From NCBI GenBank assembly GCA_009992215.1, contig JAACWB010000004.1:8006-72005 (forward strand): a stretch of DNA of 64,000 nucleotides. The letters are read 5' to 3'. Of this stretch, positions 1 through 64,000 are shown piece by piece. Position 1 is the stretch's first letter, and the number at the start of each line of letters is the position of its first letter. The DNA comes from an archaeon (GTDB taxonomy: Archaea; Nanobdellota; Nanobdellia; Pacearchaeales; GW2011-AR1). The translations under genes and the position numbers were made by a program. The notes beneath the pieces are model-generated. The model was not told the origin of the DNA. It made no database searches and worked only from the letters and a program-made list of their open reading frames with translations.

Positions 1-51
1 TTTATCCTCCCAATTGGGAGGATTTAAAAAGTTCTAAATTTTATATTTATT

Positions 52-777
52 ATGGATTTGGAAATATTTAAGAATTTGGGAATGAGTGAGGGTGAGATTA
101 AAATTTATGTTTCGCTTTTGGAGTTGGGTTCATCGGGAGCGGGACAGATTTTAGTTAAATCTGGACTCCAAAATTCTGTTGTGCATCGGGCTTTGAATTC
201 TTTGATTGAGAAAGGGCTTATTTCTTTTATTCTTGAGGGGAAGAGGCGGGTTTATTCTGCAGTTGATCCTGAGAACTTTTTTGATTTTATTGAGGAGAAG
301 AAAAGGAAATTTAGTGAAATATTGCCTGAATTAAAGAAGAAGCAAATTAAGGCTAAGGTTAAGGAGACGGCTTCTATTTTCAAGGGCGTACGGGGAATTA
401 AGGAAGTTTATAATTTTATGATTAATCAGGCAGGGGAAGAATATTTAACTTATGGTGGGGGGAAACCTTGTGCGCAGAAGATGGGTGACACTTGGTGGTT
501 AAATATTCATCAGAAGAGAATTGCTAATAAGTTAAAGTCTCGTCAAGTTTTCGATGAGTCTGTTAAAAAGATAGGTGCAGATATTGGTTTGTTGAAGTTA
601 ACAAATGTTAGATTTTTGCCAGAGGAGTTTGTTTCGTTTCAGGAGACTGTGATTGTAGGAAATTTTGTTGCTATTAGTGTTTTTAGCGAAGAGCCATATT
701 CTTTTTTGATTCATGATAAACATGTTGCCGAGGGATATCGAAAACATTTTGAAATACTTTGGAATAGAGCAAAATAA
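52..777 (+). CDS. TrmB-family transcriptional regulator
   Basis: 241 aa. N-terminal wHTH resembling archaeal sugar regulator TrmB (IKIYVSLLELGSSGAGQI...RALNSLIEKGLI), followed by a C-terminal TrmB-like domain. Confidence 0.65.
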   Translation: MDLEIFKNLGMSEGEIKIYVSLLELGSSGAGQILVKSGLQNSVVHRALNSLIEKGLISFILEGKRRVYSAVDPENFFDFIEEKKRKFSEILPELKKKQIKAKVKETASIFKGVRGIKEVYNFMINQAGEEYLTYGGGKPCAQKMGDTWWLNIHQKRIANKLKSRQVFDESVKKIGADIGLLKLTNVRFLPEEFVSFQETVIVGNFVAISVFSEEPYSFLIHDKHVAEGYRKHFEILWNRAK

Positions 778-854
778 CTTTTTCTTCCAATTTATAACTA
801 AAAAATAAATATTCTTCCAATTAATCTTATAAACTATTTATTCTTTTAGAAATC

Positions 855-1730
855 ATGGGATTTATTAGAGGTTCAGTTGTGGTTCTTGTTAGTTCATTAT
901 TATTTTTGACTCTTTTTATGGGAAATGCTTTTTTGACTTTGTCTTGGTCACTTGAATATAATAATTTGGAAACGAATGCAAATAATGTTGCCGTTCAAGC
1001 ATTTGAGACACTTGGAATAAAAGATGAAATTGAAAGTAATTATAATTTAATGATGATTTATTGTGATAATCAAGAAGCATTTGACTTTAGTTCTCAAGGA
1101 ATAAATATACCAATTCCTTGTTATGAAATAGCTAAAGGACCTGAAGCCGTGATTCAATACAGTGTTTCAAATGCATTACATGATTTATATTATAGGACAT
1201 ATGATTGCTCGTTTTTTGAATGTTTGAAAACGGGGGATGGTCCTTATGTTTTAGTTTCTGAAGTTGCGATGAATTATTGGAAATCAAAGTTTAAAATTTG
1301 TTTACTTGGCTCAATTCTTTTGTTTGTATTAATGTTTATTTTTATTGAAAAGAAACATTCAACTTTAACTGTAACAGGAATTTTAATGATTCTTTCAGCA
1401 CTTCCTTTTAGAAAATTAAATTGGTTACTTGCGTTTTTACCAGAAGGAAATCTTACAGAGATGGTCCTTTCCTTTTTTACTCGTTCATATAATGTATTTT
1501 TGATTATGACAATTATTGGAGTTTCGCTTTTTGCCGTTGGAATTGCATTTGAATTTTTAGGAATTGGACTTAAGATTACCAAGTTTTTTACAAAAGAGAA
1601 AGCCACAAAAGAAAAAGAAAAAAAGGGCTCAGTCCCAATGATTGCTACAGAAGAAAAAGAAAGTTTTACTAAAGAAGAAGTTAAAGAAATTGTTCGTGAA
1701 GAATTAAGAAAAGTTAAAGAGAAGAAGTAA
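855..1730 (+). CDS. hypothetical multi-pass membrane protein with K/E-rich C-terminal tail
   Basis: 291 aa. Several hydrophobic segments, then a C-terminal KEKEKK/EE-rich tail. No recognisable catalytic motif. Confidence 0.4.
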   Translation: MGFIRGSVVVLVSSLLFLTLFMGNAFLTLSWSLEYNNLETNANNVAVQAFETLGIKDEIESNYNLMMIYCDNQEAFDFSSQGINIPIPCYEIAKGPEAVIQYSVSNALHDLYYRTYDCSFFECLKTGDGPYVLVSEVAMNYWKSKFKICLLGSILLFVLMFIFIEKKHSTLTVTGILMILSALPFRKLNWLLAFLPEGNLTEMVLSFFTRSYNVFLIMTIIGVSLFAVGIAFEFLGIGLKITKFFTKEKATKEKEKKGSVPMIATEEKESFTKEEVKEIVREELRKVKEKK

Positions 1731-1732
1731 TT

Positions 1733-3718
1733 TTATTTCCCATAATTCTTTTTTAGAAAATTATTAATGAATGCTGAGTTATCTTTTTTTTCTGAGATTC
1801 CTGTTATTCTAAAAGCATTTAATCCTTCAAGCCCAACATTTTCAACTTTCACTTCGGGAGTTAATCTTAGTTTGAATTTTTCTCCAAGAAGTATTTCTTC
1901 ATTTGACTTATTTGCAATCTTTTTTGTTTCTGTCATTAATGTGCCCATACTCATGAATTTGAAACCAGTTTTATCTTCTTTAGTTACAATTGTTCCAAAA
2001 TTTAAGCTAAGTCCATAATCAATTTTTTGTTTGAATTTTTTATTGTGTTCTTTTAATACTTTTTCAATTGATTTTGTTAAATCTAAAATTGGCATTTCGT
2101 TTTTGAAAGTTTTTGTTCTAACTGGAGGAAGTAAGAAAAATAAATTTCCTCTGTTTTCATAAACTACACCTTTTTTATTTTCAATTAAAGAAATAATTGA
2201 ATTAAGAGTTTCTTTAACTCCCCCAATTCCCGAAGAAACTTCTTCGTAATTTTTTATAAAAATACAACCAATTGGAGAATTTTGTTTTGTTCCAGTAATT
2301 GAAAGAGACAATTCAGCTTTAACTTTTGGGTTACTTAATTTTTCTTTTTCTGGAATTTCTTTTAACTCAAGTGGTTTTTTAGCTTTCTTTCCTCTTTTTC
2401 TTCCGAAGAATGTTTTTTTGTAACCTTTTCTAAAGAAAGTGTAAGAAACAAAACCAAGAATCAGTGCCATGAATGCCCAAGCAATTATTTTTATATAACT
2501 TAAATTCTTTTCAGAAATTTTTTCTAATTTAACTACATTTCCAGTAAGAGAAACTAGACCTTGAAAATCTCCAGCTTGAATATTGTATTCTCCCTTTGGG
2601 GCTGAAATTAAATATTTTTCAGTTTCTCCAACGGGAAGGGAAACTGAAACATTGATTGTTTCATCTCCAATTACTATTGGTACTGTATGATTATAATACA
2701 CATTTCCTTTGTTTTCAAGAATTAAAGTTTTATTTACAATATCTATTGAAATTTCTTCTTTCTCTAAAATATTAAAATCCATCCGATTAATTAATTCTTC
2801 AGAATAAACTGAAACAACCCATTTTCCTGGAGCTTCATTATATTTTATTGGATATTCGAATTGTTCTTCTGTTTTAACTTCTAACTTTTGTAACATTTCT
2901 TCTTTTTCATTTTTTATTGCTACATATGCATTTGAATTTATTTTCTCTCCTGTTTGATCTCTTAACACAATACTTCCTTTAAGTGTGTCACCTGGAAGAA
3001 TCTCGTATTCATCTAAAACAATTTCTAAATTAGTTGGAATTTGTTTTATTACAATGAATGAATTTTTTTCTCCAACATTTGTTAATTCTGCGTATTTGTT
3101 TTGTTCATAAACTTTAATTTTTACATTATGTGTTCCTGCTTTGAAATTATCTGGAAATGGAACTTTAACTAAAAAATTTCCTTCTATAACTTCCCCACTT
3201 ACAAAAATTTCTTTTTCTCCTTCAACACGAATTTCAACAGTCCCATCAACTGCTTTTTCGTTTTCTCTAAATGCAGTTCCATTCATCATAATAATGTTTC
3301 CTGGTTCGTATTGTTCTCCATTCAAGTCAAAATTGATATTTATCAAATTTGAAATTTTAAATTCATCTGAGAGAACTTCTTTGTCTTCTCCAATTTTGTA
3401 TTTAATTGTACAAGTTCCAATTGAATCACCGATGAATTCTTTTACCAAGGGAATTACAATATCTTTTGTTATTTCTGTTTCTGAAAATAAGAACTCTTTG
3501 TAAACTTCTGTTTCTCCATAATCACAAGATAGATAAAAAATTACTAAATCACTTAGTGTTCCAACTGGCGTTATTTTTGCTGTGATTTCAATTTTATCTT
3601 TTAGGTTGTATAAGCTTAATGGTTCCTTTTCTAAAGTCACTCCGGCAGAAACAAATGAGATTAAAAATAATCCTAATATTACAAATATCACAACACCTTT
3701 CTGTTTTCCCTTTATCAT
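1733..3718 (-). CDS. large membrane-anchored extracytoplasmic protein, unknown function
   Basis: 661 aa. N-terminal signal/TM segment, a long beta-rich presumably extracellular region, a second TM near residue 400, and a roughly 230-aa C-terminal cytoplasmic domain of unknown function. Confidence 0.45.
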   Translation of the reverse strand: MIKGKQKGVVIFVILGLFLISFVSAGVTLEKEPLSLYNLKDKIEITAKITPVGTLSDLVIFYLSCDYGETEVYKEFLFSETEITKDIVIPLVKEFIGDSIGTCTIKYKIGEDKEVLSDEFKISNLININFDLNGEQYEPGNIIMMNGTAFRENEKAVDGTVEIRVEGEKEIFVSGEVIEGNFLVKVPFPDNFKAGTHNVKIKVYEQNKYAELTNVGEKNSFIVIKQIPTNLEIVLDEYEILPGDTLKGSIVLRDQTGEKINSNAYVAIKNEKEEMLQKLEVKTEEQFEYPIKYNEAPGKWVVSVYSEELINRMDFNILEKEEISIDIVNKTLILENKGNVYYNHTVPIVIGDETINVSVSLPVGETEKYLISAPKGEYNIQAGDFQGLVSLTGNVVKLEKISEKNLSYIKIIAWAFMALILGFVSYTFFRKGYKKTFFGRKRGKKAKKPLELKEIPEKEKLSNPKVKAELSLSITGTKQNSPIGCIFIKNYEEVSSGIGGVKETLNSIISLIENKKGVVYENRGNLFFLLPPVRTKTFKNEMPILDLTKSIEKVLKEHNKKFKQKIDYGLSLNFGTIVTKEDKTGFKFMSMGTLMTETKKIANKSNEEILLGEKFKLRLTPEVKVENVGLEGLNAFRITGISEKKDNSAFINNFLKKNYGK

Positions 3719-3828
3719 TGTAAAATTACGCTAAATTAATTTATAAAATATGTGGTGATTTTATTTGATTTTTGCCTATTAGGAGCTAATTTCTAAAGAT
3801 TTATATAGAAAGAAGGATTTTTTCAATT

Positions 3829-4947
3829 ATGGGAAAGAGTGTTGTGAATCCTTACGAAATTAAGGGTGCTGTTAATTATGATAGACTTGTTAAGGAATTT
3901 GGAATAACAAAAATTGATGAGAAATTAATTAAGAGAATTGAAAAATTGGTTGGCGAGGTTCATCCTTTCATTAGGAGAGGTATATTTTTTGCACACAGAG
4001 ATTTAGAAAAAATTTTAGATGCTTACGAAAAAGGGGAAAAATTCTTCTTGTACACTGGAATTGGTCCATCTGGCCCCATACATTTAGGCCACATTCAAAC
4101 ATGGAGGCTTGTAAAATGGTTACAGGACAAGTTTAATGTTGAACTTTGGTTTCAATTTACTGATGATGAAAAATTCTTGTATAAAGACATGAGTTATGAG
4201 GAAATTCAAAAGTGGACAAAAGAAAATATGCTTGACGTTATCGCGCTTGGGCTTGACCCAAAGAAAACACATTTTTTGATTGACACTAAACACGCTGGAA
4301 TAATGTACCCTGAAGCAATTAAAGTTGCGAAGAAAATAACTTTTTCAATGATTAAAGGAGCTTTTGGCTTTACAGACTCAAACAATATTGGAAGTATTTT
4401 TTATACGGCAATGCAAACTGTTCCAGTTTTTTTACCTAATGTTTTGAATAATAAACATGAAAGATGTTTAATTCCATTAGGAGTTGATCAAGAACCTCAC
4501 TTTAGAATTAGTCGGGATGTTATTGAAAAGCTTGGTCACATAAAACCTGCAATAATTCATTCAAAGATGATGATTCCGTTAACGGGAATTGAAGGAAAAA
4601 TGTCTTCAACTGAACCAGACAAGGCAATTTTAATGACGGACAGTCCAAGTGAAATTAAGAAAAAAATAAATAAACACGCATTTAGTGGTGGACAAGACAC
4701 TGTTGAAGAACACCGAAAGAAAGGTGGAAATGTTGAAGTTGATGTTGCTTGTCAATGGTTAAAATATTTTGAGGAAGATGATAAAAAACTTGAGGAAATT
4801 TATTCTAAATATAGGAAAGGTGAACTTCTTAGTGGAGAAGTTAAGAAAATTTTAATTGAGAAAGTTCAAGTCTTTTTGGCAGAGCATCAAAAAAGGCGGG
4901 CTAACGCCGAAAAATTAATTGATAAGTTTGTTTACTCGAAAAAATAA
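3829..4947 (+). CDS. trpS: tryptophanyl-tRNA synthetase (archaeal/eukaryotic type)
   Basis: 372 aa. Class I HIGH-region variant GIGPSGPIHLGH and KMSSTEP (a KMSKS variant). The length fits archaeal TrpRS rather than TyrRS, which is about 310 aa. Confidence 0.8.
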   Translation: MGKSVVNPYEIKGAVNYDRLVKEFGITKIDEKLIKRIEKLVGEVHPFIRRGIFFAHRDLEKILDAYEKGEKFFLYTGIGPSGPIHLGHIQTWRLVKWLQDKFNVELWFQFTDDEKFLYKDMSYEEIQKWTKENMLDVIALGLDPKKTHFLIDTKHAGIMYPEAIKVAKKITFSMIKGAFGFTDSNNIGSIFYTAMQTVPVFLPNVLNNKHERCLIPLGVDQEPHFRISRDVIEKLGHIKPAIIHSKMMIPLTGIEGKMSSTEPDKAILMTDSPSEIKKKINKHAFSGGQDTVEEHRKKGGNVEVDVACQWLKYFEEDDKKLEEIYSKYRKGELLSGEVKKILIEKVQVFLAEHQKRRANAEKLIDKFVYSKK

Positions 4948-5786
4948 TTTTTGTTCCTAAGTTCAAAAGTTTTGAAAGATTCATATAGATTATTTGCATA
5001 TTTTTCAATTTCTTCTTCGGATTTTATTTTCTTTTTTACTTTTGGATTTGCTAAGTTGTCTAATTCTACTAACGCTGCATATTTTGCGTGATTCATAAAT
5101 AAAACTCCCAAGTCAAGTGCACCAGAACTGGAATTCATATTTCTTAAACTATAATATTCACTTAAAACTTCTGCAAAGGTTACACAATCTGGAGAATAAT
5201 AATTTAATTTATTCAAATTGACAAAGTTCTTTTTTCCGTCGTTAAGTTCATCATAATTTTTTAATCCATAAAAATAAAACTGGGTTTTTGAAGTAGTGTC
5301 TTTTTTATTGTTATCAAAGTGGAGAGATAAAAAAGCATAAGCATTGTTTTCTTCTGAAAATTTATTTCTTGCTAAAATTTCATCTTTCAAGTTTACATAT
5401 CCGTCATAATTTAGGTCACCTTTATTGATTGATTTATCATTTACATCTTTTTCATCTGTCCTTGTTAAAATAACATTATAACCATCTTCTTTTAATAAAC
5501 CGACCAACATTAATGCAACATCTAGCGTATATTTCCATTCTAATTTATCTCCATCTCCTTTGTAATGTTTTGAGTGGCCAGCATCTATTACAATTGTTTT
5601 TAGTTCATTATGGGGATTTGGAGTTTTATTTTCTGGAGCCGTTAAATTCATTGAACTTAGAAAAAATGTTGTTGCCAAAAGATATTTTGTTAATGTTTTT
5701 AATTTATTAGAAGGTTTTAATTCTGTTAAACTTTCATGAGAAGGAAATATTCCTGGCAAAAGATATTTTACTAATTTACTTACCAT
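4932..5786 (-). CDS. secreted N-acetylmuramoyl-L-alanine amidase-like protein (Amidase_3 family)
   Basis: 284 aa. Signal peptide, then VIDAGHSKHYKGDGDK...LDVALMLVGLLKEDGYNVILTRTDEKDV, matching the Amidase_3 signature (DAGHGG...L.iA..l...L...G..V.lTR). Confidence 0.55.
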   Translation of the reverse strand: MVSKLVKYLLPGIFPSHESLTELKPSNKLKTLTKYLLATTFFLSSMNLTAPENKTPNPHNELKTIVIDAGHSKHYKGDGDKLEWKYTLDVALMLVGLLKEDGYNVILTRTDEKDVNDKSINKGDLNYDGYVNLKDEILARNKFSEENNAYAFLSLHFDNNKKDTTSKTQFYFYGLKNYDELNDGKKNFVNLNKLNYYSPDCVTFAEVLSEYYSLRNMNSSSGALDLGVLFMNHAKYAALVELDNLANPKVKKKIKSEEEIEKYANNLYESFKTFELRNKNYFFE

Positions 5787-5876
5787 TTTTCAAAAAAATT
5801 ATAATTTTATTTAAAGATATATATAGCAAAGGAGAGATATCCATAATTTTATAAAATAAGGAACTATAAATTTACT

Positions 5877-7577
5877 ATGAAGACATTGAATTTACATGTT
5901 GATTATATTGAATGGGAAGGTTTGAAGAAGGCTTTGAAATCTATGGATGATTTATCTGAAGAGGAAATTAAGAAGCAGAGAGTAGAAGAAACTTTGGTTA
6001 TTATGACTGCTGTTGAAAAGACTGATTCTTTGAAAATGATGGATGAATATCTAGAAAATATTAAGACAATTGCTTCTCAAGTTGGGGCAAAGAATATTGT
6101 TTTATATCCTTATGCTCATTTGTCTAGTGATTTAGGGAAACCTGAATTGGCTGTTGAATTTTTGAAAACTGCTGAGAAAAGATTAAAGGAAGAGGGTGTT
6201 AATGTTTTTCGTGCTCCTTTTGGATATTACAAAACTTTTGAGATGAAAGTAAAGGGTCACCCATTAAGTGAACTTTCAAGAAATATCAAAGGAAATGAAG
6301 AAGAAATTAGAGATTTAACAGATGATGAAAGAACAAAATTGCTAAGGGAAATTTCAAAAGCTAAATTGGATACATCTAAACTTGCTGAAAATGATCATAG
6401 AATTATTGGAAAGAAGATGAATTTGTGGAGTTTTAGTCCCGTTGCACCTGGAATGGTTTTTTGGCATGACAAAGGTTTACACATAAAGAATAAGTTGATT
6501 GAATATTGGAGACAAATACATAGGAGGGAAAATTATGAAGAAATATCTACTCCGCAAATAATGGACAGAAAGCTTTGGGAAATTTCCGGACATTGGTCAA
6601 AATATAGTGAAAATAATTTCAAGACAAATTACGAAGGACGTGACTTTTTAGTTAAACCGATGAATTGTCCAGGAGGGATGTTGGTTTACAAAAATTCCCC
6701 AAAATCTTACAAAAATTTACCTTTGAGGGTAGGAGAATTAGGAATTGTTCACAGAATTGAACTTTCAGGAGTTTTATCAGGGTTGTTTAGAGTAATACAA
6801 TTTACACAGGATGATGCACACATTTTTTGTACTGAAGAACAATTAGAAAATGAAATAATGAAAATAATTCTATTGATACAAGAAGTATATAATACATTCA
6901 ATTTAGAACTTGACCACGTAGAATTGTCTACAAGGCCCGAAAAAAGAATAGGTTCAGAGGAAATTTGGGATAAAGCAGAAGCAGCTTTGGAAAAAGTATT
7001 GAAAAAAACAAAAATGAATTATCAAATTAACGAGGGAGATGGAGCATTCTATGGTCCAAAAATAGACTTCCATCTAAAAGATTCATTAAATAGAACATGG
7101 CAAATGGCAACAATACAATTAGACATGGCACTTCCGGAAAGATTTGATCTAATATATCTTGACAAAGATAGTAAAGAAAAAAGACCTATTATGCTTCACA
7201 GAGTTATTTATGGTGCAATTGACAGATTCCTCGGAATTATTACTGAAAATTATAATGGAAAGTTCCCTCTTTGGATTTCACCAAATCAAATTAAAATTTT
7301 AACTATTGGTGAGAAAGCAAAAGAATTTTCAAAAGAAGTTTATAATGAATTGTTTGAAGCAGGGTTCAGAGTTGAACTTGACGAGAGAAGTGAATCAATT
7401 GGAAAGAAAGTTCGTGAGGCTTCAATTTCTGGATTTAATTATATGGTAACAATTGGCGAAGGTGAAGTAAAGGAAAATGTTATTGCTGTTAAGAAGAATG
7501 GTGAAAAAGACATTTCTAAATTGAGTGTTGAAGAGTTTGTTTTGAAGTTGAAAGAGGAAGTTCGAGGAAAGAAGTAA
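5877..7577 (+). CDS. thrS: threonyl-tRNA synthetase with archaeal N-terminal editing domain
   Basis: 566 aa. Archaeal ThrRS editing-domain start (MKTLNLHVDYIEWE), class II motif 2 (FRVIQFTQDDAHIFC) and a C-terminal anticodon-binding domain. Confidence 0.9.
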   Translation: MKTLNLHVDYIEWEGLKKALKSMDDLSEEEIKKQRVEETLVIMTAVEKTDSLKMMDEYLENIKTIASQVGAKNIVLYPYAHLSSDLGKPELAVEFLKTAEKRLKEEGVNVFRAPFGYYKTFEMKVKGHPLSELSRNIKGNEEEIRDLTDDERTKLLREISKAKLDTSKLAENDHRIIGKKMNLWSFSPVAPGMVFWHDKGLHIKNKLIEYWRQIHRRENYEEISTPQIMDRKLWEISGHWSKYSENNFKTNYEGRDFLVKPMNCPGGMLVYKNSPKSYKNLPLRVGELGIVHRIELSGVLSGLFRVIQFTQDDAHIFCTEEQLENEIMKIILLIQEVYNTFNLELDHVELSTRPEKRIGSEEIWDKAEAALEKVLKKTKMNYQINEGDGAFYGPKIDFHLKDSLNRTWQMATIQLDMALPERFDLIYLDKDSKEKRPIMLHRVIYGAIDRFLGIITENYNGKFPLWISPNQIKILTIGEKAKEFSKEVYNELFEAGFRVELDERSESIGKKVREASISGFNYMVTIGEGEVKENVIAVKKNGEKDISKLSVEEFVLKLKEEVRGKK

Positions 7578-7587
7578 GAAAGCTTCG

Positions 7588-7682
7588 CTTGATTTGGGTT
7601 TGGGGAAACGCTCCGCTTGATTTGATTTGACTGCGTTGAATCAAATCTGCACTACGCTTTTTGTGAAATGAAATTAAGGTCA
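7588..7682 (+). terminator. GC-enriched inverted-repeat element downstream of thrS, probable terminator or structured 3' UTR
   Basis: Repeated cgcttgatttg motif. A 9-bp stem GATTTGATT ... AATCAAATC is followed by CTTTTTG. Local GC is above background. Confidence 0.3.
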
Positions 7683-7707
7683 TAATTTTTATATAGTTTG
7701 GATTGAT

Positions 7708-8718
7708 TTGTTGTTTATGAAGAAAATAAACTATTTTTACATTTTTCTTTTTGTTATTGGATTATTTTTACTTTTATTGTATTCTTCAAATGATTCAGAA
7801 GATGAAAATGTTTCAGAAAAGTACAATTTTCTTGAAGGAACAAATGATTATTCTCAATTAGAAAATTTTGTAAATATAACCATTTATGATACAATAACAA
7901 ATTGCTCACTTGATGGAAAACTTTTTGTGAACGGGATTTTTGTTGACTATGTTGTTCAAGGGACATATGAATTATATGAAGATGAAATTATTAATTCAAA
8001 TAATATTCAAAATATTTCAATTTTGGGTAACACAAATAATTGTTTTGGTAATAATTCAAATTTACCTTATTATGTGGAATGGGACGTTTTTGATTTATTT
8101 GATTATATGAATTATGAATTAATTGTTGATTTGAACCCGCGTTGGCCTGATAATCCAAAATCAATGCAAGGATTTGTTCGTCCCGAAGAAGTCGCAGATA
8201 GATATTCAAAAATAAACATAGATGAGGAAAATACTGTATTAGAAAATTTAGAAAAAATATTTGCTTATGGATATATGAATTATGTTTCAGATAAAAATAG
8301 ATTTGGAGAAGATGAATATTGGCAAACCCCTTCAGATTTTATAAGGAACAAAGGCGGAGATTGTGAAGATTGGGCAATTTACATGCTTTCATTAATACAA
8401 AGATACGATTCTGAACTTGATTGCTACCTTGCAGTTTGGTATACTCATGTTAATGTTTTATGTTCAATTAATAAAACATTTATTATTCTTGACCAAGAAA
8501 AAGTTCGAAAAAATTTAGTTCTTGATGAAGATATAAGTTTACAAGAAAATCAAATTAAAGTTAGAACATGGAGAAACGATTATTTTGAAACATATGGGAT
8601 AAGGCCAGATGAAAGAGTTTTATTTTACTTAATTAATGAAAAAGAAATAATTGAATTTGAAAATGGTCAAGAAGATTTTGTTGAGTGGGTTTTAAGAAAA
8701 GGAGAAATTATTAAATAA
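7708..8718 (+). CDS. membrane-anchored transglutaminase-like cysteine protease domain protein
   Basis: 336 aa. N-terminal TM. GGDCEDWAIYMLSLIQRY matches the transglutaminase-like core Cys motif (G.C..fA). Asn/Asp-rich extracellular region. Confidence 0.5.
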   Translation: MLFMKKINYFYIFLFVIGLFLLLLYSSNDSEDENVSEKYNFLEGTNDYSQLENFVNITIYDTITNCSLDGKLFVNGIFVDYVVQGTYELYEDEIINSNNIQNISILGNTNNCFGNNSNLPYYVEWDVFDLFDYMNYELIVDLNPRWPDNPKSMQGFVRPEEVADRYSKINIDEENTVLENLEKIFAYGYMNYVSDKNRFGEDEYWQTPSDFIRNKGGDCEDWAIYMLSLIQRYDSELDCYLAVWYTHVNVLCSINKTFIILDQEKVRKNLVLDEDISLQENQIKVRTWRNDYFETYGIRPDERVLFYLINEKEIIEFENGQEDFVEWVLRKGEIIK

Positions 8719-8763
8719 ATTGTATGTATCTAAAATTTAGTAAGTAAAATATAAAAACTAAAA

Positions 8764-9774
8764 TTGCAGTATAGTAATATGGAAAAGAGGAGTAAATTTA
8801 CTTTTATTGATTTATTTGCAGGAATTGGAGGTATTCGTTTAGCTTTTGAAAAAGCAGGTGGAAAATGCATCATGAGTTCTGAATGGGATGCTTATGCACA
8901 AAAAACATATTTAGAAAATTTTGGGGAAATTCCTTTGGGAGATATTTCAAAAATTAATGAAAAAGATATCCCAAACCATGACATATTGTGTGGAGGTTTT
9001 CCTTGCCAAGCTTTTTCTATTGCGGGAAAAAGAAAAGGATTTAATGATATCAGAGGCACTTTATTTTTTGAAGTTGCTAGAATAATTAAAGAAAAAAAGC
9101 CGAAGGCAATTTTTTTAGAAAATGTTAAGGGACTAATAAATCATGACAAAGGAAAAACTTTAGCTACAATTCTTGATGTTTTAAGAAATGAATTGGGATA
9201 TTATGTTACAGAGCCTCAAATTATGAATGCAAAAGATTTTGGATTAGCTCAAAATAGGGAAAGAGTTTTTATTGTTGGATTTAGAAAAGATTTGGGAATA
9301 AATTCTTTTTCTTATCCGAAGAAGAAAATTAAACCAGTTTCTTTTGAAGAAGTTATGGAAGAAAAACCAGTTTCTCCGAAATATTATTTGTCTACTGTTT
9401 ACTTAAATACATTAAAGAAACATAAGGATAGACATGTTAAAAAAGGTAATGGGTTTGGGTATCAAATAATTGATATAAAAGATATTGCTAATGCTATCGT
9501 AGTTGGGGGAATGGGGAGAGAAAGAAATTTAATAATTGATAAGAGACAAAAAAATTTAATTCCTATAACAAATATCAAAGGTTCCATAAATAAAAAAGGA
9601 ATTAGGAGAATGACCCCGAGGGAGTGGGCAAGATTACAAGGGTTTCCAGATTCTTTTAAAATTCCTGTTTCTGATGCTCAGGCCTATAAACAATTTGGAA
9701 ATTCTGTTGCAGTTTCAGCCATATATGCTACTGCGAAAGAGATAATTAAACATTTAGATAATAAATTAAAATGA
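8764..9774 (+). CDS. DNA (cytosine-5)-methyltransferase, M.HpaII-like
   Basis: 336 aa. Motif I FTFIDLFAGIGG, motif IV GGFPCQAFSIAGKRKG, motif VI IFLENVKGL, motif X QFGNSVAV. Overall collinear resemblance to the CCGG-specific M.HpaII group, judged from memory of that family. Confidence 0.9.
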   Translation: MQYSNMEKRSKFTFIDLFAGIGGIRLAFEKAGGKCIMSSEWDAYAQKTYLENFGEIPLGDISKINEKDIPNHDILCGGFPCQAFSIAGKRKGFNDIRGTLFFEVARIIKEKKPKAIFLENVKGLINHDKGKTLATILDVLRNELGYYVTEPQIMNAKDFGLAQNRERVFIVGFRKDLGINSFSYPKKKIKPVSFEEVMEEKPVSPKYYLSTVYLNTLKKHKDRHVKKGNGFGYQIIDIKDIANAIVVGGMGRERNLIIDKRQKNLIPITNIKGSINKKGIRRMTPREWARLQGFPDSFKIPVSDAQAYKQFGNSVAVSAIYATAKEIIKHLDNKLK

Positions 9775-18569: not shown

Positions 18570-19412
18570 ATGTCAAAAGTAATTATTTCAAGCAAAAATT
18601 TCTCAAAAATTAAAGAAAAAATATTAGGGGGAGGAATTGAAAACTTGCATGTTCTAGCAGATTTTGATAAAACTTTGACAAAGGCGCACGTGAATGGAGT
18701 TCCAACTTCTTCGATTATTTCTGAACTTAGAAATAGAAATATTTTAAGTGAGGATTATCAAAATGAAGCAAAAAGGCTTTTTTCGGAATATCATCCAATA
18801 GAACTTGATCACACTTTGGAACCTGAAGTTCGTGATGCCAAAATGAAGGAGTGGTGGATTAAAATTTTTGATTTGTTAATTAAAGAGAGAGTAAATTTGA
18901 GTCATTTGAAGGAAGTTATTGAAGCTGGAAAAATTGAATTAAGAGAAGGTGTTAGTGATATGTTGAAATTTTTACGGGACCATAAAATTCCATTAGTTAT
19001 TTTATCTGCTTCGGGAATTGGGGACTTAATCCCAATGTATCTGGAGAAACAAGGGCTTCTTTACAAGAATATAACAATTGTTTCTAACTTCTTTGAATGG
19101 GACAGCGAAGGTTACGCTCGTTTTCCAAAGCCCCCAATAATTCACTCTGAAAATAAAGGTGAAGCGCAGTTAGAGAAACTTGAAATTTACAAGGAATTAG
19201 AAAAAAGAAAAAATGTTTTACTTTTGGGAGATTCTCTGGGGGATGTTGAAATGATTGGAGAATTCCCTTATGAAAATTTAATTAAGATTGGATTTTTGAA
19301 TGAAGAGATTGACAAAAGAATGGATGCATATAAAGAAATATTTGATTTAATTATTCCAAATGATGGAGACATTAATTTTGTGAATGAATTCTTGAATGAG
19401 TTTAAACTTTGA
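18570..19412 (+). CDS. HAD-superfamily hydrolase, pyrimidine 5'-nucleotidase (UMPH-1)-like
   Basis: 280 aa. HAD motif I LADFDKTLT and a C-terminal GDSLGD (motif IV-like). Confidence 0.55.
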   Translation: MSKVIISSKNFSKIKEKILGGGIENLHVLADFDKTLTKAHVNGVPTSSIISELRNRNILSEDYQNEAKRLFSEYHPIELDHTLEPEVRDAKMKEWWIKIFDLLIKERVNLSHLKEVIEAGKIELREGVSDMLKFLRDHKIPLVILSASGIGDLIPMYLEKQGLLYKNITIVSNFFEWDSEGYARFPKPPIIHSENKGEAQLEKLEIYKELEKRKNVLLLGDSLGDVEMIGEFPYENLIKIGFLNEEIDKRMDAYKEIFDLIIPNDGDINFVNEFLNEFKL

Positions 19413-20271
19413 TTTCACCAAATTGCCAAGAACGAAGTATTTCACGTGCTGCGGCGTCTTCGTTCACAACTCCGCCTTTTTTCATGAAACCTTTTATTTT
19501 TCCTACTTCTTCAATTAATTCTTCTGAATCTTCTGCATTTACATTGTAAAAATTGTTTAATGCGTCGGAATGCTTTTTGAATAAATCTAGTACAACTAAA
19601 TCTGGGTCTCTCACTTGAGTGTAACTTTTTCCTCCAGCTAGAGTGTGTTTTGAAATTTTTTCTTGGTCTGTTACAGAATAATCTTCTTTTGGAATTACTC
19701 CAGGGGAATCCACTAAAACAATGTCTTCTGAAAGTCTTATTTTTTGAACGTTTTTTGTGAAACCTGCTTCAGAACCAACTCCCGCTTTTGAACTACCTGA
19801 TAAAATATTTAGTAGAGAACTTTTTCCTGCATTCGGGTAACCAATTACTCCAACTTTTATTCTTTTGTCTTCTCCTAAAATTACCTTGTCCTTTCTTAAT
19901 TCACGCATTTCACGGTTCTCAATTGTTTTTGCGAGTCTTTTGATTAAATCGCGTAAATCCTTTATTCCCTTTCTTTTTGTACAAGAGACAATTGCGTAAG
20001 GAAAAACTGTTCCTTTTATTTCATTTAATCTTGAAGGTTTCACTAAATCTGCTTTGTTTAACACGTAAATTATTTTTTTATTCTGTTTTTCTATTTCTTT
20101 TTCTAATTCGGGATTTCTTGTCTCTTGCAAGAATCTTGCGTCAAGAACTTCTAGAATTATGTCTGAAGTGTCAACTATGTTTTTTGCAACTTGAGGATAT
20201 TTTACTCTTTGCTTTCGAATTTTTTCAATGTGTCCTGTTCTTCTTGATGAAAAACTATATCTTACTCTCAT
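19402..20271 (-). CDS. circularly permuted ribosome-biogenesis GTPase (YlqF/RbgA/Nug1 family)
   Basis: 289 aa. G4 (NKADL) precedes G1 (GYPNAGKSS) and G3 (DSPG), which is the permuted order. Confidence 0.7.
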   Translation of the reverse strand: MRVRYSFSSRRTGHIEKIRKQRVKYPQVAKNIVDTSDIILEVLDARFLQETRNPELEKEIEKQNKKIIYVLNKADLVKPSRLNEIKGTVFPYAIVSCTKRKGIKDLRDLIKRLAKTIENREMRELRKDKVILGEDKRIKVGVIGYPNAGKSSLLNILSGSSKAGVGSEAGFTKNVQKIRLSEDIVLVDSPGVIPKEDYSVTDQEKISKHTLAGGKSYTQVRDPDLVVLDLFKKHSDALNNFYNVNAEDSEELIEEVGKIKGFMKKGGVVNEDAAAREILRSWQFGEIKV

Positions 20272-20306
20272 AAAAAATTAAAGAAATTTGGGTTTAATTA
20301 GGTTTC

Positions 20307-20567
20307 TTAGAACTCTGGTTTTAGAACAGGTTTTAATTTTTCTTTTGGAACTCTTTTTGTATTAATTATGAATTCTCTTTTCTTTTCAAAAGGAGGAATT
20401 TCTTTGTATCTTACAATTTCATTTAAGAAAAAAGTTAGTCTCTCTCCGTCATCAGTTAGTACAGAAACTTCGTTTTTTAGGAATTTTCTAATTTTTGCCT
20501 TGTAATCAATAAACCTTCCTCTTCGTTTAATTTCTAAAAAATAATATTTGTCTAATTCTAATTCCAT
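20307..20567 (-). CDS. hypothetical basic protein
   Basis: 86-aa ORF. Confidence 0.3.
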   Translation of the reverse strand: MELELDKYYFLEIKRRGRFIDYKAKIRKFLKNEVSVLTDDGERLTFFLNEIVRYKEIPPFEKKREFIINTKRVPKEKLKPVLKPEF

Positions 20568-20589
20568 TTTAATTTAAGTTACCTGGAAT

Positions 20590-21054
20590 TTAATAAATTT
20601 CTTCTTCTGGCACTTCTTCTTCTTTTTTGAAAACTTCATTTTCGACTTTTGTTTCTTCTATTTCTTCTTCCTTTAACTCTTCAACTTTTTCTTTCTCTTT
20701 TTCTTTTAAGTGATCTTTTGCTTTAACGTACTTTTCCTCTGCATCTTCAAGTGTTTCTTTTTTTAGCAAGTTTTTTGCTTCATCAATTAATGAAACATTT
20801 TCTTTTTTGAATGATAATAAGATAAACAAGACTAATGCAATAAAGGCAATTAGGAAATAGTAAACAGAATTTATTTTGATTTTGTTCGTTTCATAAATTG
20901 AATAACCTGTCAAGAGAAAATTTTGTGCTTTTTCTTCGTTAATTGAGGAAATTATTTTATTTTGTAAATTGAATTCGTTTGTGAAAAAGTTTGATTTTGC
21001 TGCAATAAACAAAACACACAAGAATATTACAAAGAAAATGTTTTGTTTTTTCAT
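20590..21054 (-). CDS. hypothetical membrane/coiled-coil protein
   Basis: 154 aa. N-terminal TM, a second TM, and an E/K-rich C-terminus. Confidence 0.35.
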   Translation of the reverse strand: MKKQNIFFVIFLCVLFIAAKSNFFTNEFNLQNKIISSINEEKAQNFLLTGYSIYETNKIKINSVYYFLIAFIALVLFILLSFKKENVSLIDEAKNLLKKETLEDAEEKYVKAKDHLKEKEKEKVEELKEEEIEETKVENEVFKKEEEVPEEEIY

Positions 21055-21103
21055 TAATTGAAGACGAATTAATTTTTTAAAACAACATTATCGAATGTGT
21101 TCG

Positions 21104-21391
21104 TTATTTGTTATATTCGCTTTTTTTCTCTGTTAGGAAAAATAGTCTTTCTTCTTTGTTTAGTTTTTTACCTTTTTTCTCTCGAACAACATTAATTTCT
21201 TTTAACATTTCTAGTGACTTTAGTGTTGTTCTCCACTGTGAACCAATTTTATCAGAAATAGATTTTATTGATAATTCTTTTTCTTTTTTTAATAAAGTGT
21301 AAATTTCTTGTGTCACTTCCAAGATATTTCTTCTTGTCATATTTATTAGTGAATACATAAATTTAAATAGAATATATGTATAGTTAAACAT
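21104..21391 (-). CDS. small putative wHTH DNA-binding protein
   Basis: 95 aa, basic, with a helix-turn-helix-like central region. Confidence 0.3.
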   Translation of the reverse strand: MFNYTYILFKFMYSLINMTRRNILEVTQEIYTLLKKEKELSIKSISDKIGSQWRTTLKSLEMLKEINVVREKKGKKLNKEERLFFLTEKKSEYNK

Positions 21392-21573
21392 ATTATGAAA
21401 AGGACTCTATCGGAAATAAAAAATGAAGCAAAGAAGAGAGGTTTGGGGGAGATTGACAAAACTACTTTGATTCAGATTGGAATAATGTTTGCGATTGAAG
21501 ACCTTGGTGAAAAGAAGAATTTATCCAACGGGAAAAATTAATCTTTTATTGAAAGGTTGTATTTCTATTATTC

Positions 21574-22236
21574 ATGAAAATAAAAGATATAATTGAGAGA
21601 GAAAGACCAAAAGAAAAGTTTATTGAACTTGGTCCTGAATCTTTGAGTGATACTGAATTACTCTCGATTATTTTGAGAACAGGAATTATTAATGAAAATG
21701 TTTTGGAGCTTTCACATAAATTAATTAAAAAATATGGAATGAAAAATTTGTTTTCTTGTTCTGTTGAAGAGTTGTGTGAAATCAAAGGAATTGGAAAAAG
21801 TAAGGCCGTTCAAATATTAACAATTCCTGAACTTGTGAAAAGAATAAATTTGGGAAGTGAAAAAATTTCAAAAATAAAGTGTGGGAAGGATGTTTATAAT
21901 TTGATGAAGGAAAAATTAGAAGGAAAAACAAAAGAATATTTTTATTGTCTTTTACTTGATTCAAAAAATAAGATAATTAAAATAGAGAATGTTTCAGTTG
22001 GAATTTTGGATGCTTCAATTGTTCATCCGCGGGAAATTTTTAAGTCTGCAATTAAATCGTCTTCTTCTAGTATTATTCTTGTTCATAATCATCCGTCTGG
22101 AGAATCAACGCCATCTGAAGAAGATATCTCAATTACAAAGAAATTAATTGAATGTGGAGATTTACTCGGGATTAATGTAATAGATCATATCATTATTGGT
22201 AAAAATAATTATTGGAGCTATTTAGAAAACGAATAA
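21574..22236 (+). CDS. radC: RadC-family JAB/MPN domain protein
   Basis: 220 aa. N-terminal HhH-like region (ELLSIILRTG) and the JAMM motif ILVHNHPSGESTPSEED. Confidence 0.8.
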   Translation: MKIKDIIERERPKEKFIELGPESLSDTELLSIILRTGIINENVLELSHKLIKKYGMKNLFSCSVEELCEIKGIGKSKAVQILTIPELVKRINLGSEKISKIKCGKDVYNLMKEKLEGKTKEYFYCLLLDSKNKIIKIENVSVGILDASIVHPREIFKSAIKSSSSSIILVHNHPSGESTPSEEDISITKKLIECGDLLGINVIDHIIIGKNNYWSYLENE

Positions 22237-22237
22237 T

Positions 22238-22558
22238 TTACTTTCTTTTCTTTGCCTTCTTTCTTTTTGGAACAAGGCTCATTTTTTCTAGGAAGAAAAA
22301 AATCAAAAAGATTATCAAGAATAAAACTGCAATTGCACCCGAGATTATTGCGATGAACCCAAAGAATGCCATTAATACCTCTTCATTTGTTATGAAATAA
22401 ATTAATAATGAAATTGCAAAAGTGATAATAGAATAAATGAAGAGTCTACTTGAAAATCTTTCTCTTAGTTCGATTGCTTTTATTGTGAATTTCTCTTTTC
22501 TCGTTTGAACTTTTGGAGATTTCACTTTGGCCTGTTTTTTCACACTCTTTTTTGCCAT
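22238..22558 (-). CDS. small membrane protein with Lys-rich termini
   Basis: 106 aa with two TM helices. Confidence 0.35.
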   Translation of the reverse strand: MAKKSVKKQAKVKSPKVQTRKEKFTIKAIELRERFSSRLFIYSIITFAISLLIYFITNEEVLMAFFGFIAIISGAIAVLFLIIFLIFFFLEKMSLVPKRKKAKKRK

Positions 22559-22592
22559 GTTAACTATAGTAATTTTGAGTATATAAAAGTTT

Positions 22593-22937
22593 TCAGAGCT
22601 TCGCCCAGATTTCTTCTACTTTACTCGTGTCATTTACGACTGATTCGTTGTATTCTTTCCAATCTTGTTTTGAAGCGTAAGCTGTAATTGATTTTATGTT
22701 TGTGAAAACTGAACCCAACCAAGACATGTAGAGTTTTCCTGCTTTTATTATTCCATCAACAGTTTTGAAATCCACGTCTTTTCCCTTGAGACTTACGGTA
22801 AAACTAATGTATGTGAAAAGAATTAAGCCGATTAGAAAGATTGCAAAGAGTTTATGTTTTAATCGCTTTACTTCAATAAATACCCAGATAAAAACTATTA
22901 ATGCTGCCACGACAAAAAATGTTGCTCCAATTACCAT
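22593..22937 (-). CDS. hypothetical membrane protein
   Basis: 114 aa with two TM helices. Confidence 0.35.
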   Translation of the reverse strand: MVIGATFFVVAALIVFIWVFIEVKRLKHKLFAIFLIGLILFTYISFTVSLKGKDVDFKTVDGIIKAGKLYMSWLGSVFTNIKSITAYASKQDWKEYNESVVNDTSKVEEIWAKL

Positions 22938-23003
22938 GATAAAATAATGTAAGTTTGATATAAAAATATTCTTATTTACTTTGGAATAGAGAAATTAAAA
23001 GCT

Positions 23004-23447
23004 CTATTGAGAGACACATTCATTAATTTCAGGTATATTTGAATTTATGATTTTACCTTCTTTATCTAATTCAAAACTTAATTTTGAGTAACCAGCCGGC
23101 CTATCATTTCTTCCAGCAATAATGGGAACACGAAGTTCAATATTATAATTATTTCCTCTTTGTTCTAAAATGTATCTAACTCCTTGTTCAACGGGAATGT
23201 CTTCAAAATCTCCAACTTTAACATAATTGAATTGTGATACATTTCCTTTGTAATATCCTTTACAGATATTACAGTGAGAAAAAATTGCTTTTTCATCAAG
23301 ATTAAAACAGTAATTTTTAATTTCTGGATGAACTATCTCTAAAACTTCTTCATTTGAATAAGTTTTATCTTGAAATAAAAATGTAGAAACAAGAGCCAAA
23401 ACCAAAATAATAATTATTCCAGAAAAAATAAATAATTTTTTATTCAT
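23004..23447 (-). CDS. hypothetical secreted/membrane-anchored protein
   Basis: 147 aa with an N-terminal TM/signal sequence. Confidence 0.35.
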   Translation of the reverse strand: MNKKLFIFSGIIIILVLALVSTFLFQDKTYSNEEVLEIVHPEIKNYCFNLDEKAIFSHCNICKGYYKGNVSQFNYVKVGDFEDIPVEQGVRYILEQRGNNYNIELRVPIIAGRNDRPAGYSKLSFELDKEGKIINSNIPEINECVSQ

Positions 23448-23592
23448 AAAATAGATTGTAAAAAATTCTTTATAATTATTTCTATAAAATAAATATTCCT
23501 GATAAAAAATCTCCTCTCCCCCCTCTTTAGAGTCTGATTCTTGATTTATTACAAAGGATTCATTAAATATAAAAATAAAATTAATTGTGTTA

Positions 23593-23665
23593 TAGCGCTA
23601 CCCGGATTCGAACCGGGGTCACGGGATTCAGAGTCCCGTATCCTTGACCGCTAGACTATAGCGCT
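23593..23665 (-). tRNA. tRNA-Gln (anticodon CUG), intronless
   Basis: Minus-strand sequence AGCGCUA ... CGGGA-CUCUGAA-UCCCG ... CCCGG-UUCGAAU-CCGGG-UAGCGCU-A. Canonical cloverleaf with a palindromic acceptor stem. Confidence 0.85.
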
Positions 23666-23705
23666 GAACTAATTGAATTAAAGAAATTTATTTTTTATAC
23701 TTAAC

Positions 23706-23810
23706 GAATATGGATTCGAACCGAAGTCACGGCGAAAATCTTCTGAAAGTGTAATAAATGAACGAAATGAATTTAGAAATCTTTCACAGAATACGAACAG
23801 GGTAGCGCTA
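23706..23810 (+). repeat. tRNA-3'-end-mimic element copy 1 (T-arm-like segment, conserved hairpin, copy of tRNA-Gln 3' terminus)
   Basis: GGATTCGAACCGAAGTCACGG resembles the tRNA-Gln T-arm/variable region. A conserved hairpin has stem CTGAAAG/CTTTCA and a 31-nt loop. The element ends in GGGTAGCGCTA, identical to the last 11 nt of tRNA-Gln. Confidence 0.5.
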
Positions 23811-23820
23811 TTTAATAAAA

Positions 23821-24006
23821 TTAAAGTCTGATTTTACTTTCTCTTATTTTTTCAGAATGTTGATCGAGTCTGCCTGAGACTAGACATTTAAAACAAGTGT
23901 GAACACCAGAGGCATCTTTTACAATTCCTGTGTTGTTGCAGTCAGGACATTTTTCATTTTCCATTAGAAAAATAGTATTGTTCCATATATAAATACGATT
24001 ATTCAA
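23821..24006 (-). CDS. small zinc-ribbon protein
   Basis: 61 aa with CPDC ... CFKC. Confidence 0.35.
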   Translation of the reverse strand: MNNRIYIWNNTIFLMENEKCPDCNNTGIVKDASGVHTCFKCLVSGRLDQHSEKIRESKIRL

Positions 24007-24070
24007 AATACAATATCTTATACAAATATATTTAGATAAGATTTAAATAAATGATAGATTAATTCTGTTT

Positions 24071-24643
24071 ATGGACATAAATAAAATTCAAGAGACGTTA
24101 ATTCAGGTTTCGCTACGTATTGCAAAGCGAGGAGAGGGTGCACTTTTTGTAGTTGGTGAAATTGAACATAAGCCATTAGTTGATCAATCTGTTCCGCCAT
24201 TTAATGTTACTAAAAACCCGAAACTTCTTGAGTCGCTTGCATTAATGGATGGGGCTGTAATTATTGATAAACAAGGATTTATGCAGTCATACGGCGTTAG
24301 GGTGAAGAGTACAAAAGTTTTCAAGAATTATGGAACAAGGCACAGTGCTGCAATTAGTGCTGCGAAGGGAGACAACTTGGTTGTTATTGTTTCTGAGGAA
24401 GATAAAAAAATTAGAATCTTGAAAAAAGGTAAAATGATTATGCAAATTGATGCTCTTCAAAAAGATGTTGAGAAAAGTATTCCAAAGGCTATGCAAGTTT
24501 TGGAATCTATTGGAGCTGGAACTGTTGGAACAATTGGAACTAGTTTACTTCTTCCGGCGCTTGGAATTAGTTTTTTACCTGGAGTTATTGTATTTGGTTC
24601 TGTTTATTATTTGGGAAAAATTCTTCACAAGAAAAAGAAGTAA
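24071..24643 (+). CDS. diadenylate cyclase (DAC domain, DacZ-like) with C-terminal membrane anchor
   Basis: 190 aa. DAC signatures MDGAVIID and YGTRHSAAISAA (DGA / GTRHxAA) plus a C-terminal hydrophobic helix. Confidence 0.8.
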   Translation: MDINKIQETLIQVSLRIAKRGEGALFVVGEIEHKPLVDQSVPPFNVTKNPKLLESLALMDGAVIIDKQGFMQSYGVRVKSTKVFKNYGTRHSAAISAAKGDNLVVIVSEEDKKIRILKKGKMIMQIDALQKDVEKSIPKAMQVLESIGAGTVGTIGTSLLLPALGISFLPGVIVFGSVYYLGKILHKKKK

Positions 24644-24736
24644 GATTTTTACAAAATCCTTTTAAACGAAGAGAAATTATATTTGTTATCGGTATTTCCG
24701 ATAATTTGGATGGAGATTAAAATTTCTATCTTGGAA

Positions 24737-24900
24737 GCCCCAGTAGTATAGTGGCCAAGTACGCCGCCCTCTCAAGAAAATTAGATTACATAATCTGAGA
24801 AGAGGTGATTCTAATCTTGGTGAAAGAGGTGAATCTAGCGTCTCAACGCAACCATTTTCAGAGTACGGCGGTAACCCGAGTTCAAATCTCGGCTGGGGCG
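24737..24900 (+). tRNA. tRNA-Glu (anticodon CUC) with a roughly 90-nt intron at the canonical 37/38 position
   Basis: Exon 1 is GCCCCAG ... CCGCC-CUCUCAA. The intron spans about 24776-24866. Exon 2 is GGCGG ... CCGAG-UUCAAAU-CUCGG-CUGGGGC-G. Confidence 0.75.
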
Positions 24901-24933
24901 TAAAATATTCTAATTGAGTTTTAACGAGGGGAA

Positions 24934-25025
24934 CCCGATTCAAATCCGAGCATTTCTGAAAGTGTAATAAATGAACGAAGTGAATTTATATCAGCTTTCA
25001 CGGAATGTGAGTTAGGGCTGTGGCG
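24934..25025 (+). repeat. tRNA-3'-end-mimic element copy 2 (degenerate tRNA-Glu T-arm, conserved hairpin, copy of tRNA-Glu 3' terminus)
   Basis: CCCGATTCAAATCCGAG matches the tRNA-Glu T-arm CCGAGTTCAAATCTCGG. The same hairpin (CTGAAAG-TGTAATAAATGAACGAAGTGAATTTA-...-CTTTCAC) is present. The element ends in GGGCTGTGGCG versus GGCTGGGGCG in the tRNA. Confidence 0.5.
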
Positions 25026-25076
25026 TTTTGTTTTTAGTGAAGAAAGAATTAAATAATCTTTATATCTTGAGGAATT

Positions 25077-25589
25077 ATGAAAGACGATGGAATTGAATTA
25101 GCAAAATCTTGGTTTGAATTAACAAAAATACTTACAGTTTTAGCAGGATTATTTTTTGTATTAGCCTCTTTACATGCTAGTTCATATTCTTCTCTTAGGT
25201 ATAATTTAGATCTTCCTATGAAAGCGTGTCAATTTTCTCTAAATAATGATTTTGAAACTGTTCTTGGAATAAATTTAAGTTATGAAGATTGCGTTTCATT
25301 AATTGAAATTCAAATTCTAGATGAAATAGAAAAAAATCAAAAAATTACATATACTTTGGTTTTCTTGGGATTTCTTTCTATTCTTAATTCTTTCTTTTTT
25401 TGGATTGTGGGAAGACTAAAATTATCAAAAAATGAAATTAGACTTTGGCAAATAGTTTCTTTGTGGATATGTTTAAATTTTTTTTTAATTTTTTTATTTT
25501 ATTTATCTGTATTTGGATCTTATATTATTAGCAAACCAATTCAAATAGGAAATAAAACTATTGATCTATGTGATTATGGATATTGTTAA
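25077..25589 (+). CDS. hypothetical membrane protein
   Basis: 170 aa with multiple TM helices. Confidence 0.4.
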   Translation: MKDDGIELAKSWFELTKILTVLAGLFFVLASLHASSYSSLRYNLDLPMKACQFSLNNDFETVLGINLSYEDCVSLIEIQILDEIEKNQKITYTLVFLGFLSILNSFFFWIVGRLKLSKNEIRLWQIVSLWICLNFFLIFLFYLSVFGSYIISKPIQIGNKTIDLCDYGYC

Positions 25590-25669
25590 TCTTCCTTTTT
25601 TCCCCTTATTTTCCATTTCCCCAAATAATATAAAGTAATAGTTCTTGTTTATTTTACAAGGAGGCGAAA

Positions 25670-26074
25670 ATGGCTATAGATTTATTACCTGTTATTCCAA
25701 ATTGGATTTTTGTTTTGGGAAATGTTGTTCTAGGATTATTCGGAGTTGCAATTTATGTTTATCATGCGTTGGCGTGGCAAACTATTGGTAAAAAACAAAA
25801 GTACAAGAGGCCTTGGCTTGCATGGATTCCTTTTGCTAATGTGTCAATGATTCTTCAGATGGGAAGATTCAATTGGGCATGGGTCTTTTTGGTTTTGATT
25901 CCAATTCTTGGTTGGATTGCACTTTTCATTCTTCTAATACTTTCTATGTGGAGAATTTTTGAAAAGGCGAAATATCCTGGTTGGGCAAGTCTTTCAATGA
26001 TTTTACCAACAGTAGGCAAAGTTCTTTACTTAATTGTAATAGGATTAGTTGCTTGGAAGAAACCCAAAAAATAA
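25670..26074 (+). CDS. hypothetical small polytopic membrane protein
   Basis: 134 aa with 4 TM helices. Confidence 0.4.
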   Translation: MAIDLLPVIPNWIFVLGNVVLGLFGVAIYVYHALAWQTIGKKQKYKRPWLAWIPFANVSMILQMGRFNWAWVFLVLIPILGWIALFILLILSMWRIFEKAKYPGWASLSMILPTVGKVLYLIVIGLVAWKKPKK

Positions 26075-26092
26075 TTTAGTTTTTATTTTTAT

Positions 26093-26878
26093 TTATCTTT
26101 TTATTTCACTTACTTTTTTGTAAGGGATATAATTTTTTTCTAGAATTTCAATTATTTTGTCACGATCTTCGGCTTTTCCCACCCCTTTCCAGTCGATTAC
26201 GGCAAAATCAATTTCTTCAATTGTTTGATTGAATGCTTGTAATATCATCTCTTCAGTTATTGGAGAAACATATTTTGGAATTATGTGGGCGATTGCAACA
26301 TTTGAATCTAGTTGCAGTTTATTGAAGGCTGGACAATAATGTGGTCCGCCGATTCCAAATGCAATTTCATTGTAAGGATTTGGCTTGTAAGTTAAAATTG
26401 CCTCACGAATTGCTTTAGCGACAACAAAAGTTGCTTTTTTGTCTTTCCATTCTTCTTCAGTTCCGCCAACTTCAATAAAGACACAAGGAACATCAATTAA
26501 TGGGCCATGATGCGTGCACTCGAGTGTTACGTTATATCTAGTTAATCCGGATTTTTCTTTTTCTTCGTTTAATTTTTGAAATAAATATTTTTGAAAAAGT
26601 GCTGAAGCATGGTTTAGTCTACCTTCCTTTCCTCCGCCCCAAACTTCTCTGAAATTCCCTGGCGCGTGCAGTGACAAAGTTTTTTCTTTTGTTTCTGATT
26701 TATGCTTTGAAGCAAAGATTACCATATCATATTTACTTATTTTTTCTAAGTCTAAATTAGCTGAATCAAGAATACTCCCGTTTGAAACTGAATAGTCAAA
26801 TTTCTCTAAATCTAGAAGCTGTGTTAGGATATTTCTCCCTGCTGTGTCAAATTTGTCTGCTACTACAATGTATTTCAT
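26093..26878 (-). CDS. possible archaeal-type D-aminoacyl-tRNA deacylase (DtdA-like), tentative
   Basis: 261 aa. The size and the HAPGNF / GGPHYCPAF-type motifs are reminiscent of the DTD2 family, but this is a weak call. Confidence 0.35.
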   Translation of the reverse strand: MKYIVVADKFDTAGRNILTQLLDLEKFDYSVSNGSILDSANLDLEKISKYDMVIFASKHKSETKEKTLSLHAPGNFREVWGGGKEGRLNHASALFQKYLFQKLNEEKEKSGLTRYNVTLECTHHGPLIDVPCVFIEVGGTEEEWKDKKATFVVAKAIREAILTYKPNPYNEIAFGIGGPHYCPAFNKLQLDSNVAIAHIIPKYVSPITEEMILQAFNQTIEEIDFAVIDWKGVGKAEDRDKIIEILEKNYIPYKKVSEIKR

Positions 26879-26916
26879 ATAATTAAATATAAAAACCAGA
26901 TTTATTAAATATTATT

Positions 26917-27153
26917 ATGGAAGAGGTCATAAAAATTCTAATTGGAGTTTTAGTTTTAGCGCTTGGTTTTCCTTTAGGGGAGTTTCTAAAGCGCCTAACA
27001 CTCGATGAACAAGTGATTGGTAGAAAATATTTTATCATCCTAACTTACATTGGTCTCTCTGTTGGTCTCCTTGGACTTTTGTTTAACCGGGACTGGATTA
27101 TGTTTACTTTTTTCTTTATTGCAATTGTTACAAGCAGAAGCTTGAAGAAATAA
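26917..27153 (+). CDS. small membrane protein
   Basis: 78 aa with two TM helices. Confidence 0.3.
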   Translation: MEEVIKILIGVLVLALGFPLGEFLKRLTLDEQVIGRKYFIILTYIGLSVGLLGLLFNRDWIMFTFFFIAIVTSRSLKK

Positions 27154-27228
27154 ATTAATTTTGTTTTGGATTTTCAAAACATTTATATACTACTATGTTT
27201 TACAAAGTACTAAGCAATACAATGGAAA

Positions 27229-27534
27229 ATGGACACACAATTCAAAAAAGGTGTACTCGATTTATGTGTACTCTCAATATTGGAAAAGAAGGATCACTAC
27301 GGTTATGAACTTGTCCAGAAAATTTCAAAAAACATTTCGATTACGGAAGGAACACTCTACCCAATCCTTAAGAGATTGAAAAACGAGGGTTACCTTGAAA
27401 CTTACCTGAAGGAATCAAGTGAGGGGCCTTCAAGAAAATATTATTCCTTGACAAAAAAAGGAAACACAAAAGCAAAAAAACTAAAAGAAGAATGGATGGA
27501 ATTCACAAAGAAGATTGAAGAAATATTAAAATGA
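27229..27534 (+). CDS. PadR-family transcriptional regulator
   Basis: 101 aa with the PadR wHTH ([10 protein letters not shown] ... [17 protein letters not shown]). Confidence 0.8.
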
Positions 27535-28244
27535 ACAAAAAAGAATTTTTACAAGAGTTAAAGGAACATTTAATTGGACTTAAAGAAGAGGACGTTAAGG
27601 AAATATTAGAAGACTACGAAGAACACTTTAGAATTGGAAAAAGGAAAAAAAGAAAGGAGAGTGAAATTGCAAAGTCGCTTGGAAATCCAAAGGAGATTGC
27701 TCGTGAAGTTAGACGTGAATTACATAAATACAAGGAAGTTTCACTTAATTCTTCTTTAATTGAATTTTGGGTTAATACAAAAAAGCTTGGACGAAATATT
27801 TGGAAAAATATCAAAAAGGAAGTAGCGCATGCAAAGAAAAAAGTAAAAGAAATATTTGAGAAAATTGAAAAGAAGGAAAAGAAGAAAAAAAAGATTAAGA
27901 GAAAAAGAAGTGGTTGGAAAATAACTTTGTTAATTTTGTTAAATTTGTTTTTGATTCTTTGGTTGTGGATAGGACTACTTGGCGGGATTATTGGATTAAT
28001 TGTTTCTAGTTGGGCTATTATTTTTTCTGGAATTGTTTCAATTTTAGGAGTAATTTTTGGATTTATTGTTCCTCATTCTAGAGCAGTTAATGATCTATTC
28101 TTGTCCGCTTTATTTGGACTTATTGGATTAACTTCTTTTGGATTTATTTTTTCTATTGGAACTTGGCAACTTGGAAAGGCATTTTTTTGGTTGACAAATA
28201 AATATCTAAAATGGAATAATAAAATTTTTGGAGGTAGAAAATGA
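27531..28244 (+). CDS. DUF1700-like membrane protein partner of PadR
   Basis: 237 aa. Start overlaps the PadR stop. N-terminal soluble helical domain ([10 protein letters not shown]...YEEHF) followed by C-terminal TM helices. Confidence 0.5.
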
Positions 28245-28486
28245 ATAGGATAGGAAAGAAATTAGCATTGTTAACAATTATTATGCTCCTTTCATTTATT
28301 GTTTCAGGTTTTTTCTTTTTGAAATCTGGACTCATAGATTTTCAAAATGGCGGAGTTCATGAAGAAGTTGTGATTGAGTTAGAACAAGCTTCTTTTGCGA
28401 CTAATGAATTTTTTGGGTTACCTGTAAATTATAAGAATTGTTACAAAGATTGGTGTGTTGATAAAAATATTGAACCAAAACCCTAA
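28241..28486 (+). CDS. small membrane protein, third gene of the PadR operon
   Basis: 81 aa with an N-terminal TM. Start overlaps the upstream stop. Confidence 0.3.
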   Translation: MNRIGKKLALLTIIMLLSFIVSGFFFLKSGLIDFQNGGVHEEVVIELEQASFATNEFFGLPVNYKNCYKDWCVDKNIEPKP

Positions 28487-28511
28487 TAAAGCAAAATAAA
28501 CTTTTTTCTTT

Positions 28512-29243
28512 ATGACACTTTACTTAATTGGTCTTGGATTAAATGAACGAAGCATTACAAAGGAAGGACTTGATGCTATTAACAAATGTAAAAGAGTTTA
28601 CTTAGAAAGTTATACTGTTGATTTTCCTTATACTAAACACCAACTTGAAGAAATTATTTTGAAAAAAGTTATTCCGGCAAGTCGTGAGAAAGTTGAAGAT
28701 TTGAGTATTGTAGATGAAGCAAAAAAACTAAACGTTGCACTTTTGGTTTATGGTTCACCCTTAACTGCTACAACACATATTACTTTACTTGATGAATGCC
28801 GTCAAACTGGAATCAAATACAAGGTTTGTTACAACGCTTCAATTTTTGATGCTGTTGCTGAAACTGGTTTACAATTATACAAGTTTGGAAAAGTTGCATC
28901 AATGCCAGCTTGGAAAAAATCTTTTGAACCTACTTCATTTATGAAAATTGTTCAACAAAACATGAGTCAAGAAGCACATTCTTTGATTTTGGTGGATATT
29001 GGACTTCAATTTAAGGATGCATTAAAACAATTGAGAAAAGCTGCTGAAGAATATAATATTCCATTAAAGAAATTTATTGTTTGCCAAAAAATGGGAACAA
29101 AAGACAGAAAAATTCTTTACAGAAGTATTGAAGAATTCCGTGGATATGACGGAGTTCAATTACCCTATTGTATAATTTTACCTTCGAAAATGCACTTTGT
29201 TGAAAAAGATGTTGTTGAAAGTTTTAGTAAGATTAAGAAGTGA
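28512..29243 (+). CDS. dph5: diphthine synthase
   Basis: 243 aa. Tetrapyrrole-methylase-fold N-terminus MTLYLIGLGLNERSITKEGL...VYLESYT, typical of Dph5. Confidence 0.8.
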   Translation: MTLYLIGLGLNERSITKEGLDAINKCKRVYLESYTVDFPYTKHQLEEIILKKVIPASREKVEDLSIVDEAKKLNVALLVYGSPLTATTHITLLDECRQTGIKYKVCYNASIFDAVAETGLQLYKFGKVASMPAWKKSFEPTSFMKIVQQNMSQEAHSLILVDIGLQFKDALKQLRKAAEEYNIPLKKFIVCQKMGTKDRKILYRSIEEFRGYDGVQLPYCIILPSKMHFVEKDVVESFSKIKK

Positions 29244-29762
29244 TTAACTACTCCGTTCTCCAAGAATAGTTTTATTATATATTATTTTTGAAAAATATTC
29301 TATGTCTGTTTTCAAAGGTTGTTCTTCTTTTCTTGATAAATATTCTTCTTCTGCTTGAATTAAATCCTTGAAATCTCGCAAATTTGTATAAGCATAATTT
29401 ATTCCAAATAACCCAGGTTTAAATTGAAGTGCTCTTTTTACATGCTTTTTTGGAAATGCCTCCCAGGTGTCTAAACTTTTTGGTCTAATACCTACAAAAC
29501 TTAAATCCCCTTTTAAAAAATTATACAAATTTGGAATTTCATCAAAATGGGTTTTTCTCATCCACGCTCTTTCTTCTATAATTCTTTCATCATCTAGAAT
29601 TTTTCCAAAACCATTTATTCTTCCAACAAATTCAAAGTACTTTATACTATCTGCCCCATTTATCATAGTTTTGAATTTATATAAATTAAATTCTTTACCA
29701 TATTGACCTAAAGATTTTTTCATATAATACTCTTCTCTACTGAAGGGGTTTAATATATTCAT
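29244..29762 (-). CDS. polyprenyl-phosphate sugar phosphotransferase (bacterial sugar transferase family), N-terminally short and possibly truncated
   Basis: 172 aa. Motifs YKFKTM and GDLSFVGIRP of the PF02397 family. It lacks the usual N-terminal membrane segment. Confidence 0.55.
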   Translation of the reverse strand: MNILNPFSREEYYMKKSLGQYGKEFNLYKFKTMINGADSIKYFEFVGRINGFGKILDDERIIEERAWMRKTHFDEIPNLYNFLKGDLSFVGIRPKSLDTWEAFPKKHVKRALQFKPGLFGINYAYTNLRDFKDLIQAEEEYLSRKEEQPLKTDIEYFSKIIYNKTILGERSS

Positions 29763-29800
29763 TAGAAAGCAGAATTTTTAGTTTATTTAAATTTTTCTAA

Positions 29801-30394
29801 TTATTTTCTACCTGGAACAACGTGATGTTTGAAACAACGGGATTCATATGTTTCTTTTTTGCCTTTACCTTCAATTGAAACTATTGGTGCTGTGTATGGG
29901 GCTGGTTCTCCTTCGATTAAACGCTGTGTGTAATATGCTGGTTCTCCACATTTATTACAAATTGCATGGAGTTTTGTTAATTCATTTGAATGAAACATTA
30001 ATTCTTTCATTGCTCCAAAGGGTTCACCCCGAAAATCTGAATCAAGTCCAGCAAAAACTATGTTTTTCATTAATTTTTGTAATTTTAAAATAACCTCAAC
30101 TATCTTTTTATCAAAGAATTGTGCTTCGTCAATTGCAACCAAGTCGTGTGATTGGTTTACATATTCAAAAATTCTTTCTGGTTCATTTGCAGGAATATGA
30201 ATCCAATTAATGAAATTTTCTGTACTTCTACAATGTTTTTCTCGGTTGTCTGTCTTTGGTTTAAATCCGATAAAATTCTTCCCAGGAATCCATCTTAATG
30301 GGTCAACTCTTTTTAGTAATGCGGAACTTTTTCCTGAAGCCATCGGTCCAACAAAACCTTCAATTACTCCATAACGTACAAATATATTTGACAT
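29801..30394 (-). CDS. tdk: thymidine kinase (TK1 type)
   Basis: 197 aa. P-loop GPMASGKSS, IDEAQFF, and C-terminal zinc ligands (CNKCGEPAYYTQR ... CFKHH). Confidence 0.85.
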   Translation of the reverse strand: MSNIFVRYGVIEGFVGPMASGKSSALLKRVDPLRWIPGKNFIGFKPKTDNREKHCRSTENFINWIHIPANEPERIFEYVNQSHDLVAIDEAQFFDKKIVEVILKLQKLMKNIVFAGLDSDFRGEPFGAMKELMFHSNELTKLHAICNKCGEPAYYTQRLIEGEPAPYTAPIVSIEGKGKKETYESRCFKHHVVPGRK

Positions 30395-30489
30395 AATTTA
30401 AAATAAAAAAAATAGTTAATAAGTATTATTATACTTTGAATTGATAATGAATACCGAAATTTTATAAAACCACAAAACCTCAATTTTCC

Positions 30490-33327
30490 ATGACAAACAT
30501 CAATGAAATCGAACAACAAATAATTGATTACTGGAAGAAAGAAAAAATATTTAAAAAATCTTTAGAGAGAACAAAAAATGGAAAGCCATATATTTTTTAT
30601 GATGGTCCGCCATTTGCAACTGGTTTGCCACATTACGGTCACTTACTAGCTTCAATTCTAAAAGATGTTTTTCCAAGATTTTTTACGATGAATGGAATGT
30701 ATGTGAAAAGAAATTGGGGTTGGGATTGTCACGGACTTCCTGTTGAAAATATTGCAGAGAAGGAACTTGGAATTAATTCAAAAGATGAAATTGAAGAAAT
30801 GGGAGTTCAGAAATTTAATAATTTTTGTCGAAGTAAAGTAATGACTTATGCTGATGAATGGGAAAAATATGTTGACAGAATTGGTCGTTGGGTAGATTTT
30901 GCCGGCGGATACAAAACAATGGATACAAATTATATTGAATCTGTTTGGTGGGCGTTTAAGCAATTATATGAAAAAGGATATTTATACGAGGGAGAAAAAA
31001 TTTTAATGTATTGCCCGAGGTGTTCAACTCCGTTAGCAAAGTCAGAGATTGCAATGGATAATTCTTACAAGAATGTAAAAGACATAACAATTACAGTAAA
31101 ATTCAAATTAGATGGATATGAAAACACTTACGCGATTGCTTGGACAACAACTCCTTGGACACTTCCATCAAACTTGGCTTTGGCAGTTGGACCAGAATTA
31201 GAATATACTTTTGTGAAAGACAAATCGGATGGAAATACTTATGTTATGGCAAAAGAATTAATTCAAAACTTTTACAAATCAGAGGAAGATTATGAAATTA
31301 CAAAAGTAATGAAAGGTAAGGAATTAGAAGGACAAAAATATGAACCATTATTTCCATATTTCAAAGATACAGAAAACGCATTTCAATTTATTTTGGGAGA
31401 TTTTGTGACGGCTGAAGACGGTACTGGAATTGTTCACACTGCTCCTGCATTTGGAGAGGATGACAATATTGTTTGTAGAAAATATAAAATTCCAATGGTT
31501 CAACCAGTGGATGAAACCGGACATTTTACAAGTGAAGTTACTGATTATGCAGGTAAATATATTCATGATACAAATGAAGAAATTGTAATTGATTTAAAGA
31601 AATCAGGAAAAGCAATTGCGTCAAGGAAAATGGAACATGAATATCCGTTTTGTTACAGATGTGACACAAAATTAATGTATAGAGCACTTCCAGCATGGTT
31701 TGTTGATATTCAAAAAATTAAGGAGAGACTTTTAGAATTAAATATGAATATTAATTGGATTCCATCTTTCATTAAGGAAGGTAGAATGAAACATAACATT
31801 ACAACTGCACCTGATTGGAATATTACAAGAAATAGATATTGGGCAACAGCAATTCCAATTTGGAAATCTACTTCAGGAAAGATAAAAGTTTTAGGTTCAA
31901 TTGAAGAATTAAAACAATATGCAACTAATTTGCCTGAAGGAGTAGAAATTGATTTACACAAAGATTTTTTGGATTCAATTAAATTAGAAATTGATGGAGA
32001 AGAATATACGAGAATTCCAGAAGTTTTGGATTGTTGGTTTGAATCAGGTTCGATGACTTTTGCACAATTTCATTATCCGTTTGAAAATAAAGAATTTTTT
32101 GATACTAATTTCCCTGCACAATTTGTTGTAGAATATATTGGACAAACAAGAGCCTGGTTTTATTACATGATTGCACTTTCAGCAATTTTATTTGATAAAA
32201 TTCCTTTTGAAAATGTTTTGACAACGGGAACAATTTTGGCTGAAGATGGGCAAAAAATGAGTAAGTCAAAAAAGAATTATCCGGACCCACTAGAAGTTGT
32301 TGAAAAATACGGAGCGGACGCTTTAAGATTTTACTTGTTACAGTCCCCAGTTATGAATGCTGACAATTTTAATTTTTCAGAAAAAGGATTACAAGAAATT
32401 TACAAGAAAGTTATGGTTCTATTGTATAATGTTAGAAATTTTTATAATGAGTACAAACAAGATTCAGATTTGGAATTTGTAAAATCAGATAATGTAATGG
32501 ATAAATGGATTTTATCAATAACAGAAAAATTATCTTCTTTTGTTAAAAAATATTTGGAAGAATATAATACAGTAAAAGCTTGTGCGGAGATTAAAAAATA
32601 TTTAGAAGATTTGTCAACTTGGTATGTTAGAAATTCTAGAGATAGATTTAATGAAGGAAATGAAAATGCAAGAAAAACTTTAAGGTACGTTTTAGAAAAA
32701 ATATCAAGAGTTTTAGCTCCAATTATTCCTTTTGCAGCAGAAAAAGTTTTCCAAGACATGAATGGAAAAGAAAAATCAGTTCATTTGCAAGATTGGCCAA
32801 ATTCAGATGATTCTTTGATTGATGAAGAATTGGAAAAAGAAATGAATTTAGTTAGAGAAATTGTTTCTCAAGGTTTAAGACAAAGAGATCAAAATAATGC
32901 TAGTTTAAAGTGGCCTCTTTCAAAAGTTGATATTGAATCAACAACATTACTTCCGGCAGGATTTATACCAATTATTGCGCAGGAATTAAATGTTAAAGTT
33001 GTTGAAATTAAAGAATCAAAAGAAATTAAAGTAGAACTTGATTTAGAAATGACTCCCGGTTTAGAAGCCGAAGGATATATGCGTGAACTTTCAAGAAATA
33101 TTCAAGCGACTAGAAAAAAACTTGGATTGAACAAGGAAGATTCAATTGATTTAGAAATTTATTCTCCTGAATTAAAAGAAATAATTGAAAATGGAATTGA
33201 ATTTTTGAAAGAAAGAACTGGTTCAAGAGAAATAAAAATCATGGAAACGTCGATTAAATCTGATGATTTAGTTGAATTCAAAATTAAGGATAAAGATGGT
33301 TCTTTTGTTGTAAAGTTAAACTACTAG
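30490..33327 (+). CDS. ileS: isoleucyl-tRNA synthetase (compact archaeal form)
   Basis: 945 aa. HIGH region PHYGHL, WGWDCHGLPVE, KMSKSKKN, and a CP1 editing insertion. Confidence 0.85.
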   Translation: MTNINEIEQQIIDYWKKEKIFKKSLERTKNGKPYIFYDGPPFATGLPHYGHLLASILKDVFPRFFTMNGMYVKRNWGWDCHGLPVENIAEKELGINSKDEIEEMGVQKFNNFCRSKVMTYADEWEKYVDRIGRWVDFAGGYKTMDTNYIESVWWAFKQLYEKGYLYEGEKILMYCPRCSTPLAKSEIAMDNSYKNVKDITITVKFKLDGYENTYAIAWTTTPWTLPSNLALAVGPELEYTFVKDKSDGNTYVMAKELIQNFYKSEEDYEITKVMKGKELEGQKYEPLFPYFKDTENAFQFILGDFVTAEDGTGIVHTAPAFGEDDNIVCRKYKIPMVQPVDETGHFTSEVTDYAGKYIHDTNEEIVIDLKKSGKAIASRKMEHEYPFCYRCDTKLMYRALPAWFVDIQKIKERLLELNMNINWIPSFIKEGRMKHNITTAPDWNITRNRYWATAIPIWKSTSGKIKVLGSIEELKQYATNLPEGVEIDLHKDFLDSIKLEIDGEEYTRIPEVLDCWFESGSMTFAQFHYPFENKEFFDTNFPAQFVVEYIGQTRAWFYYMIALSAILFDKIPFENVLTTGTILAEDGQKMSKSKKNYPDPLEVVEKYGADALRFYLLQSPVMNADNFNFSEKGLQEIYKKVMVLLYNVRNFYNEYKQDSDLEFVKSDNVMDKWILSITEKLSSFVKKYLEEYNTVKACAEIKKYLEDLSTWYVRNSRDRFNEGNENARKTLRYVLEKISRVLAPIIPFAAEKVFQDMNGKEKSVHLQDWPNSDDSLIDEELEKEMNLVREIVSQGLRQRDQNNASLKWPLSKVDIESTTLLPAGFIPIIAQELNVKVVEIKESKEIKVELDLEMTPGLEAEGYMRELSRNIQATRKKLGLNKEDSIDLEIYSPELKEIIENGIEFLKERTGSREIKIMETSIKSDDLVEFKIKDKDGSFVVKLNY

Positions 33328-33403
33328 GGAGTAACTCTCACTAATTACTTTTCTAAGATAGCAATCTTTAAAAAGGAAAAAGACTTTTGTTAATTAAAGT
33401 AAA

Positions 33404-34210
33404 ATGATAGTTAAAGATGAGTTTTTATCAAGGTTGAGAAAAATTTTCGACTTGAATTTATACGAGGTGAAGGTGTGGACAGCTCTTCTTTCTAGAGGAA
33501 CTTCGACAGCTGGAGAATTATCGAATATTTCTGATGTACCTCGTTCTAGAACATATGATATTTTAGAATCTTTAGAGAAAAAAGGATTCATTATTATGAA
33601 AGTTGGTAAACCAATCAAATTTGTTGCTCTAAAACCAGAAGAAGTTGTTGAAAGAGTGAAAAAGAACTTAATGGTTGAAGCTAAAGAGAGAACAAAGAGA
33701 TTAGAAACTTTGAAAGGCGATGAAGTTTTGGAAGAATTAACTGGATTATTTACTAAAGGGATTAAATTTGTTGAACCAAGTGATTTATCTGGTAGCTTGA
33801 AAGGTAGACAAAATTTATACAACCACTTAGATATGATGGTTCGTGACGCAGAAAAAACAATAACTATGGTTACAACAGGAGAAGGATTAAATAGAAAATT
33901 AGAAGCATTACTTCCTTCGCTTGAAAAAGTTAAGAAAAGAGGAGTTGTAATTAGAATTGCTGCTCCAATTGATAACAATAATATTGAAGTTGCTCGTGAA
34001 TTAAGTAAAGTTGCTGAAGTTAGAAAATTAGACAAAATTAAGGCAAGATTTACAATTATTGATGGTAATCAATTAATGTTTATGCTTTTAGATGATGAAA
34101 AATTCCATCCTAACTATGACGTTGGAGTTTGGATTAATACTGAATTTTTTGCTCAAGCACTAGAACAGATGTTTGAAATGGCTTGGAATGAAATGAAACC
34201 TATCAAGTAA
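33404..34210 (+). CDS. TrmB-family transcriptional regulator
   Basis: 268 aa. N-terminal wHTH (YEVKVWTALLSRGTSTAGELSNISDVPRSRTYDILESLEKKGFI) plus a C-terminal TrmB domain. Confidence 0.7.
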   Translation: MIVKDEFLSRLRKIFDLNLYEVKVWTALLSRGTSTAGELSNISDVPRSRTYDILESLEKKGFIIMKVGKPIKFVALKPEEVVERVKKNLMVEAKERTKRLETLKGDEVLEELTGLFTKGIKFVEPSDLSGSLKGRQNLYNHLDMMVRDAEKTITMVTTGEGLNRKLEALLPSLEKVKKRGVVIRIAAPIDNNNIEVARELSKVAEVRKLDKIKARFTIIDGNQLMFMLLDDEKFHPNYDVGVWINTEFFAQALEQMFEMAWNEMKPIK

Positions 34211-34330
34211 TAATTTTTATTCTTTTTTGTCTATATCTAAGAAATAATTTTTTACAATCAGACGATTGCTGCAAAATAATTTCTAAAATCTATCCTAAAA
34301 AATAATTCAAAATTGAAAAATAGAATTAAT

Positions 34331-34366
34331 TTAGATTAGCTAAATTTTTATAAATTCCTGAATTAA
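34331..34366 (+). promoter_or_regulatory. 36-bp promoter-like element, copy 1 (contains the TATA-like TTTATAAA), 8 nt upstream of the ATG of the 34375 gene
   Basis: TTAGATTAGCTAAATTTTTATAAATTCCTGAATTAA. It is identical to the copy at 35015-35050. The TATA-like box lies about 22-29 nt upstream of the start codon, implying a leaderless transcript. Confidence 0.5.
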
Positions 34367-34374
34367 ATAAATGT

Positions 34375-35022
34375 ATGAGTAAATATATTGAAGATTTAAC
34401 AGATGAAGAATTAAAGAAATTAGAAAGAGTTTGTTCTGGAAAAGCTTTAACTCAATATTATTTAGATACAAAAAAAGGAGATTCAAATATTCAATTTCAA
34501 AAATTAATTTGGAAGACGAATTATTATGGAAAAGATTTATTTAAATTTAGAGAAGCTTACAAAAGAGATAATCTATCAATGGAGGAAAATGGATTGAATT
34601 TTGTTTTTACAGGATTAACCTTGGATTATTTAGTTGATTTGACTGAAGATGGAATTGAAAAATGGAAAAAAGAAAATGAAAATAAATTTGAGGTTATAGA
34701 TTACGGAAGAAATAAATATAATTATGCAACGGGAAAATTCAATGTAAAGCCCATTAGTATTGATTTTGAATTAAATGGATTGAAAGTCAATGCAAAGATT
34801 GTAAATTATATTGATGAACTCTATAAATGCCCTTTTTCTATTTTTGAGAATGAAGAATTTATCAAAGGATACAAATTGTATGAATTAACCAATACTAAAA
34901 ATAACAGAAAAATTAAATTTTCAAATATTGTTTCCCACATGATTCAACAACACCATTTTTTTGGAGGGAAAAATTCAGATAACAGATTAGAGCCGAAAGA
35001 ATTTTCTGATTTTTTAGATTAG
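34375..35022 (+). CDS. hypothetical protein
   Basis: 215-aa ORF directly downstream of promoter-repeat copy 1. Confidence 0.4.
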   Translation: MSKYIEDLTDEELKKLERVCSGKALTQYYLDTKKGDSNIQFQKLIWKTNYYGKDLFKFREAYKRDNLSMEENGLNFVFTGLTLDYLVDLTEDGIEKWKKENENKFEVIDYGRNKYNYATGKFNVKPISIDFELNGLKVNAKIVNYIDELYKCPFSIFENEEFIKGYKLYELTNTKNNRKIKFSNIVSHMIQQHHFFGGKNSDNRLEPKEFSDFLD

Positions 35023-35050
35023 CTAAATTTTTATAAATTCCTGAATTAAG
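35015..35050 (+). promoter_or_regulatory. 36-bp promoter-like element, copy 2, 7 nt upstream of the ATG of the 35058 gene
   Basis: Perfect 36/36 direct repeat of the element at 34331-34366. It overlaps the stop codon of the preceding ORF. Confidence 0.5.
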
Positions 35051-35057
35051 TAATAAT

Positions 35058-35477
35058 ATGACTAAACACATTTGTACAATATGCAAGAATTCCTTTCCTG
35101 ATAAAGATTCTGCAATCTTCCACGAAGAACTTCCTATTTTGGAAGGAATTTATCATGGCATGATACTAAAAGAGGAAATTGGTTATTTGGTGTTTAGGAA
35201 ATCTGACAAAATTTCAAAAGAGCATGAAAGAATTTATACAGTTTCTAAATTTTTCAAAGTTCAAGATAAAGGTGGAATTGGACGGTATTTGAAAAAATAT
35301 TCTTATTCAGAAATTGACAAGAAAGTTGAAGATAAAGAATTTGTTGGACTTAGCACAGAAGAATTTGAATCTGTAAAACATTTTTTAGAAAAAAATCATC
35401 TTTATCATGATATTTTAGAATTCAAAAATTTGGATGAAACGCTAGAACTTATTCCAAAGAAAAAAAGAAATAATTAA
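35058..35477 (+). CDS. hypothetical protein with N-terminal Cys2-His zinc-finger-like motif
   Basis: 139 aa with CTICKNSFPDKDSAIFHEE near the N-terminus. Confidence 0.4.
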   Translation: MTKHICTICKNSFPDKDSAIFHEELPILEGIYHGMILKEEIGYLVFRKSDKISKEHERIYTVSKFFKVQDKGGIGRYLKKYSYSEIDKKVEDKEFVGLSTEEFESVKHFLEKNHLYHDILEFKNLDETLELIPKKKRNN

Positions 35478-37270
35478 TCTTTCAAGTATCCTCCACTTTG
35501 CATTTCCCAAAGCTTGTAATACTCCCCTTTCTTTCTTAATAATTCTTGATGACTTCCTTGTTCTATAATTTCTCCTTCTTTTAGGACAATTATTCTATCT
35601 GCTTTCATAATTGTTGATAGTCTATGTGCAATAATAATTGATGTACGGCCTTCAAGGAGTTTTTCAAGTGCTTTTTGTATTTCATTTTCAGTTTCAGAAT
35701 CTAGTGCACTTGTTGCTTCATCTAAAACCAAAACTTTTTTGTCTGCTAAAATTGCTCTGGCAATAGAAACCCTTTGTTTTTCTCCGCCTGAAAGTTTAAC
35801 CCCTCTTTCTCCAACAATTGTGTCTAATCCTTTTGGAAAATTCTTGATTGATTTTTCTAATTGTGCTAATTTAACTGCTTTCAAAACTTCCTCTCTTTTT
35901 GCAGAAGGCTTTGAAAATAAAATATTATTATAAATTGTATCATCAAATAAAATTGCTTCTTGTGGCACAATTCCAGTTTCGCTACGTAAACTTTCTTGTT
36001 TAAAATTTCTAATGTCTTCACCATCAATTAAAATCTCCCCAGACTCAACATCATAAAATCTATTTAATAATTTTACAACAGTTGTTTTTCCTGAGCCTGA
36101 ATGTCCAACTAATGCTACTTTTTCTTGAGGATTTATCTTCAAATTAAAATGATTAAAAATTTCTCTTTCATTTTCTTTTTCTTCATACTTGAATGAAACA
36201 TTTCTAAATTCAATTTCTCCTTTTTTAATTTTCAAATTTTTAGCATTTGGTTTATCTTTAATTTCGTTTTGTATTTTCCCATATTCTAAAAGTTCTTGCA
36301 TATCAGTAAGTGATTGTGAAGTTGATCTAATCCCCCAAATTAAATAATGTAAACTCCCAGTAACTTGTCCAAATAAACCATAAATTAAAACAACTGAACC
36401 TAAAGTTATTTTTCCCTTCAAGAAATCTTTTACTGCAAAAAATAAAATTGCCAATGTTCCAAATCCAAAAATTAATAATTGAATAAGCTCAATTTTTGAA
36501 TAAAACTTATTGAATCTTGTTGAGAGTTTCTGAACTTTTTTTAATATCTTGGAATACAATTTTTCCAATTTTTTTTCTTTACCATAATATTTTATCGACT
36601 CAACGTTAGTCAAGGAATCATTAATAAAAGAATTTTCTATATCTGAATATTTGTTTGCTTCTTTTTTTATTTTATTCTGTTCTTTGTATGTCCAGAGGCT
36701 ATAAAATACAAATGAAATAGAAGTTATCATCAAAATAATTATTGGGGTTATTGAGATAAAAGAAAATGAAATAATCACAATAGTTAAACCAATTATTGGT
36801 GGTAAAAGCCCCCAAAGAATAAATGAATTTAAATTTCCAAATGCGGCAACCCCACGACTTAATTTAGAAAGTAATCCTCCCGTTTTATGTCTATTATGAA
36901 ATTTAATATCTAAAGACAAAACGTGATTAAAATATTTTTTTCTAAGTTCTGCAGATATTTTTGGATTTATGATTGCAGTAAAATAATCATAGCCTGCACG
37001 ACCAAAACTTCTTACAATTATTATTATCCCAAAAACCAATGCTAAAATTAATAAATTTTCAACAAAAACTGGTTGATTCAATGCTCCAGAAATAAATTTT
37101 TCTGAATCATCAATTAATTTTTTGTACAAAAATTTATCGGCCAAAAATAAAAATTCAGTTATTAATACAACAATCAAAGCTAAAAAAACAAACAATTTAT
37201 AATTTTTTAATGTCTTAAAATATTCTTTTAAATTATATTTGTAGTCAATTTTTTTCTCTTTTTTTTCCAT
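35474..37270 (-). CDS. ABC exporter, fused permease-ATPase (MsbA/type I exporter fold)
   Basis: 598 aa. Six TM helices, Walker A GHSGSGKTT, signature LSGGEKQRVSIARA and Walker B VLVLDEATS. Confidence 0.85.
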   Translation of the reverse strand: MEKKEKKIDYKYNLKEYFKTLKNYKLFVFLALIVVLITEFLFLADKFLYKKLIDDSEKFISGALNQPVFVENLLILALVFGIIIIVRSFGRAGYDYFTAIINPKISAELRKKYFNHVLSLDIKFHNRHKTGGLLSKLSRGVAAFGNLNSFILWGLLPPIIGLTIVIISFSFISITPIIILMITSISFVFYSLWTYKEQNKIKKEANKYSDIENSFINDSLTNVESIKYYGKEKKLEKLYSKILKKVQKLSTRFNKFYSKIELIQLLIFGFGTLAILFFAVKDFLKGKITLGSVVLIYGLFGQVTGSLHYLIWGIRSTSQSLTDMQELLEYGKIQNEIKDKPNAKNLKIKKGEIEFRNVSFKYEEKENEREIFNHFNLKINPQEKVALVGHSGSGKTTVVKLLNRFYDVESGEILIDGEDIRNFKQESLRSETGIVPQEAILFDDTIYNNILFSKPSAKREEVLKAVKLAQLEKSIKNFPKGLDTIVGERGVKLSGGEKQRVSIARAILADKKVLVLDEATSALDSETENEIQKALEKLLEGRTSIIIAHRLSTIMKADRIIVLKEGEIIEQGSHQELLRKKGEYYKLWEMQSGGYLKD

Positions 37271-37346
37271 CTTAAATTTAATGTTAACTTGACTTATAAA
37301 TTTTAGTTAAAGTAAAGATTAAATATCTCTTTTTCTTAGAAAAAAT

Positions 37347-37838
37347 ATGAAAGAGAAGAAGGAAAAAGAAAAAGTTGAAGATAATGAAAAAGAAGAAAAA
37401 GAAATTAAGGAAATTTCAAAAAATTTGGATGTAACTGAAATTTTTAATAAGATAAAAAATGATTTGCCTCCATTAGAAGAAGAAATATTTTTGGAAGAAG
37501 AGTTAATCGAAAGAATGAATTCTCCCGTTAAAGTTTCTCTTGAAAAAAGAGGAGTCGCTTCAAGTTTGGAAGATATTCTTCCAAAAACAAAATCATTTGA
37601 AAATAAGGATAACGAAAAAGTAGAATATTCAGTTTTTAAGGAAGGAAAAAAAGAATATGAAACAAAAATTGAAAATGAAGTTCGTCCTCCCGAACTTTTG
37701 ATGCAAAAAGATTTACTTGAAGAACAAAAAAAATTATATTTAAGAGAAAAAAGAAAAAATGATGAAGATTTTTTACTCCCAAATTTACAAGAACAGATGC
37801 GAGAGAAATATGAAAATAAAAAATATAATAATAACTAA
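37347..37838 (+). CDS. hypothetical K/E-rich protein
   Basis: 163 aa with highly charged low-complexity composition. Confidence 0.35.
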   Translation: MKEKKEKEKVEDNEKEEKEIKEISKNLDVTEIFNKIKNDLPPLEEEIFLEEELIERMNSPVKVSLEKRGVASSLEDILPKTKSFENKDNEKVEYSVFKEGKKEYETKIENEVRPPELLMQKDLLEEQKKLYLREKRKNDEDFLLPNLQEQMREKYENKKYNNN

Positions 37839-37876
37839 TTCAACAAATATATAAATATGATTTCTCTATAATTTTT

Positions 37877-39739
37877 ATGGCAGGTGATTATACTTTTGGT
37901 GGTGGATACAAAATCAATGATATTTATCAACCGCTTGCATTTACTCCTGGAAAAGACAGTCCTTACTTGGGTCAATCAAATTTAATTTCTTCTGGACAAA
38001 TGGGTATTACAGTTAATCCAACAGTTGTAAATCAACTTGCAGAATTGAGTAAAGCTTTGAATCAAGGTGTTATTCCAATTGAAGTTGGAACACTTAATCC
38101 GGAACATTTTGAAAACATTCCAAAAGAACATTTTCATGAAATGCGTCGAAAAGCACAACTTGCTGGAGCAAAAGTTTCACTTCATGCACCAGTTCAAGGA
38201 ATTGATCCTGCAGGATTTGGACAAAAAGGTTGGGATGCAGATCAACAAAAATTAGTTGAAAATCAACTAAAAGATGTTGTTGAGAAAGCAGGTTATATTG
38301 ACCCCAAAAACAATATGCCCGTTACGATTCACGGTTCAAATTATCATGGTTCTACTTGGAAGTTTAAAATAGATGAAGAAACAGGAAAAAGAAAAAAAGA
38401 TTATGATACTTTAATTGCCGTTGATAAAGAGACTGGTGAAGCAAGACCTGTCAGAGAATCAAGACAATTTTCTCCAGAATTTAATGAAAAGGGAGAAGTT
38501 ATAGAAGATGTCTCTTCTCCAGAAAAAATGCTTAAGGCAGCAAATGCTACTCAATGGAGGAAAGAAGTTGATCAAGTAATTTATCAAAATAAATCTGCAG
38601 ATAAAATTTTAGCAAATGTTCATCCTCAATTAACACATTATTTACAAGCTGTTAAAAGAGACCCGGACCAAATTAATTATTTGGAACCAGAGCACCAAAA
38701 AGCTGTAATGGATTTGCAAGTAGCTGAGGCTTATTTACAAGATGCTAGTTTAGGTGTTAATAGTTTATTTGACAAGGCTTATAGACATGCAAATGATGAA
38801 AATAAGAAAAAACTTGAAGACGCAATAAAAAGATTTCAAAAAAATCAAATGCTTGGTTATACAGAAGAGAAATTAAGATCTTTACCTGAACATGAACAGA
38901 TGGATGCTATTACAAAAATTAATAGTCTAAATACACAATCAAGAGCCATTCAACTTTTTGCTGAAGATATTAGAAAAGCAAATCCAAATATGCTTGTACC
39001 AGTAGAAGAATTTGCAACAAAAAAAGCTGCTGAAACTTTTGCAAATGTCGCACTTCATTCTTACGATAAATACAAGGAAGGTGCACCAGTAATTTCAATT
39101 GAAAATTTGGATCAGGGAAGATTTGGATTTAGTCAAGGGGAAGATTTGAAAAAATTGGTTATTGCATCAAGAGAAGAATTTGAAAAGAAAGCAGTTGAGC
39201 AGGGAAAAATGTCAAAAGCAAAAGCAAAAGAGATGGCAGAAAAATTAATTGGTGTTACTTTTGATGTTGGTCACTTGAATATTTCAAAGAAATTTGGTTA
39301 CACTGATGAAGATTTAGTTAAGGAAGCTGAAAAAGTAAAAGAATATGTTAAACACGTTCACCTAACTGATAATTTTGGTTATGCGGATGTTCACTTACCA
39401 ATTGGTATGGGAAATGTTCCTGTTAAAGAATTATTAGAAGCTTTGGGGGACGAAGGTAAAAGGGCTAGAAAAATTAATGAAGTTGGAGGTTGGATTAATG
39501 CTTTTGGAACAATGCCATACGCACAACTTTTAGAAGCTGCCGGTTCTCCAATTTATTCATCAGGTGAAGGTACAACATGGGCTGGAGCCGCGGGATTTCA
39601 ACAAAGTTATTTAGAAGGTTATGGTCAAATGCTTCCAAGTACACACTATGAAATGTTTGGAGCTGGTTTTTCTAGTTTACCAAAAGAACTTGGTGGACAA
39701 AGAGGACAATCAGGTGGAAGAATGGGCGGAGGATTTTAA
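37877..39739 (+). CDS. large xylose-isomerase-like TIM-barrel protein with a Gly-rich C-terminal tail
   Basis: 620 aa. LHAP and TFDVGHL...HVHLTDNFGYADVHLPIGMG resemble AP-endonuclease-2/sugar-phosphate-isomerase metal-binding motifs. These are split by a roughly 280-aa insertion. C-terminal GGQRGQSGGRMGGGF. Confidence 0.45.
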   Translation: MAGDYTFGGGYKINDIYQPLAFTPGKDSPYLGQSNLISSGQMGITVNPTVVNQLAELSKALNQGVIPIEVGTLNPEHFENIPKEHFHEMRRKAQLAGAKVSLHAPVQGIDPAGFGQKGWDADQQKLVENQLKDVVEKAGYIDPKNNMPVTIHGSNYHGSTWKFKIDEETGKRKKDYDTLIAVDKETGEARPVRESRQFSPEFNEKGEVIEDVSSPEKMLKAANATQWRKEVDQVIYQNKSADKILANVHPQLTHYLQAVKRDPDQINYLEPEHQKAVMDLQVAEAYLQDASLGVNSLFDKAYRHANDENKKKLEDAIKRFQKNQMLGYTEEKLRSLPEHEQMDAITKINSLNTQSRAIQLFAEDIRKANPNMLVPVEEFATKKAAETFANVALHSYDKYKEGAPVISIENLDQGRFGFSQGEDLKKLVIASREEFEKKAVEQGKMSKAKAKEMAEKLIGVTFDVGHLNISKKFGYTDEDLVKEAEKVKEYVKHVHLTDNFGYADVHLPIGMGNVPVKELLEALGDEGKRARKINEVGGWINAFGTMPYAQLLEAAGSPIYSSGEGTTWAGAAGFQQSYLEGYGQMLPSTHYEMFGAGFSSLPKELGGQRGQSGGRMGGGF

Positions 39740-39777
39740 ACAACTTTTAAAAAGTTAAAATATTTAATATTAAAGAG

Positions 39778-40656
39778 GTGAAAATGGTAGAAAAAATAAA
39801 AAAGAAAACTAGTTCTAAAAAATCTAAACATAAATTAGATAAAAAAGAAGAAAAGAAAAAAGAAATTAAGACATTAAAATTAATGACTGATCATGAAATC
39901 ACTGTTGATTTTGCTGCAAAGGTGTACAAACTTTTTGATAAAATAATAAAATCTGTAATTCTTTTTGGTTCGGTTGAGAAAAAAACAATTTCACACAATT
40001 CAGATATTGATATTATTGTTTTAATTGATGATGTTGCGATTAATTGGGATTTAGAACTTACTGCTTGGTACCGTGAAGAACTTGAAAAATTAATGAAAGC
40101 TAATCCTTATCGAGGAAATTTGCATATTAATACAGTTAAGTTGAGTACTTGGTGGGAAGGTTTACTTAGGGGAGACCCTGTTGTGTTGAATGCGATTAGA
40201 CATGGAGAAGTTATTCTTGATCATGCTGGATTTGTTGAACCGTTAAAATTTTTGATGGCACAGGGAAAAATTAAAGGAACTCCTGAAGCAATTTATCAAT
40301 GTTTACAGAGAGCACCAAGCCATATTGCAAGAAGTAAAGCTGCAGAATTGACTGCAATTGATGGACTTTATTGGTCAATGGTTGATTCAGCACATGGAGC
40401 ATTAATTGCTGCTGGATATTTTCCGCCTTCTCCAGAACACGTTATGATTGATTTGAAAGAAGCCTTTGTTGACAGGGGACTCTTAAAGATGAAATATGTT
40501 TTATGGTATAAAGATATTTTTGAATTACATAAGCAAATTGATCACAGAGAAATATATGATTTGAAAGGAATAGAAATTGACATGTGGCAAAAAAGAGCTG
40601 AAGAATTTTTAGAAGTTATGGTTGCTCTTGTTAAAAAAATTGTTGAGAAACAATAA
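39778..40656 (+). CDS. Pol-beta-superfamily nucleotidyltransferase domain protein (paralog of the 46035-47798 protein)
   Basis: 292 aa. K-rich N-terminus, minimal NTase motif ILFGSVEKKTISHNSDIDIIVLIDD, and a downstream helical domain shared with the 587-aa paralog (GDPVVLNAIRHGEVILD / KIKGTPEAI). Confidence 0.5.
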   Translation: MKMVEKIKKKTSSKKSKHKLDKKEEKKKEIKTLKLMTDHEITVDFAAKVYKLFDKIIKSVILFGSVEKKTISHNSDIDIIVLIDDVAINWDLELTAWYREELEKLMKANPYRGNLHINTVKLSTWWEGLLRGDPVVLNAIRHGEVILDHAGFVEPLKFLMAQGKIKGTPEAIYQCLQRAPSHIARSKAAELTAIDGLYWSMVDSAHGALIAAGYFPPSPEHVMIDLKEAFVDRGLLKMKYVLWYKDIFELHKQIDHREIYDLKGIEIDMWQKRAEEFLEVMVALVKKIVEKQ

Positions 40657-40956
40657 TTAACAAAAAGGATTAATTTTTTCGGGAACTACTAAATTGTAAA
40701 AATGTTTTGCTTCTTTGTAAAAAATATGTTCTCTATCAATTAATTCTTCTTTTATTGGAAAAATTGGAGAGGTTGAATCTGAAATATTATATGTTTCAAT
40801 ATTAAATGCGTCTCTATATTTTACAATAATTTTTGCTGTACTTCCTTCTGGAGGAAGCATAAAACCATCTTTGTCATTAATTTTTACCTTTCCAAAAGCC
40901 CATTTATCACTTAGGGAAACTAATTTTTTTAAATCACTCTCTTTTTTGATTATCAT
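40657..40956 (-). CDS. hypothetical protein
   Basis: 99-aa ORF. Confidence 0.3.
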   Translation of the reverse strand: MIIKKESDLKKLVSLSDKWAFGKVKINDKDGFMLPPEGSTAKIIVKYRDAFNIETYNISDSTSPIFPIKEELIDREHIFYKEAKHFYNLVVPEKINPFC

Positions 40957-40957
40957 T

Positions 40958-41587
40958 TTATTGTTTTTTGTTTTCTTCTTCTAACTTTTTTAAATCAGTT
41001 TTAAGAATATTCTCAAGTGTGTCTTTTCTAAATGCAGAATTTTGCATTAATGAATTTGCAATTCCTGTTTGTTGAACATTAAGTAAATAATTTTCTACTA
41101 AGTCTCCATAAAGATTAGCATTTTTTTTGCTGAATTCTGCAAGAGTTAATTCTCTATCTTCTTTAGAAATGTTATTTTCGTGTATATCTTTAATTCCCAT
41201 AAGAGCTGTTAAATCTGTAACTTTAATTCCATTAACTGCAGCTTCGTATTGTTTTTGAATATTTTTTAGATATGCTTTTGGAGAAAACATTTGTGATTCA
41301 TAGATATCTTGTCCTTTTTCAAATTTATTTGCAGCATTTTGTCCAATCATCTGACCTAAAATTTTACCAGTATATGAATCTATATTCTGTAAAGATTTAA
41401 GATAATTAGTTTGAGTTGCTTCTTTTATTGAATTTCCATATTCTCTTTCATTAGTTCCAATTGCAGCAATATAAGAATCATTTACAGATTGACTTGTCAA
41501 GAATCCAAGATTTAATTGTCTTGTAGTTTCTTTTCTTTTTGCTTCAATTTCTTCAGGAGTTTTTTCATTTGCTTTTTCTTCTGTCAT
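40958..41587 (-). CDS. hypothetical protein
   Basis: 209-aa ORF, predicted helical. Confidence 0.35.
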   Translation of the reverse strand: MTEEKANEKTPEEIEAKRKETTRQLNLGFLTSQSVNDSYIAAIGTNEREYGNSIKEATQTNYLKSLQNIDSYTGKILGQMIGQNAANKFEKGQDIYESQMFSPKAYLKNIQKQYEAAVNGIKVTDLTALMGIKDIHENNISKEDRELTLAEFSKKNANLYGDLVENYLLNVQQTGIANSLMQNSAFRKDTLENILKTDLKKLEEENKKQ

Positions 41588-41700
41588 AGATAAGATAAAA
41601 ATTTAAACTATATAAATGTTTTGTTTTGTTATTCCTACATAATGGTGACATTAATATTTTGCATAGAAAAAAATATTTGAATTATTTTAAAAAAATAAAA

Positions 41701-42255
41701 TTATTTAAGAGGTTTCTCTTCTAATTTTGAGTAATCAATTCTAATTTTACAAGGTAATTTTGCCTTTATTTGTTTTAGAACATTTCTTGTGAATTGTACT
41801 GATTTTTCGTTTGGAAGAGCAAGAACAAAAATCTTTGACTCTGGTTTTAAGATTGCTGCTTTACCAGTAGACTTACCAAATGATAATTGCATACCTGTTT
41901 GCATACGGTCAGCACCTGCACCAGTAAGCATTTTGTTTTCTCTTTGAATGTGGTGTGGAAATGGAACTACCTTAAACATGTATTGTCCATTAAATTGTTT
42001 GTCAACTTTTTTATTGATATATTGACGGCAAGCTTCAAAAGCATTGTGTCTAATTTGAACATCTTCAAGAGAAACAACTGTTAAAATGTGAGGTAATTTT
42101 CCTTGATTATATTGAGAAATTTTTCCCATTTCAAATTTTACAATTTTTTGAGGAGGAACTACTTTTACAAAAGATTTTTGTCTTCTTTTAGAAACTCTTG
42201 TATTAGGAGTTACTGATCTTTTTGAATATGCGTTTGCTTTTCTAAGTGATGCCAT
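41701..42255 (-). CDS. rpl10e: 50S ribosomal protein L10e (uL16)
   Basis: 184 aa. MASLRKANAYSKR ... and GAGADRMQTGM, typical of archaeal L10e. Confidence 0.85.
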   Translation of the reverse strand: MASLRKANAYSKRSVTPNTRVSKRRQKSFVKVVPPQKIVKFEMGKISQYNQGKLPHILTVVSLEDVQIRHNAFEACRQYINKKVDKQFNGQYMFKVVPFPHHIQRENKMLTGAGADRMQTGMQLSFGKSTGKAAILKPESKIFVLALPNEKSVQFTRNVLKQIKAKLPCKIRIDYSKLEEKPLK

Positions 42256-42256
42256 T

Positions 42257-42517
42257 TTATTTTATGTCAACATTTGTTGTTACAGCTTGTCCGGGCAACC
42301 CTTTTTCAAAAATAGCTCGAATTACACCTTTGTTTCCATGTGCTGCAGCAACTTTTCCTTTAATTATTTTGCCTGCTGGAGATTTCCATTCTACAGATTT
42401 TCCAACTAATTTAGAAGCGTCTTCTTTAGTCATTACACCATCGACTTCAATTAACATATGTTTCTCTGTTACAGTATGTCTTCCTCTTCTAAATTGTACG
42501 ACTTTTCCAGTTACCAT
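42257..42517 (-). CDS. rpl35ae: 50S ribosomal protein L35Ae (eL33)
   Basis: 86 aa with an L35Ae-like pattern (GKSVEWKSPAGKIIKGKVAAAHGNKGVIRAIF). Confidence 0.75.
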   Translation of the reverse strand: MVTGKVVQFRRGRHTVTEKHMLIEVDGVMTKEDASKLVGKSVEWKSPAGKIIKGKVAAAHGNKGVIRAIFEKGLPGQAVTTNVDIK

Positions 42518-42569
42518 ATGAGTTTACAATAAAATTAGTTTATAAATATTGCGATAAGAATTACAGAAA

Positions 42570-42905
42570 TTATTTCTTAATTCTACCAAAAGTATTAATT
42601 TTGATTTTACGTGTATGTTTGTATTCATTACCTTGGGGAGATATTCCTTTTTCTTGATATTGTAAATGCCAATCGCAAGGAATTACATTATATTTTCCAG
42701 TAACTTTAATTTTCATTTCGTTAACATCCATATAAGGCGTTAATTCTAGATTCTCAAAACTTTTGTGATAATCATTATCCTTCCAATTAGTTAATTTTAA
42801 TTTGTCTAAATCAATTCCTAATGAATCAAAAATTTTCTTTCCTTCTTCAAACGGAATAATTTCATCTTGTTTAAACAAACTATCTATAGCTTTTTTAATT
42901 GTCAT
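42570..42905 (-). CDS. hypothetical protein
   Basis: 111-aa ORF. Confidence 0.35.
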   Translation of the reverse strand: MTIKKAIDSLFKQDEIIPFEEGKKIFDSLGIDLDKLKLTNWKDNDYHKSFENLELTPYMDVNEMKIKVTGKYNVIPCDWHLQYQEKGISPQGNEYKHTRKIKINTFGRIKK

Positions 42906-42946
42906 GAAAGTGTAACCACTAAAGAGTTTATAAATTTTTTCCCATA

Positions 42947-44062
42947 TTAATTTTTCTCTAAAACATAAATCATTCGACCAACGACTTGATTTTCTCTAAA
43001 TTCTGGTAAGCTTTCTCTTACTTCATGATACCCAGTTCTTTCACAAATATTTTCAATATTACAAGATAAACGTTTTTTTCCTATTCGAATATACGGGGAA
43101 GTAAAAACGATTCTACCTTCAACCATCTTTTTTACATTATTTATTACTTGAACAATTAGTTTTTCAAAATCTTTTAATGTGTTTTCAGCCATTCCTTTTG
43201 TTGGAATTTTTTTTAAAATATTTCCTAAATCTGGTTCAGTTGCAACAGCAGTTACAGGAGAAATACTAACTTTTGTTGAATCAAAATGAATTAATTCATA
43301 ACTTTCAGGAGAGAATCCAAACCATTCTAAATTTTTTTGTGCACCTTTTATTGCATCGCCATCATTGTCAACTCCTAATGCAGTCATGTTTTGTAAGAGT
43401 GCTTCTTGCATAATTCCTCCAACTCCACAGAATGGATCAAGTAATTTATCTCCAGTTTTTAATTTTGCCAAATTAATTAAAATTTTTGCTAAACGAGGAG
43501 AAATTGCCAAAGATTCACGTCTCACAGGTTTATTCATGTCTCTATTTTCAATTGATTCATAATCACATTTTTCTGTTATCTTTCCAAAATATTCAATTCC
43601 TTCTTCTTGAAAAATAAAATATTCTTCTTCTATTAATTTTGAAGATGGCTTTTCGTCTTTTTCTCCTTCTTGATTTTTTATTTTTCCTGTTAAGCCTTTG
43701 AAAGTCGCTTTTAATTTTTCTTCTTTGAATCTTTGTTTTAGATATTCTTTTGTTAATTCTCCAATTTCAGAAAAATCCCACAATGTATAAGTTAATTTAT
43801 TATTTTCTCCAAGATAAATCATTATTTTATCTAATTTTTCAAAAATTAATTTTTCAGTTCCAGAAGTTAAAATCTCTCCAATTGAAATTGTTCCGCCTAA
43901 ATAAGTGATTGTGTTTTCTAAAAGAGGGTTTTCTACTTCTACGAGTAAACCATTGTTTACCTGTGTTAATTTTTTTATAGGATTTTCAATCTTGTCTAAA
44001 TATTCTTCAATTTCTGCAATTGATAGTTCGTGATTTCTTCCTAAAATAAATAAGTACTTCAT
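42947..44062 (-). CDS. THUMP-type RNA (guanine-N2) methyltransferase, Trm11/Trm14-like
   Basis: 371 aa. N-terminal THUMP-like region, motif I LDPFCGVGGIMQEA. The D/NPPY motif is degenerate (TEPDLG). Confidence 0.5.
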   Translation of the reverse strand: MKYLFILGRNHELSIAEIEEYLDKIENPIKKLTQVNNGLLVEVENPLLENTITYLGGTISIGEILTSGTEKLIFEKLDKIMIYLGENNKLTYTLWDFSEIGELTKEYLKQRFKEEKLKATFKGLTGKIKNQEGEKDEKPSSKLIEEEYFIFQEEGIEYFGKITEKCDYESIENRDMNKPVRRESLAISPRLAKILINLAKLKTGDKLLDPFCGVGGIMQEALLQNMTALGVDNDGDAIKGAQKNLEWFGFSPESYELIHFDSTKVSISPVTAVATEPDLGNILKKIPTKGMAENTLKDFEKLIVQVINNVKKMVEGRIVFTSPYIRIGKKRLSCNIENICERTGYHEVRESLPEFRENQVVGRMIYVLEKN

Positions 44063-44089
44063 AAAAGAAAAAGTTTATTTCCCTTTTTA

Positions 44090-44440
44090 TTACTTGTTAT
44101 CGATAACTTTTAATCCAGATTCCCTAAATGCTTTTCCAACTCCTGCTGGTCCTAAGTTTATTCCACCATAAATTCTTGCGACAATTAATATATGTGAATT
44201 CAAATTTTTATTTTTTAAAATTTCAAGAAGAATTCTACCAGGATTTCCTACTTCTCCATCATTTTTGAAAGATTCTTCTTTTTCAAAGAAAACCCCATAA
44301 CAAACATGACAGGCTTTTTTATTTTCTGACTTTACAAATTCAATAATTTCTTTTAATTCTTCCAAAGAATTTAATTTGAATAAATAACTAATGAATTTTG
44401 ATTTTTGAGTGGTTGTTTTTGTAGTATTAATTAAATTCAT
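44090..44440 (-). CDS. IMPACT/YigZ (UPF0029) family protein, short form
   Basis: 116 aa. VARIYGGINLGPAGVGKAFRESG matches the UPF0029 RYFGG.KLG.GGL.RAY core. Confidence 0.55.
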   Translation of the reverse strand: MNLINTTKTTTQKSKFISYLFKLNSLEELKEIIEFVKSENKKACHVCYGVFFEKEESFKNDGEVGNPGRILLEILKNKNLNSHILIVARIYGGINLGPAGVGKAFRESGLKVIDNK

Positions 44441-44473
44441 AAAATATTAAAAGAAAGTTTACTTTAAAATTTT

Positions 44474-44701
44474 ATGAATAATAAATATATTGATCTTATT
44501 TACAGAGGAATTCAAAGCTTTGAAAAAGGATTTAATTCACTTTCTTATTTATTTTTTCCAGAACAAAATTATAAAAAAATAGAATTTGAGAGTATTGAAG
44601 AAGGATTCCAGAAAGATAAAGAGGATTTAGCTTCGGATTGGAAAGCAGTGTTAGGTGATTTCTCAAAAATTGAAAAAAATAATTTAGAAAATAAAGTATA
44701 A
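44474..44701 (+). CDS. hypothetical small protein
   Basis: 75-aa ORF. Confidence 0.25.
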   Translation: MNNKYIDLIYRGIQSFEKGFNSLSYLFFPEQNYKKIEFESIEEGFQKDKEDLASDWKAVLGDFSKIEKNNLENKV

Positions 44702-44731
44702 TTTTAAAAATAAAAAAGAATTAATAATAAA

Positions 44732-45199
44732 ATGAAAAAGAAGAAAAGTTTCAAAGATATCTGGGAAGTGATTGAGTTTCCGTTAATTTTCCTTTTGATT
44801 TGGGCACTTCTTAACATGGTTCTTGATTTACAAAATTTAATGGGCAAAGTTTTTTACATGATTATTAGTTGGGCTATTACTATTCTTGTTTTTGGATATG
44901 TTGGTTATCAAGTTGTAAAAAATAAGGAAGATGAAAAAGCTTCGGCAAAACATGGAGCTTATTTGGGAGCTTTTTATGGAATAATTTCTGCAATTATTGG
45001 AATAATTTCATTTTATGTTTTTCCAGAAAAAATAGAAGAAGCTATTAGACTTGCAGCAGAACAAGGAGTTGACCCAAATGTTGTTAGGACGTTTGCAAAG
45101 GTTGGAGTTTATGCAAGTTTGGTTTTTTCACCATTATTCACTGCAGCAATTGGTGCTTTGATTTCTTGGATTAGTGGTTTAATTTTTAAGAAGAAATAA
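44732..45199 (+). CDS. hypothetical membrane protein
   Basis: 155 aa with 4 TM helices. Confidence 0.4.
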   Translation: MKKKKSFKDIWEVIEFPLIFLLIWALLNMVLDLQNLMGKVFYMIISWAITILVFGYVGYQVVKNKEDEKASAKHGAYLGAFYGIISAIIGIISFYVFPEKIEEAIRLAAEQGVDPNVVRTFAKVGVYASLVFSPLFTAAIGALISWISGLIFKKK

Positions 45200-45229
45200 A
45201 TTTACTACAAAAATTTTTAAATAGTTTAC

Positions 45230-45544
45230 TTGTTTAGTAAACCAATGAAAGAGGAAATCACAAGATTTTTTATGGGATTTTATCACGCACTTAATGCAAA
45301 TACTCGTCTAAATCAATTAAATGTGGAAGAACTTAATTCGTATTCTGTTTACTTGACAAAAAAACGAGAAGGGAACGAAGTTCCATTTGGTAAACCTAAA
45401 AAAACAATTGAATCACATTTTGAAAAAATGGGAGAAGAGTATCTAAATGGATTTTTATTTAGTTGTGGAAATGTTGACAAACTAATTCATAAAAATGCGT
45501 ATGATGTTGCCATTAAATTAAAAGAAAAATATTCAAAAAAATAA
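45230..45544 (+). CDS. hypothetical protein
   Basis: 104-aa ORF. Confidence 0.35.
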   Translation: MFSKPMKEEITRFFMGFYHALNANTRLNQLNVEELNSYSVYLTKKREGNEVPFGKPKKTIESHFEKMGEEYLNGFLFSCGNVDKLIHKNAYDVAIKLKEKYSKK

Positions 45545-46033
45545 ATTTAGAGCAATATCTAACCAGATTGTATAATTTTTTGGATTTAATTTAATTTCCT
45601 TCTTTAAAATTTTTGGATTAATCCATTTGTAATCATTTACTTCATTTGGATTTGGATTGATTTTTCCGTCATGAATAGCCTTGAAAACGTGATCAATTTC
45701 ATATTCTGTCAAACCATTTTCAAAATTTATTTTGTAAATAAATTTTCCAATATATTTTAATGGTGCAGAAAAACCCATTTCTTCTGGTAATCTCCTATAA
45801 GCTGCATTAATTGTTTTCTCATTTGGTCTTGGATGAGAACAACAAGTGTTCGCCCAAAGTCCAGGACAATGATATTTTTCAAGTGCTCGTTGCTGAATTA
45901 AAAGTTCTCCTTTGGAATTGAAAACAAAATTTGAAATTGCTCGATGTAAAAGTCCTTTTTTATGAGCGAGGAGTTTTTCTTCTTCTCCAATTTCATTATC
46001 AAATTTATCAACAAGAATTACTTTTTCAATCAT
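45533..46033 (-). CDS. idi: isopentenyl-diphosphate delta-isomerase, type 1 (Nudix fold)
   Basis: 166 aa. LLHRAISNFVFNSKGELLIQQRALEKYHCPGLWANTCCSHP matches the IDI-1 signature (HRAFS.F.FN..g.LL.Q.RA..K..fPg.WtNtcCsHP). Confidence 0.75.
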   Translation of the reverse strand: MIEKVILVDKFDNEIGEEEKLLAHKKGLLHRAISNFVFNSKGELLIQQRALEKYHCPGLWANTCCSHPRPNEKTINAAYRRLPEEMGFSAPLKYIGKFIYKINFENGLTEYEIDHVFKAIHDGKINPNPNEVNDYKWINPKILKKEIKLNPKNYTIWLDIALNLFF

Positions 46034-46034
46034 A

Positions 46035-47798
46035 TTACAAAATTATTTCAAAGTCTCCGTATTCTTTTTTCAAAATCTCAAAGATTTTTGATTTTATTTC
46101 GACTGTTTCTTTATCATGTTGTTCTTGAACGGCAGTTTCTAATTCTTCAAGAGTTGAATCTTCAATTTTATTTGTTATTTTCTTTACTTTACCTGCTTCA
46201 AACAAGAAAGTTTTTTCTCCTGCATTCAAAAGCTCAACGACTTTATCTTTGAATTTGATTGCCATTTTTCCTTTGTTTATTGAAACCATGTCTTTCTTTT
46301 GAACAAATTCATTCAAATCCCTCATTAAAATTTCTGCATCTCTTCTTGCTCTATCAATCTTATGCGAATCTGATTTACCTTTCTTGAATTCTTGTCTTGC
46401 ACTAATCAAATCGTTTAAGATTCTTGAATGTTGCTTTGAAAACTTACCTGTTTTGATGTAATCTTTTTCAAAAGAAAGAACTAATTGTTCTTGGGATTTT
46501 TTACCTATAATAATTTTCATTAAATCCATTACATCTTTGTAAATTTGTTCAATTGTTTTTTCTTGGTATTTTTTTTCGATTTCAATTCTTAATTCTTTTA
46601 ATCGTTTCAAATATTCTTCAGTTCCTTTTAGCAACTTGTCAATTTCAGTTCCAGAGATTTCTTTTATTTTTTCATGTTCATAATCTTTCCATGTTTTTAC
46701 AACTTTTTCAAGGAAGTCAACATATTTCTTTTCAATCATTTTTGTTGCGTAAAATTCTTTTTTGAAATCATTAACTAGTTCTTTTGAAGTTGGTGGTGGA
46801 CATCCATTAAGCATAAGAATTGCTTGTGCCGGAGTTGTTACACCCCAAAAAATGTTTGTAAAAATTTCTGTAAGTAGTGTTCTTTTACTTCTTGGAATTA
46901 CTCCGTCTCCCATAGACATAAACATATCAATTGCTTCTGGACTTGGTTTAAGTTTACCCATTCGTAAAAGTGCTTTCCATGGCATGAATGTTCCTCGGTC
47001 GTAAAGTGGAACTCCATCACGAATGAAAGTGAAGATAACTGGATTTGCGTCTTTAACAGAATCCCAAAAATCAGTTAGTAAATAAATTTGTGGCTCAAGT
47101 TTGTTTTCTACACCGGCAATTTGGCTTGCTTCTGCAATGTATTGATAAATTATTCCTCTAAGTCTTTCTAATAATTCACGTCTTGGCATACGTTTTACAT
47201 CAGTATCATTAATAATTATGAAAACATCAACATCACTAGTTTTGATTGCGTCTCCTCGAACTAAACTTCCACCAACTACATAACTCACAACATATTTCTC
47301 AAATTTTTGAATAACTAATGATTTGTGAATTTCAGCAACACGAAGAGCTCCCAAAATTCCTGTGTCGTGTAGTGGGTAAGACATAGCAATTGCACTTGAC
47401 AAATCAAACTTTTGATCCATTGCAATTTCCCAAATTTCAGCAGGCGTCATTATGTGAAGCCAAACTTTTTCATTTGATTTTTGAATTTCTTTAATTAATT
47501 CTTCTTTTATTTTCCCAGTTTCTTTAATTTTTTCATCTGGAATAATGATTGCTAAATGAACAGAATCTTTACTTTCTTCAGGTGCTTCTTCTTCCTCAAT
47601 CCATTTTGGAATTGATTGTGGTGGCAAAATTCCAAGGGACAAAATATATTTGAATTTTTTAATTGCAAAATCCTTAATTTTTTCTATTTCTTTTTTTGTT
47701 TTTTCAAATTTTTTCTTTTCTTCTTCGGGATTTACTGGAGAATTATTTACAGGATTGTATTTTGGGTTCATTGGTCCTGTTGAATTTTGAATATTCAT
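46035..47798 (-). CDS. large Pol-beta-superfamily nucleotidyltransferase domain protein (paralog of the 39778-40656 protein)
   Basis: 587 aa. Charged N-terminus, NTase motif VVGGSLVRGDAIKTSDVDVFIIIND, a shared downstream domain (ANPVIFTFIRDGVPLYD / KLKPSPEAI), and a long helical C-terminal extension. Confidence 0.45.
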   Translation of the reverse strand: MNIQNSTGPMNPKYNPVNNSPVNPEEEKKKFEKTKKEIEKIKDFAIKKFKYILSLGILPPQSIPKWIEEEEAPEESKDSVHLAIIIPDEKIKETGKIKEELIKEIQKSNEKVWLHIMTPAEIWEIAMDQKFDLSSAIAMSYPLHDTGILGALRVAEIHKSLVIQKFEKYVVSYVVGGSLVRGDAIKTSDVDVFIIINDTDVKRMPRRELLERLRGIIYQYIAEASQIAGVENKLEPQIYLLTDFWDSVKDANPVIFTFIRDGVPLYDRGTFMPWKALLRMGKLKPSPEAIDMFMSMGDGVIPRSKRTLLTEIFTNIFWGVTTPAQAILMLNGCPPPTSKELVNDFKKEFYATKMIEKKYVDFLEKVVKTWKDYEHEKIKEISGTEIDKLLKGTEEYLKRLKELRIEIEKKYQEKTIEQIYKDVMDLMKIIIGKKSQEQLVLSFEKDYIKTGKFSKQHSRILNDLISARQEFKKGKSDSHKIDRARRDAEILMRDLNEFVQKKDMVSINKGKMAIKFKDKVVELLNAGEKTFLFEAGKVKKITNKIEDSTLEELETAVQEQHDKETVEIKSKIFEILKKEYGDFEIIL

Positions 47799-47871
47799 AA
47801 TAAATTCTAGCTAAAATTCTTTATAAAAGTTTGGCAATAGAAAATAAGTTTGTTATTTGTAGCATTAAAAG

Positions 47872-47937
47872 AATTGAATGTCAAAGTAATCGCCTGCGCC
47901 AATGGCTTGATTCGATTCAAAAAAGAAATGGTCCCGG
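47872..47937 (-). repeat. 66-bp perfect direct repeat (copy 1 of 2) comprising the tRNA-Val 3' terminus plus 53 bp of 3' flank
   Basis: AATTGAATGTCAAAGTAATCGCCTGCGCCAATGGCTTGATTCGATTCAAAAAAGAAATGGTCCCGG is identical to 48085-48150. Confidence 0.7.
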
Positions 47938-48020
47938 ACAACTTGCACTCCGTGAAATTTCTAAATTCATTTCATTCATTTATTGAAATTTCAGAAGATG
48001 CTCGGGAATCGAACGATTCC
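47929..48020 (-). repeat. tRNA-3'-end-mimic element copy 3 (T-arm-like palindrome, conserved hairpin, copy of tRNA-Val 3' terminus)
   Basis: Read on the minus strand: GGAATCGTTCGATTCC, then CGAGCAT, then the hairpin (CTGAAATTTC-AATAAATGAATGAAATGAATTTAG-AAATTTCAC), then CCGGGACCA. The loop matches copies 1 and 2 at about 90%. A further 19-nt copy of the tRNA-Val 3' end lies at 48029-48048. Confidence 0.5.
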
Positions 48021-48141
48021 TGCAAAATAAAGAAATGGTCCCGGCAGGACTCTACTCTTACCCCGCCATTCTAGCCTTCGGCATAATTGAATGTCAAAGT
48101 AATCGCCTGCGCCAATGGCTTGATTCGATTCAAAAAAGAAA

Positions 48142-48213
48142 TGGTCCCGGCAGGAATCGAACCTGCGCCATCTCGGTGTAAACGAGAGGGTCTACCATTA
48201 GCCTACGAGACCG
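48142..48213 (-). tRNA. tRNA-Val (anticodon UAC)
   Basis: Minus-strand sequence GGTCTCG-UA-...-UCUCG-UUUACAC-CGAGA-...-GCAGG-UUCGAUU-CCUGC-CGGGACC-A. The D-stem is slightly imperfect. This copy also carries repeat copy 2 (48085-48150) at its 3' end. Confidence 0.8.
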
Positions 48214-48374
48214 TACAAATAATTTATGTCATTGTAGTTTTAAAAAGGTTTTCATGATTATAAGTTTGTTTTGACTCATTAGTAATGAATAGTTTTATAA
48301 ACGACTTTTGTTATCAACAAAAGTAATAGAAGTTTCAATCGTGTATTGTTTCTAAAAAATATTATCAAATTAAA

Positions 48375-49610
48375 ATGGACAAATTTAGAAAACTAGGCTT
48401 AAGCGAGAAAGTGTTAAAGACACTTGAAGGCATGAAAATTGATACTCCCTCGGAAATCCAAGAAAAAACAATTCCTTTAGCACTTAAGGGAAAAGATATA
48501 ATTGGAGCTTCAAAAACTGGGAGCGGTAAAACTTTAGCTTTTGCTTCAGCAATTATTGAAAAGATTGCTCCAGAAAAAAAAGTTAAGGCGATTGTACTTA
48601 CACCAACAAGAGAACTTGCAGTTCAAGTTGCTGATTCAATAAAACAATTTTCTAAAGGAAATTTGAAAGTAGTTTCAGTTTATGGTGGAGTGAATATTGA
48701 AAGTCAAACTAGAAATATGCGTGGAACTGACGTTCTCGTTGGAACTCCTGGAAGAATTTTGGATCATTTAAACAGAGGAAGTTTGAGTTTAAGAAAAGTT
48801 GAAATTTTAGTTTTGGATGAGTTTGATAGAATGCTTGATATGGGTTTTTCAAGAGATGTTGGAAAAATTATTGATGAATGCCCAAAAGAAAGACAAACTA
48901 TGCTGTTTTCAGCGACGATTTCTTCAGATATTGATTACTTGGCAAAAAAATATACAAACAAGCCAGTTGAAGTTTCGGTTGAATCGCATGTTGATCATAC
49001 AAAATTAAAACAAGTTTATTATGATGTTCCAGATCAATTAAAATTTTCTTTACTTGTTCACTTATTGAAAAAGGAAAAGTCACATTTGGTTATGGTTTTT
49101 TGCGCGACTAGAAAAAATGCTGATTTTGTTACAAAGAATTTGAATAATATTGGAATCACTGCAAAGGCTATTCACGGCGGGCTTGAACAAAATAAGAGAA
49201 TTAGAGTTTTGAATGAATTTAATGATAATAAAAAATTAAATATTTTAGTTTGTACTGATGTAGCTGCAAGAGGACTTGACATAAAGGGAATTACTCACGT
49301 TTACAATTATGACATTCCTTCAATTTCTAGTGATTATATTCATAGAATTGGTAGGACTGCTCGTGCTGGAAAGGAAGGAATTGCAATAAATATTTTAGCT
49401 TCAAGAGATTATGAAAATTTTTCAAATATTTTAAATCGTGAAAATGTTGACATTAAGGAAGAAGAATTACCTTATCTAAATAAAATTAATATTGTTCGAG
49501 ACAACGACAGAAGTTCGAGGGATGGGGGTTCAAGAGATAGAAATTCAAGAGGAAGAGATAATTCACGCTCAGGAAGAAATTTTTCAAGAGATAGAAGAGG
49601 CCGAAGATAA
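48375..49610 (+). CDS. DEAD-box ATP-dependent RNA helicase with RG/RD-rich C-terminal tail
   Basis: 411 aa. Q-motif region, GSGKTLAF, PTRELA, DEFD (a DEAD variant), SAT, HRIGRTARAG, and a C-terminal RDGGSRDRNSRGRDNSRSGR. Confidence 0.85.
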   Translation: MDKFRKLGLSEKVLKTLEGMKIDTPSEIQEKTIPLALKGKDIIGASKTGSGKTLAFASAIIEKIAPEKKVKAIVLTPTRELAVQVADSIKQFSKGNLKVVSVYGGVNIESQTRNMRGTDVLVGTPGRILDHLNRGSLSLRKVEILVLDEFDRMLDMGFSRDVGKIIDECPKERQTMLFSATISSDIDYLAKKYTNKPVEVSVESHVDHTKLKQVYYDVPDQLKFSLLVHLLKKEKSHLVMVFCATRKNADFVTKNLNNIGITAKAIHGGLEQNKRIRVLNEFNDNKKLNILVCTDVAARGLDIKGITHVYNYDIPSISSDYIHRIGRTARAGKEGIAINILASRDYENFSNILNRENVDIKEEELPYLNKINIVRDNDRSSRDGGSRDRNSRGRDNSRSGRNFSRDRRGRR

Positions 49611-49711
49611 GAGGACACTAAAGAGGTCACTCTGGGTCGAAAAGGCGATAATTAGTCATTCGCATTGTGCGTATGAGAAAACAAAACTTTGGTTTTGTTT
49701 AAAGAGGTGAT

Positions 49712-50284
49712 TTATTTTTTTGGGAGGAAATAATCAAAACCTAACTCATTTGCATATTTTGTTAAATAATTCAAAAAAGGCATTTCTTTTTTTTCTTTGA
49801 CATAATCCATAATTTCTTTATTTTCTGTTGGAATAATTAATTTATTTTCTATTGCCCAAATTCCTTTTTCTCCAATTAATTTATTTTTATTAATATCATA
49901 AACTATCGATTGAATGTTTAATGGAGTTGTTGAAAGAAAAGTTTGAAGAGTTGGTTCTAAGTTAAATTTTTTTACAGAATAGATATTGTTTAATGGAACA
50001 AAATCAATATCATAATTTGGTCCAATTAATTTTGGGCTTCCCATACGACTTTTACTAACAATCCAATCTTTTGGTAAATCAAAACTTTCATTTGGATTTT
50101 CAACAATGAAATCTAAATCTATTTTTGGTTTTTCTTTTCCGTATAATCCTGCAACAATATTACGATAAATAAATCCCCCAATTAACCAAATATTCCCTTG
50201 TGAATTCTTTTTGACAATTTCTTTTGCTTCTTCAAACTCAGGGTATTTGTTTGCTTCTTTTAGAAATATATCTAGATAGTTCAT
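49712..50284 (-). CDS. hypothetical protein
   Basis: 190-aa ORF. Confidence 0.35.
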   Translation of the reverse strand: MNYLDIFLKEANKYPEFEEAKEIVKKNSQGNIWLIGGFIYRNIVAGLYGKEKPKIDLDFIVENPNESFDLPKDWIVSKSRMGSPKLIGPNYDIDFVPLNNIYSVKKFNLEPTLQTFLSTTPLNIQSIVYDINKNKLIGEKGIWAIENKLIIPTENKEIMDYVKEKKEMPFLNYLTKYANELGFDYFLPKK

Positions 50285-50364
50285 GTAAGAAAAATAAAAG
50301 CCTAGTTTAAATTGATTATTGTAATTTGGATTGCATAAGCGTATGTCTCAGAATATTAGGGATT

Positions 50365-51108
50365 TTATCTTAATTGAAATTTAAAATCATTTTTACTCCA
50401 AAACCATAAGGGAGAATGCATATCTATTGGATTTATTTCTGTTCCATTTAATATTGCTCTCCATCTTTCAGAAAGTTTTTCTTTCGTTAAATTTTCTTTT
50501 TCATTTTCATTTATCACCCCAAGAATAACAGAACATTTTGTGATGTGAGTATCTGGAGCTATTTCTATAAATTCTGAATTTTTTAATTTAATACCTCCAT
50601 ATTTTTGAAGAATAAAAGACCAATAATTGAATATCTTTGGACCAGATAAATAAGGAAATCCCTTTTTGAACTTAATTTGAATAGTTTCTTTTAATTTCAA
50701 GAAATCATAATCTACAAATTCTAATAAATTACTAATACTCCCCCAATTATCATTTATTGTTTTGGAAATTTTAGACCAAGTGTTAATATGTTTATTTGGT
50801 TGTAATGCTATTTTATATTTGGTTAATAAATTTCTTAATTCATTTTCAGATAAATTAGAAGAATTATTTATATCAAAAACTTTTCGAGTTTGTTTATCAC
50901 TAAATGTTTTAAGGCAAGATTCCCATAAACTATAACTATCTCTTTGATAATTAAGACTCATTGGAAGTGTGAAATAAACTAATTTTGTTTCTTCATCTTT
51001 AAACCACGGATGAGAGTCTTCTGGCATTGTTGTTTGACCAATCTCCCCAGATTTAAATGCTTTAATTAGTAATCTGCAATTTTGAATTATTTTTTCTTTA
51101 TCTTCCAC
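50365..51108 (-). CDS. hypothetical protein
   Basis: 247-aa ORF. Confidence 0.35.
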   Translation of the reverse strand: MEDKEKIIQNCRLLIKAFKSGEIGQTTMPEDSHPWFKDEETKLVYFTLPMSLNYQRDSYSLWESCLKTFSDKQTRKVFDINNSSNLSENELRNLLTKYKIALQPNKHINTWSKISKTINDNWGSISNLLEFVDYDFLKLKETIQIKFKKGFPYLSGPKIFNYWSFILQKYGGIKLKNSEFIEIAPDTHITKCSVILGVINENEKENLTKEKLSERWRAILNGTEINPIDMHSPLWFWSKNDFKFQLR

Positions 51109-51224
51109 AATTATTTTTATTAATAATTATACTTAAATTTATTGTAATACATGCGCCAGACCGTGTAGCTCTCAACCTTGAAATGTTCTTTAAACTCATT
51201 TTATTCGTTTATTAGAAATTTCAA

Positions 51225-51400
51225 AGTTGTTCGTCGAACCCCCGGGTTCTCACCCCGAAAGAACTATGCGCCGACCGGGGCTCGGTTGGTGGCAAAACCA
51301 CACAACAAGCCAAAACATCGCGAATGTTTTGACTTAACCCGGGCTTCATGCTTCTTGCATGAAATCTATTTTGAATTTGACGGGTGAGAGCACCGAAGAA
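51225..51400 (-). ncRNA. GC-rich structured element immediately downstream of tRNA-Gly, ending in a 20-bp copy of the tRNA-Gly 3' terminus; candidate ncRNA or integration-site remnant
   Basis: Local GC about 50% against about 30% background. Hairpins GTTCG-T-CGAAC, CGGGG-TGAGAA-CCCG and GTGG-CAAAA-CCAC. TATGCGCCGACCGGGGCTCG at 51264-51283 is identical to 51431-51450 inside tRNA-Gly. The two ORFs predicted here are probably artefacts of the GC-rich sequence. Confidence 0.3.
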
Positions 51401-51432
51401 AAAATTATATTTTATTTCATAAAATATAATAT

Positions 51433-51505
51433 ATGCGCCGACCGGGGCTCGAACCCGGGTCACAACCTTGGCAAGGTCGCATTCTACCACTGAACTATCA
51501 GCGCG
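51433..51505 (-). tRNA. tRNA-Gly (anticodon GCC)
   Basis: Minus-strand sequence GCGCUGA-UA-GUUC-AGUGGUA-GAAU-G-CGACC-UUGCCAA-GGUUG-UGAC-CCGGG-UUCGAGC-CCCGG-UCGGCGC-A. Confidence 0.85.
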
Positions 51506-51537
51506 TAACATTTTGAGATATTCTGTCTTTATAAAAA

Positions 51538-52110
51538 TTATTCTTTAAATTTATTCCAAAAGTTATACAGTTCTTCATAATTAGAAAATTTGGCCAAGGG
51601 TTCAATCTTTACTGGCGTTAAAAAAGCTACTTCATTGTATGGTTTTTCTTTTATGGATTTATTACAATAGTCCATTTCATAAAAAAGTTCAGCATCTTGT
51701 TTACTATGTGTTGGATAAACCTCTTCAGGGGATAATTTTTGAAAATATTTTTGAAAGTCTTTTTCAAATTGTATTCCTTTTGGATATTTTTCTAACATTT
51801 CTTCTATAGAATTGAAAACAAATTGTTCGTGGTTCGGTAGCCAAACTCCTGAACGCATAAAACTCCAAGAATCTGTTGGAATTGCATAAATTGGTTTTTC
51901 TTTTGTTTGAAAAACAATTCCTTTGGAATGATATCCTTTCTCGTAACCTTCACAAAAATAACTGCAAAAAGTTAAAGACTTATTTTCAAAAGAAGGAATT
52001 TGTTTTTTAATTGGTAGATCGCCAACTTTTCCAATAACCTTTGTAGAAAATAATTTATTTACTTCTTCTTCACTTAATTCTGTGTGAACAAAAAAACCTT
52101 TCTTTAACAT
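51538..52110 (-). CDS. hypothetical protein
   Basis: 190-aa ORF. Confidence 0.35.
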   Translation of the reverse strand: MLKKGFFVHTELSEEEVNKLFSTKVIGKVGDLPIKKQIPSFENKSLTFCSYFCEGYEKGYHSKGIVFQTKEKPIYAIPTDSWSFMRSGVWLPNHEQFVFNSIEEMLEKYPKGIQFEKDFQKYFQKLSPEEVYPTHSKQDAELFYEMDYCNKSIKEKPYNEVAFLTPVKIEPLAKFSNYEELYNFWNKFKE

Positions 52111-52170
52111 AAATTTAATTTGTTGAGATATTATTTTAAACCTTCTTTTCCAAAAAATAGTAGGTGAAAA

Positions 52171-53025
52171 ATGATTTGGCCTTTTTTTGGATCGCTAGCG
52201 TTGGCAGGAGGAACAATAGTTGAGAGACTGGTTTTAATGAAACGAAAAGTCTCTGTTAAACTTTATCAATTTGGGCAATTCCTTTCACTTGTTATGGTGA
52301 TGATTCCATTTTTGCCTTTCTTTTGGTCAATTTCTCCTGATTTTTATTCAACAAAAAATATTCTAATTTTATTTTTAGTTATTCTTTTGTCAGTTGCGGC
52401 AAACCTTTTTACTTTCTTTTCCATGAAGTGGGAGAAACTAGGAAAACTTGAATCTGCCAAAATTACTGAACCTTTGTTTACAATTCTTTTGGCTTTTGTT
52501 TTTAGTTTTATTTTTGGAGAAGGGCTTTATGACAGGAATAGTCAAATTTTAATTCCGGCTTTAATTTCTGCAGGAGCACTGATTTTTGCTCACATGAAAA
52601 GGCACCACTTGACATTTAATAAATATTTTATTGCTGCTTTGATTGGTAGCTTTTTATTTGCAAGTGAGTTAATTGTTTCAAGGCTAATTTTGAATTATTT
52701 TAATCCGATAACATTTTATTTTATTAGATGTGCAGGAGTTTTGATTTTTAGTTTCATATTTTTTAGACCAAAGTTTAACAACGGCATTGACACAAGAACA
52801 ACACTTGAAATTCTTGGAACTGGAGTTATTTGGTTTGTTTATAGAATAATAGTTTATTTCGGATATACAAGTTTTGGAGTAATTGAAACAACACTTGCAA
52901 TAATGCTTGGACCAGTTTTAGTTTATTTCTTCGCTTGGAAATTCTTAAAAGAAAAACTTAATTGGAAACAACTTGTTTCAGCTGGAATAATTATAGGTTG
53001 TGTTTTATATGTTATTGTGTTTTAA
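52171..53025 (+). CDS. EamA/DMT-family transporter
   Basis: 284 aa with about 10 TM helices in two repeated halves. Confidence 0.6.
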   Translation: MIWPFFGSLALAGGTIVERLVLMKRKVSVKLYQFGQFLSLVMVMIPFLPFFWSISPDFYSTKNILILFLVILLSVAANLFTFFSMKWEKLGKLESAKITEPLFTILLAFVFSFIFGEGLYDRNSQILIPALISAGALIFAHMKRHHLTFNKYFIAALIGSFLFASELIVSRLILNYFNPITFYFIRCAGVLIFSFIFFRPKFNNGIDTRTTLEILGTGVIWFVYRIIVYFGYTSFGVIETTLAIMLGPVLVYFFAWKFLKEKLNWKQLVSAGIIIGCVLYVIVF

Positions 53026-53061
53026 CAAAACAACTAAAAACAAAATCTTCTTTTCTTTTTT

Positions 53062-53796
53062 ATGATATATGACACACATGCTCACTTGGATTTTGTCTCG
53101 GAAGATAAATTAGAAGAAATAGAAAATAATTATAAAATTGGAGTAGTTGTTTCTAATTCAGTTAATATTTTCTCAAACAAAAAGAACTTGGAGATTTCAA
53201 AAAAGTATTCTAAAATTAAATTTGCTGCGGGGCTTTATCCGGAAGAAACTTTGAAAAAAGAAGATTACGAAGAATTAGAAAAATTTGTAAAAGAAAATAA
53301 GAAAGATGTTTTTTCAATTGGTGAAATTGGGATGGATTTTTCAAGAGAACTTCCAGAAAAAGAAATTCAAGAATATGTTTTTGAAAAGCAATTAGAACTT
53401 GCAGAAAAATTGAACCTTTGTGTTTCTATTCATACAAGGAAAGCTGAAAGAGAGATTATTGAAATTTTAAGGGAATTTCCTAAAGTTAAGAGAATTCTTC
53501 ATTGTTTTAGCGGGAATTTTAAATTAGTAAAAGAAGCACTTCAAATTGGTTGTTATTTTTCTATTCCGACAAATATTGTTCGCTCAGAACATTTCCAAAA
53601 AATGGTTCGTGAAATTCCGCGGGAGAAAATTCTTACTGAAACTGATACACCTTATTTGTCTCCATTCAAGGAAACTGAAAACGAACCTGCAAATATTGTT
53701 GAAGCAATTAAAGTAATTTCTAGAATTTGGGAAGTTTCAAAAGAAGAAGCTGAAAAACAAATTGAAGATAATTTTAAGAAATTGTTTTTGAATTAA
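53062..53796 (+). CDS. tatD: TatD-family metal-dependent deoxyribonuclease
   Basis: 244 aa. MIYDTHAHLDF, with later His and Asp ligands of the TatD TIM-barrel. Confidence 0.85.
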   Translation: MIYDTHAHLDFVSEDKLEEIENNYKIGVVVSNSVNIFSNKKNLEISKKYSKIKFAAGLYPEETLKKEDYEELEKFVKENKKDVFSIGEIGMDFSRELPEKEIQEYVFEKQLELAEKLNLCVSIHTRKAEREIIEILREFPKVKRILHCFSGNFKLVKEALQIGCYFSIPTNIVRSEHFQKMVREIPREKILTETDTPYLSPFKETENEPANIVEAIKVISRIWEVSKEEAEKQIEDNFKKLFLN

Positions 53797-53844
53797 CTAA
53801 TCAGGTACATAAAAACTTATAAATTCTGAAATACAAAACTCACT

Positions 53845-54117
53845 ATGGCTGGTTCAATTACTGGAAGTACAGAAAGTTATTTAGAGAGATTAACTAAAGG
53901 ATTAAATGATAAATCTATTTCCGATTTGAAAAAAGGACTTAAGGAACTAGCAAAAAACCCTAAAGTGCACGGTGAATTTAATGAAGTCCCTTTGGATATT
54001 TCTACAACAGATGAATGGGAATTATACAATGCCTATAAAAAAGTTTGCTTGAAAAAAGATTATACTTTCTTCCAACCCTTGATCCAAGAATTAAAGGAAA
54101 AATATTGGAAAAAATAA
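53845..54117 (+). CDS. hypothetical protein
   Basis: 90-aa ORF. Confidence 0.3.
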   Translation: MAGSITGSTESYLERLTKGLNDKSISDLKKGLKELAKNPKVHGEFNEVPLDISTTDEWELYNAYKKVCLKKDYTFFQPLIQELKEKYWKK

Positions 54118-54216
54118 TTTTTCAAATTCTATTCTATTGATTTTTTAGTTTTGTAACCATTTCCTAATAACAACATTACAGAAAGTTTTATAAACTTCTT
54201 TTGTTACTTTTGAGTA

Positions 54217-54957
54217 ATGGCAAAAGTAAAATATTTGGCAACTGGAGTTTTGGCGCTAGGTTTAGCTTCAAACTTGAATGCACAAGATTCTAAGACAAAT
54301 GGGACAATTATGTATGATTTAGACAAAAATTCTAACGAAGTTGTCTTGAAAAAAAATAAATTAGAAAAGAATTTTTCAAATACAAAATTAAGATTAAATG
54401 CTGGGGCTGGAATATATTTAACGAAGCCTGAAACTTATTTTGTAGAATTAAACCCTCAAATTAATATTGGAAAAGATTTTTGGACTGGAATTTATGCAAA
54501 GGCAGTTACAAAAGCAAATGATTTTAGTGAAGATGTTGAAATTGATAGAACACAAATTATGTCTGATTGGTACTCTGAAACTGAAAGACACACTTCTCAA
54601 TTATTCAAAACTAATAATCCAATTGAAGCGGGAGTAAATCTTTCAAAAGGTTTGGGAAGATTTTTTGAAGTTGGTTTATCTACTGGAATTAGATATCAAA
54701 AAGAATCATTAACAAAACAAATTTCTGGATTTGACAGAACAATTAATGATGGTGTTTTAATCGAAGAAAAACCATTTTATTTGCCTTCAACAAAAACTAA
54801 TTCGGATTCATTTAGTCCAATTATTTCAACTGAATTAAAATTTTATCCTCAAAAAAATATTTTTTTGTCGGGTGAAGCAAGTTACAATTTAAGAGATAAG
54901 CGTTCAGAAATTAAAGCTAAAATCGGAATTACACTTGGAGGTAAAAAGAGAAAATGA
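54217..54957 (+). CDS. secreted beta-rich protein
   Basis: 246 aa. Signal peptide and alternating amphipathic beta-strand-like composition. Confidence 0.4.
   Translation: MAKVKYLATGVLALGLASNLNAQDSKTNGTIMYDLDKNSNEVVLKKNKLEKNFSNTKLRLNAGAGIYLTKPETYFVELNPQINIGKDFWTGIYAKAVTKANDFSEDVEIDRTQIMSDWYSETERHTSQLFKTNNPIEAGVNLSKGLGRFFEVGLSTGIRYQKESLTKQISGFDRTINDGVLIEEKPFYLPSTKTNSDSFSPIISTELKFYPQKNIFLSGEASYNLRDKRSEIKAKIGITLGGKKRK

Positions 54958-64000: not shown

Follow-up and report, generated by a model that had tools for sequence, protein, structure and literature searches.

Repeats of the RtT type have been known behind Escherichia coli tRNA genes since the late 1970s. The family (Rfam RF00391; rttR) comprises the 178-bp repeats of the tyrT operon of Enterobacteria, one repeat unit of which encodes rttR (PMC3318445). 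As summarized in PMC3318445 from Bosl and Kersten (1991), the E. coli rtT RNA is a stable small RNA processed from the tRNA operon transcript; in a 2024 preprint the mode of action of RtT is still given as unknown. In Archaea, integration is the usual source of partial tRNA genes (PMC9897764, PMC3293823), DPANN members have endonucleases with relaxed specificity (PMC5829648), and some Nanobdellota genomes appear to be without a detectable tRNA-Trp or tRNA-Val (bioRxiv 10.64898/2026.05.13.725050).

The stretch analyzed here, referred to as the window, covers 64,000 nucleotides of a Nanobdellota genome (GenBank assembly GCA_009992215.1, contig JAACWB010000004.1, positions 8,006 to 72,005). Small repeat units accompany four of its five tRNA genes, and each reproduces part of the 3' end of its tRNA in scrambled order. 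On balance we regard the units as an archaeal variant or counterpart of the enterobacterial RtT repeats, a repeat family linked to tRNA genes; the initial annotation missed this close architectural parallel.

tRNA genes and repeat units of the window

The four tRNA genes with units are tRNA-Gln(CUG) (23593-23665, minus strand; ARAGORN and Rfam tRNA, 67.1 bits), tRNA-Glu(CUC) (24737-24900, plus strand), tRNA-Val(UAC) (48142-48212, minus strand), which encodes CCA, and tRNA-Gly(GCC) (51434-51504, minus strand). tRNA-Glu is detected by ARAGORN only when introns are allowed, and its 91-nt intron lies at the canonical position with a canonical hBHBh' motif, read by hand as CCGCC-CUCU-CA/A-GAAAA ... 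UUUUC-AGAG-UA/C-GGCGG. Each unit derives from the 3' third of the adjacent tRNA gene, which it duplicates in part and in rearranged order: first comes an antisense T-arm, whole or partial, then a sense T-stem/T-loop, a hairpin module of ~70 nt positioned within the T-arm and the last 8-21 nt of the tRNA. Past this tRNA-end copy the sequence is T-rich and of like kind to that after the tRNA. The units are 105-170 nt long and have CCA only where the tRNA gene encodes it. The initial annotation had described copies at tRNA-Gln and tRNA-Glu and a third at tRNA-Val; all three are present, and the account was understated, with a fourth copy placed behind tRNA-Gly by a covariance model and type B and type C units also found in the window.

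The unit at tRNA-Gln, W1 (type A, framework ii; 23706-23810, plus strand), is matched by covariance model R1 at 23731-23801 with 63.4 bits, and is divergent from the tRNA gene that donates its tRNA-derived pieces, lying upstream of it. Its flanks are tRNA-derived, as had been proposed, but the piece taken for a degenerate T-arm is antisense: GGATTCGAACCGAAGTCACGGCGA at 23712-23735 (plus strand) copies tRNA-Gln positions about 41-64, that is the T-arm, the variable loop and the 3' strand of the anticodon stem, and its reverse complement TCGCCGTGACTTCGGTTCGAATCC agrees with the tRNA sequence CCCGTGACCCCGGTTCGAATCC at 19/21 over the right-hand part. The unit closes at 23800-23810 (plus strand) with GGGTAGCGCTA, an exact copy (11/11) of the last 11 nt of tRNA-Gln. 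W1 looks like the most decayed copy, having a C.A mismatch at the apical Y-R pair and a degenerate CGAG/YGAG motif. The single unit at the Glu locus, W2 (type A, framework ii; 24901-25025, plus strand), begins right after tRNA-Glu on the same strand and is matched by R1 at 24945-25015 (75.2 bits). A T-arm-like segment at 24931-24950, GAACCCGATTCAAATCCGAG, contains the tRNA-Glu-specific TTCAAATC, and the copy of the tRNA-Glu 3' end at 25015-25025 (plus strand), GGGCTGTGGCG, has one mismatch and one extra G and is followed by the T-run TTTTGTTTTT. The terminal copies reported earlier for both tRNAs hold; by our own arithmetic an 11-mer with at most one mismatch is expected about 0.007 times per tRNA in 450 nt on both strands.

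The Val locus has the order tRNA-B-A-partial B. The first unit, WB (48036-48141, minus strand), ends in TCCTGCCGGGACCA, the last 14 nt of tRNA-Val, and is type-B-like; its apical GCC-GAA-GGC is similar to the type B unit of contig L002, which suggests the assignment to type B, with model R1 not reaching E<=1 at this position. W3 (type A, framework ii; 47929-48035, minus strand; R1 match 47938-48006, 70.1 bits) holds the tRNA-Val-specific GCAGG..TTCGATTCC and ends in GTCCGGGACCA at 47929-47939. The segment 48085-48150, composed of the tRNA-Val 3' end and the first 53 nt of WB, recurs at 47872-47937 (minus strand) as a 66-nt perfect direct repeat (repeat search, family D6; 100% identity, spacing 213), so that the Val array closes with a truncated unit. 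At the Gly locus the order is tRNA-C-W4. The type C unit (51267-51433, minus strand) is formed by an antisense T-arm at 51381-51394 matching tRNA-Gly at 12/15, a spacer hairpin, the sense segment CCCGGGTT, a 51-nt insertion at 51285-51335 and then CGAGCCCCGGTCGGCGCA. The insertion sits between T55 and C56, and with the 51 nt taken out the tRNA-Gly 3' end is restored at 26/26. W4 (type A, framework i; 51152-51266, minus strand; R1 match 51165-51235, 83.7 bits) consists of GGGGTGAGAACCCGGGGGTTCGACGAAC, the hairpin, GAGAGC and the terminal CGGTCTGGCGCA, and is matched by the 5'-module model R2 at 51229-51259 with 40.7 bits, W4 being among the sequences used to build R2. The 5'-module model also has a match at 45827-45858, in a coding region and due to chance. 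Model R1 finds four copies in the window, together with matches in contigs L041 and L004, outside its training set.

The hairpin is inserted at several points, all within the T-arm: after 53/54, 55, 58, 61-62 and 63. Framework (i) units are without positions 59-61, and in W1-W3, of framework (ii), the insertion follows 61/62. By-hand reading gives an outer pairing of the 5' and 3' parts in framework (i) units of other contigs (CCGG/CCGG, CUGG/CCGG, ACAG/CUGU and CCAG/CUGG); W4 carries GTGAGAACC and no outer helix can be drawn for it by hand, and W1-W3 retain the GAACC part alone, again with no outer helix on by-hand reading.

A conserved, strand-specific hairpin

A 26-nt core is found at 23750-23775 and 24963-24988 on the plus strand and, with three mismatches, at 47962-47987 on the minus strand; the number of copies expected by chance is 0 (matches in 0/100 shuffles). 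The cores of the first two copies are identical at 25/26 positions, compared with an average identity of 72% over the three units, in agreement with the earlier statement that the hairpin loop is far better conserved than its flanks. What had been described as a 31-nt loop is not single-stranded but itself a helix. The hairpin is closed by an outer C-G pair and tandem G.A (CGAG/YGAG), two covarying helices lie further in, and the apex is the helix AAAU-GA-AY[GAA]RU-GA-AUUU with tandem G.A, a Y-R pair that covaries and a GAA triloop. Among 21 distinct copies 95.5% of the cells are paired, a value reached in 0/500 shuffles and compared with 27-52% in slid controls, and compensatory changes on both sides occur at 11 of the 18 pairs. 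The frequent G.U pairs (columns 9-89 and 12-87) make the structure specific to one strand. Selection on the hairpin, argued previously from its conservation, is borne out by the covariation and by invariant unpaired bases, and the hairpin is a genuine, strand-specific and selected structure.

Several other identities for the conserved segment are set aside. A small open reading frame (MNEVNLKKI...) varies in length and stop position, and in W4 the ATG is absent yet the pair is kept, with U-A changed to C-G; an SSV-type int(N) remnant is excluded for the same reason, integrase homology having been assessed by Pfam on the neighboring reading frames. Rfam searches of the units at the gathering threshold and at E<=10 return tRNAs only. 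A hammerhead-like GAUGAG-stem-CGAC lacks C3 and A14, both essential (it has GAC where GAA is required), and gives no Rfam hammerhead match. For a box C/D (RUGAUGA and CUGA about 12 nt apart) or K-turn sRNA, the spacing of GAUGAGA...CUGA is about 22 nt and the tRNA-like segments are sense; the units show neither archaeal box C/D nor H/ACA sRNA features and have no Rfam snoRNA-type matches. The origin from the tRNA-Glu intron that had been suggested is not upheld, the covariance model being empty in that intron and TTTTCAGAG there forming part of the intron's own canonical BHB.

Distribution among genomes and possible origins

The module recurs beyond the several tRNA loci of the window: in other Nanoarchaeota/Woesearchaeota contigs it follows immediately on the 3' side of tRNA genes of at least 10 kinds, often in tandem arrays, with more distant copies in Thermoplasmatota. 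Every true element from the genome and metagenome scans adjoins a tRNA gene, with whose own 3' end it closes, and this association is strict in many genomes; the tRNAs with units are Tyr, Gln, Ile, Thr, Asp, Asn, Met, Leu, Glu, Val and Gly. The tandem arrays have truncated or decayed distal copies, as in L017, where the distal copy is decayed. The order is tRNA-B-A-B-partial A in L002 and tRNA-B-A-B-A-B-partial A in L018, the copy number thus differing between contigs that are identical over the shared part of the locus. Over 345 nt, L046 differs from the window solely in a tRNA-Glu end with the T variant of the unit, a gene-conversion-like exchange between the tRNA end and its unit copy. Within a genome the modules are alike: those of L004 and L005 are identical over 45 nt, and W1 and W2 both have GTGTAAT. 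Among the copies with good scores, most run in the sense of the tRNA, and those placed antisense to the neighboring tRNA (W1, two in L041, L003 and L027) all score 27-63 bits. Eight of eight near-identical strain contigs, with an identical DAC protein, carry both W1 and W2, and no strain-level empty site occurs among them. The more distant relatives L106-L108 have tRNA-Gln and tRNA-Glu with no units, at a divergence too great for defining junctions. The neighboring genes are housekeeping genes (among them diadenylate cyclase, TFB, EF-1alpha, S10, MutS and Elp3), and near the Thermoplasmatota copies there are likewise housekeeping genes only and no integrase.

By analogy with E. coli, the archaeal RtT-like unit is probably a small RNA encoded in the tRNA trailer that spreads by recombination at duplicated tRNA ends. 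Unit number would grow and shrink by recombination between the duplicated 3' ends, and the hairpin module would be exchanged among the tRNA loci of one genome. The unit may be transcribed as a tRNA 3' trailer, or from its AT-rich spacer, and its transcript, matured at the tRNA-like 3' end, would yield a structured small RNA of ~100 nt as reported for E. coli rtT RNA. The T-runs directly after several tRNA ends (TTTCTTTTTT for tRNA-Val) count against the trailer route, as archaeal transcription should stop there ahead of the unit, and the inverted copies (W1, L041-Leu and those of Thermoplasmatota) fit poorly with obligatory co-transcription. The units may be largely selfish or neutral.

An unlikely alternative, close to the att-site remnants put forward in the initial annotation, is that the units come from mobile elements integrating site-specifically at tRNA 3' ends, either as scars or as non-autonomous miniatures, the tRNA end being the att core, the hairpin an arm site for a recombinase supplied in trans and the arrays the result of tandem accretion. 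A close relative (L109) has a 7.5-kb insertion at the tRNA-Glu 3' end flanked by the 10-nt repeat GGCCGGGGCG, with the sister contig L108 empty, indicating that integration at tRNA ends is active in this lineage; the ends of this element, however, carry neither the hairpin nor the T-arm pieces. Every unit is bounded by direct repeats of the tRNA 3' end, the arrays look accretion-like, and archaeal partial tRNA genes usually originate in this way, but the units have a consistent size of ~105-125 nt, hold no integrase or other mobile-element genes in or beside them and are flanked by cellular reading frames. The tRNA-specific T-arm pieces within the units (TTCAAATC for Glu, TTCGATTCC for Val and TTAAAATC for Ile), antisense and sense, lie across the hairpin from the att-like repeat, whereas an attP arm would not be tRNA-specific. 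Near identity of the hairpin core across phyla suggests horizontal movement, yet the stems covary rather than keep their sequence, pointing to a folded single strand and not to a duplex protein site, and E. coli RtT arrays exist with no known integrase. A viral or plasmid origin is rejected, the core scan of viral contigs giving 0 matches and the 5'-module scan mostly chance coding matches. The 5'-module scan of viral contigs also pointed to RtT.

It is rather improbable that the ~70-nt hairpin is a small mobile insertion aimed at the T-arm/T-loop of tRNA-derived DNA, with the flanks as its target and insertions tolerated only in spare partial copies. Such an insertion would account for a module that recurs at many tRNAs of one genome, each time in tRNA-specific flanks and with central parts identical between loci, though gene conversion between units explains this similarity equally well. 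All insertion points fall within the T-arm, the type C insertion is clean, with 26/26 nt restored upon removal, and in L041-Leu the module occurs in either orientation within a scaffold that keeps the tRNA orientation; the variable insertion point, on the other hand, argues against a site-specific enzyme, framework (i) has lost positions 59-61, and the source of the spare partial tRNA copies and of the antisense T-arm is left unexplained. The module has no terminal inverted repeats beyond its stem, no target-site duplication and no candidate transposase. Nor do the units show the terminal inverted repeats and fixed-length target-site duplication of MITE or IS elements, their flanking repeats being the tRNA end, 8-21 nt in length and sometimes extended by trailer up to 66 nt. 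Of the explanations offered earlier, a tRNA-targeting miniature element comes closest: the module is shared and partly homogenized between different tRNA loci of a genome and is variable in copy number (L002 compared with L018), but it has neither terminal inverted repeats nor a target-site duplication of its own.

Action of the conserved sequence as DNA rather than RNA, as a portable promoter (TATA-like TTTAAAG), a terminator or a protein-binding site, is very improbable: the compensatory changes and frequent G.U pairs represent selection on one folded strand, and a 25-nt identity across phyla is far beyond the needs of TBP/TFB binding, notwithstanding the AT-rich sequence with its TTTAAA motif, the occurrence of both orientations relative to the tRNA and the intergenic position upstream of genes such as TFB. 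Largely refuted, and of only minimal probability, is the reading in which the units belong to split, permuted or multi-intron tRNA genes as their 3' halves or exons, with the hairpin removed by the splicing endonuclease. In its favor, the order of the T-arm and acceptor 3' pieces around the hairpin is correct, type C minus 51 nt gives a perfect 26-nt tRNA 3' part, DPANN endonucleases are relaxed in specificity and tRNA-Trp or tRNA-Val seems undetectable in some Nanobdellota. Against it, an intact gene for the respective tRNA adjoins in every case, and no BHB (3-nt bulges, 4-bp helix) can be drawn by hand at any border, in contrast to the textbook motif of the tRNA-Glu intron in this window; the hairpin irregularities on by-hand inspection are 1-nt bulges and 3x4 internal loops only. 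Excision restores no T-arm in W1-W4 but leaves T-arms with indels or three missing bases and acceptor copies with mismatches (W2, W3 and W4), a 5' half bearing a complementary trailer is not seen, and the antisense T-arm has no role.

Comparison with known systems

The integration-derived partial tRNA genes of Archaea (SSV/pNOB8-type, Thermococcaceae fragments and the Caldiarchaeum tRNA-Thr model) resemble the units in the duplicated 3' part downstream of an intact tRNA gene and in possible tandem accretion, with one example in the relative L109. The units differ in their small constant size and absence of element genes, in the conserved hairpin that interrupts the copy with an antisense T-arm ahead of it, and in the presence of one hairpin at many different tRNAs. 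The non-canonical BHB introns and split or permuted tRNAs of Thermoproteales, Nanoarchaeum and Caldivirga share an insert in the T-arm region of tRNA-like DNA, with similar inserts at several tRNAs of one genome; the units, however, have no BHB motif and are redundant with an intact gene, and excision from type A units yields no functional T-arm. REP/REPIN and MITE-type repeats are similarly short, multicopy, hairpin-forming, intergenic and homogeneous within a genome. In REPINs the arms are conserved and the loop varies, whereas in the archaeal units the apex is conserved and the arms covary, and the units differ further in their strict tRNA linkage and tRNA-derived flanks and are not known to be linked to a RAYT or transposase.

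The closest likeness is with RtT. Homology by covariance model is not significant in either direction: the Rfam RtT model at E<=10 has no match on window positions 23500-25100 or on L018, L012, L015, L017, L035, L041 and L002, compared with 133-137 bits for E. coli RtT units and a gathering score of 45 bits, and the archaeal 5'-module model on RtT is at noise level (15.7 bits compared with 15.9 for a chance coding match). The archaeal hairpin and the E. coli insert share no sequence similarity, the archaeal units are shorter (about 105-125 compared with 178 nt), W1-W3 are without a 5' strand pairing with the 3' copy, which in the Rfam consensus is 5' GgGaaGG paired with 3' CCuuCcC, and the domain of life is different.

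In architecture both are tandem direct repeats right behind tRNA genes, tyrT/tyrV and serX in the case of RtT, and each ends in a copy of the tRNA 3' terminal segment, in the RtT likeness from the T-loop onward; the archaeal units lie in tandem immediately 3' of the tRNA, with W1, which is divergent, as the exception. The E. coli tyrT unit reads GGGGAAGG-ATGAGAA-GCTTCGA-CC-AAGGTTCGA, then 66 nt, then AATCCTTCCCCCACCACCA. The unit starts with an antisense T-arm with the loop ATGAGAA in place of ATTCGAA, continues with a sense T-stem and TTCGA and has, after A58, a structured insertion rich in C-GAA-G hairpins; the GAACC...GGTTCGA part of this likeness is automatic in any antisense-plus-sense T-arm. 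The arrays close in a truncated or decayed unit, and RtT repeat number varies among strains as in the archaeal arrays, with 0 to at least 5 copies of the serX equivalent. The "empty" E. coli serX allele seems by eye to keep a decayed unit relic past the trailer and does not define the primary insertion event.

A doubtful extension of the RtT comparison would place E. coli, DPANN and Thermoplasmatota units in one cross-domain class with a single mechanism acting on the tRNA-gene T-arm. The RNA of this class would mask a T-arm by an antisense copy, show a free tRNA-like acceptor 3' tail and serve tRNA or translation physiology in a conserved way, perhaps by acting as a decoy for, or a sensor of, the enzymes reading tRNA 3' ends, or by being a tRNA-guided element that propagates itself. 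For genome annotation, the units account for pseudo-tRNA fragments, and for assembly ambiguity caused by repeats, close to the tRNA genes of DPANN MAGs, and such fragments are not to be taken for split tRNAs or integration scars. That tiny DPANN genomes have an RtT-like plan behind many of their tRNA genes, and that Thermoplasmatota have it too, suggests a general phenomenon and not an enterobacterial curiosity, and the archaeal units, with their strongly covarying hairpin, provide a second, independent data set next to the E. coli repeats for studying the origin of RtT-like units and the effect of their RNA.

Units behind the tRNA genes of the window

The 26-nt core TGTAATAAATGAACGAARTGAATTTA is present at 23750(+) and 24963(+) and, as a copy with three mismatches, at 47962(-), and has no match in 100 shuffled sequences. 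Each of these copies ends in the terminal 10-11 nt of the neighbouring tRNA, for which we calculate a chance expectation of about 0.007 per tRNA (an 11-mer with at most one mismatch within 450 nt). The hairpin elements that the initial annotation had described at tRNA-Gln, tRNA-Glu and tRNA-Val, each closed by a copy of the end of the adjacent tRNA, are thereby confirmed. A search of the 64 kb with a covariance model of the hairpin (R1) gives exactly four copies, termed W1 at tRNA-Gln (23731-23801, plus strand, 63 bits), W2 at tRNA-Glu (24945-25015, plus strand, 75 bits), W3 at tRNA-Val (47938-48006, minus strand, 70 bits) and W4 behind tRNA-Gly (51165-51235, minus strand, 84 bits). The three copies originally claimed are all matched by R1, but the count was too low, as W4 had been missed together with two units of other types that likewise end in a tRNA 3' end. 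The type-B-like unit WB (48036-48141, minus strand) has tRNA-Val on one side and W3 on the other and terminates in TCCTGCCGGGACCA, and the type C unit (51267-51433, minus strand) lies between tRNA-Gly and W4. Taking 51 nt (51285-51335) out of the type C unit gives back 26 of 26 nt of the tRNA-Gly 3' part, which places its insert between T55 and C56. At the end of the tRNA-Val locus the tRNA end plus the first 53 nt of WB recur as a perfect repeat of 66 nt, indicating the order tRNA-B-A-partial B.

Units are present at four of the five tRNA genes of the window, tRNA-Tyr (62670-62811, with a 67-nt intron) being the only one without them. The tRNA-Gln gene (23593-23665, minus strand) is called by ARAGORN and Rfam, and tRNA-Glu(CUC) (24737-24900, plus strand) is called only with introns allowed. 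Its 91-nt intron occupies the canonical position with a canonical hBHBh' motif (BHB, bulge-helix-bulge), read by hand as CCGCC-CUCU-CA/A-GAAAA ... UUUUC-AGAG-UA/C-GGCGG. Default ARAGORN and the Rfam tRNA model miss both intron-containing genes, tRNA-Glu and tRNA-Tyr. The tRNA-Tyr intron of another contig, L001, is 138 nt, and long canonical tRNA introns seem common in this lineage.

Repeats also occur elsewhere in the window. Three tandem repeats of ~279 nt (55368-56238; repeat families D2 and D13) lie inside the ORF at 54954-56681 and probably code for domains repeated in a surface protein. A 60-nt repeat, 88% identical (34330-34389 and 35013-35072), covers the upstream region and start codon of the adjacent ORFs 34375-35022 and 35058-35477, which may be tandem paralogues with a common promoter or leader.

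Distribution and turnover in other genomes

In a pattern search that covered metagenome contigs and one genome for each species, the core was located in Nanoarchaeota/Woesearchaeota contigs. The true elements there all adjoin the 3' end of a tRNA gene (Tyr, Gln, Ile, Thr, Asp, Asn, Met or Leu), and each ends in the last 8-21 nt of its own tRNA. The loop that the initial annotation had singled out is found in other genomes, always behind tRNA genes. R1 adds untrained matches behind tRNA-Glu (contig L004) and tRNA-Leu (L041), and in L017 a first copy is followed by a second, decayed one. The same 25-nt apical hairpin is present in repeat arrays behind tRNA-Ala and tRNA-Val of two Thermoplasmatota-type contigs (L003, Candidatus Saliniplasma, 5900-6270; L027, SL_5KL_010_SEDDRAFT, 4860-4960), on the strand opposite the tRNA. 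The neighbouring genes are housekeeping (TFB, MutS, Elp3, EF-1alpha, S10) with no integrase among them, and a scan of viral contigs gave no core. Besides the hairpin, the L003 and L027 arrays contain a recurrent TTCTAACTNCCYA motif.

Contigs L002 and L018 are identical in sequence over the shared part of a locus and differ in array length, with tRNA-Gln-B-A-B-partial A in L002 and tRNA-Gln-B-A-B-A-B-partial A (period 219 nt) in L018. Recombination between repeated tRNA ends is indicated by the arrays, by the truncated units at their distal ends and by the differences in copy number. In the search for empty sites in sister genomes, suggested in the initial annotation, W1 and W2 are present in 8 of 8 near-identical strain contigs, and the more diverged relatives L106-L108 have no unit at the tRNA-Gln/DAC (diadenylate cyclase)/tRNA-Glu locus. 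Unit states vary among relatives with this synteny, L104 having a different unit type behind tRNA-Gln and L108 mini units behind tRNA-Thr, indicating rapid unit turnover. The tRNA-Glu end of L046 carries the T variant of unit W2 in its acceptor 3' strand (CTGTGGCG, 3100-3106, compared with CTGGGGCG at 24894-24900 of the window) with no other difference in 345 nt, and would place a C.U mismatch in the acceptor stem. This suggests gene conversion from the unit, with coverage low and a sequencing or assembly error at the repeat possible. W1 and W2 have a private central sequence in common (GTGTAAT) and L004 and L005 are identical over 45 nt, the outer helices and flanks differing within both pairs; such shared private sequences suggest that the hairpin module may be exchanged between tRNA loci of one genome.

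Ordinary integration does occur in this lineage. Contigs L108 and L109 agree in the order of the flanking genes, and their DAC proteins and tRNA-Glu genes are identical; L109 carries a 7.5-kb insertion (10619-18161, compare L108 10595-10610) at the very 3' end of tRNA-Glu, bounded by a 10-nt direct repeat of the tRNA-Glu end (GGCCGGGGCG) and with CCTTAGGTT near both ends. The cargo comprises a 1496-aa beta-helix/NosD-like protein, a 620-aa protein without a Pfam match, a YoeB/ParE-like toxin pair and a DUF2080 "transposon-encoded" protein, with no recognisable integrase, and the insert ends have no resemblance to the units. That the units are themselves miniature or decayed integrative elements is unlikely, though the foremost of the alternatives, as they are without element genes and the tRNA-specific pieces lie within the unit.

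Anatomy of the units and fold of the hairpin

Comparison of each unit with its own tRNA gives a common grammar. A short, mostly AT-rich trailer in the units read (part a) is followed by a whole or partial antisense copy of the tRNA T-arm (part b), a tRNA-specific sense T-stem 5' strand and T-loop (part c; TTCAAATC for Glu, TTCGATTCC for Val, TTAAAATC for Ile), the inserted hairpin of ~70 nt (part d) and the sense remainder of the T-arm or acceptor 3' strand with the discriminator (part e), CCA being present only if gene-encoded; in the window units T-rich sequence follows. Part b is GAACCTGGG in L002_A (the reverse complement of CCCAGGTTC), 24 nt antisense to tRNA positions ~41-64 in W1, and GGTGCTCTCACCCG in type C. 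The units fall into two frameworks. Framework (i) (W4, L012, L015, L017, L035, L041, L002_B) has the layout (T-stem-like)-RTGAGAACC-loop-GGTTCGA/CGAG...YGAGCA/C62-73, and framework (ii) (W1-W3, L001, L002_A, L004, L028) retains the T-loop as far as position 61/62 and continues from about 63-66. Under the model type B can be aligned with type A, which makes them variants of a single module. Much smaller unit types with the same grammar occur in L108/L109 (8949-9050), where tRNA-Thr is followed by two mini units whose hairpin inserts measure 13 and 9 nt (CGGACAAAGTCCG, TGCGAAGCA), and in L104 (9770-9851), where the unit behind tRNA-Gln has the unmodified antisense T-loop ATTCGAACC.

The insert point varies with unit type (after 53/54, 55, 58, 61-62 or 63), all inside the T-arm, and in the L041 tRNA-Leu unit the hairpin is inverted with the tRNA-derived pieces still in tRNA orientation. 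Insertion of the hairpin itself into T-arm DNA is likewise unlikely, given the variable site and the lack of inverted repeats, target duplication or enzyme.

The RNAalifold consensus of a first MAFFT alignment, of 14 copies from the window and other contigs, is a long irregular hairpin. The outer closure is a C-G pair and then tandem G.A/A.G (CGAG ... YGAG), followed by a covarying helix (CAAC/GUUG, UAAU/AUUA, CAUC/GGUG), a second helix (GAAAU/AUUUC, GAAAG/CUUUC, CAAAAU/AUUUUG) and an apical helix AAAU-GA-A-Y[GAA]R-U-GA-AUUU, the Y-R pair being C-G in six sequences and U-A in six. A second, model-based alignment (27 matches, 21 distinct), which is biased towards structure through fitting to the model and with which the independent MAFFT/RNAalifold result agrees, has 95.5% of cells paired and both-sided changes in 11 of 18 pairs. 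These values are reached by none of 500 shuffles, and pairing falls to 27-52% once the partner is slid by 1-3 columns. The hairpin is under selection. The initial annotation had placed selection on the 31-nt loop; covariation upholds the selection, but the region folds as a helix. G.U pairs are frequent and the structure is therefore specific to one strand, which favours RNA or a single DNA strand rather than a duplex protein site. With covariation strand-specific, a DNA-level signal is a very improbable account of the conserved sequence. A short ORF (MNEVNLKKI...) overlapping the hairpin apex was rejected as a coding feature, as its length varies between copies and its ATG is gone in W4 through a compensated U-A to C-G change that keeps the pair. 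The proposal of the initial annotation that the units are 3' halves of split or permuted tRNAs, or an intron origin, can practically be discarded, as an intact tRNA adjoins the unit, no BHB is present and excision fails to restore the T-arm in type A units.

Comparison with the RtT repeats of Enterobacteria

On balance we favour, by a modest degree of confidence, the archaeal units being tRNA-linked repeats like RtT, the repeats behind enterobacterial tRNA genes (Rfam RF00391). The units would grow and shrink in number through recombination at duplicated tRNA ends, the hairpin would be a selected structure, most likely RNA, and expression of the units is probably as a tRNA trailer, with maturation at the tRNA-like end. 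Two observations, the T-runs that come right after some tRNAs and the existence of inverted copies, speak against co-transcription being obligatory. Literature searches found no description of the archaeal units, giving only integration-derived tRNA fragments and split tRNAs.

Viral contigs scanned with the framework (i) 5' module gave chiefly chance coding matches and two enterobacterial-type contigs called RtT RNA by Rfam. The E. coli RtT units sit behind tyrT, tyrV and serX and, read against their own tRNAs, have the same grammar as the archaeal units. The tyrT unit, GGGGAAGG-ATGAGAA-GCTTCGA-CC-AAGGTTCGA, a 66-nt insert and AATCCTTCCCCCACCACCA, consists of an antisense T-arm with the loop ATGAGAA in place of ATTCGAA, a sense T-stem and TTCGA to A58, a structured insert with many C-GAA-G hairpins, and tRNA positions 59-76. 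In the Rfam consensus 5' GgGaaGG is paired with 3' CCuuCcC. Strains differ in their serX array, which holds anything between zero and at least five units. In the shortest ("empty") serX allele (L102, E. coli JNE141411, 385-420) the 58-nt trailer is followed by a short sequence, GGGTGCCCCCGCC...AGGGCGAGGGGAAA, that by eye resembles a decayed RtT unit, in which case even this allele would not be a clean empty site. Older papers on the RtT repeat are those of Egan and Landy (1978) and Rossi (1981). One repeat unit of the tyrT operon is rttR, whose mode of action is unknown (PMC3318445; bioRxiv 10.1101/2024.07.17.603846).

The Rfam RtT model finds nothing in the archaeal units at E<=10, and the archaeal 5'-module model gives only 15.7 bits on RtT, the score of a chance match in a window coding region. 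The GAACC...GGTTCGA likeness is expected from any antisense-plus-sense T-arm; the non-trivial part of the likeness consists of the RTGAGAA loop, an insert that follows A58 and the way the arrays behave. With the grammar shared and membership failing at the sequence level, the archaeal units are therefore RtT-like in construction and not members of RF00391. Compared with enterobacterial RtT, their insert is a different one with strong covariation, they occur at a wider range of tRNAs and they are spread across phyla. RtT is already known from Enterobacteria; the archaeal version makes this long-standing E. coli peculiarity a subject for comparison between lineages.

Follow-up and report, generated by a model that had tools for sequence, protein, structure and literature searches.

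Small hairpin-bearing insertions within partial copies of tRNA gene ends at a polymorphic tRNA-Val locus of a Pacearchaeales archaeon

A tRNA-targeting integrase is classically recognised by direct repeats that start in the T-arm of a tRNA gene and extend past its end. A repeat resembling this signature follows the tRNA-Val(TAC) gene of the archaeal contig JAACWB010000004.1, within the 64,000-nt stretch that was analysed here as a whole (the window). A first-pass annotation, made from the letters alone, had attributed it to serial integration and excision at this tRNA. The question raised by the locus is which kind of process has placed the repeats, and the hairpin sequence found between them, behind an intact gene: an integrase, another type of mobile element, a host RNA, an intron or the assembly itself.

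On the minus strand, two small non-coding insertions are stacked 3' of tRNA-Val, each carrying its own terminal copy of the tRNA 3' end (Table 1). The tRNA gene has no encoded CCA; TTTCTTTTTT lies directly 3' of it and a T6 run, immediately after the gene, separates it from the element. The gene reported by the first-pass annotation is there, although ARAGORN places its boundary at 48212 instead of 48213. The perfect 66-bp direct repeat that had been described is also present, its two copies (100% identical, spacing 213) forming the longest exact repeat in the window. However, the division of the repeat into 12 nt of tRNA and 53 nt of flank was inexact, since it consists of 9 nt of tRNA and 57 nt of flank, and a degenerate T-arm fragment of tRNA-Val (GGCGCAGGCGATTAC) lies within this flank. 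The 'B'-type insertion starts at the left edge of the 147-bp segment that is absent from the empty allele described below, and its initial motif recurs in L085, an unrelated metagenome contig, where it lies 3' of a tRNA-Ile. The 19-nt copy of the tRNA 3' end that follows had been correctly recognised except for its end, which is 48030 and not 48029; taken with 48068-48049, it makes up a degenerate copy of about positions 44-73 of tRNA-Val, so that 48068-48036 reproduces the 3' third of the tRNA. The hairpin element had been located at 48020-47929 and does end with CCGGGACCA, but its extent is about 48023-47929. The third copy of the tRNA 3' end directly abuts the 3' end of the core and opens the distal 66-bp repeat. 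Three copies of this end had been claimed, and CCGGGACCATTTCTT occurs three times (47923-47937, 48030-48044 and 48136-48150), a number of matches reached in none of 100 shuffles.

Table 1. Coordinates (positions in the window) of the features of the tRNA-Val locus and of the other hairpin-bearing regions.
Feature	Position	Strand	Remarks
tRNA-Val(TAC), intact	48142-48212	-	ARAGORN; Rfam tRNA, 62.1 bits
66-bp direct repeat, proximal copy	48085-48150	-	tRNA-Val positions 65-73 (CCGGGACCA) plus 57 nt of flank
First small insertion, 'B' type	48049-48084	-	Starts with motif ATGCCGAAGGCTAGAA (48084-48069)
Second copy of tRNA-Val 3' end, 19 nt (CCTGCCGGGACCATTTCTT)	48048-48030	-	CCTGCCGGGACCA plus trailer TTTCTT
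Hairpin element, 'A' type, subfamily 2	47938-48023	-	Covariance-model match 47933-48016, 70.8 bits
Inverted copy of tRNA-Val 56-65 in hairpin element (GCAGGAATCG)	48023-48014	-	
Direct copy of tRNA-Val 54-62 in hairpin element (TTCGATTCC)	48013-48005	-	
Conserved core hairpin of tRNA-Val element	48004-47938	-	
Third copy of tRNA-Val 3' end, positions 65-73 (CCGGGACCA)	47929-47937	-	
66-bp direct repeat, distal copy	47872-47937	-	
213-bp unit (147 unique bp plus one repeat copy)	47872-48084 (equivalently 47938-48150)	-	
Hairpin element beside tRNA-Gln(CTG) (23593-23665, -), divergent from the gene	23707-23810	+	
Hairpin element 3' of intron-containing tRNA-Glu(CTC) (24737-24900)	24935-25025	+	
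Insertion region downstream of tRNA-Gly(GCC) (51434-51504)	51152-51285	-	

The 213-bp unit is not present in all assemblies. The occupied form, that is, the arrangement of the window, is found in the metagenome contigs L024, L025/L027, L035 and L036, whereas L029, L030 and L031 contain an empty allele that is exactly 213 bp shorter and has otherwise identical flanks. Both alleles differ by exactly one unit, the difference that characterises repeat-mediated duplication or deletion. The recent rearrangement that the first-pass annotation had supposed is thus borne out, and shown to be still polymorphic, by independent assemblies with or without these 213 bp, a polymorphism of the kind which that annotation had named as a check. 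Similarly, an equivalent 219-bp unit is present once (L008) or twice in tandem (L059) in contigs of a relative. The empty allele could be the ancestral state or a deletion, and for the loss or gain of the unit homologous recombination between the repeats is at least as good an explanation as an integrase. Unequal recombination between direct repeats accounts for the [66][147][66] and [66] forms, as well as for the one or two units of L008 and L059, but it covers neither the origin of the first core-bearing duplication nor its recurrence at tRNA ends. With respect to other loci, the tRNA-Glu element is present in all covering contigs and no polymorphism was seen, while the tRNA-Gly locus is covered by a single contig with the same allele as the window. 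In a related species, tRNA-Val lacks the hairpin element and is followed instead by an unrelated 128-bp insert with a 22-bp repeat.

A covariance model detects four hairpin elements in the window (23721-23806 and 24935-25020 on the plus strand, 47933-48016 and 51160-51245 on the minus strand), and not three as had been counted. They adjoin four of the five tRNA genes, tRNA-Tyr being the one without an element, and all of them end with a copy of the 3' acceptor strand of the neighbouring tRNA. For instance, the end of the tRNA-Glu element, GGCTGtGGCG (25016-25025), is the tRNA-Glu 3' end with one mismatch. The tRNA-Gln element starts antisense to about positions 40-62 of tRNA-Gln and ends with the sense tRNA-Gln 3' end, GGGTAGCGCTA (23800-23810). 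Downstream of tRNA-Gly, a 19-nt copy of the tRNA 3' end (51285-51267) is followed by a subfamily 1 hairpin element (model match 51160-51245), which ends with GGTCtGGCGCA (51162-51152). The tRNA-Glu and tRNA-Tyr genes of this lineage contain long introns.

The core hairpin is strongly supported as a conserved structure: 96.5% of the cells are paired, all the slid-register controls remain at or below 54%, and compensatory change is found in 13 of the 22 pairs. A U·G wobble, which works on one strand only, is present in 21 of the 29 sequences. The apical motif, which in the tRNA-Val element reads UAAAU-GA-AU-GAA-AU-GA-AUUUA, spans 23 nt in the family and is near-invariant from Pacearchaeota to Thermoplasmatota.

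Known RNA families were searched in Rfam 15, with the gathering threshold for the whole window and E <= 10 for three element loci. Only tRNAs pass the gathering threshold in the window, and other matches are far below it (E >= 0.001). Readings of the core as a C/D-box, H/ACA or hammerhead RNA were rejected by eye, in agreement with Rfam, because the boxes or cores are incomplete and a continuous duplex lies between the two tandem-GA motifs. A K-turn or K-loop for L7Ae was discarded as well, since the apical motif is composed of symmetric tandem G·A pairs, a 2-bp stem and a triloop, without a 3-nt bulge; so was a primer-binding site, the reverse strand not being complementary to a CCA-ended tRNA. 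The bulge-helix-bulge motif found at archaeal intron boundaries consists of two 3-nt bulges with a 4-bp helix between them. By eye, the bulges of the core are of 1 nt, on opposite strands, and 4 bp apart inside the hairpin. For subfamily 1, a relaxed bulge-helix-bulge that uses the T-loop is conceivable.

The same hairpin core of about 70 nt is found at no fewer than 11 tRNA species in contigs of Pacearchaeota, Woesearchaeota and Nanoarchaeota, and a core variant in inverted orientation in Thermoplasmatota. The family amounts to thirty distinct strong matches from 22 sources. The strong copies are mostly co-oriented with a tRNA, about 28 of 39 lying 15-350 nt 3' of one on the same strand, and their hosts are the tRNAs for Thr, Ile, Glu, Gln, Gly, Tyr, Val, Asn, Leu (two) and Asp. 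The orientation of the core relative to the tRNA varies, the gene end may be copied in either direct or inverted orientation, and two genomes have the core within a copy of the end of a protein gene instead of a tRNA. The copies of Thermoplasmatota and L087 are located within a complete tRNA-like (antisense) sequence that has a stem resembling an acceptor and, just before a T-run, an A resembling a discriminator base. Vertical inheritance of the cores by tRNA type was rejected because they cluster partly by genome and not by tRNA identity, although the junction register does track tRNA type. Within a genome, core copies are just 76-79% identical, so there has been no recent burst. The element was not described in any text retrieved by a full-text literature search, the nearest reports being PMC3293823 and bioRxiv 10.1101/2022.07.05.498093, the latter of which cites the 44-bp repeats that flank PYG1, an instance of the integrase signature. 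The hairpin family is widespread beside tRNA genes and, apparently, previously undescribed.

The core is always placed within a partial copy of the end of the neighbouring gene. Its 3' junction is fixed relative to the T-stem, at tRNA position 64/65 in the subfamily of tRNA-Val and at 62 or 53/54 in others, and the core interrupts an otherwise continuous local T-arm sequence at 53/54, 58/62 or 62/64. The duplicated segment opens at the junction position, includes the tRNA end and stops at a variable point further downstream, giving exact repeats of 10, 11, 13, 15, 19, 22, 28, 48, 66 and 137 bp that often reach beyond the tRNA end and take in a short T-rich trailer. Tails resemble the local tRNA (scores of 8-21 in 18 of the 19 elements) far more closely than other tRNAs (mean of about 5), and the left flanks copy rare local T-loop variants, such as TTCGATT in Val and TTAAAAT in Ile. 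At the left junctions, the adjacent tRNA segment is often present as an inverted copy. Terminal inverted repeats are absent from the alignments of full elements; the inverted repeats at the left end copy the local tRNA and not the right end. In every resolved case an intact, high-scoring tRNA lies upstream, whereas the distal 3'-end copies are mismatched (G to T in Glu, an additional T in Gly, and also in L070, L080, L046, L006 and L012). No tRNA gene was found whose sole copy contains the core. Across genomes, each of the tRNA types compared keeps one junction register (53/54 in three Thr cases, 64 in three Glu and two Ile cases), which suggests old, vertically inherited insertions.

Enzymes that could mobilise these elements were searched with Pfam. 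The 30 largest ORFs of the window include no integrase, transposase or reverse transcriptase, and Phage_integrase was matched by just one of the 100 ORFs that flank elements at 20 loci. Recombinases, transposases and reverse transcriptases are not enriched in the 36 window ORFs and 100 element-surrounding ORFs taken together. A viral or plasmid origin was also rejected, since a scan of IMG/VR with the apical motif only rendered four weak matches (<=28 bits), devoid of tRNAs.

The explanation that we favour, with confidence a little above even, is that structured mini-insertions, trans-mobilised or once mobile, have been stacked at tRNA ends that they duplicate, and that recombination between the duplicated segments later removed or multiplied the unit. 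The cores would be present or former non-autonomous elements moved in trans; no enzyme is encoded beside them. The structure recognised would be the hairpin folded on one strand, either as RNA or as single-stranded DNA. Each insertion would copy part of its target, so that an intact tRNA gene is left upstream and a decaying partial copy downstream, and further insertions would stack on the same tRNA. Homologous recombination or slippage between duplicated segments could then delete or amplify the unit, the empty allele being one outcome.

Several observations go against this explanation. No mobilising enzyme was found in the window or in the element-flanking ORFs. The copies are diverged and their structure is kept by compensatory changes, a pattern for which selection on each copy, and hence a host function, accounts at least as well as selfish mobility does. 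The register is the same per tRNA type, and neither terminal inverted repeats nor a target duplication of fixed length are present. Moreover, the core is inside the duplicated copy and not beside it, which is not predicted by simple cut-and-fill target duplication. It is possible, although we hold it as a tentative proposal that is rather doubtful, that the hairpin is the hallmark of a new class of archaeal element common to DPANN and Thermoplasmatota: a module of structured RNA or single-stranded DNA, which installs itself in fresh partial copies of gene ends, direct or inverted and chiefly of the tRNA T-arm and acceptor, by a mechanism other than integrase, transposase or classical intron homing. 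A candidate mechanism for such a class is repair synthesis at tRNA genes, either transcript-templated or by fold-back.

We consider it unlikely that the hairpin serves the host as a non-coding RNA module with a possible role in processing, termination or protein binding. Such a module would be expressed with or near tRNA genes and maintained locus by locus through selection, and the partial tRNA copies would be by-products of its installation or a tRNA-like processing context. The near-invariance of the apical motif, the compensatory changes accompanied by a wobble that only one strand allows, and the existence in one small genome of paralogues that are diverged yet structurally intact all point in this direction. 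The same can be said of the co-orientation of most copies with the tRNA, the tRNA-like surroundings of the Thermoplasmatota and L087 copies, and the constancy of register per tRNA type. However, the natural empty allele indicates that the element is dispensable at tRNA-Val, and no element exists at tRNA-Tyr or at the tRNA-Val of the related species. The T6 run between tRNA-Val and the element, the decay of the tails, the inconstant orientation and the copies at protein-gene ends are also at odds with a host RNA.

The model of the first-pass annotation, in which viruses or plasmids with a tyrosine integrase repeatedly integrate at and excise from the tRNA-Val 3' end and leave att duplications and remnants, is improbable. 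Part of it stands: the nested 3'-end copies do reflect insertions stacked at tRNA-Val, and this stacking resembles accretion at att sites. The repeats running from the T-arm past the tRNA end, the presence/absence polymorphism and the unrelated insert at the tRNA-Val of the related species would also suit an integrase. However, the analysis found nothing that points to a tyrosine-integrase att system. An integrase is missing from the 30 largest window ORFs, the single match among the element-flanking ORFs represents no enrichment, and IMG/VR viral contigs were searched without finding the core. The inserts are a mere 82-150 bp, the repeat length is highly variable, and inverted arrangements and insertions at protein-gene ends occur. 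An integrase element family uses one attB, and thus one tRNA, as its attP carries the matching sequence. The same core at 11 or more tRNA species, with flanks that match locally on both sides, is therefore not an attP-carrying element.

Quite improbable too is that the core is an archaeal intron-like RNA insertion in the T-arm, or a derivative of it, and that these loci are intermediates of intron gain or loss in which a partial intron-bearing copy stays behind an intron-free gene through processed-copy recombination or RNA-templated repair. The interruption of the T-arm at fixed positions, the long introns of this lineage and the T-rich trailer within the repeat, as expected of a copy of a primary transcript, are in line with it, and the inverted tRNA copy at left junctions resembles fold-back synthesis; there is also a precedent for population heterogeneity tied to tRNA gene disruption (PMC3293823). 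However, no tRNA gene has the core in its only copy, no reverse transcriptase was found in the ORFs searched, the antisense and protein-gene cases require extra assumptions, and the core is still conserved after its supposed loss of function. Finally, that the 66-bp repeat and the intervening block are an assembly artefact can practically be dismissed: several short-read contigs do end within the repeat, but at least five assemblies, independent and made from different samples, share the identical arrangement (one contig being of 93.8 kb), the empty form comes from three others, one of them built at k=141 with k-mers long enough to cross the 66-bp repeat, and the same type of architecture is repeated in other species.

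The origin of archaeal tRNA fragments, non-canonical introns and split tRNA genes is still debated. If the hairpin elements are mobile, they could be a source of all three, and they would represent a new mode of using tRNA genes as landing pads, in which tiny, gene-less insertions spare the tRNA, leave partial copies and stack. If they are host RNAs, a widely conserved non-coding RNA that is outside Rfam would be tied to most tRNA genes in some of the smallest archaeal genomes. In practical terms, partial tRNA copies and repeats fragment short-read assemblies, and both can be mis-annotated as tRNA genes or prophage att sites. The tRNA-Val presence/absence allele is usable as a population marker for this lineage.

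Among known systems, the att duplications left at tRNA genes by tyrosine-integrase islands, proviruses and plasmids share with this locus a repeat from the T-arm to beyond the 3' end (here, tRNA-Val 65-73 or 60-73 plus trailer), an intact gene on one side with a decaying partial copy on the other, and the capacity of events to stack. However, the inserts described here are gene-less, of 82-150 bp and without integrase, one core is shared by at least 11 tRNA species, the repeats range from 10 to 137 bp, the core is inside the partial copy, and inverted arrangements and protein-gene targets are also found. Prokaryotic MITEs are likewise non-coding, structured, multi-copy sequences of about 100 bp with duplicated target flanks, presumably moved in trans, but the hairpin elements differ from them in the lack of terminal inverted repeats and of a fixed-length target duplication, in a strong preference for tRNA ends, and in within-genome copies that are diverged but structurally conserved; to our knowledge, they have no partner transposase. 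IS200/IS605 mini-elements with a TnpB omega RNA do not duplicate their target, whereas these elements do; in addition, no transposase-like Pfam match lies near the latter, and their tails, which would be the putative guides, decay. Non-canonical introns and split tRNAs of Archaea, together with the model of tRNA gene disruption (Sugahara et al. 2012, PMC3293823), have in common with the present case a conserved RNA-like insertion at fixed T-arm positions, tRNA fragments beside complete genes and heterogeneity in a natural population. Here, no recombinase-bearing 1.8-kb element takes part. While an archaeal bulge-helix-bulge intron lies in the only functional copy of a gene, the hairpin core does not: the functional tRNA gene is uninterrupted and the insertion resides in a redundant partial copy.

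The tRNA-Val locus carries the longest exact repeat within the window, a perfect 66-bp direct repeat (47872-47937 and 48085-48150). The first-pass annotation read this repeat as a very recent duplication or an att duplication, and the nested tRNA-Val 3' ends beside it as a sign of serial integration and excision at the tRNA. Its coordinates for the locus are accurate to within one base when the sequence is re-read. The 15-mer CCGGGACCATTTCTT occurs three times at the locus, a number of matches reached in none of 100 shuffles. Two additional fragments of the gene are also present: a degenerate copy of approximately positions 44-73, ending at 48036, and, within the 66-bp repeat, a fragment of the T-arm, GGCGCAGGCGATTAC. 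The synteny of the nucleotidyltransferase gene directly downstream, tRNA-Val and a DEAD-box helicase is also found in a related species. Elsewhere in the window, two 60-nt copies (88% identity, 683 bp apart) cover, in two neighbouring genes, the TATA-like box and the region around the start codon, suggesting a duplicated promoter and 5' end.

Features of the window, with the tRNA-Val locus given in its own reading direction
Feature	Position	Strand	Basis or remark	Element end
tRNA-Val(TAC)	48212-48142	-	ARAGORN, Rfam tRNA	
T-rich trailer plus 51 more bases	directly 3' of tRNA-Val	-	sequence	
Block opening with ATGCCGAAGGCTAGAA	from 48084	-	sequence	
Second tRNA-Val 3'-end copy, CCTGCCGGGACCA + TTTCTT	48048-48030	-	sequence	
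Hairpin element at tRNA-Val	48023-47938	-	sequence	CCGGGACCA
Third tRNA-Val 3'-end copy, CCGGGACCA	47937-47929	-	then identical trailer and 51 bases	
Hairpin copy beside tRNA-Gln	23721-23806	+	covariance model	GGGTAGCGCTA
Hairpin copy beside tRNA-Glu	24935-25020	+	covariance model	GGCTGtGGCG
Hairpin copy beside tRNA-Val	47933-48016	-	covariance model	
Hairpin copy beside tRNA-Gly	51160-51245	-	covariance model	GGTCtGGCGCA
tRNA-Glu(CTC)	24737-24900	+	91-nt intron	
tRNA-Tyr(GTA)	62670-62811	+	67-nt intron	
Nucleotidyltransferase gene	46035-47798	-	587-aa protein, NTP_transf_2 the sole domain	
HpaII-type restriction-modification pair, complete	8779-10841	+	C-5 cytosine methylase 3.5e-107; HpaII endonuclease 1.1e-125	
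60-nt copies	34330-34389 and 35013-35072			
Gene encoding Ig-like domains	54954-56681	+	three diverged internal repeats, 279-bp period (55542, 55821, 56100)	

The hairpin element is not confined to tRNA-Val. The window has four instances of its apical motif, AATAAAYGAAYRAARTGARTTTA, where 0.07 would be expected, and a covariance model built from 12 copies matches exactly these four. Intron-aware ARAGORN finds five tRNA genes in the window (Gln, Glu, Val, Gly and Tyr); the first four adjoin a hairpin element, and a search beside tRNA-Tyr found none. The intron-bearing tRNA-Glu and tRNA-Tyr are detected only in this way, being missed by the default tRNA scan and at the Rfam gathering score. At its end, each element repeats the 3' acceptor strand and discriminator of the neighbouring tRNA. 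The tRNA-Gly and tRNA-Val loci share a two-tier layout, the order at Gly being tRNA, first insert, 19-nt 3'-end copy, hairpin element and degenerate 3'-end copy.

The core, about 70 nt, is a long hairpin. Across 29 distinct sequences, pairing holds in 96.5% of cells and 13 of the 22 pairs show two-sided changes, with all slid-register controls at or below 54%. One U·G wobble persists in 21 of these sequences and reads U-A in the remaining 8. Since wobble pairs function on one strand only, the fold is a property of a single strand (RNA or single-stranded DNA). The apex has the form UAAAU-GA-A[C/U]-RAA-[G/A]U-GA-AUUUA, in which an internal C:G / U:A pair covaries, and a second tandem-GA motif closes the base. 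No Rfam family matches the core. The apical motif also appears on one metagenome contig (Ga0247611_10708423, 141-163; GUAAUAAAC-GA-AC-GAA-GU-GA-GUUUAUUAC, model score 29.8 bits) in a ~95-nt insertion at the helix 44 tip of a 16S rRNA gene of bacterial type, with the spacer tRNA-Ala downstream. This could be chance, or the apex could be a general RNA module.

The right junction is fixed in position relative to the core. In subfamily 2 (Val, Glu, Gln, Tyr, Ile) ...GAGUUA is joined to tRNA position 64/65, in subfamily 1 (Gly, Asn, Asp, Leu and one Gln) ...GAGCA is joined to position 62, and in the Thr type the junction lies at 53/54. Scored against the local tRNA, the tails of 18 of the 19 elements reach 8-21, compared with a mean of about 5 when other tRNAs are used. 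The left flank is local too: rare variants of the T-loop recur in it (TTCGATT at Val, TTAAAAT at an Ile, TTCAAAT at Glu), and an inverted copy of the matching tRNA segment often comes before it. Therefore, the core lies inside a partial copy of the gene end and not merely beside it. The repeat frequently continues beyond the tRNA end, and the length of this overrun varies (1-9 nt at simple loci, 57 nt at tRNA-Val, 128 nt on L008, a contig of another species), so the duplication was made in DNA. Mismatches lie in the distal copy in at least 7 of 19 cases, the upstream tRNA being intact.

Several loci depart from this arrangement. On contig L087 the core splits a full-length antisense copy of tRNA-Gly, and the elements of Thermoplasmatota and contig L091 are convergent with the tRNA 3' end and have antisense tRNA-like ends. 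In two different genomes the copy that surrounds the core derives from the 3' coding end of a HerA/FtsK-like ATPase gene (L078 7960-8900 and L055 ~3400-3600; ATGGCACGG-core-GGAGAAGCTCC), L078 having three tandem units of ~300 bp each with differing apical loops. Five contigs of Candidatus Saliniplasma (Thermoplasmatota; L004, L009, L019, L020, L021) carry a variant family of ~100 nt, GGGCUCGUCAG...hairpin with identical apex...CUAACUGCCCA plus a T-run, which resembles an antisense tRNA with the hairpin in place of its middle. It is convergent with Val or Ala tRNA genes, in tandem copies in L019, and shorter relatives without the apex are also present. Other insert families keep the general layout of the core elements. 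L008 and L091 have a subfamily-1-like scaffold with a different apex. Behind tRNA-Val of a related species (L109, whose helicase is 78% identical) lie a 128-bp insert of unrelated sequence and a 22-bp repeat, CGATTCCTGCTGGGTCCATATT (1960-2100), and a degenerate inverted remnant of the apical motif lies directly 3' of tRNA-Gly (4170-4260). The 16-nt ATGCCGAAGGCTAGAA (hairpin GCC-GAA-GGC) of the first tRNA-Val insert (48069-48084) matches exactly an insert behind tRNA-Ile on an unrelated contig (L085 458-473), which suggests a second conserved insert family.

When one genome per GTDB species was scanned for the apical motif, genuine elements turned up in Pacearchaeota, Woesearchaeota, Nanoarchaeota and unclassified archaeal MAGs, besides the Saliniplasma variant. 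Metagenomes added ~26 further strong matches, and nothing convincing was found among IMG/VR viral contigs. About 28 of 39 strong copies lie 15-350 nt downstream of a same-strand tRNA gene (Thr, Ile, Glu, Gln, Gly, Tyr, Val, Asn, Asp and two Leu). The window organism itself is a DPANN archaeon near Pacearchaeota; it encodes the archaea-specific ThrRS editing domain, and its thermosome is 100% identical to that of an "archaeon" MAG and 75% to that of Pacearchaeota.

No integrase, transposase or reverse transcriptase was found among the 33 window ORFs scanned with Pfam (all those above 237 aa included), and only one of 100 ORFs flanking elements at 20 loci encodes an integrase-family protein. Core clustering does not follow tRNA identity. 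For instance, the Val, Glu and Gln cores of the window are mutual nearest relatives (76-79% identity), and a Gln and a Leu core from different contigs are 94% identical. This pattern indicates that cores have spread, or been homogenised, independently of their flanks. The register of the junction, by contrast, tracks tRNA type across genomes, as old insertions would. The evidence thus speaks for mobility and for selection on the hairpin alike.

Contigs encoding exactly the two proteins that flank tRNA-Val were aligned. The arrangement of the window is also found in L024 (93.8 kb), L025/L027, L035 and L036, whereas L029, L030 and L031 have one 66-bp copy and are exactly 213 bp shorter; the flanks of occupied and empty alleles are 100% identical. 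One empty contig is from a k=141 assembly, so that k-mers bridge the whole repeat, and several contigs terminate inside the repeat, as expected where both alleles coexist. An assembly artefact can in practice be ruled out. The empty allele, which may be ancestral or the product of a deletion, keeps a tRNA-like fragment in its flank, which indicates older events at the site. With A the core-bearing insertion and B the first small one, L008 reads tRNA-Gln-(B-A)-B-partial, with a 137-bp perfect repeat, and contig L059 has two B-A units with ends identical to those of L008. Together with the Val alleles, these cases show that the number of units rises and falls; the simplest route would be unequal homologous recombination, or slippage, between duplicated segments.

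The reading ranked highest is a family of structured, non-autonomous insertions at tRNA gene ends. Each insertion would duplicate part of the gene end, successive insertions would stack at one tRNA, and units would then be lost or amplified through their own repeats. A host RNA function of the hairpin is kept as an alternative that is compatible with such insertion. Classical integrase remnants are kept as well; the att duplications and tRNA fragments of integrative elements are a near phenomenon, but the tRNA-Val locus lacks some of their defining features. The same holds for the third alternative kept, an intron-derived origin, with respect to archaeal non-canonical introns and the tRNA disruption model. 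Standard mechanisms do not explain why the core lies within a partial copy that matches the local gene, why fold-back copies stand at the left junction, why the right junction is fixed while the left varies, or why elements occur on either strand of the tRNA gene. A hypothetical repair synthesis at tRNA genes, transcript-templated or by fold-back, would explain these four features.

Among other known systems, MITEs are also near, but some of their defining features are absent from the tRNA-Val locus; those of repeat-mediated tandem duplication are present. No description of the hairpin family was found in the literature searched or in Rfam. The family belongs among small non-autonomous insertions at tRNA genes, a known kind, and there is a substantial chance that its mechanism is new.

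Follow-up and report, generated by a model that had tools for sequence, protein, structure and literature searches.

In the 64,000 nucleotides of archaeal DNA analysed here (the window), the intact tRNA-Gly gene is followed by two small non-coding units, each with a same-sense copy of the tRNA 3' end behind it, and units carrying the same conserved hairpin accompany the tRNA-Gln, tRNA-Glu and tRNA-Val genes. The explanation we favour, with moderate confidence, is that miniature non-autonomous elements insert into the T-loop/3'-end segment of tRNA genes and duplicate that segment. The features of the Gly locus are as follows.

51434-51504, minus strand: intact tRNA-Gly(GCC) (ARAGORN; Rfam tRNA 64.6 bits)
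51432-51451, minus strand: repeat copy 1, the last 18 nt of tRNA-Gly and 2 nt of trailer
51404-51415 and 51419-51430 (feature 51399-51430), minus strand: AT-only perfect 12-bp palindrome (inverted-repeat search and sequence)
51285-51398, minus strand: proximal unit, the GC-rich block of the initial annotation (sequence and fold)
51265-51284, minus strand: repeat copy 2, exact 20-nt copy of tRNA-Gly from position 56 to the discriminator plus 2 nt (repeat search)
51164-51264, minus strand: distal unit of the 'GAGAACC...GGTTCGAC' type (sequence; similar to units in loci L040, L115 and L116)
51168-51233, minus strand: family hairpin of the Gly locus (covariance model R1, 80.5 bits, E 4e-13)
51152-51163, minus strand: decayed repeat copy 3, CGGTCTGGCGCA against CGGTCGGCGCA in tRNA-Gly, with one inserted T (sequence)

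Read downstream, the order is tRNA-Gly, a 167-nt unit with the GC-rich block, the exact 20-nt copy, a unit of about 100 nt and the decayed 12-nt copy; the 3' end of the tRNA is present in three same-sense copies, the proximal exact and the distal decayed. The repeat, TATGCGCCGACCGGGGCTCG, has two exact copies in the window (51265-51284 and 51432-51451 on the plus strand, 167 nt apart), these remain the only two sites when up to three mismatches are allowed, and none of 100 shuffles gave a match. The initial annotation, made from the sequence alone, had reported a 20-bp direct repeat of the tRNA-Gly 3' end in the same orientation and 167 bp away, which is borne out; the spacing is correct and the positions given (51264-51283 and 51431-51450) are each one base too low. 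Within the tRNA, copy 1 extends from T-loop position 56 to the discriminator, and includes 2 nt of the trailer. Copy 3 at 51152-51163 was absent from that annotation, as was GCCCGGGTT (51336-51344), which repeats nine bases of the T-stem/T-loop; because this sits 51 nt upstream of copy 2, copy 2 can be described as a tRNA-Gly 3' fragment of about 30 nt, split at T-loop position 55/56. On the minus strand the AT palindrome is followed by a T6 run (51399-51404) which shares the first base of its distal arm, and together, judged from their sequence, they look like a terminator of the tRNA-Gly transcript. The distal unit consists of a leader, a small hairpin (GAACC-CGGG-GGTTC, 51236-51249), the long conserved hairpin and a tail, GAGAGCTACA.

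The proximal unit differs in content. Its GC-richness was described correctly at the outset, as about 50% in a background of about 30%, and was measured as 50.6% (51225-51400) against 29.1% for the whole window; the three short hairpins named then (GTTCG-T-CGAAC, CGGGG-TGAGAA-CCCG and GTGG-CAAAA-CCAC) were all found in the sequence. The unit also holds an inverted relic of a unit tail (GGTGCTCTCACCCG, 51381-51394), a hairpin TTCATGC-AAGAA-GCATGAA (51346-51364), and a 51-nt insert with two hairpins (51285-51335) which is located at T-loop position 55/56. It folds at -46.1 kcal/mol (z = -3.5), and this z-score is the one indication of a structured RNA; the block has no comparative support as an RNA gene. 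There was no Rfam match in 51285-51400, and no homologue outside the same strain among the fetched loci and the phage and plasmid records. A permissive Rfam scan of 51050-51560, a check that the initial annotation had proposed, gave the tRNA as the only genuine match, all others lying 28-82 bits below their gathering scores. The comparison with relatives that it had also proposed was made through orthologues of the downstream AGOG-like gene, and synteny with tRNA-Gly is not kept at 72-86% protein identity. Structural conservation belongs to the neighbouring hairpin at 51168-51233, which the interval originally singled out merely touches. The block had been offered as either an independent structured ncRNA or an att core with a remnant; the repeat architecture at four loci is best understood as the result of insertions, either att-like or by target duplication, and the lack of an Rfam match or homologue tells against the ncRNA. 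The proximal unit lacks the family hairpin and its probable place in the element family is assigned from architecture.

ARAGORN, with introns allowed, predicted five tRNAs in the window: Gln, Glu (91-nt intron), Val, Gly and Tyr (67-nt intron). As the initial annotation had noticed, four of the five show the pattern, all except Tyr having beside them a unit that contains a 3'-end copy of the tRNA, and the architecture of a tRNA with a same-sense partial 3'-end duplicate is real and recurs at Gln, Glu, Val and Gly. Its view that the internal sequence at Gly is a different one fails, as the same hairpin family is present at all four loci (Gly, 51168-51233). The sister loci are arranged as follows.

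47872-48212, minus strand: Val locus, with tRNA-Val(UAC) at 48142-48212 (repeat, R1 and contig comparison)
48053-48141, minus strand: first Val unit, with a ...CCGAAGG... loop, downstream of tRNA-Val
within 48026-48052, minus strand: copy of the tRNA-Val 3' end
47941-48003, minus strand: Val family hairpin (R1)
47872-47937, minus strand: 66-nt perfect repeat, matching 48085-48150
24737-25025, plus strand: Glu locus, with tRNA-Glu(CUC) and its 91-nt intron at 24737-24900
24947-25012, plus strand: Glu family hairpin (R1)
25016-25025, plus strand: decayed copy of the tRNA-Glu 3' end, GGCTGTGGCG
23593-23811: Gln locus, with tRNA-Gln(CUG) at 23593-23665 on the minus strand and a divergent unit on the plus strand
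23712-23732: antisense T-arm copy in the plus-strand Gln unit
23733-23798, plus strand: Gln family hairpin (R1)
23800-23811: 12-nt copy of the tRNA-Gln 3' end in the plus-strand unit

The family hairpin is 66 nt long and comprises a 12-bp lower stem, a 4-bp middle stem and a 5-bp upper stem (TAAAC/GTTTA in the Gly copy). Across 23 distinct copies 91.9% of the cells are paired and 11 of the 21 pairs change on both sides, while every slid alignment reaches 57% at most and none of 500 shuffles matches the observed values. The sense strand outfolds the antisense in all 19 copies compared, pair 9-87 is U.G in 15 of the 23 copies, and at the Gly locus model R1 scores 80.5 bits in sense against 14.9 in antisense. 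The hairpin probably acts as a single strand, either as RNA or as ssDNA.

At the Gly locus the apex of the hairpin is an 11-nt loop, GAAUAAAAUGA, closed in a K-loop-like manner by 5'-GA...GA-3'. GA was present at both loop ends, above a 5-bp stem, in every copy read by eye, including four with unrelated loop interiors, and 7 nt separate the two GA dinucleotides in the 19 copies with the loop motif. This arrangement is like that of the non-bulged (D-box-like) and bulged (C-box-like) k-turn strands as named in PMC5539422. By its sequence pattern the cap resembles an L7Ae-type K-loop, and it may bind L7Ae. The stem closed by 5'-(U/C)GA ... (R)UGA-3' is shared with the L7Ae K-loops of the archaeal C/D sRNA C'/D' motif and the H/ACA apical loop; the hairpin, a likeness by sequence pattern, differs from these in having no terminal C/D boxes, guide regions, pseudouridylation pocket or ACA box. 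A C/D box sRNA was rejected as the terminal C (RUGAUGA) and D (CUGA) boxes are absent and the 12-nt flanks are paired and covarying and are not guides, and an H/ACA sRNA as the internal loops of 1-3 nt form no pseudouridylation pocket and the stem is followed by no conserved ANA and no ACA box. Watson-Crick covariation at pairs 12-84 and 13-83, for example CCAAAAU/AUUUUGcG in locus L045, rules out a lower-stem K-turn (CUGA against CACGGA), and an 'anticodon-like' triplet in the 5' arm (CUG, UUG, CCA or UUA) proved to be merely part of the covarying stem. Scanned at Rfam 15 gathering scores the whole 64 kb gave tRNAs only, and a permissive scan of the Val region (47850-48150) gave no match whatever.

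The hairpin occurs beside tRNA genes. Its loop motif is found four times in the window, against 0.05 expected, each time adjoining a tRNA, and model R1 recovers exactly those four sites (Gln, Glu, Val and Gly) in the 64 kb. The 23 distinct copies were found in DPANN archaeal contigs; among 121 fetched loci R1 has matches in DPANN archaeal contigs only, and it misses all of the bacterial and viral chance matches to the loop motif. Of the 23 hairpin matches listed, 22 have a called tRNA gene within 600 nt, and for the other, where no tRNA was called, the 3' end of a tRNA-Leu can be read by eye about 150 nt upstream. The host tRNAs belong to at least 10 species (Gly, Glu-CUC, Glu-UUC, Gln, Val, Thr, Ile, Tyr, Leu and Asn), and Ser is a further host, with the unit divergently oriented. 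Behind about 14 of the hairpins a copy of the 3' end of their own tRNA, 8 to more than 40 nt long, lies 1-4 nt downstream. Near-identical scaffolds stand behind different tRNAs in L119 (Leu), L123 (Gln) and L115 (Asn), all of which end in ...GAGCA followed by a host-identical copy from tRNA position 62. Among the units whose leaders were read, those of type 1 start about 13-27 nt past the tRNA end. Single-unit duplicates range from 7 to 28 nt, a spread of lengths which to our knowledge fits no known transposase ruler. The hairpin lies on the strand opposite to the tRNA in Thermoplasmatota (Saliniplasma), at the window's Gln locus, in L017 and in L122, and therefore co-transcription with the tRNA cannot be general. 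Full-text literature searching returned no description of such units within the collection searched, and these tiny tRNA-targeting elements are apparently an undescribed family.

The copies decay with distance and the hairpin is more durable. The gradient from an exact proximal to a decayed distal copy is also seen in L047; at the window's Glu locus and in L119 the single copy behind the hairpin has one mismatch. Hairpins are intact where the adjacent tRNA copies have decayed, and at the tRNA-Thr loci of three Woesearchaeota (L052, L094 and L112) the hairpin is kept through compensatory changes, which could reflect a host-level function instead of selfish mobility.

The arrays are polymorphic. 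At the Val locus, three other metagenome contigs lack exactly one 213-bp period, and the 5' half of a unit that persists in this 'empty' allele suggests a deletion between the 66-nt repeats and not an excision. L040 and L116, behind the same tRNA-Gln, are likewise one alpha/beta period apart. Every indel observed takes out entire periods of an array, bounded by long repeats, and a truncated unit stays behind; no clean empty site was found among the contigs compared. Same-species contigs showed no indel polymorphism at Gly, Gln or Glu, and many of them end within arrays. A tRNA may be accompanied by no unit or by five or more, and strains differ in this number.

The units have no coding capacity and no adjacent recombinase genes. 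Pfam placed the flanking genes and 36 of the larger ORFs in the window as housekeeping or without a match, with no integrase, transposase or reverse transcriptase among them; these three enzymes were also absent from families with at least two members (the best 25 of 93 families) among 83 ORFs around the units at 17 loci. The two 190-aa ORFs which flank the locus are unrelated, and their paralogy was rejected. The loop motif has 14 matches in viral contigs, none in a hairpin context, and BLAST of the locus against phages and plasmids returned chance AT-rich matches or nothing, and no hairpin-bearing record; a viral origin was rejected on these grounds.

A protein-coding gene was considered in the initial annotation as a source of the GC enrichment. 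Two ORFs do overlap the region, one of 96 aa (51221-51511, minus strand) and one of 69 aa with a TTG start (51178-51387, plus strand), and a chance repeat combined with coding-driven GC content is nevertheless extremely improbable. The 96-aa ORF spans the entire tRNA-Gly, gene callers placed no gene across the interval on any of the seven independent contigs that reach it, the shuffles yielded no comparable repeat (0 of 100), and the GC-rich stretches are tRNA-derived sequence and hairpin stems. It is also very unlikely, if less extremely so, that the block represents a second tRNA-Gly gene in disrupted form, whether split, permuted or with several introns, whose pieces are joined as RNA. Such genes have precedents in Nanoarchaeum and Thermoproteales, this genome carries long tRNA introns, tRNA-derived sequence flanks the 51-nt T-loop insert, and the window has no tRNA-Gly(UCC). 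Yet only positions ~48-73 are present, with no acceptor 5' strand, D arm or anticodon arm in 51150-51433; neither ARAGORN with introns nor Rfam has a match there; inspection and the minimum-energy fold reveal no bulge-helix-bulge at 51335/51336 or 51284/51285; the 3' strand of the fragment is identical in sequence to that of the intact gene; and the same architecture stands behind tRNAs of 10 identities. Disrupted archaeal tRNA genes resemble the locus in that the T-loop is interrupted and the archaea concerned carry long canonical introns as well, whereas here there is a 3' fragment only, no bulge-helix-bulge and an intact gene of the same identity immediately upstream.

Two further explanations are less improbable. 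The units may be scars of normal-size viruses or plasmids which integrated at the tRNA T-loop/3' end by tyrosine recombination and lost their interiors, leaving attL-attR with attP arms; arm or core binding sites would in that case survive as the hairpin and the T-arm-like pieces, and the loci would resemble the CIME-like remnants and tandem accretion at bacterial tDNAs. An insert does lie between exact direct repeats of the tRNA 3' part, beside an intact tRNA, also at the sister loci, and these repeats start in the T-loop/T-stem and extend beyond the tRNA end, positions that reportedly match the sublocation classes of tRNA integration sites (Williams 2002). The unit tails resemble diverged T-arms, as expected of a tRNA-mimicking attP, the unit size of about 100-170 nt is within the range of attP regions, and partial tRNA copies left by integrated elements are well documented in archaea (PMC9897764). 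We nevertheless regard such scars as unlikely. The same scaffold is found with at least 10 tRNA species, and the two copies are host-identical, which counts against an integrase because exchange would give each new tRNA the 3' end of the previous host. Viral contigs and phage and plasmid records hold no full-size relative, no integrase was seen nearby (Pfam; the best 25 of 93 families at 17 loci), and dozens of loci would each have had to lose the interior in the same clean way, independently of one another. A double-stranded protein-binding site moreover has no need of the strand-specific G.U pairs and the compensatory changes of the hairpin. These last features would suit a host gene for a small structured RNA linked to tRNA, for instance a K-loop RNA, bound by L7Ae, that is released from the pre-tRNA or lies next to it; the tRNA 3'-end copies would then result incidentally from local duplication or would signal processing or termination. 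The covariation and strand-specific wobble pairs, the k-turn-strand-like GA...GA loop ends of every copy read, the retention of the hairpin behind tRNA-Thr in three Woesearchaeota, and hairpins that stay intact while adjacent copies decay all speak for this, but we think it rather unlikely: Rfam has no such family, the units are not uniformly oriented with respect to the tRNA, and a T6 run and AT hairpin lie between tRNA-Gly and its first unit, while the type-1 units begin so close to the tRNA end (~13-27 nt, leaders read) that there is no space for their own promoter. A housekeeping RNA would not usually have a strain-variable copy number of 0 to at least 5 per tRNA, the hairpin has neither terminal C/D boxes nor an ACA box, and the covariation at 12-84 and 13-83 contradicts a lower-stem K-turn.

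Insertion of miniature elements is the reading we prefer, and partial tRNA copies are known to arise when mobile elements insert into tRNA genes, including in archaea (PMC9897764). Each unit would land between the T-loop/T-stem and a few bases past the tRNA 3' end and duplicate that segment, and because of this duplication the tRNA gene would stay intact with a same-sense 3' copy at the far side of the insert. New units would enter beside the gene, building the polar stack of two small non-coding units at tRNA-Gly, and as they enter there the older copies would be shifted downstream and decay. After insertion, the arrays would grow and shrink through recombination between their own repeats. 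The family would comprise non-autonomous elements of ~95-170 nt specific to DPANN tRNA genes, with the covarying hairpin as the constant part and perhaps as a handle recognised by the machinery that moves or processes the unit. We infer that the tRNA 3'-end duplicates arise by insertion, with duplicative insertion, similar to target-site duplication, somewhat favoured over classical integrase exchange. A more specific version, which we put forward only tentatively and hold to be decidedly doubtful, is that these are a new class of archaeal tRNA-homing element moving via a single-stranded intermediate, in which an L7Ae-capped hairpin RNA or ssDNA would use its tRNA-3' tag as guide or primer and be copied in, with duplication of the annealed segment. 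Such an element would be SINE-like or guide-RNA-like, with no known enzyme partner.

Among known systems, the islands and proviruses integrated at tRNA genes by tyrosine recombinases are alike in having an intact tRNA with a displaced same-sense 3' copy, which starts in the T-loop/T-stem and passes the gene end, and in events that stack downstream while older copies decay. They measure kilobases, whereas the units are 95-170 nt long without an integrase or any ORF, use one scaffold for at least 10 tRNA species with host-identical duplicates, and conserve a covarying single-strand hairpin. MITEs, IS200/IS605-derived PATEs and CIMEs are, like the units, tiny, non-coding, multi-copy and presumably mobilised in trans, with a palindromic or hairpin core, a patchy distribution and variation in copy number. 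The hairpin arms can be read as inverted repeats, and by eye a CGAGCA-like direct repeat flanks most hairpins; the arms, however, covary and drift by compensatory change, where conserved terminal inverted repeats would stay constant. The units are also strictly tied to tRNA gene ends, and their duplication is long, variable and tRNA-derived in place of a fixed 2-10-bp target-site duplication. We know of no parent element for them. In casposon integration and CRISPR spacer integration (Cas1), insertion is polar beside a fixed 'leader' and a long target segment is duplicated at each event, and some casposons use tRNA 3' ends. Polar insertion with long target duplication would be shared with the units, but the units vary in duplicate length, lack terminal inverted repeats and were seen with neither Cas1 nor a casposase, and the insert is a conserved structured cassette.

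tRNA genes are classic landing pads for mobile DNA. If it is true that cassettes of about 100 nt colonise most tRNA genes of a reduced DPANN genome and leave them intact, small-genome archaea carry a hidden mobilome that annotation has missed. Such elements would bear on the origin of T-loop insertions, introns and split tRNA genes in archaea, and their arrays would be natural strain markers for population studies. The hairpin, as model R1, is a defined and searchable marker which makes the mechanism testable. The tRNA fragments are liable to be miscalled as tRNA pseudogenes or to break assemblies, as here. Two contigs (L132 and L134) have odd tails, apparently chimeras that arose at tRNA sequence during assembly.

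The sequence downstream of tRNA-Gly(GCC) forms an ordered stack of a palindrome with its T6 run, a proximal unit, an exact copy of the tRNA 3' end, a distal unit and a decayed copy, a unit being a small non-coding insert behind a tRNA gene.

Features of the tRNA-Gly locus
51434-51504, minus: tRNA-Gly(GCC)
51399-51430, minus: AT-only 12-bp palindrome (arms 51404-51415 and 51419-51430), then a T6 run (51399-51404)
51285-51398, minus: proximal unit
51285-51335, minus: 51-nt insert with two hairpins, between GCCCGGGTT and the exact copy
51265-51284, minus: exact copy of tRNA-Gly, T-loop position 56 to the discriminator plus 2 nt
51164-51264, minus: distal unit
51152-51163, minus: decayed tRNA-Gly 3'-end copy CGGTCTGGCGCA, with one extra T

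The 20-bp repeat of the tRNA 3' end described in the initial annotation is real: a window search allowing up to 3 mismatches found TATGCGCCGACCGGGGCTCG at two sites only, both exact (51432-51451 and 51265-51284), and matches were obtained in 0 of 100 shuffled sequences. The coordinates first given for the repeat are one base low. The GC enrichment of 51225-51400 was likewise reproduced (50.6% against 29.1% for the window), and the three small hairpins named there were all found. As GCCCGGGTT (51336-51344) in the proximal unit matches ACCCGGGTT of tRNA-Gly and is followed by the insert and the exact copy, the repeat is the 3' part of a fragment of about 30 nt of tRNA-Gly, split at T-loop 55/56. 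Inspection of the sequence downstream of the tRNA showed neither an acceptor 5' strand nor a D arm or anticodon arm.

The earlier reading of the locus is partly right. Its architecture of a tRNA plus a partial 3'-end duplicate stands; a structured ncRNA in its GC-rich block, the proximal unit, is not supported: the Rfam covariance scan proposed for it gave no family match to the units, no homologue was found in any sequence set searched, and the fold z-score of -3.5 is the sole hint of structure. A second tRNA was ruled out by the sequence and fold of the locus and by ARAGORN with introns. A protein-coding origin was ruled out by ORF and gene-call inspection, so a coding gene, once considered as the GC source, does not explain the enrichment. 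The Gly, Gln and Glu loci showed no variant among same-species contigs, several of which stop inside the arrays. Two same-species contig tails (L132:1373-1473 and L134:921-928; L-numbers denote contig loci outside the window) diverge from the window sequence in or beside the tRNA-Gly array, probably as a result of chimeric assembly at tRNA-like sequence.

ARAGORN with introns called five tRNAs in the window: Gln, Glu (91-nt intron), Val, Gly and Tyr (67-nt intron). The internal sequence at Gly had been thought to differ from that at the Gln, Glu and Val loci; in fact the distal-unit motif AATAAAYGAAYGAARTGARTTTA, which caps a long hairpin, is common to all four, with four occurrences against 0.05 expected, each adjoining a tRNA.

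Positions of motif AATAAAYGAAYGAARTGARTTTA
23753-23775, plus: by tRNA-Gln
24966-24988, plus: by tRNA-Glu
47962-47984, minus: by tRNA-Val
51191-51213, minus: by tRNA-Gly

At Val, the first unit behind the tRNA has a ...CCGAAGG... loop; after it come a 3'-end copy, a hairpin unit, a second 3'-end copy and a perfect repeat of the first unit's opening 57 nt. At Glu, GGCTGTGGCG follows the hairpin unit, compared with GGCTGGGGCG of the tRNA. The Gln unit is oriented divergently to its tRNA, with an antisense T-arm copy inside and a 12-nt tRNA 3'-end copy at its end. The Gln and Glu hairpins are 97% identical over 35 nt and share derived features absent from the tRNA-Glu unit of L047, a sequence comparison that points to spreading or gene conversion inside this genome.

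Scans of genome and metagenome contigs with the loop motif returned a coherent set in Woesearchaeota, Pacearchaeota, Nanoarchaeota and unclassified archaeal MAGs, and also many chance matches in AT-rich bacteria. R1, a covariance model of the hairpin, found only the four known copies in the window; across 121 loci its matches were confined to the coherent archaeal contigs, with four extra diverged copies recovered and no chance match from bacteria or viruses scored. A called tRNA gene lies less than 600 nt away in 22 of the 23 hairpin matches listed, and the remaining one has, by eye, an apparent tRNA-Leu 3' end about 150 nt upstream. In about 14 of these 23, a direct copy of the neighbouring tRNA 3' end begins 1-4 nt past the hairpin, measuring 8-28 nt in single units and extending to more than 40 nt in tandem arrays (window Val, L040, L123). 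The host tRNAs include Gly, Glu (CUC and UUC), Gln, Val, Thr, Ile, Tyr, Leu and Asn, with Ser in divergent orientation, and near-identical unit scaffolds occur behind different species. The Gly locus is one member of what looks like a family, not described before, of miniature hairpin units that flank tRNA genes in DPANN archaea.

A related apical module on other lower stems adjoins tRNAs in further Woesearchaeota and Nanoarchaeota (L031, L084). It also adjoins tRNAs in Thermoplasmatota (Saliniplasma), with the hairpin antisense to them. At the Saliniplasma loci (L018, L042, L065, L069, L089) the 21-nt apical module is the same and the lower stem differs; the units form arrays beside tRNA-Val and tRNA-Ala, with short GAGCCCA-type 3'-end copies between them. 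In L122:8600-8870 the hairpin lies antisense within a degenerate tRNA-Gly copy adjoining an intact tRNA-Gly(GCC), with more partial antisense copies close by. The loop motif also occurs in a multi-copy Lachnospiraceae MAG element (TATAGTAAACGAACAAAGTGAGTTTACTTTGCGCC...; L019, L024, L029, L030, L055, L060, L062, L068, L076, L082, L092) and in a stretch identical across several Bacteroidota contigs and one Limnohabitans contig (L014, L023, L034, L041, L070, L088); these two bacterial repeats are unrelated, and neither was scored by R1.

Covariation was measured on 23 distinct hairpin copies, and an independent MAFFT alignment was concordant. Hairpin cells were paired in 91.9% of cases, with changes on both sides at 11 of 21 pairs; no shuffle reached the observed values, and sliding the partner by 1-3 columns reduced pairing to 57% or less. 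Compensatory changes include CUGAAAU/AUUUCAcG to CCAAAAU/AUUUUGcG (L045) or UUAAAAU/AUUUUAcA (L052), and UAAAU/AUUUA to UAAAC/GUUUA in the Gly copy. Selection appears to act on a single strand, as RNA or ssDNA, given that the fold is better on the sense strand in 19/19 copies, one pair is U.G in 15/23, and R1 scores 80.5 bits sense against 14.9 antisense. All copies inspected by eye, even the four whose loop interiors are unrelated, have GA at the start and end of the loop and a 5-bp stem. This arrangement is that of the non-bulged and bulged k-turn strands of L7Ae ligands (PMC5539422), and from sequence we infer a putative K-loop at the cap.

The arrays also vary in length. At Val, exactly 213 bp, one period of the two-unit array, is absent from three other-sample contigs (L003, L004, L005) that are otherwise identical where aligned, one of them assembled at k = 141, longer than the 66-nt repeat. 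The window holds this perfect direct repeat twice, with 147 nt between copies (47872-48150), and the three contigs hold it once. Because they retain the 5' half of a unit, the difference looks like a deletion between repeats. Two arrays at the same tRNA-Gln, L040 (6023-6500) and L116 (reverse strand), in which CCGAAGG-loop units alternate with family-loop units, differ by one two-unit period (3 full units in one assembly and 5 in the other, each plus a truncated unit), and a 3'-truncated unit ends all three multi-unit arrays.

Host-matched 3'-end copies in a polar, decaying series are the mark that repeated insertion leaves at a tRNA end, and insertion of this kind is well known to generate tRNA fragments (PMC9897764). 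The start of the host-identical copy is typical of the unit type, being tRNA position 62 after ...GAGCA, 64/65 after ...GTGCGAGTTAG, and 54-57 at the Thr loci and in the Gly proximal unit; by eye, the bases directly before it resemble a diverged T-arm. Classical integrase exchange fits these start positions, but leaves unaccounted for both the single scaffold across ten tRNA species with both copies host-identical and the lack of full-size relatives. Duplicative insertion of a non-autonomous cassette at the tRNA end is favoured over it since this accounts for the one scaffold, the missing relative and the single-strand hairpin. Such insertion would proceed by staggered cleavage, or by priming from an annealed single strand ending in the tRNA tag, and the arrays would later grow and shrink through recombination; no known enzyme for it was found here. 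A function of the hairpin as host RNA is a serious rival, as hairpins outlive the neighbouring tRNA copies and are retained behind tRNA-Thr in three species. As inserted elements, the units would be a new form of tRNA-targeted mobile DNA, itself a known phenomenon. Most units also have, by eye, a CGAGCA-like short direct repeat on both sides of the long hairpin (for example in L121, L040 and L119, and at window 51231-51236 and 51165-51171), which may represent either a short target duplication of the palindrome or what remains of a TTCGAGC T-loop.

No viral, phage or plasmid relatives of the units were found, and no recombinase lies beside the Gly locus, whose neighbours are an AGOG-like glycosylase, a nucleotidyltransferase, a DEAD helicase, EamA and TatD. 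Thirty more window ORFs were housekeeping or without a Pfam match, with no recombinase, and 83 ORFs around units elsewhere were housekeeping or without a Pfam match among the families listed (best 25 of 93). The host is an uncultured archaeon, as shown by its long tRNA introns and by genes for an archaeal ThrRS editing domain, a thermosome and a DTD2-type deacylase. The 91-nt intron of tRNA-Glu(CUC) (24737-24900) holds a 14-nt direct repeat, AAGAGGTGAWTCTA, and by eye the tRNA-Glu genes on other DPANN contigs (L047, L045, L040) have similarly long introns; that of tRNA-Tyr is 67 nt in the window (62670-62811) and 138 nt in L027. A tRNA-like RNA at 11648-11716 (plus) has an acceptor stem and T-arm (GGGTTCAATTCCC) with a reduced D region and no hairpin unit behind it; it was not called by ARAGORN or the Rfam tRNA model, and its only matches, both weak, were to mascRNA (29 bits) and to the 3' portion of tmRNA that resembles a tRNA. 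At 8779-10841 (plus), a C-5 cytosine methylase adjoins a HpaII-type restriction endonuclease, a complete type II R-M pair in a small archaeal genome.
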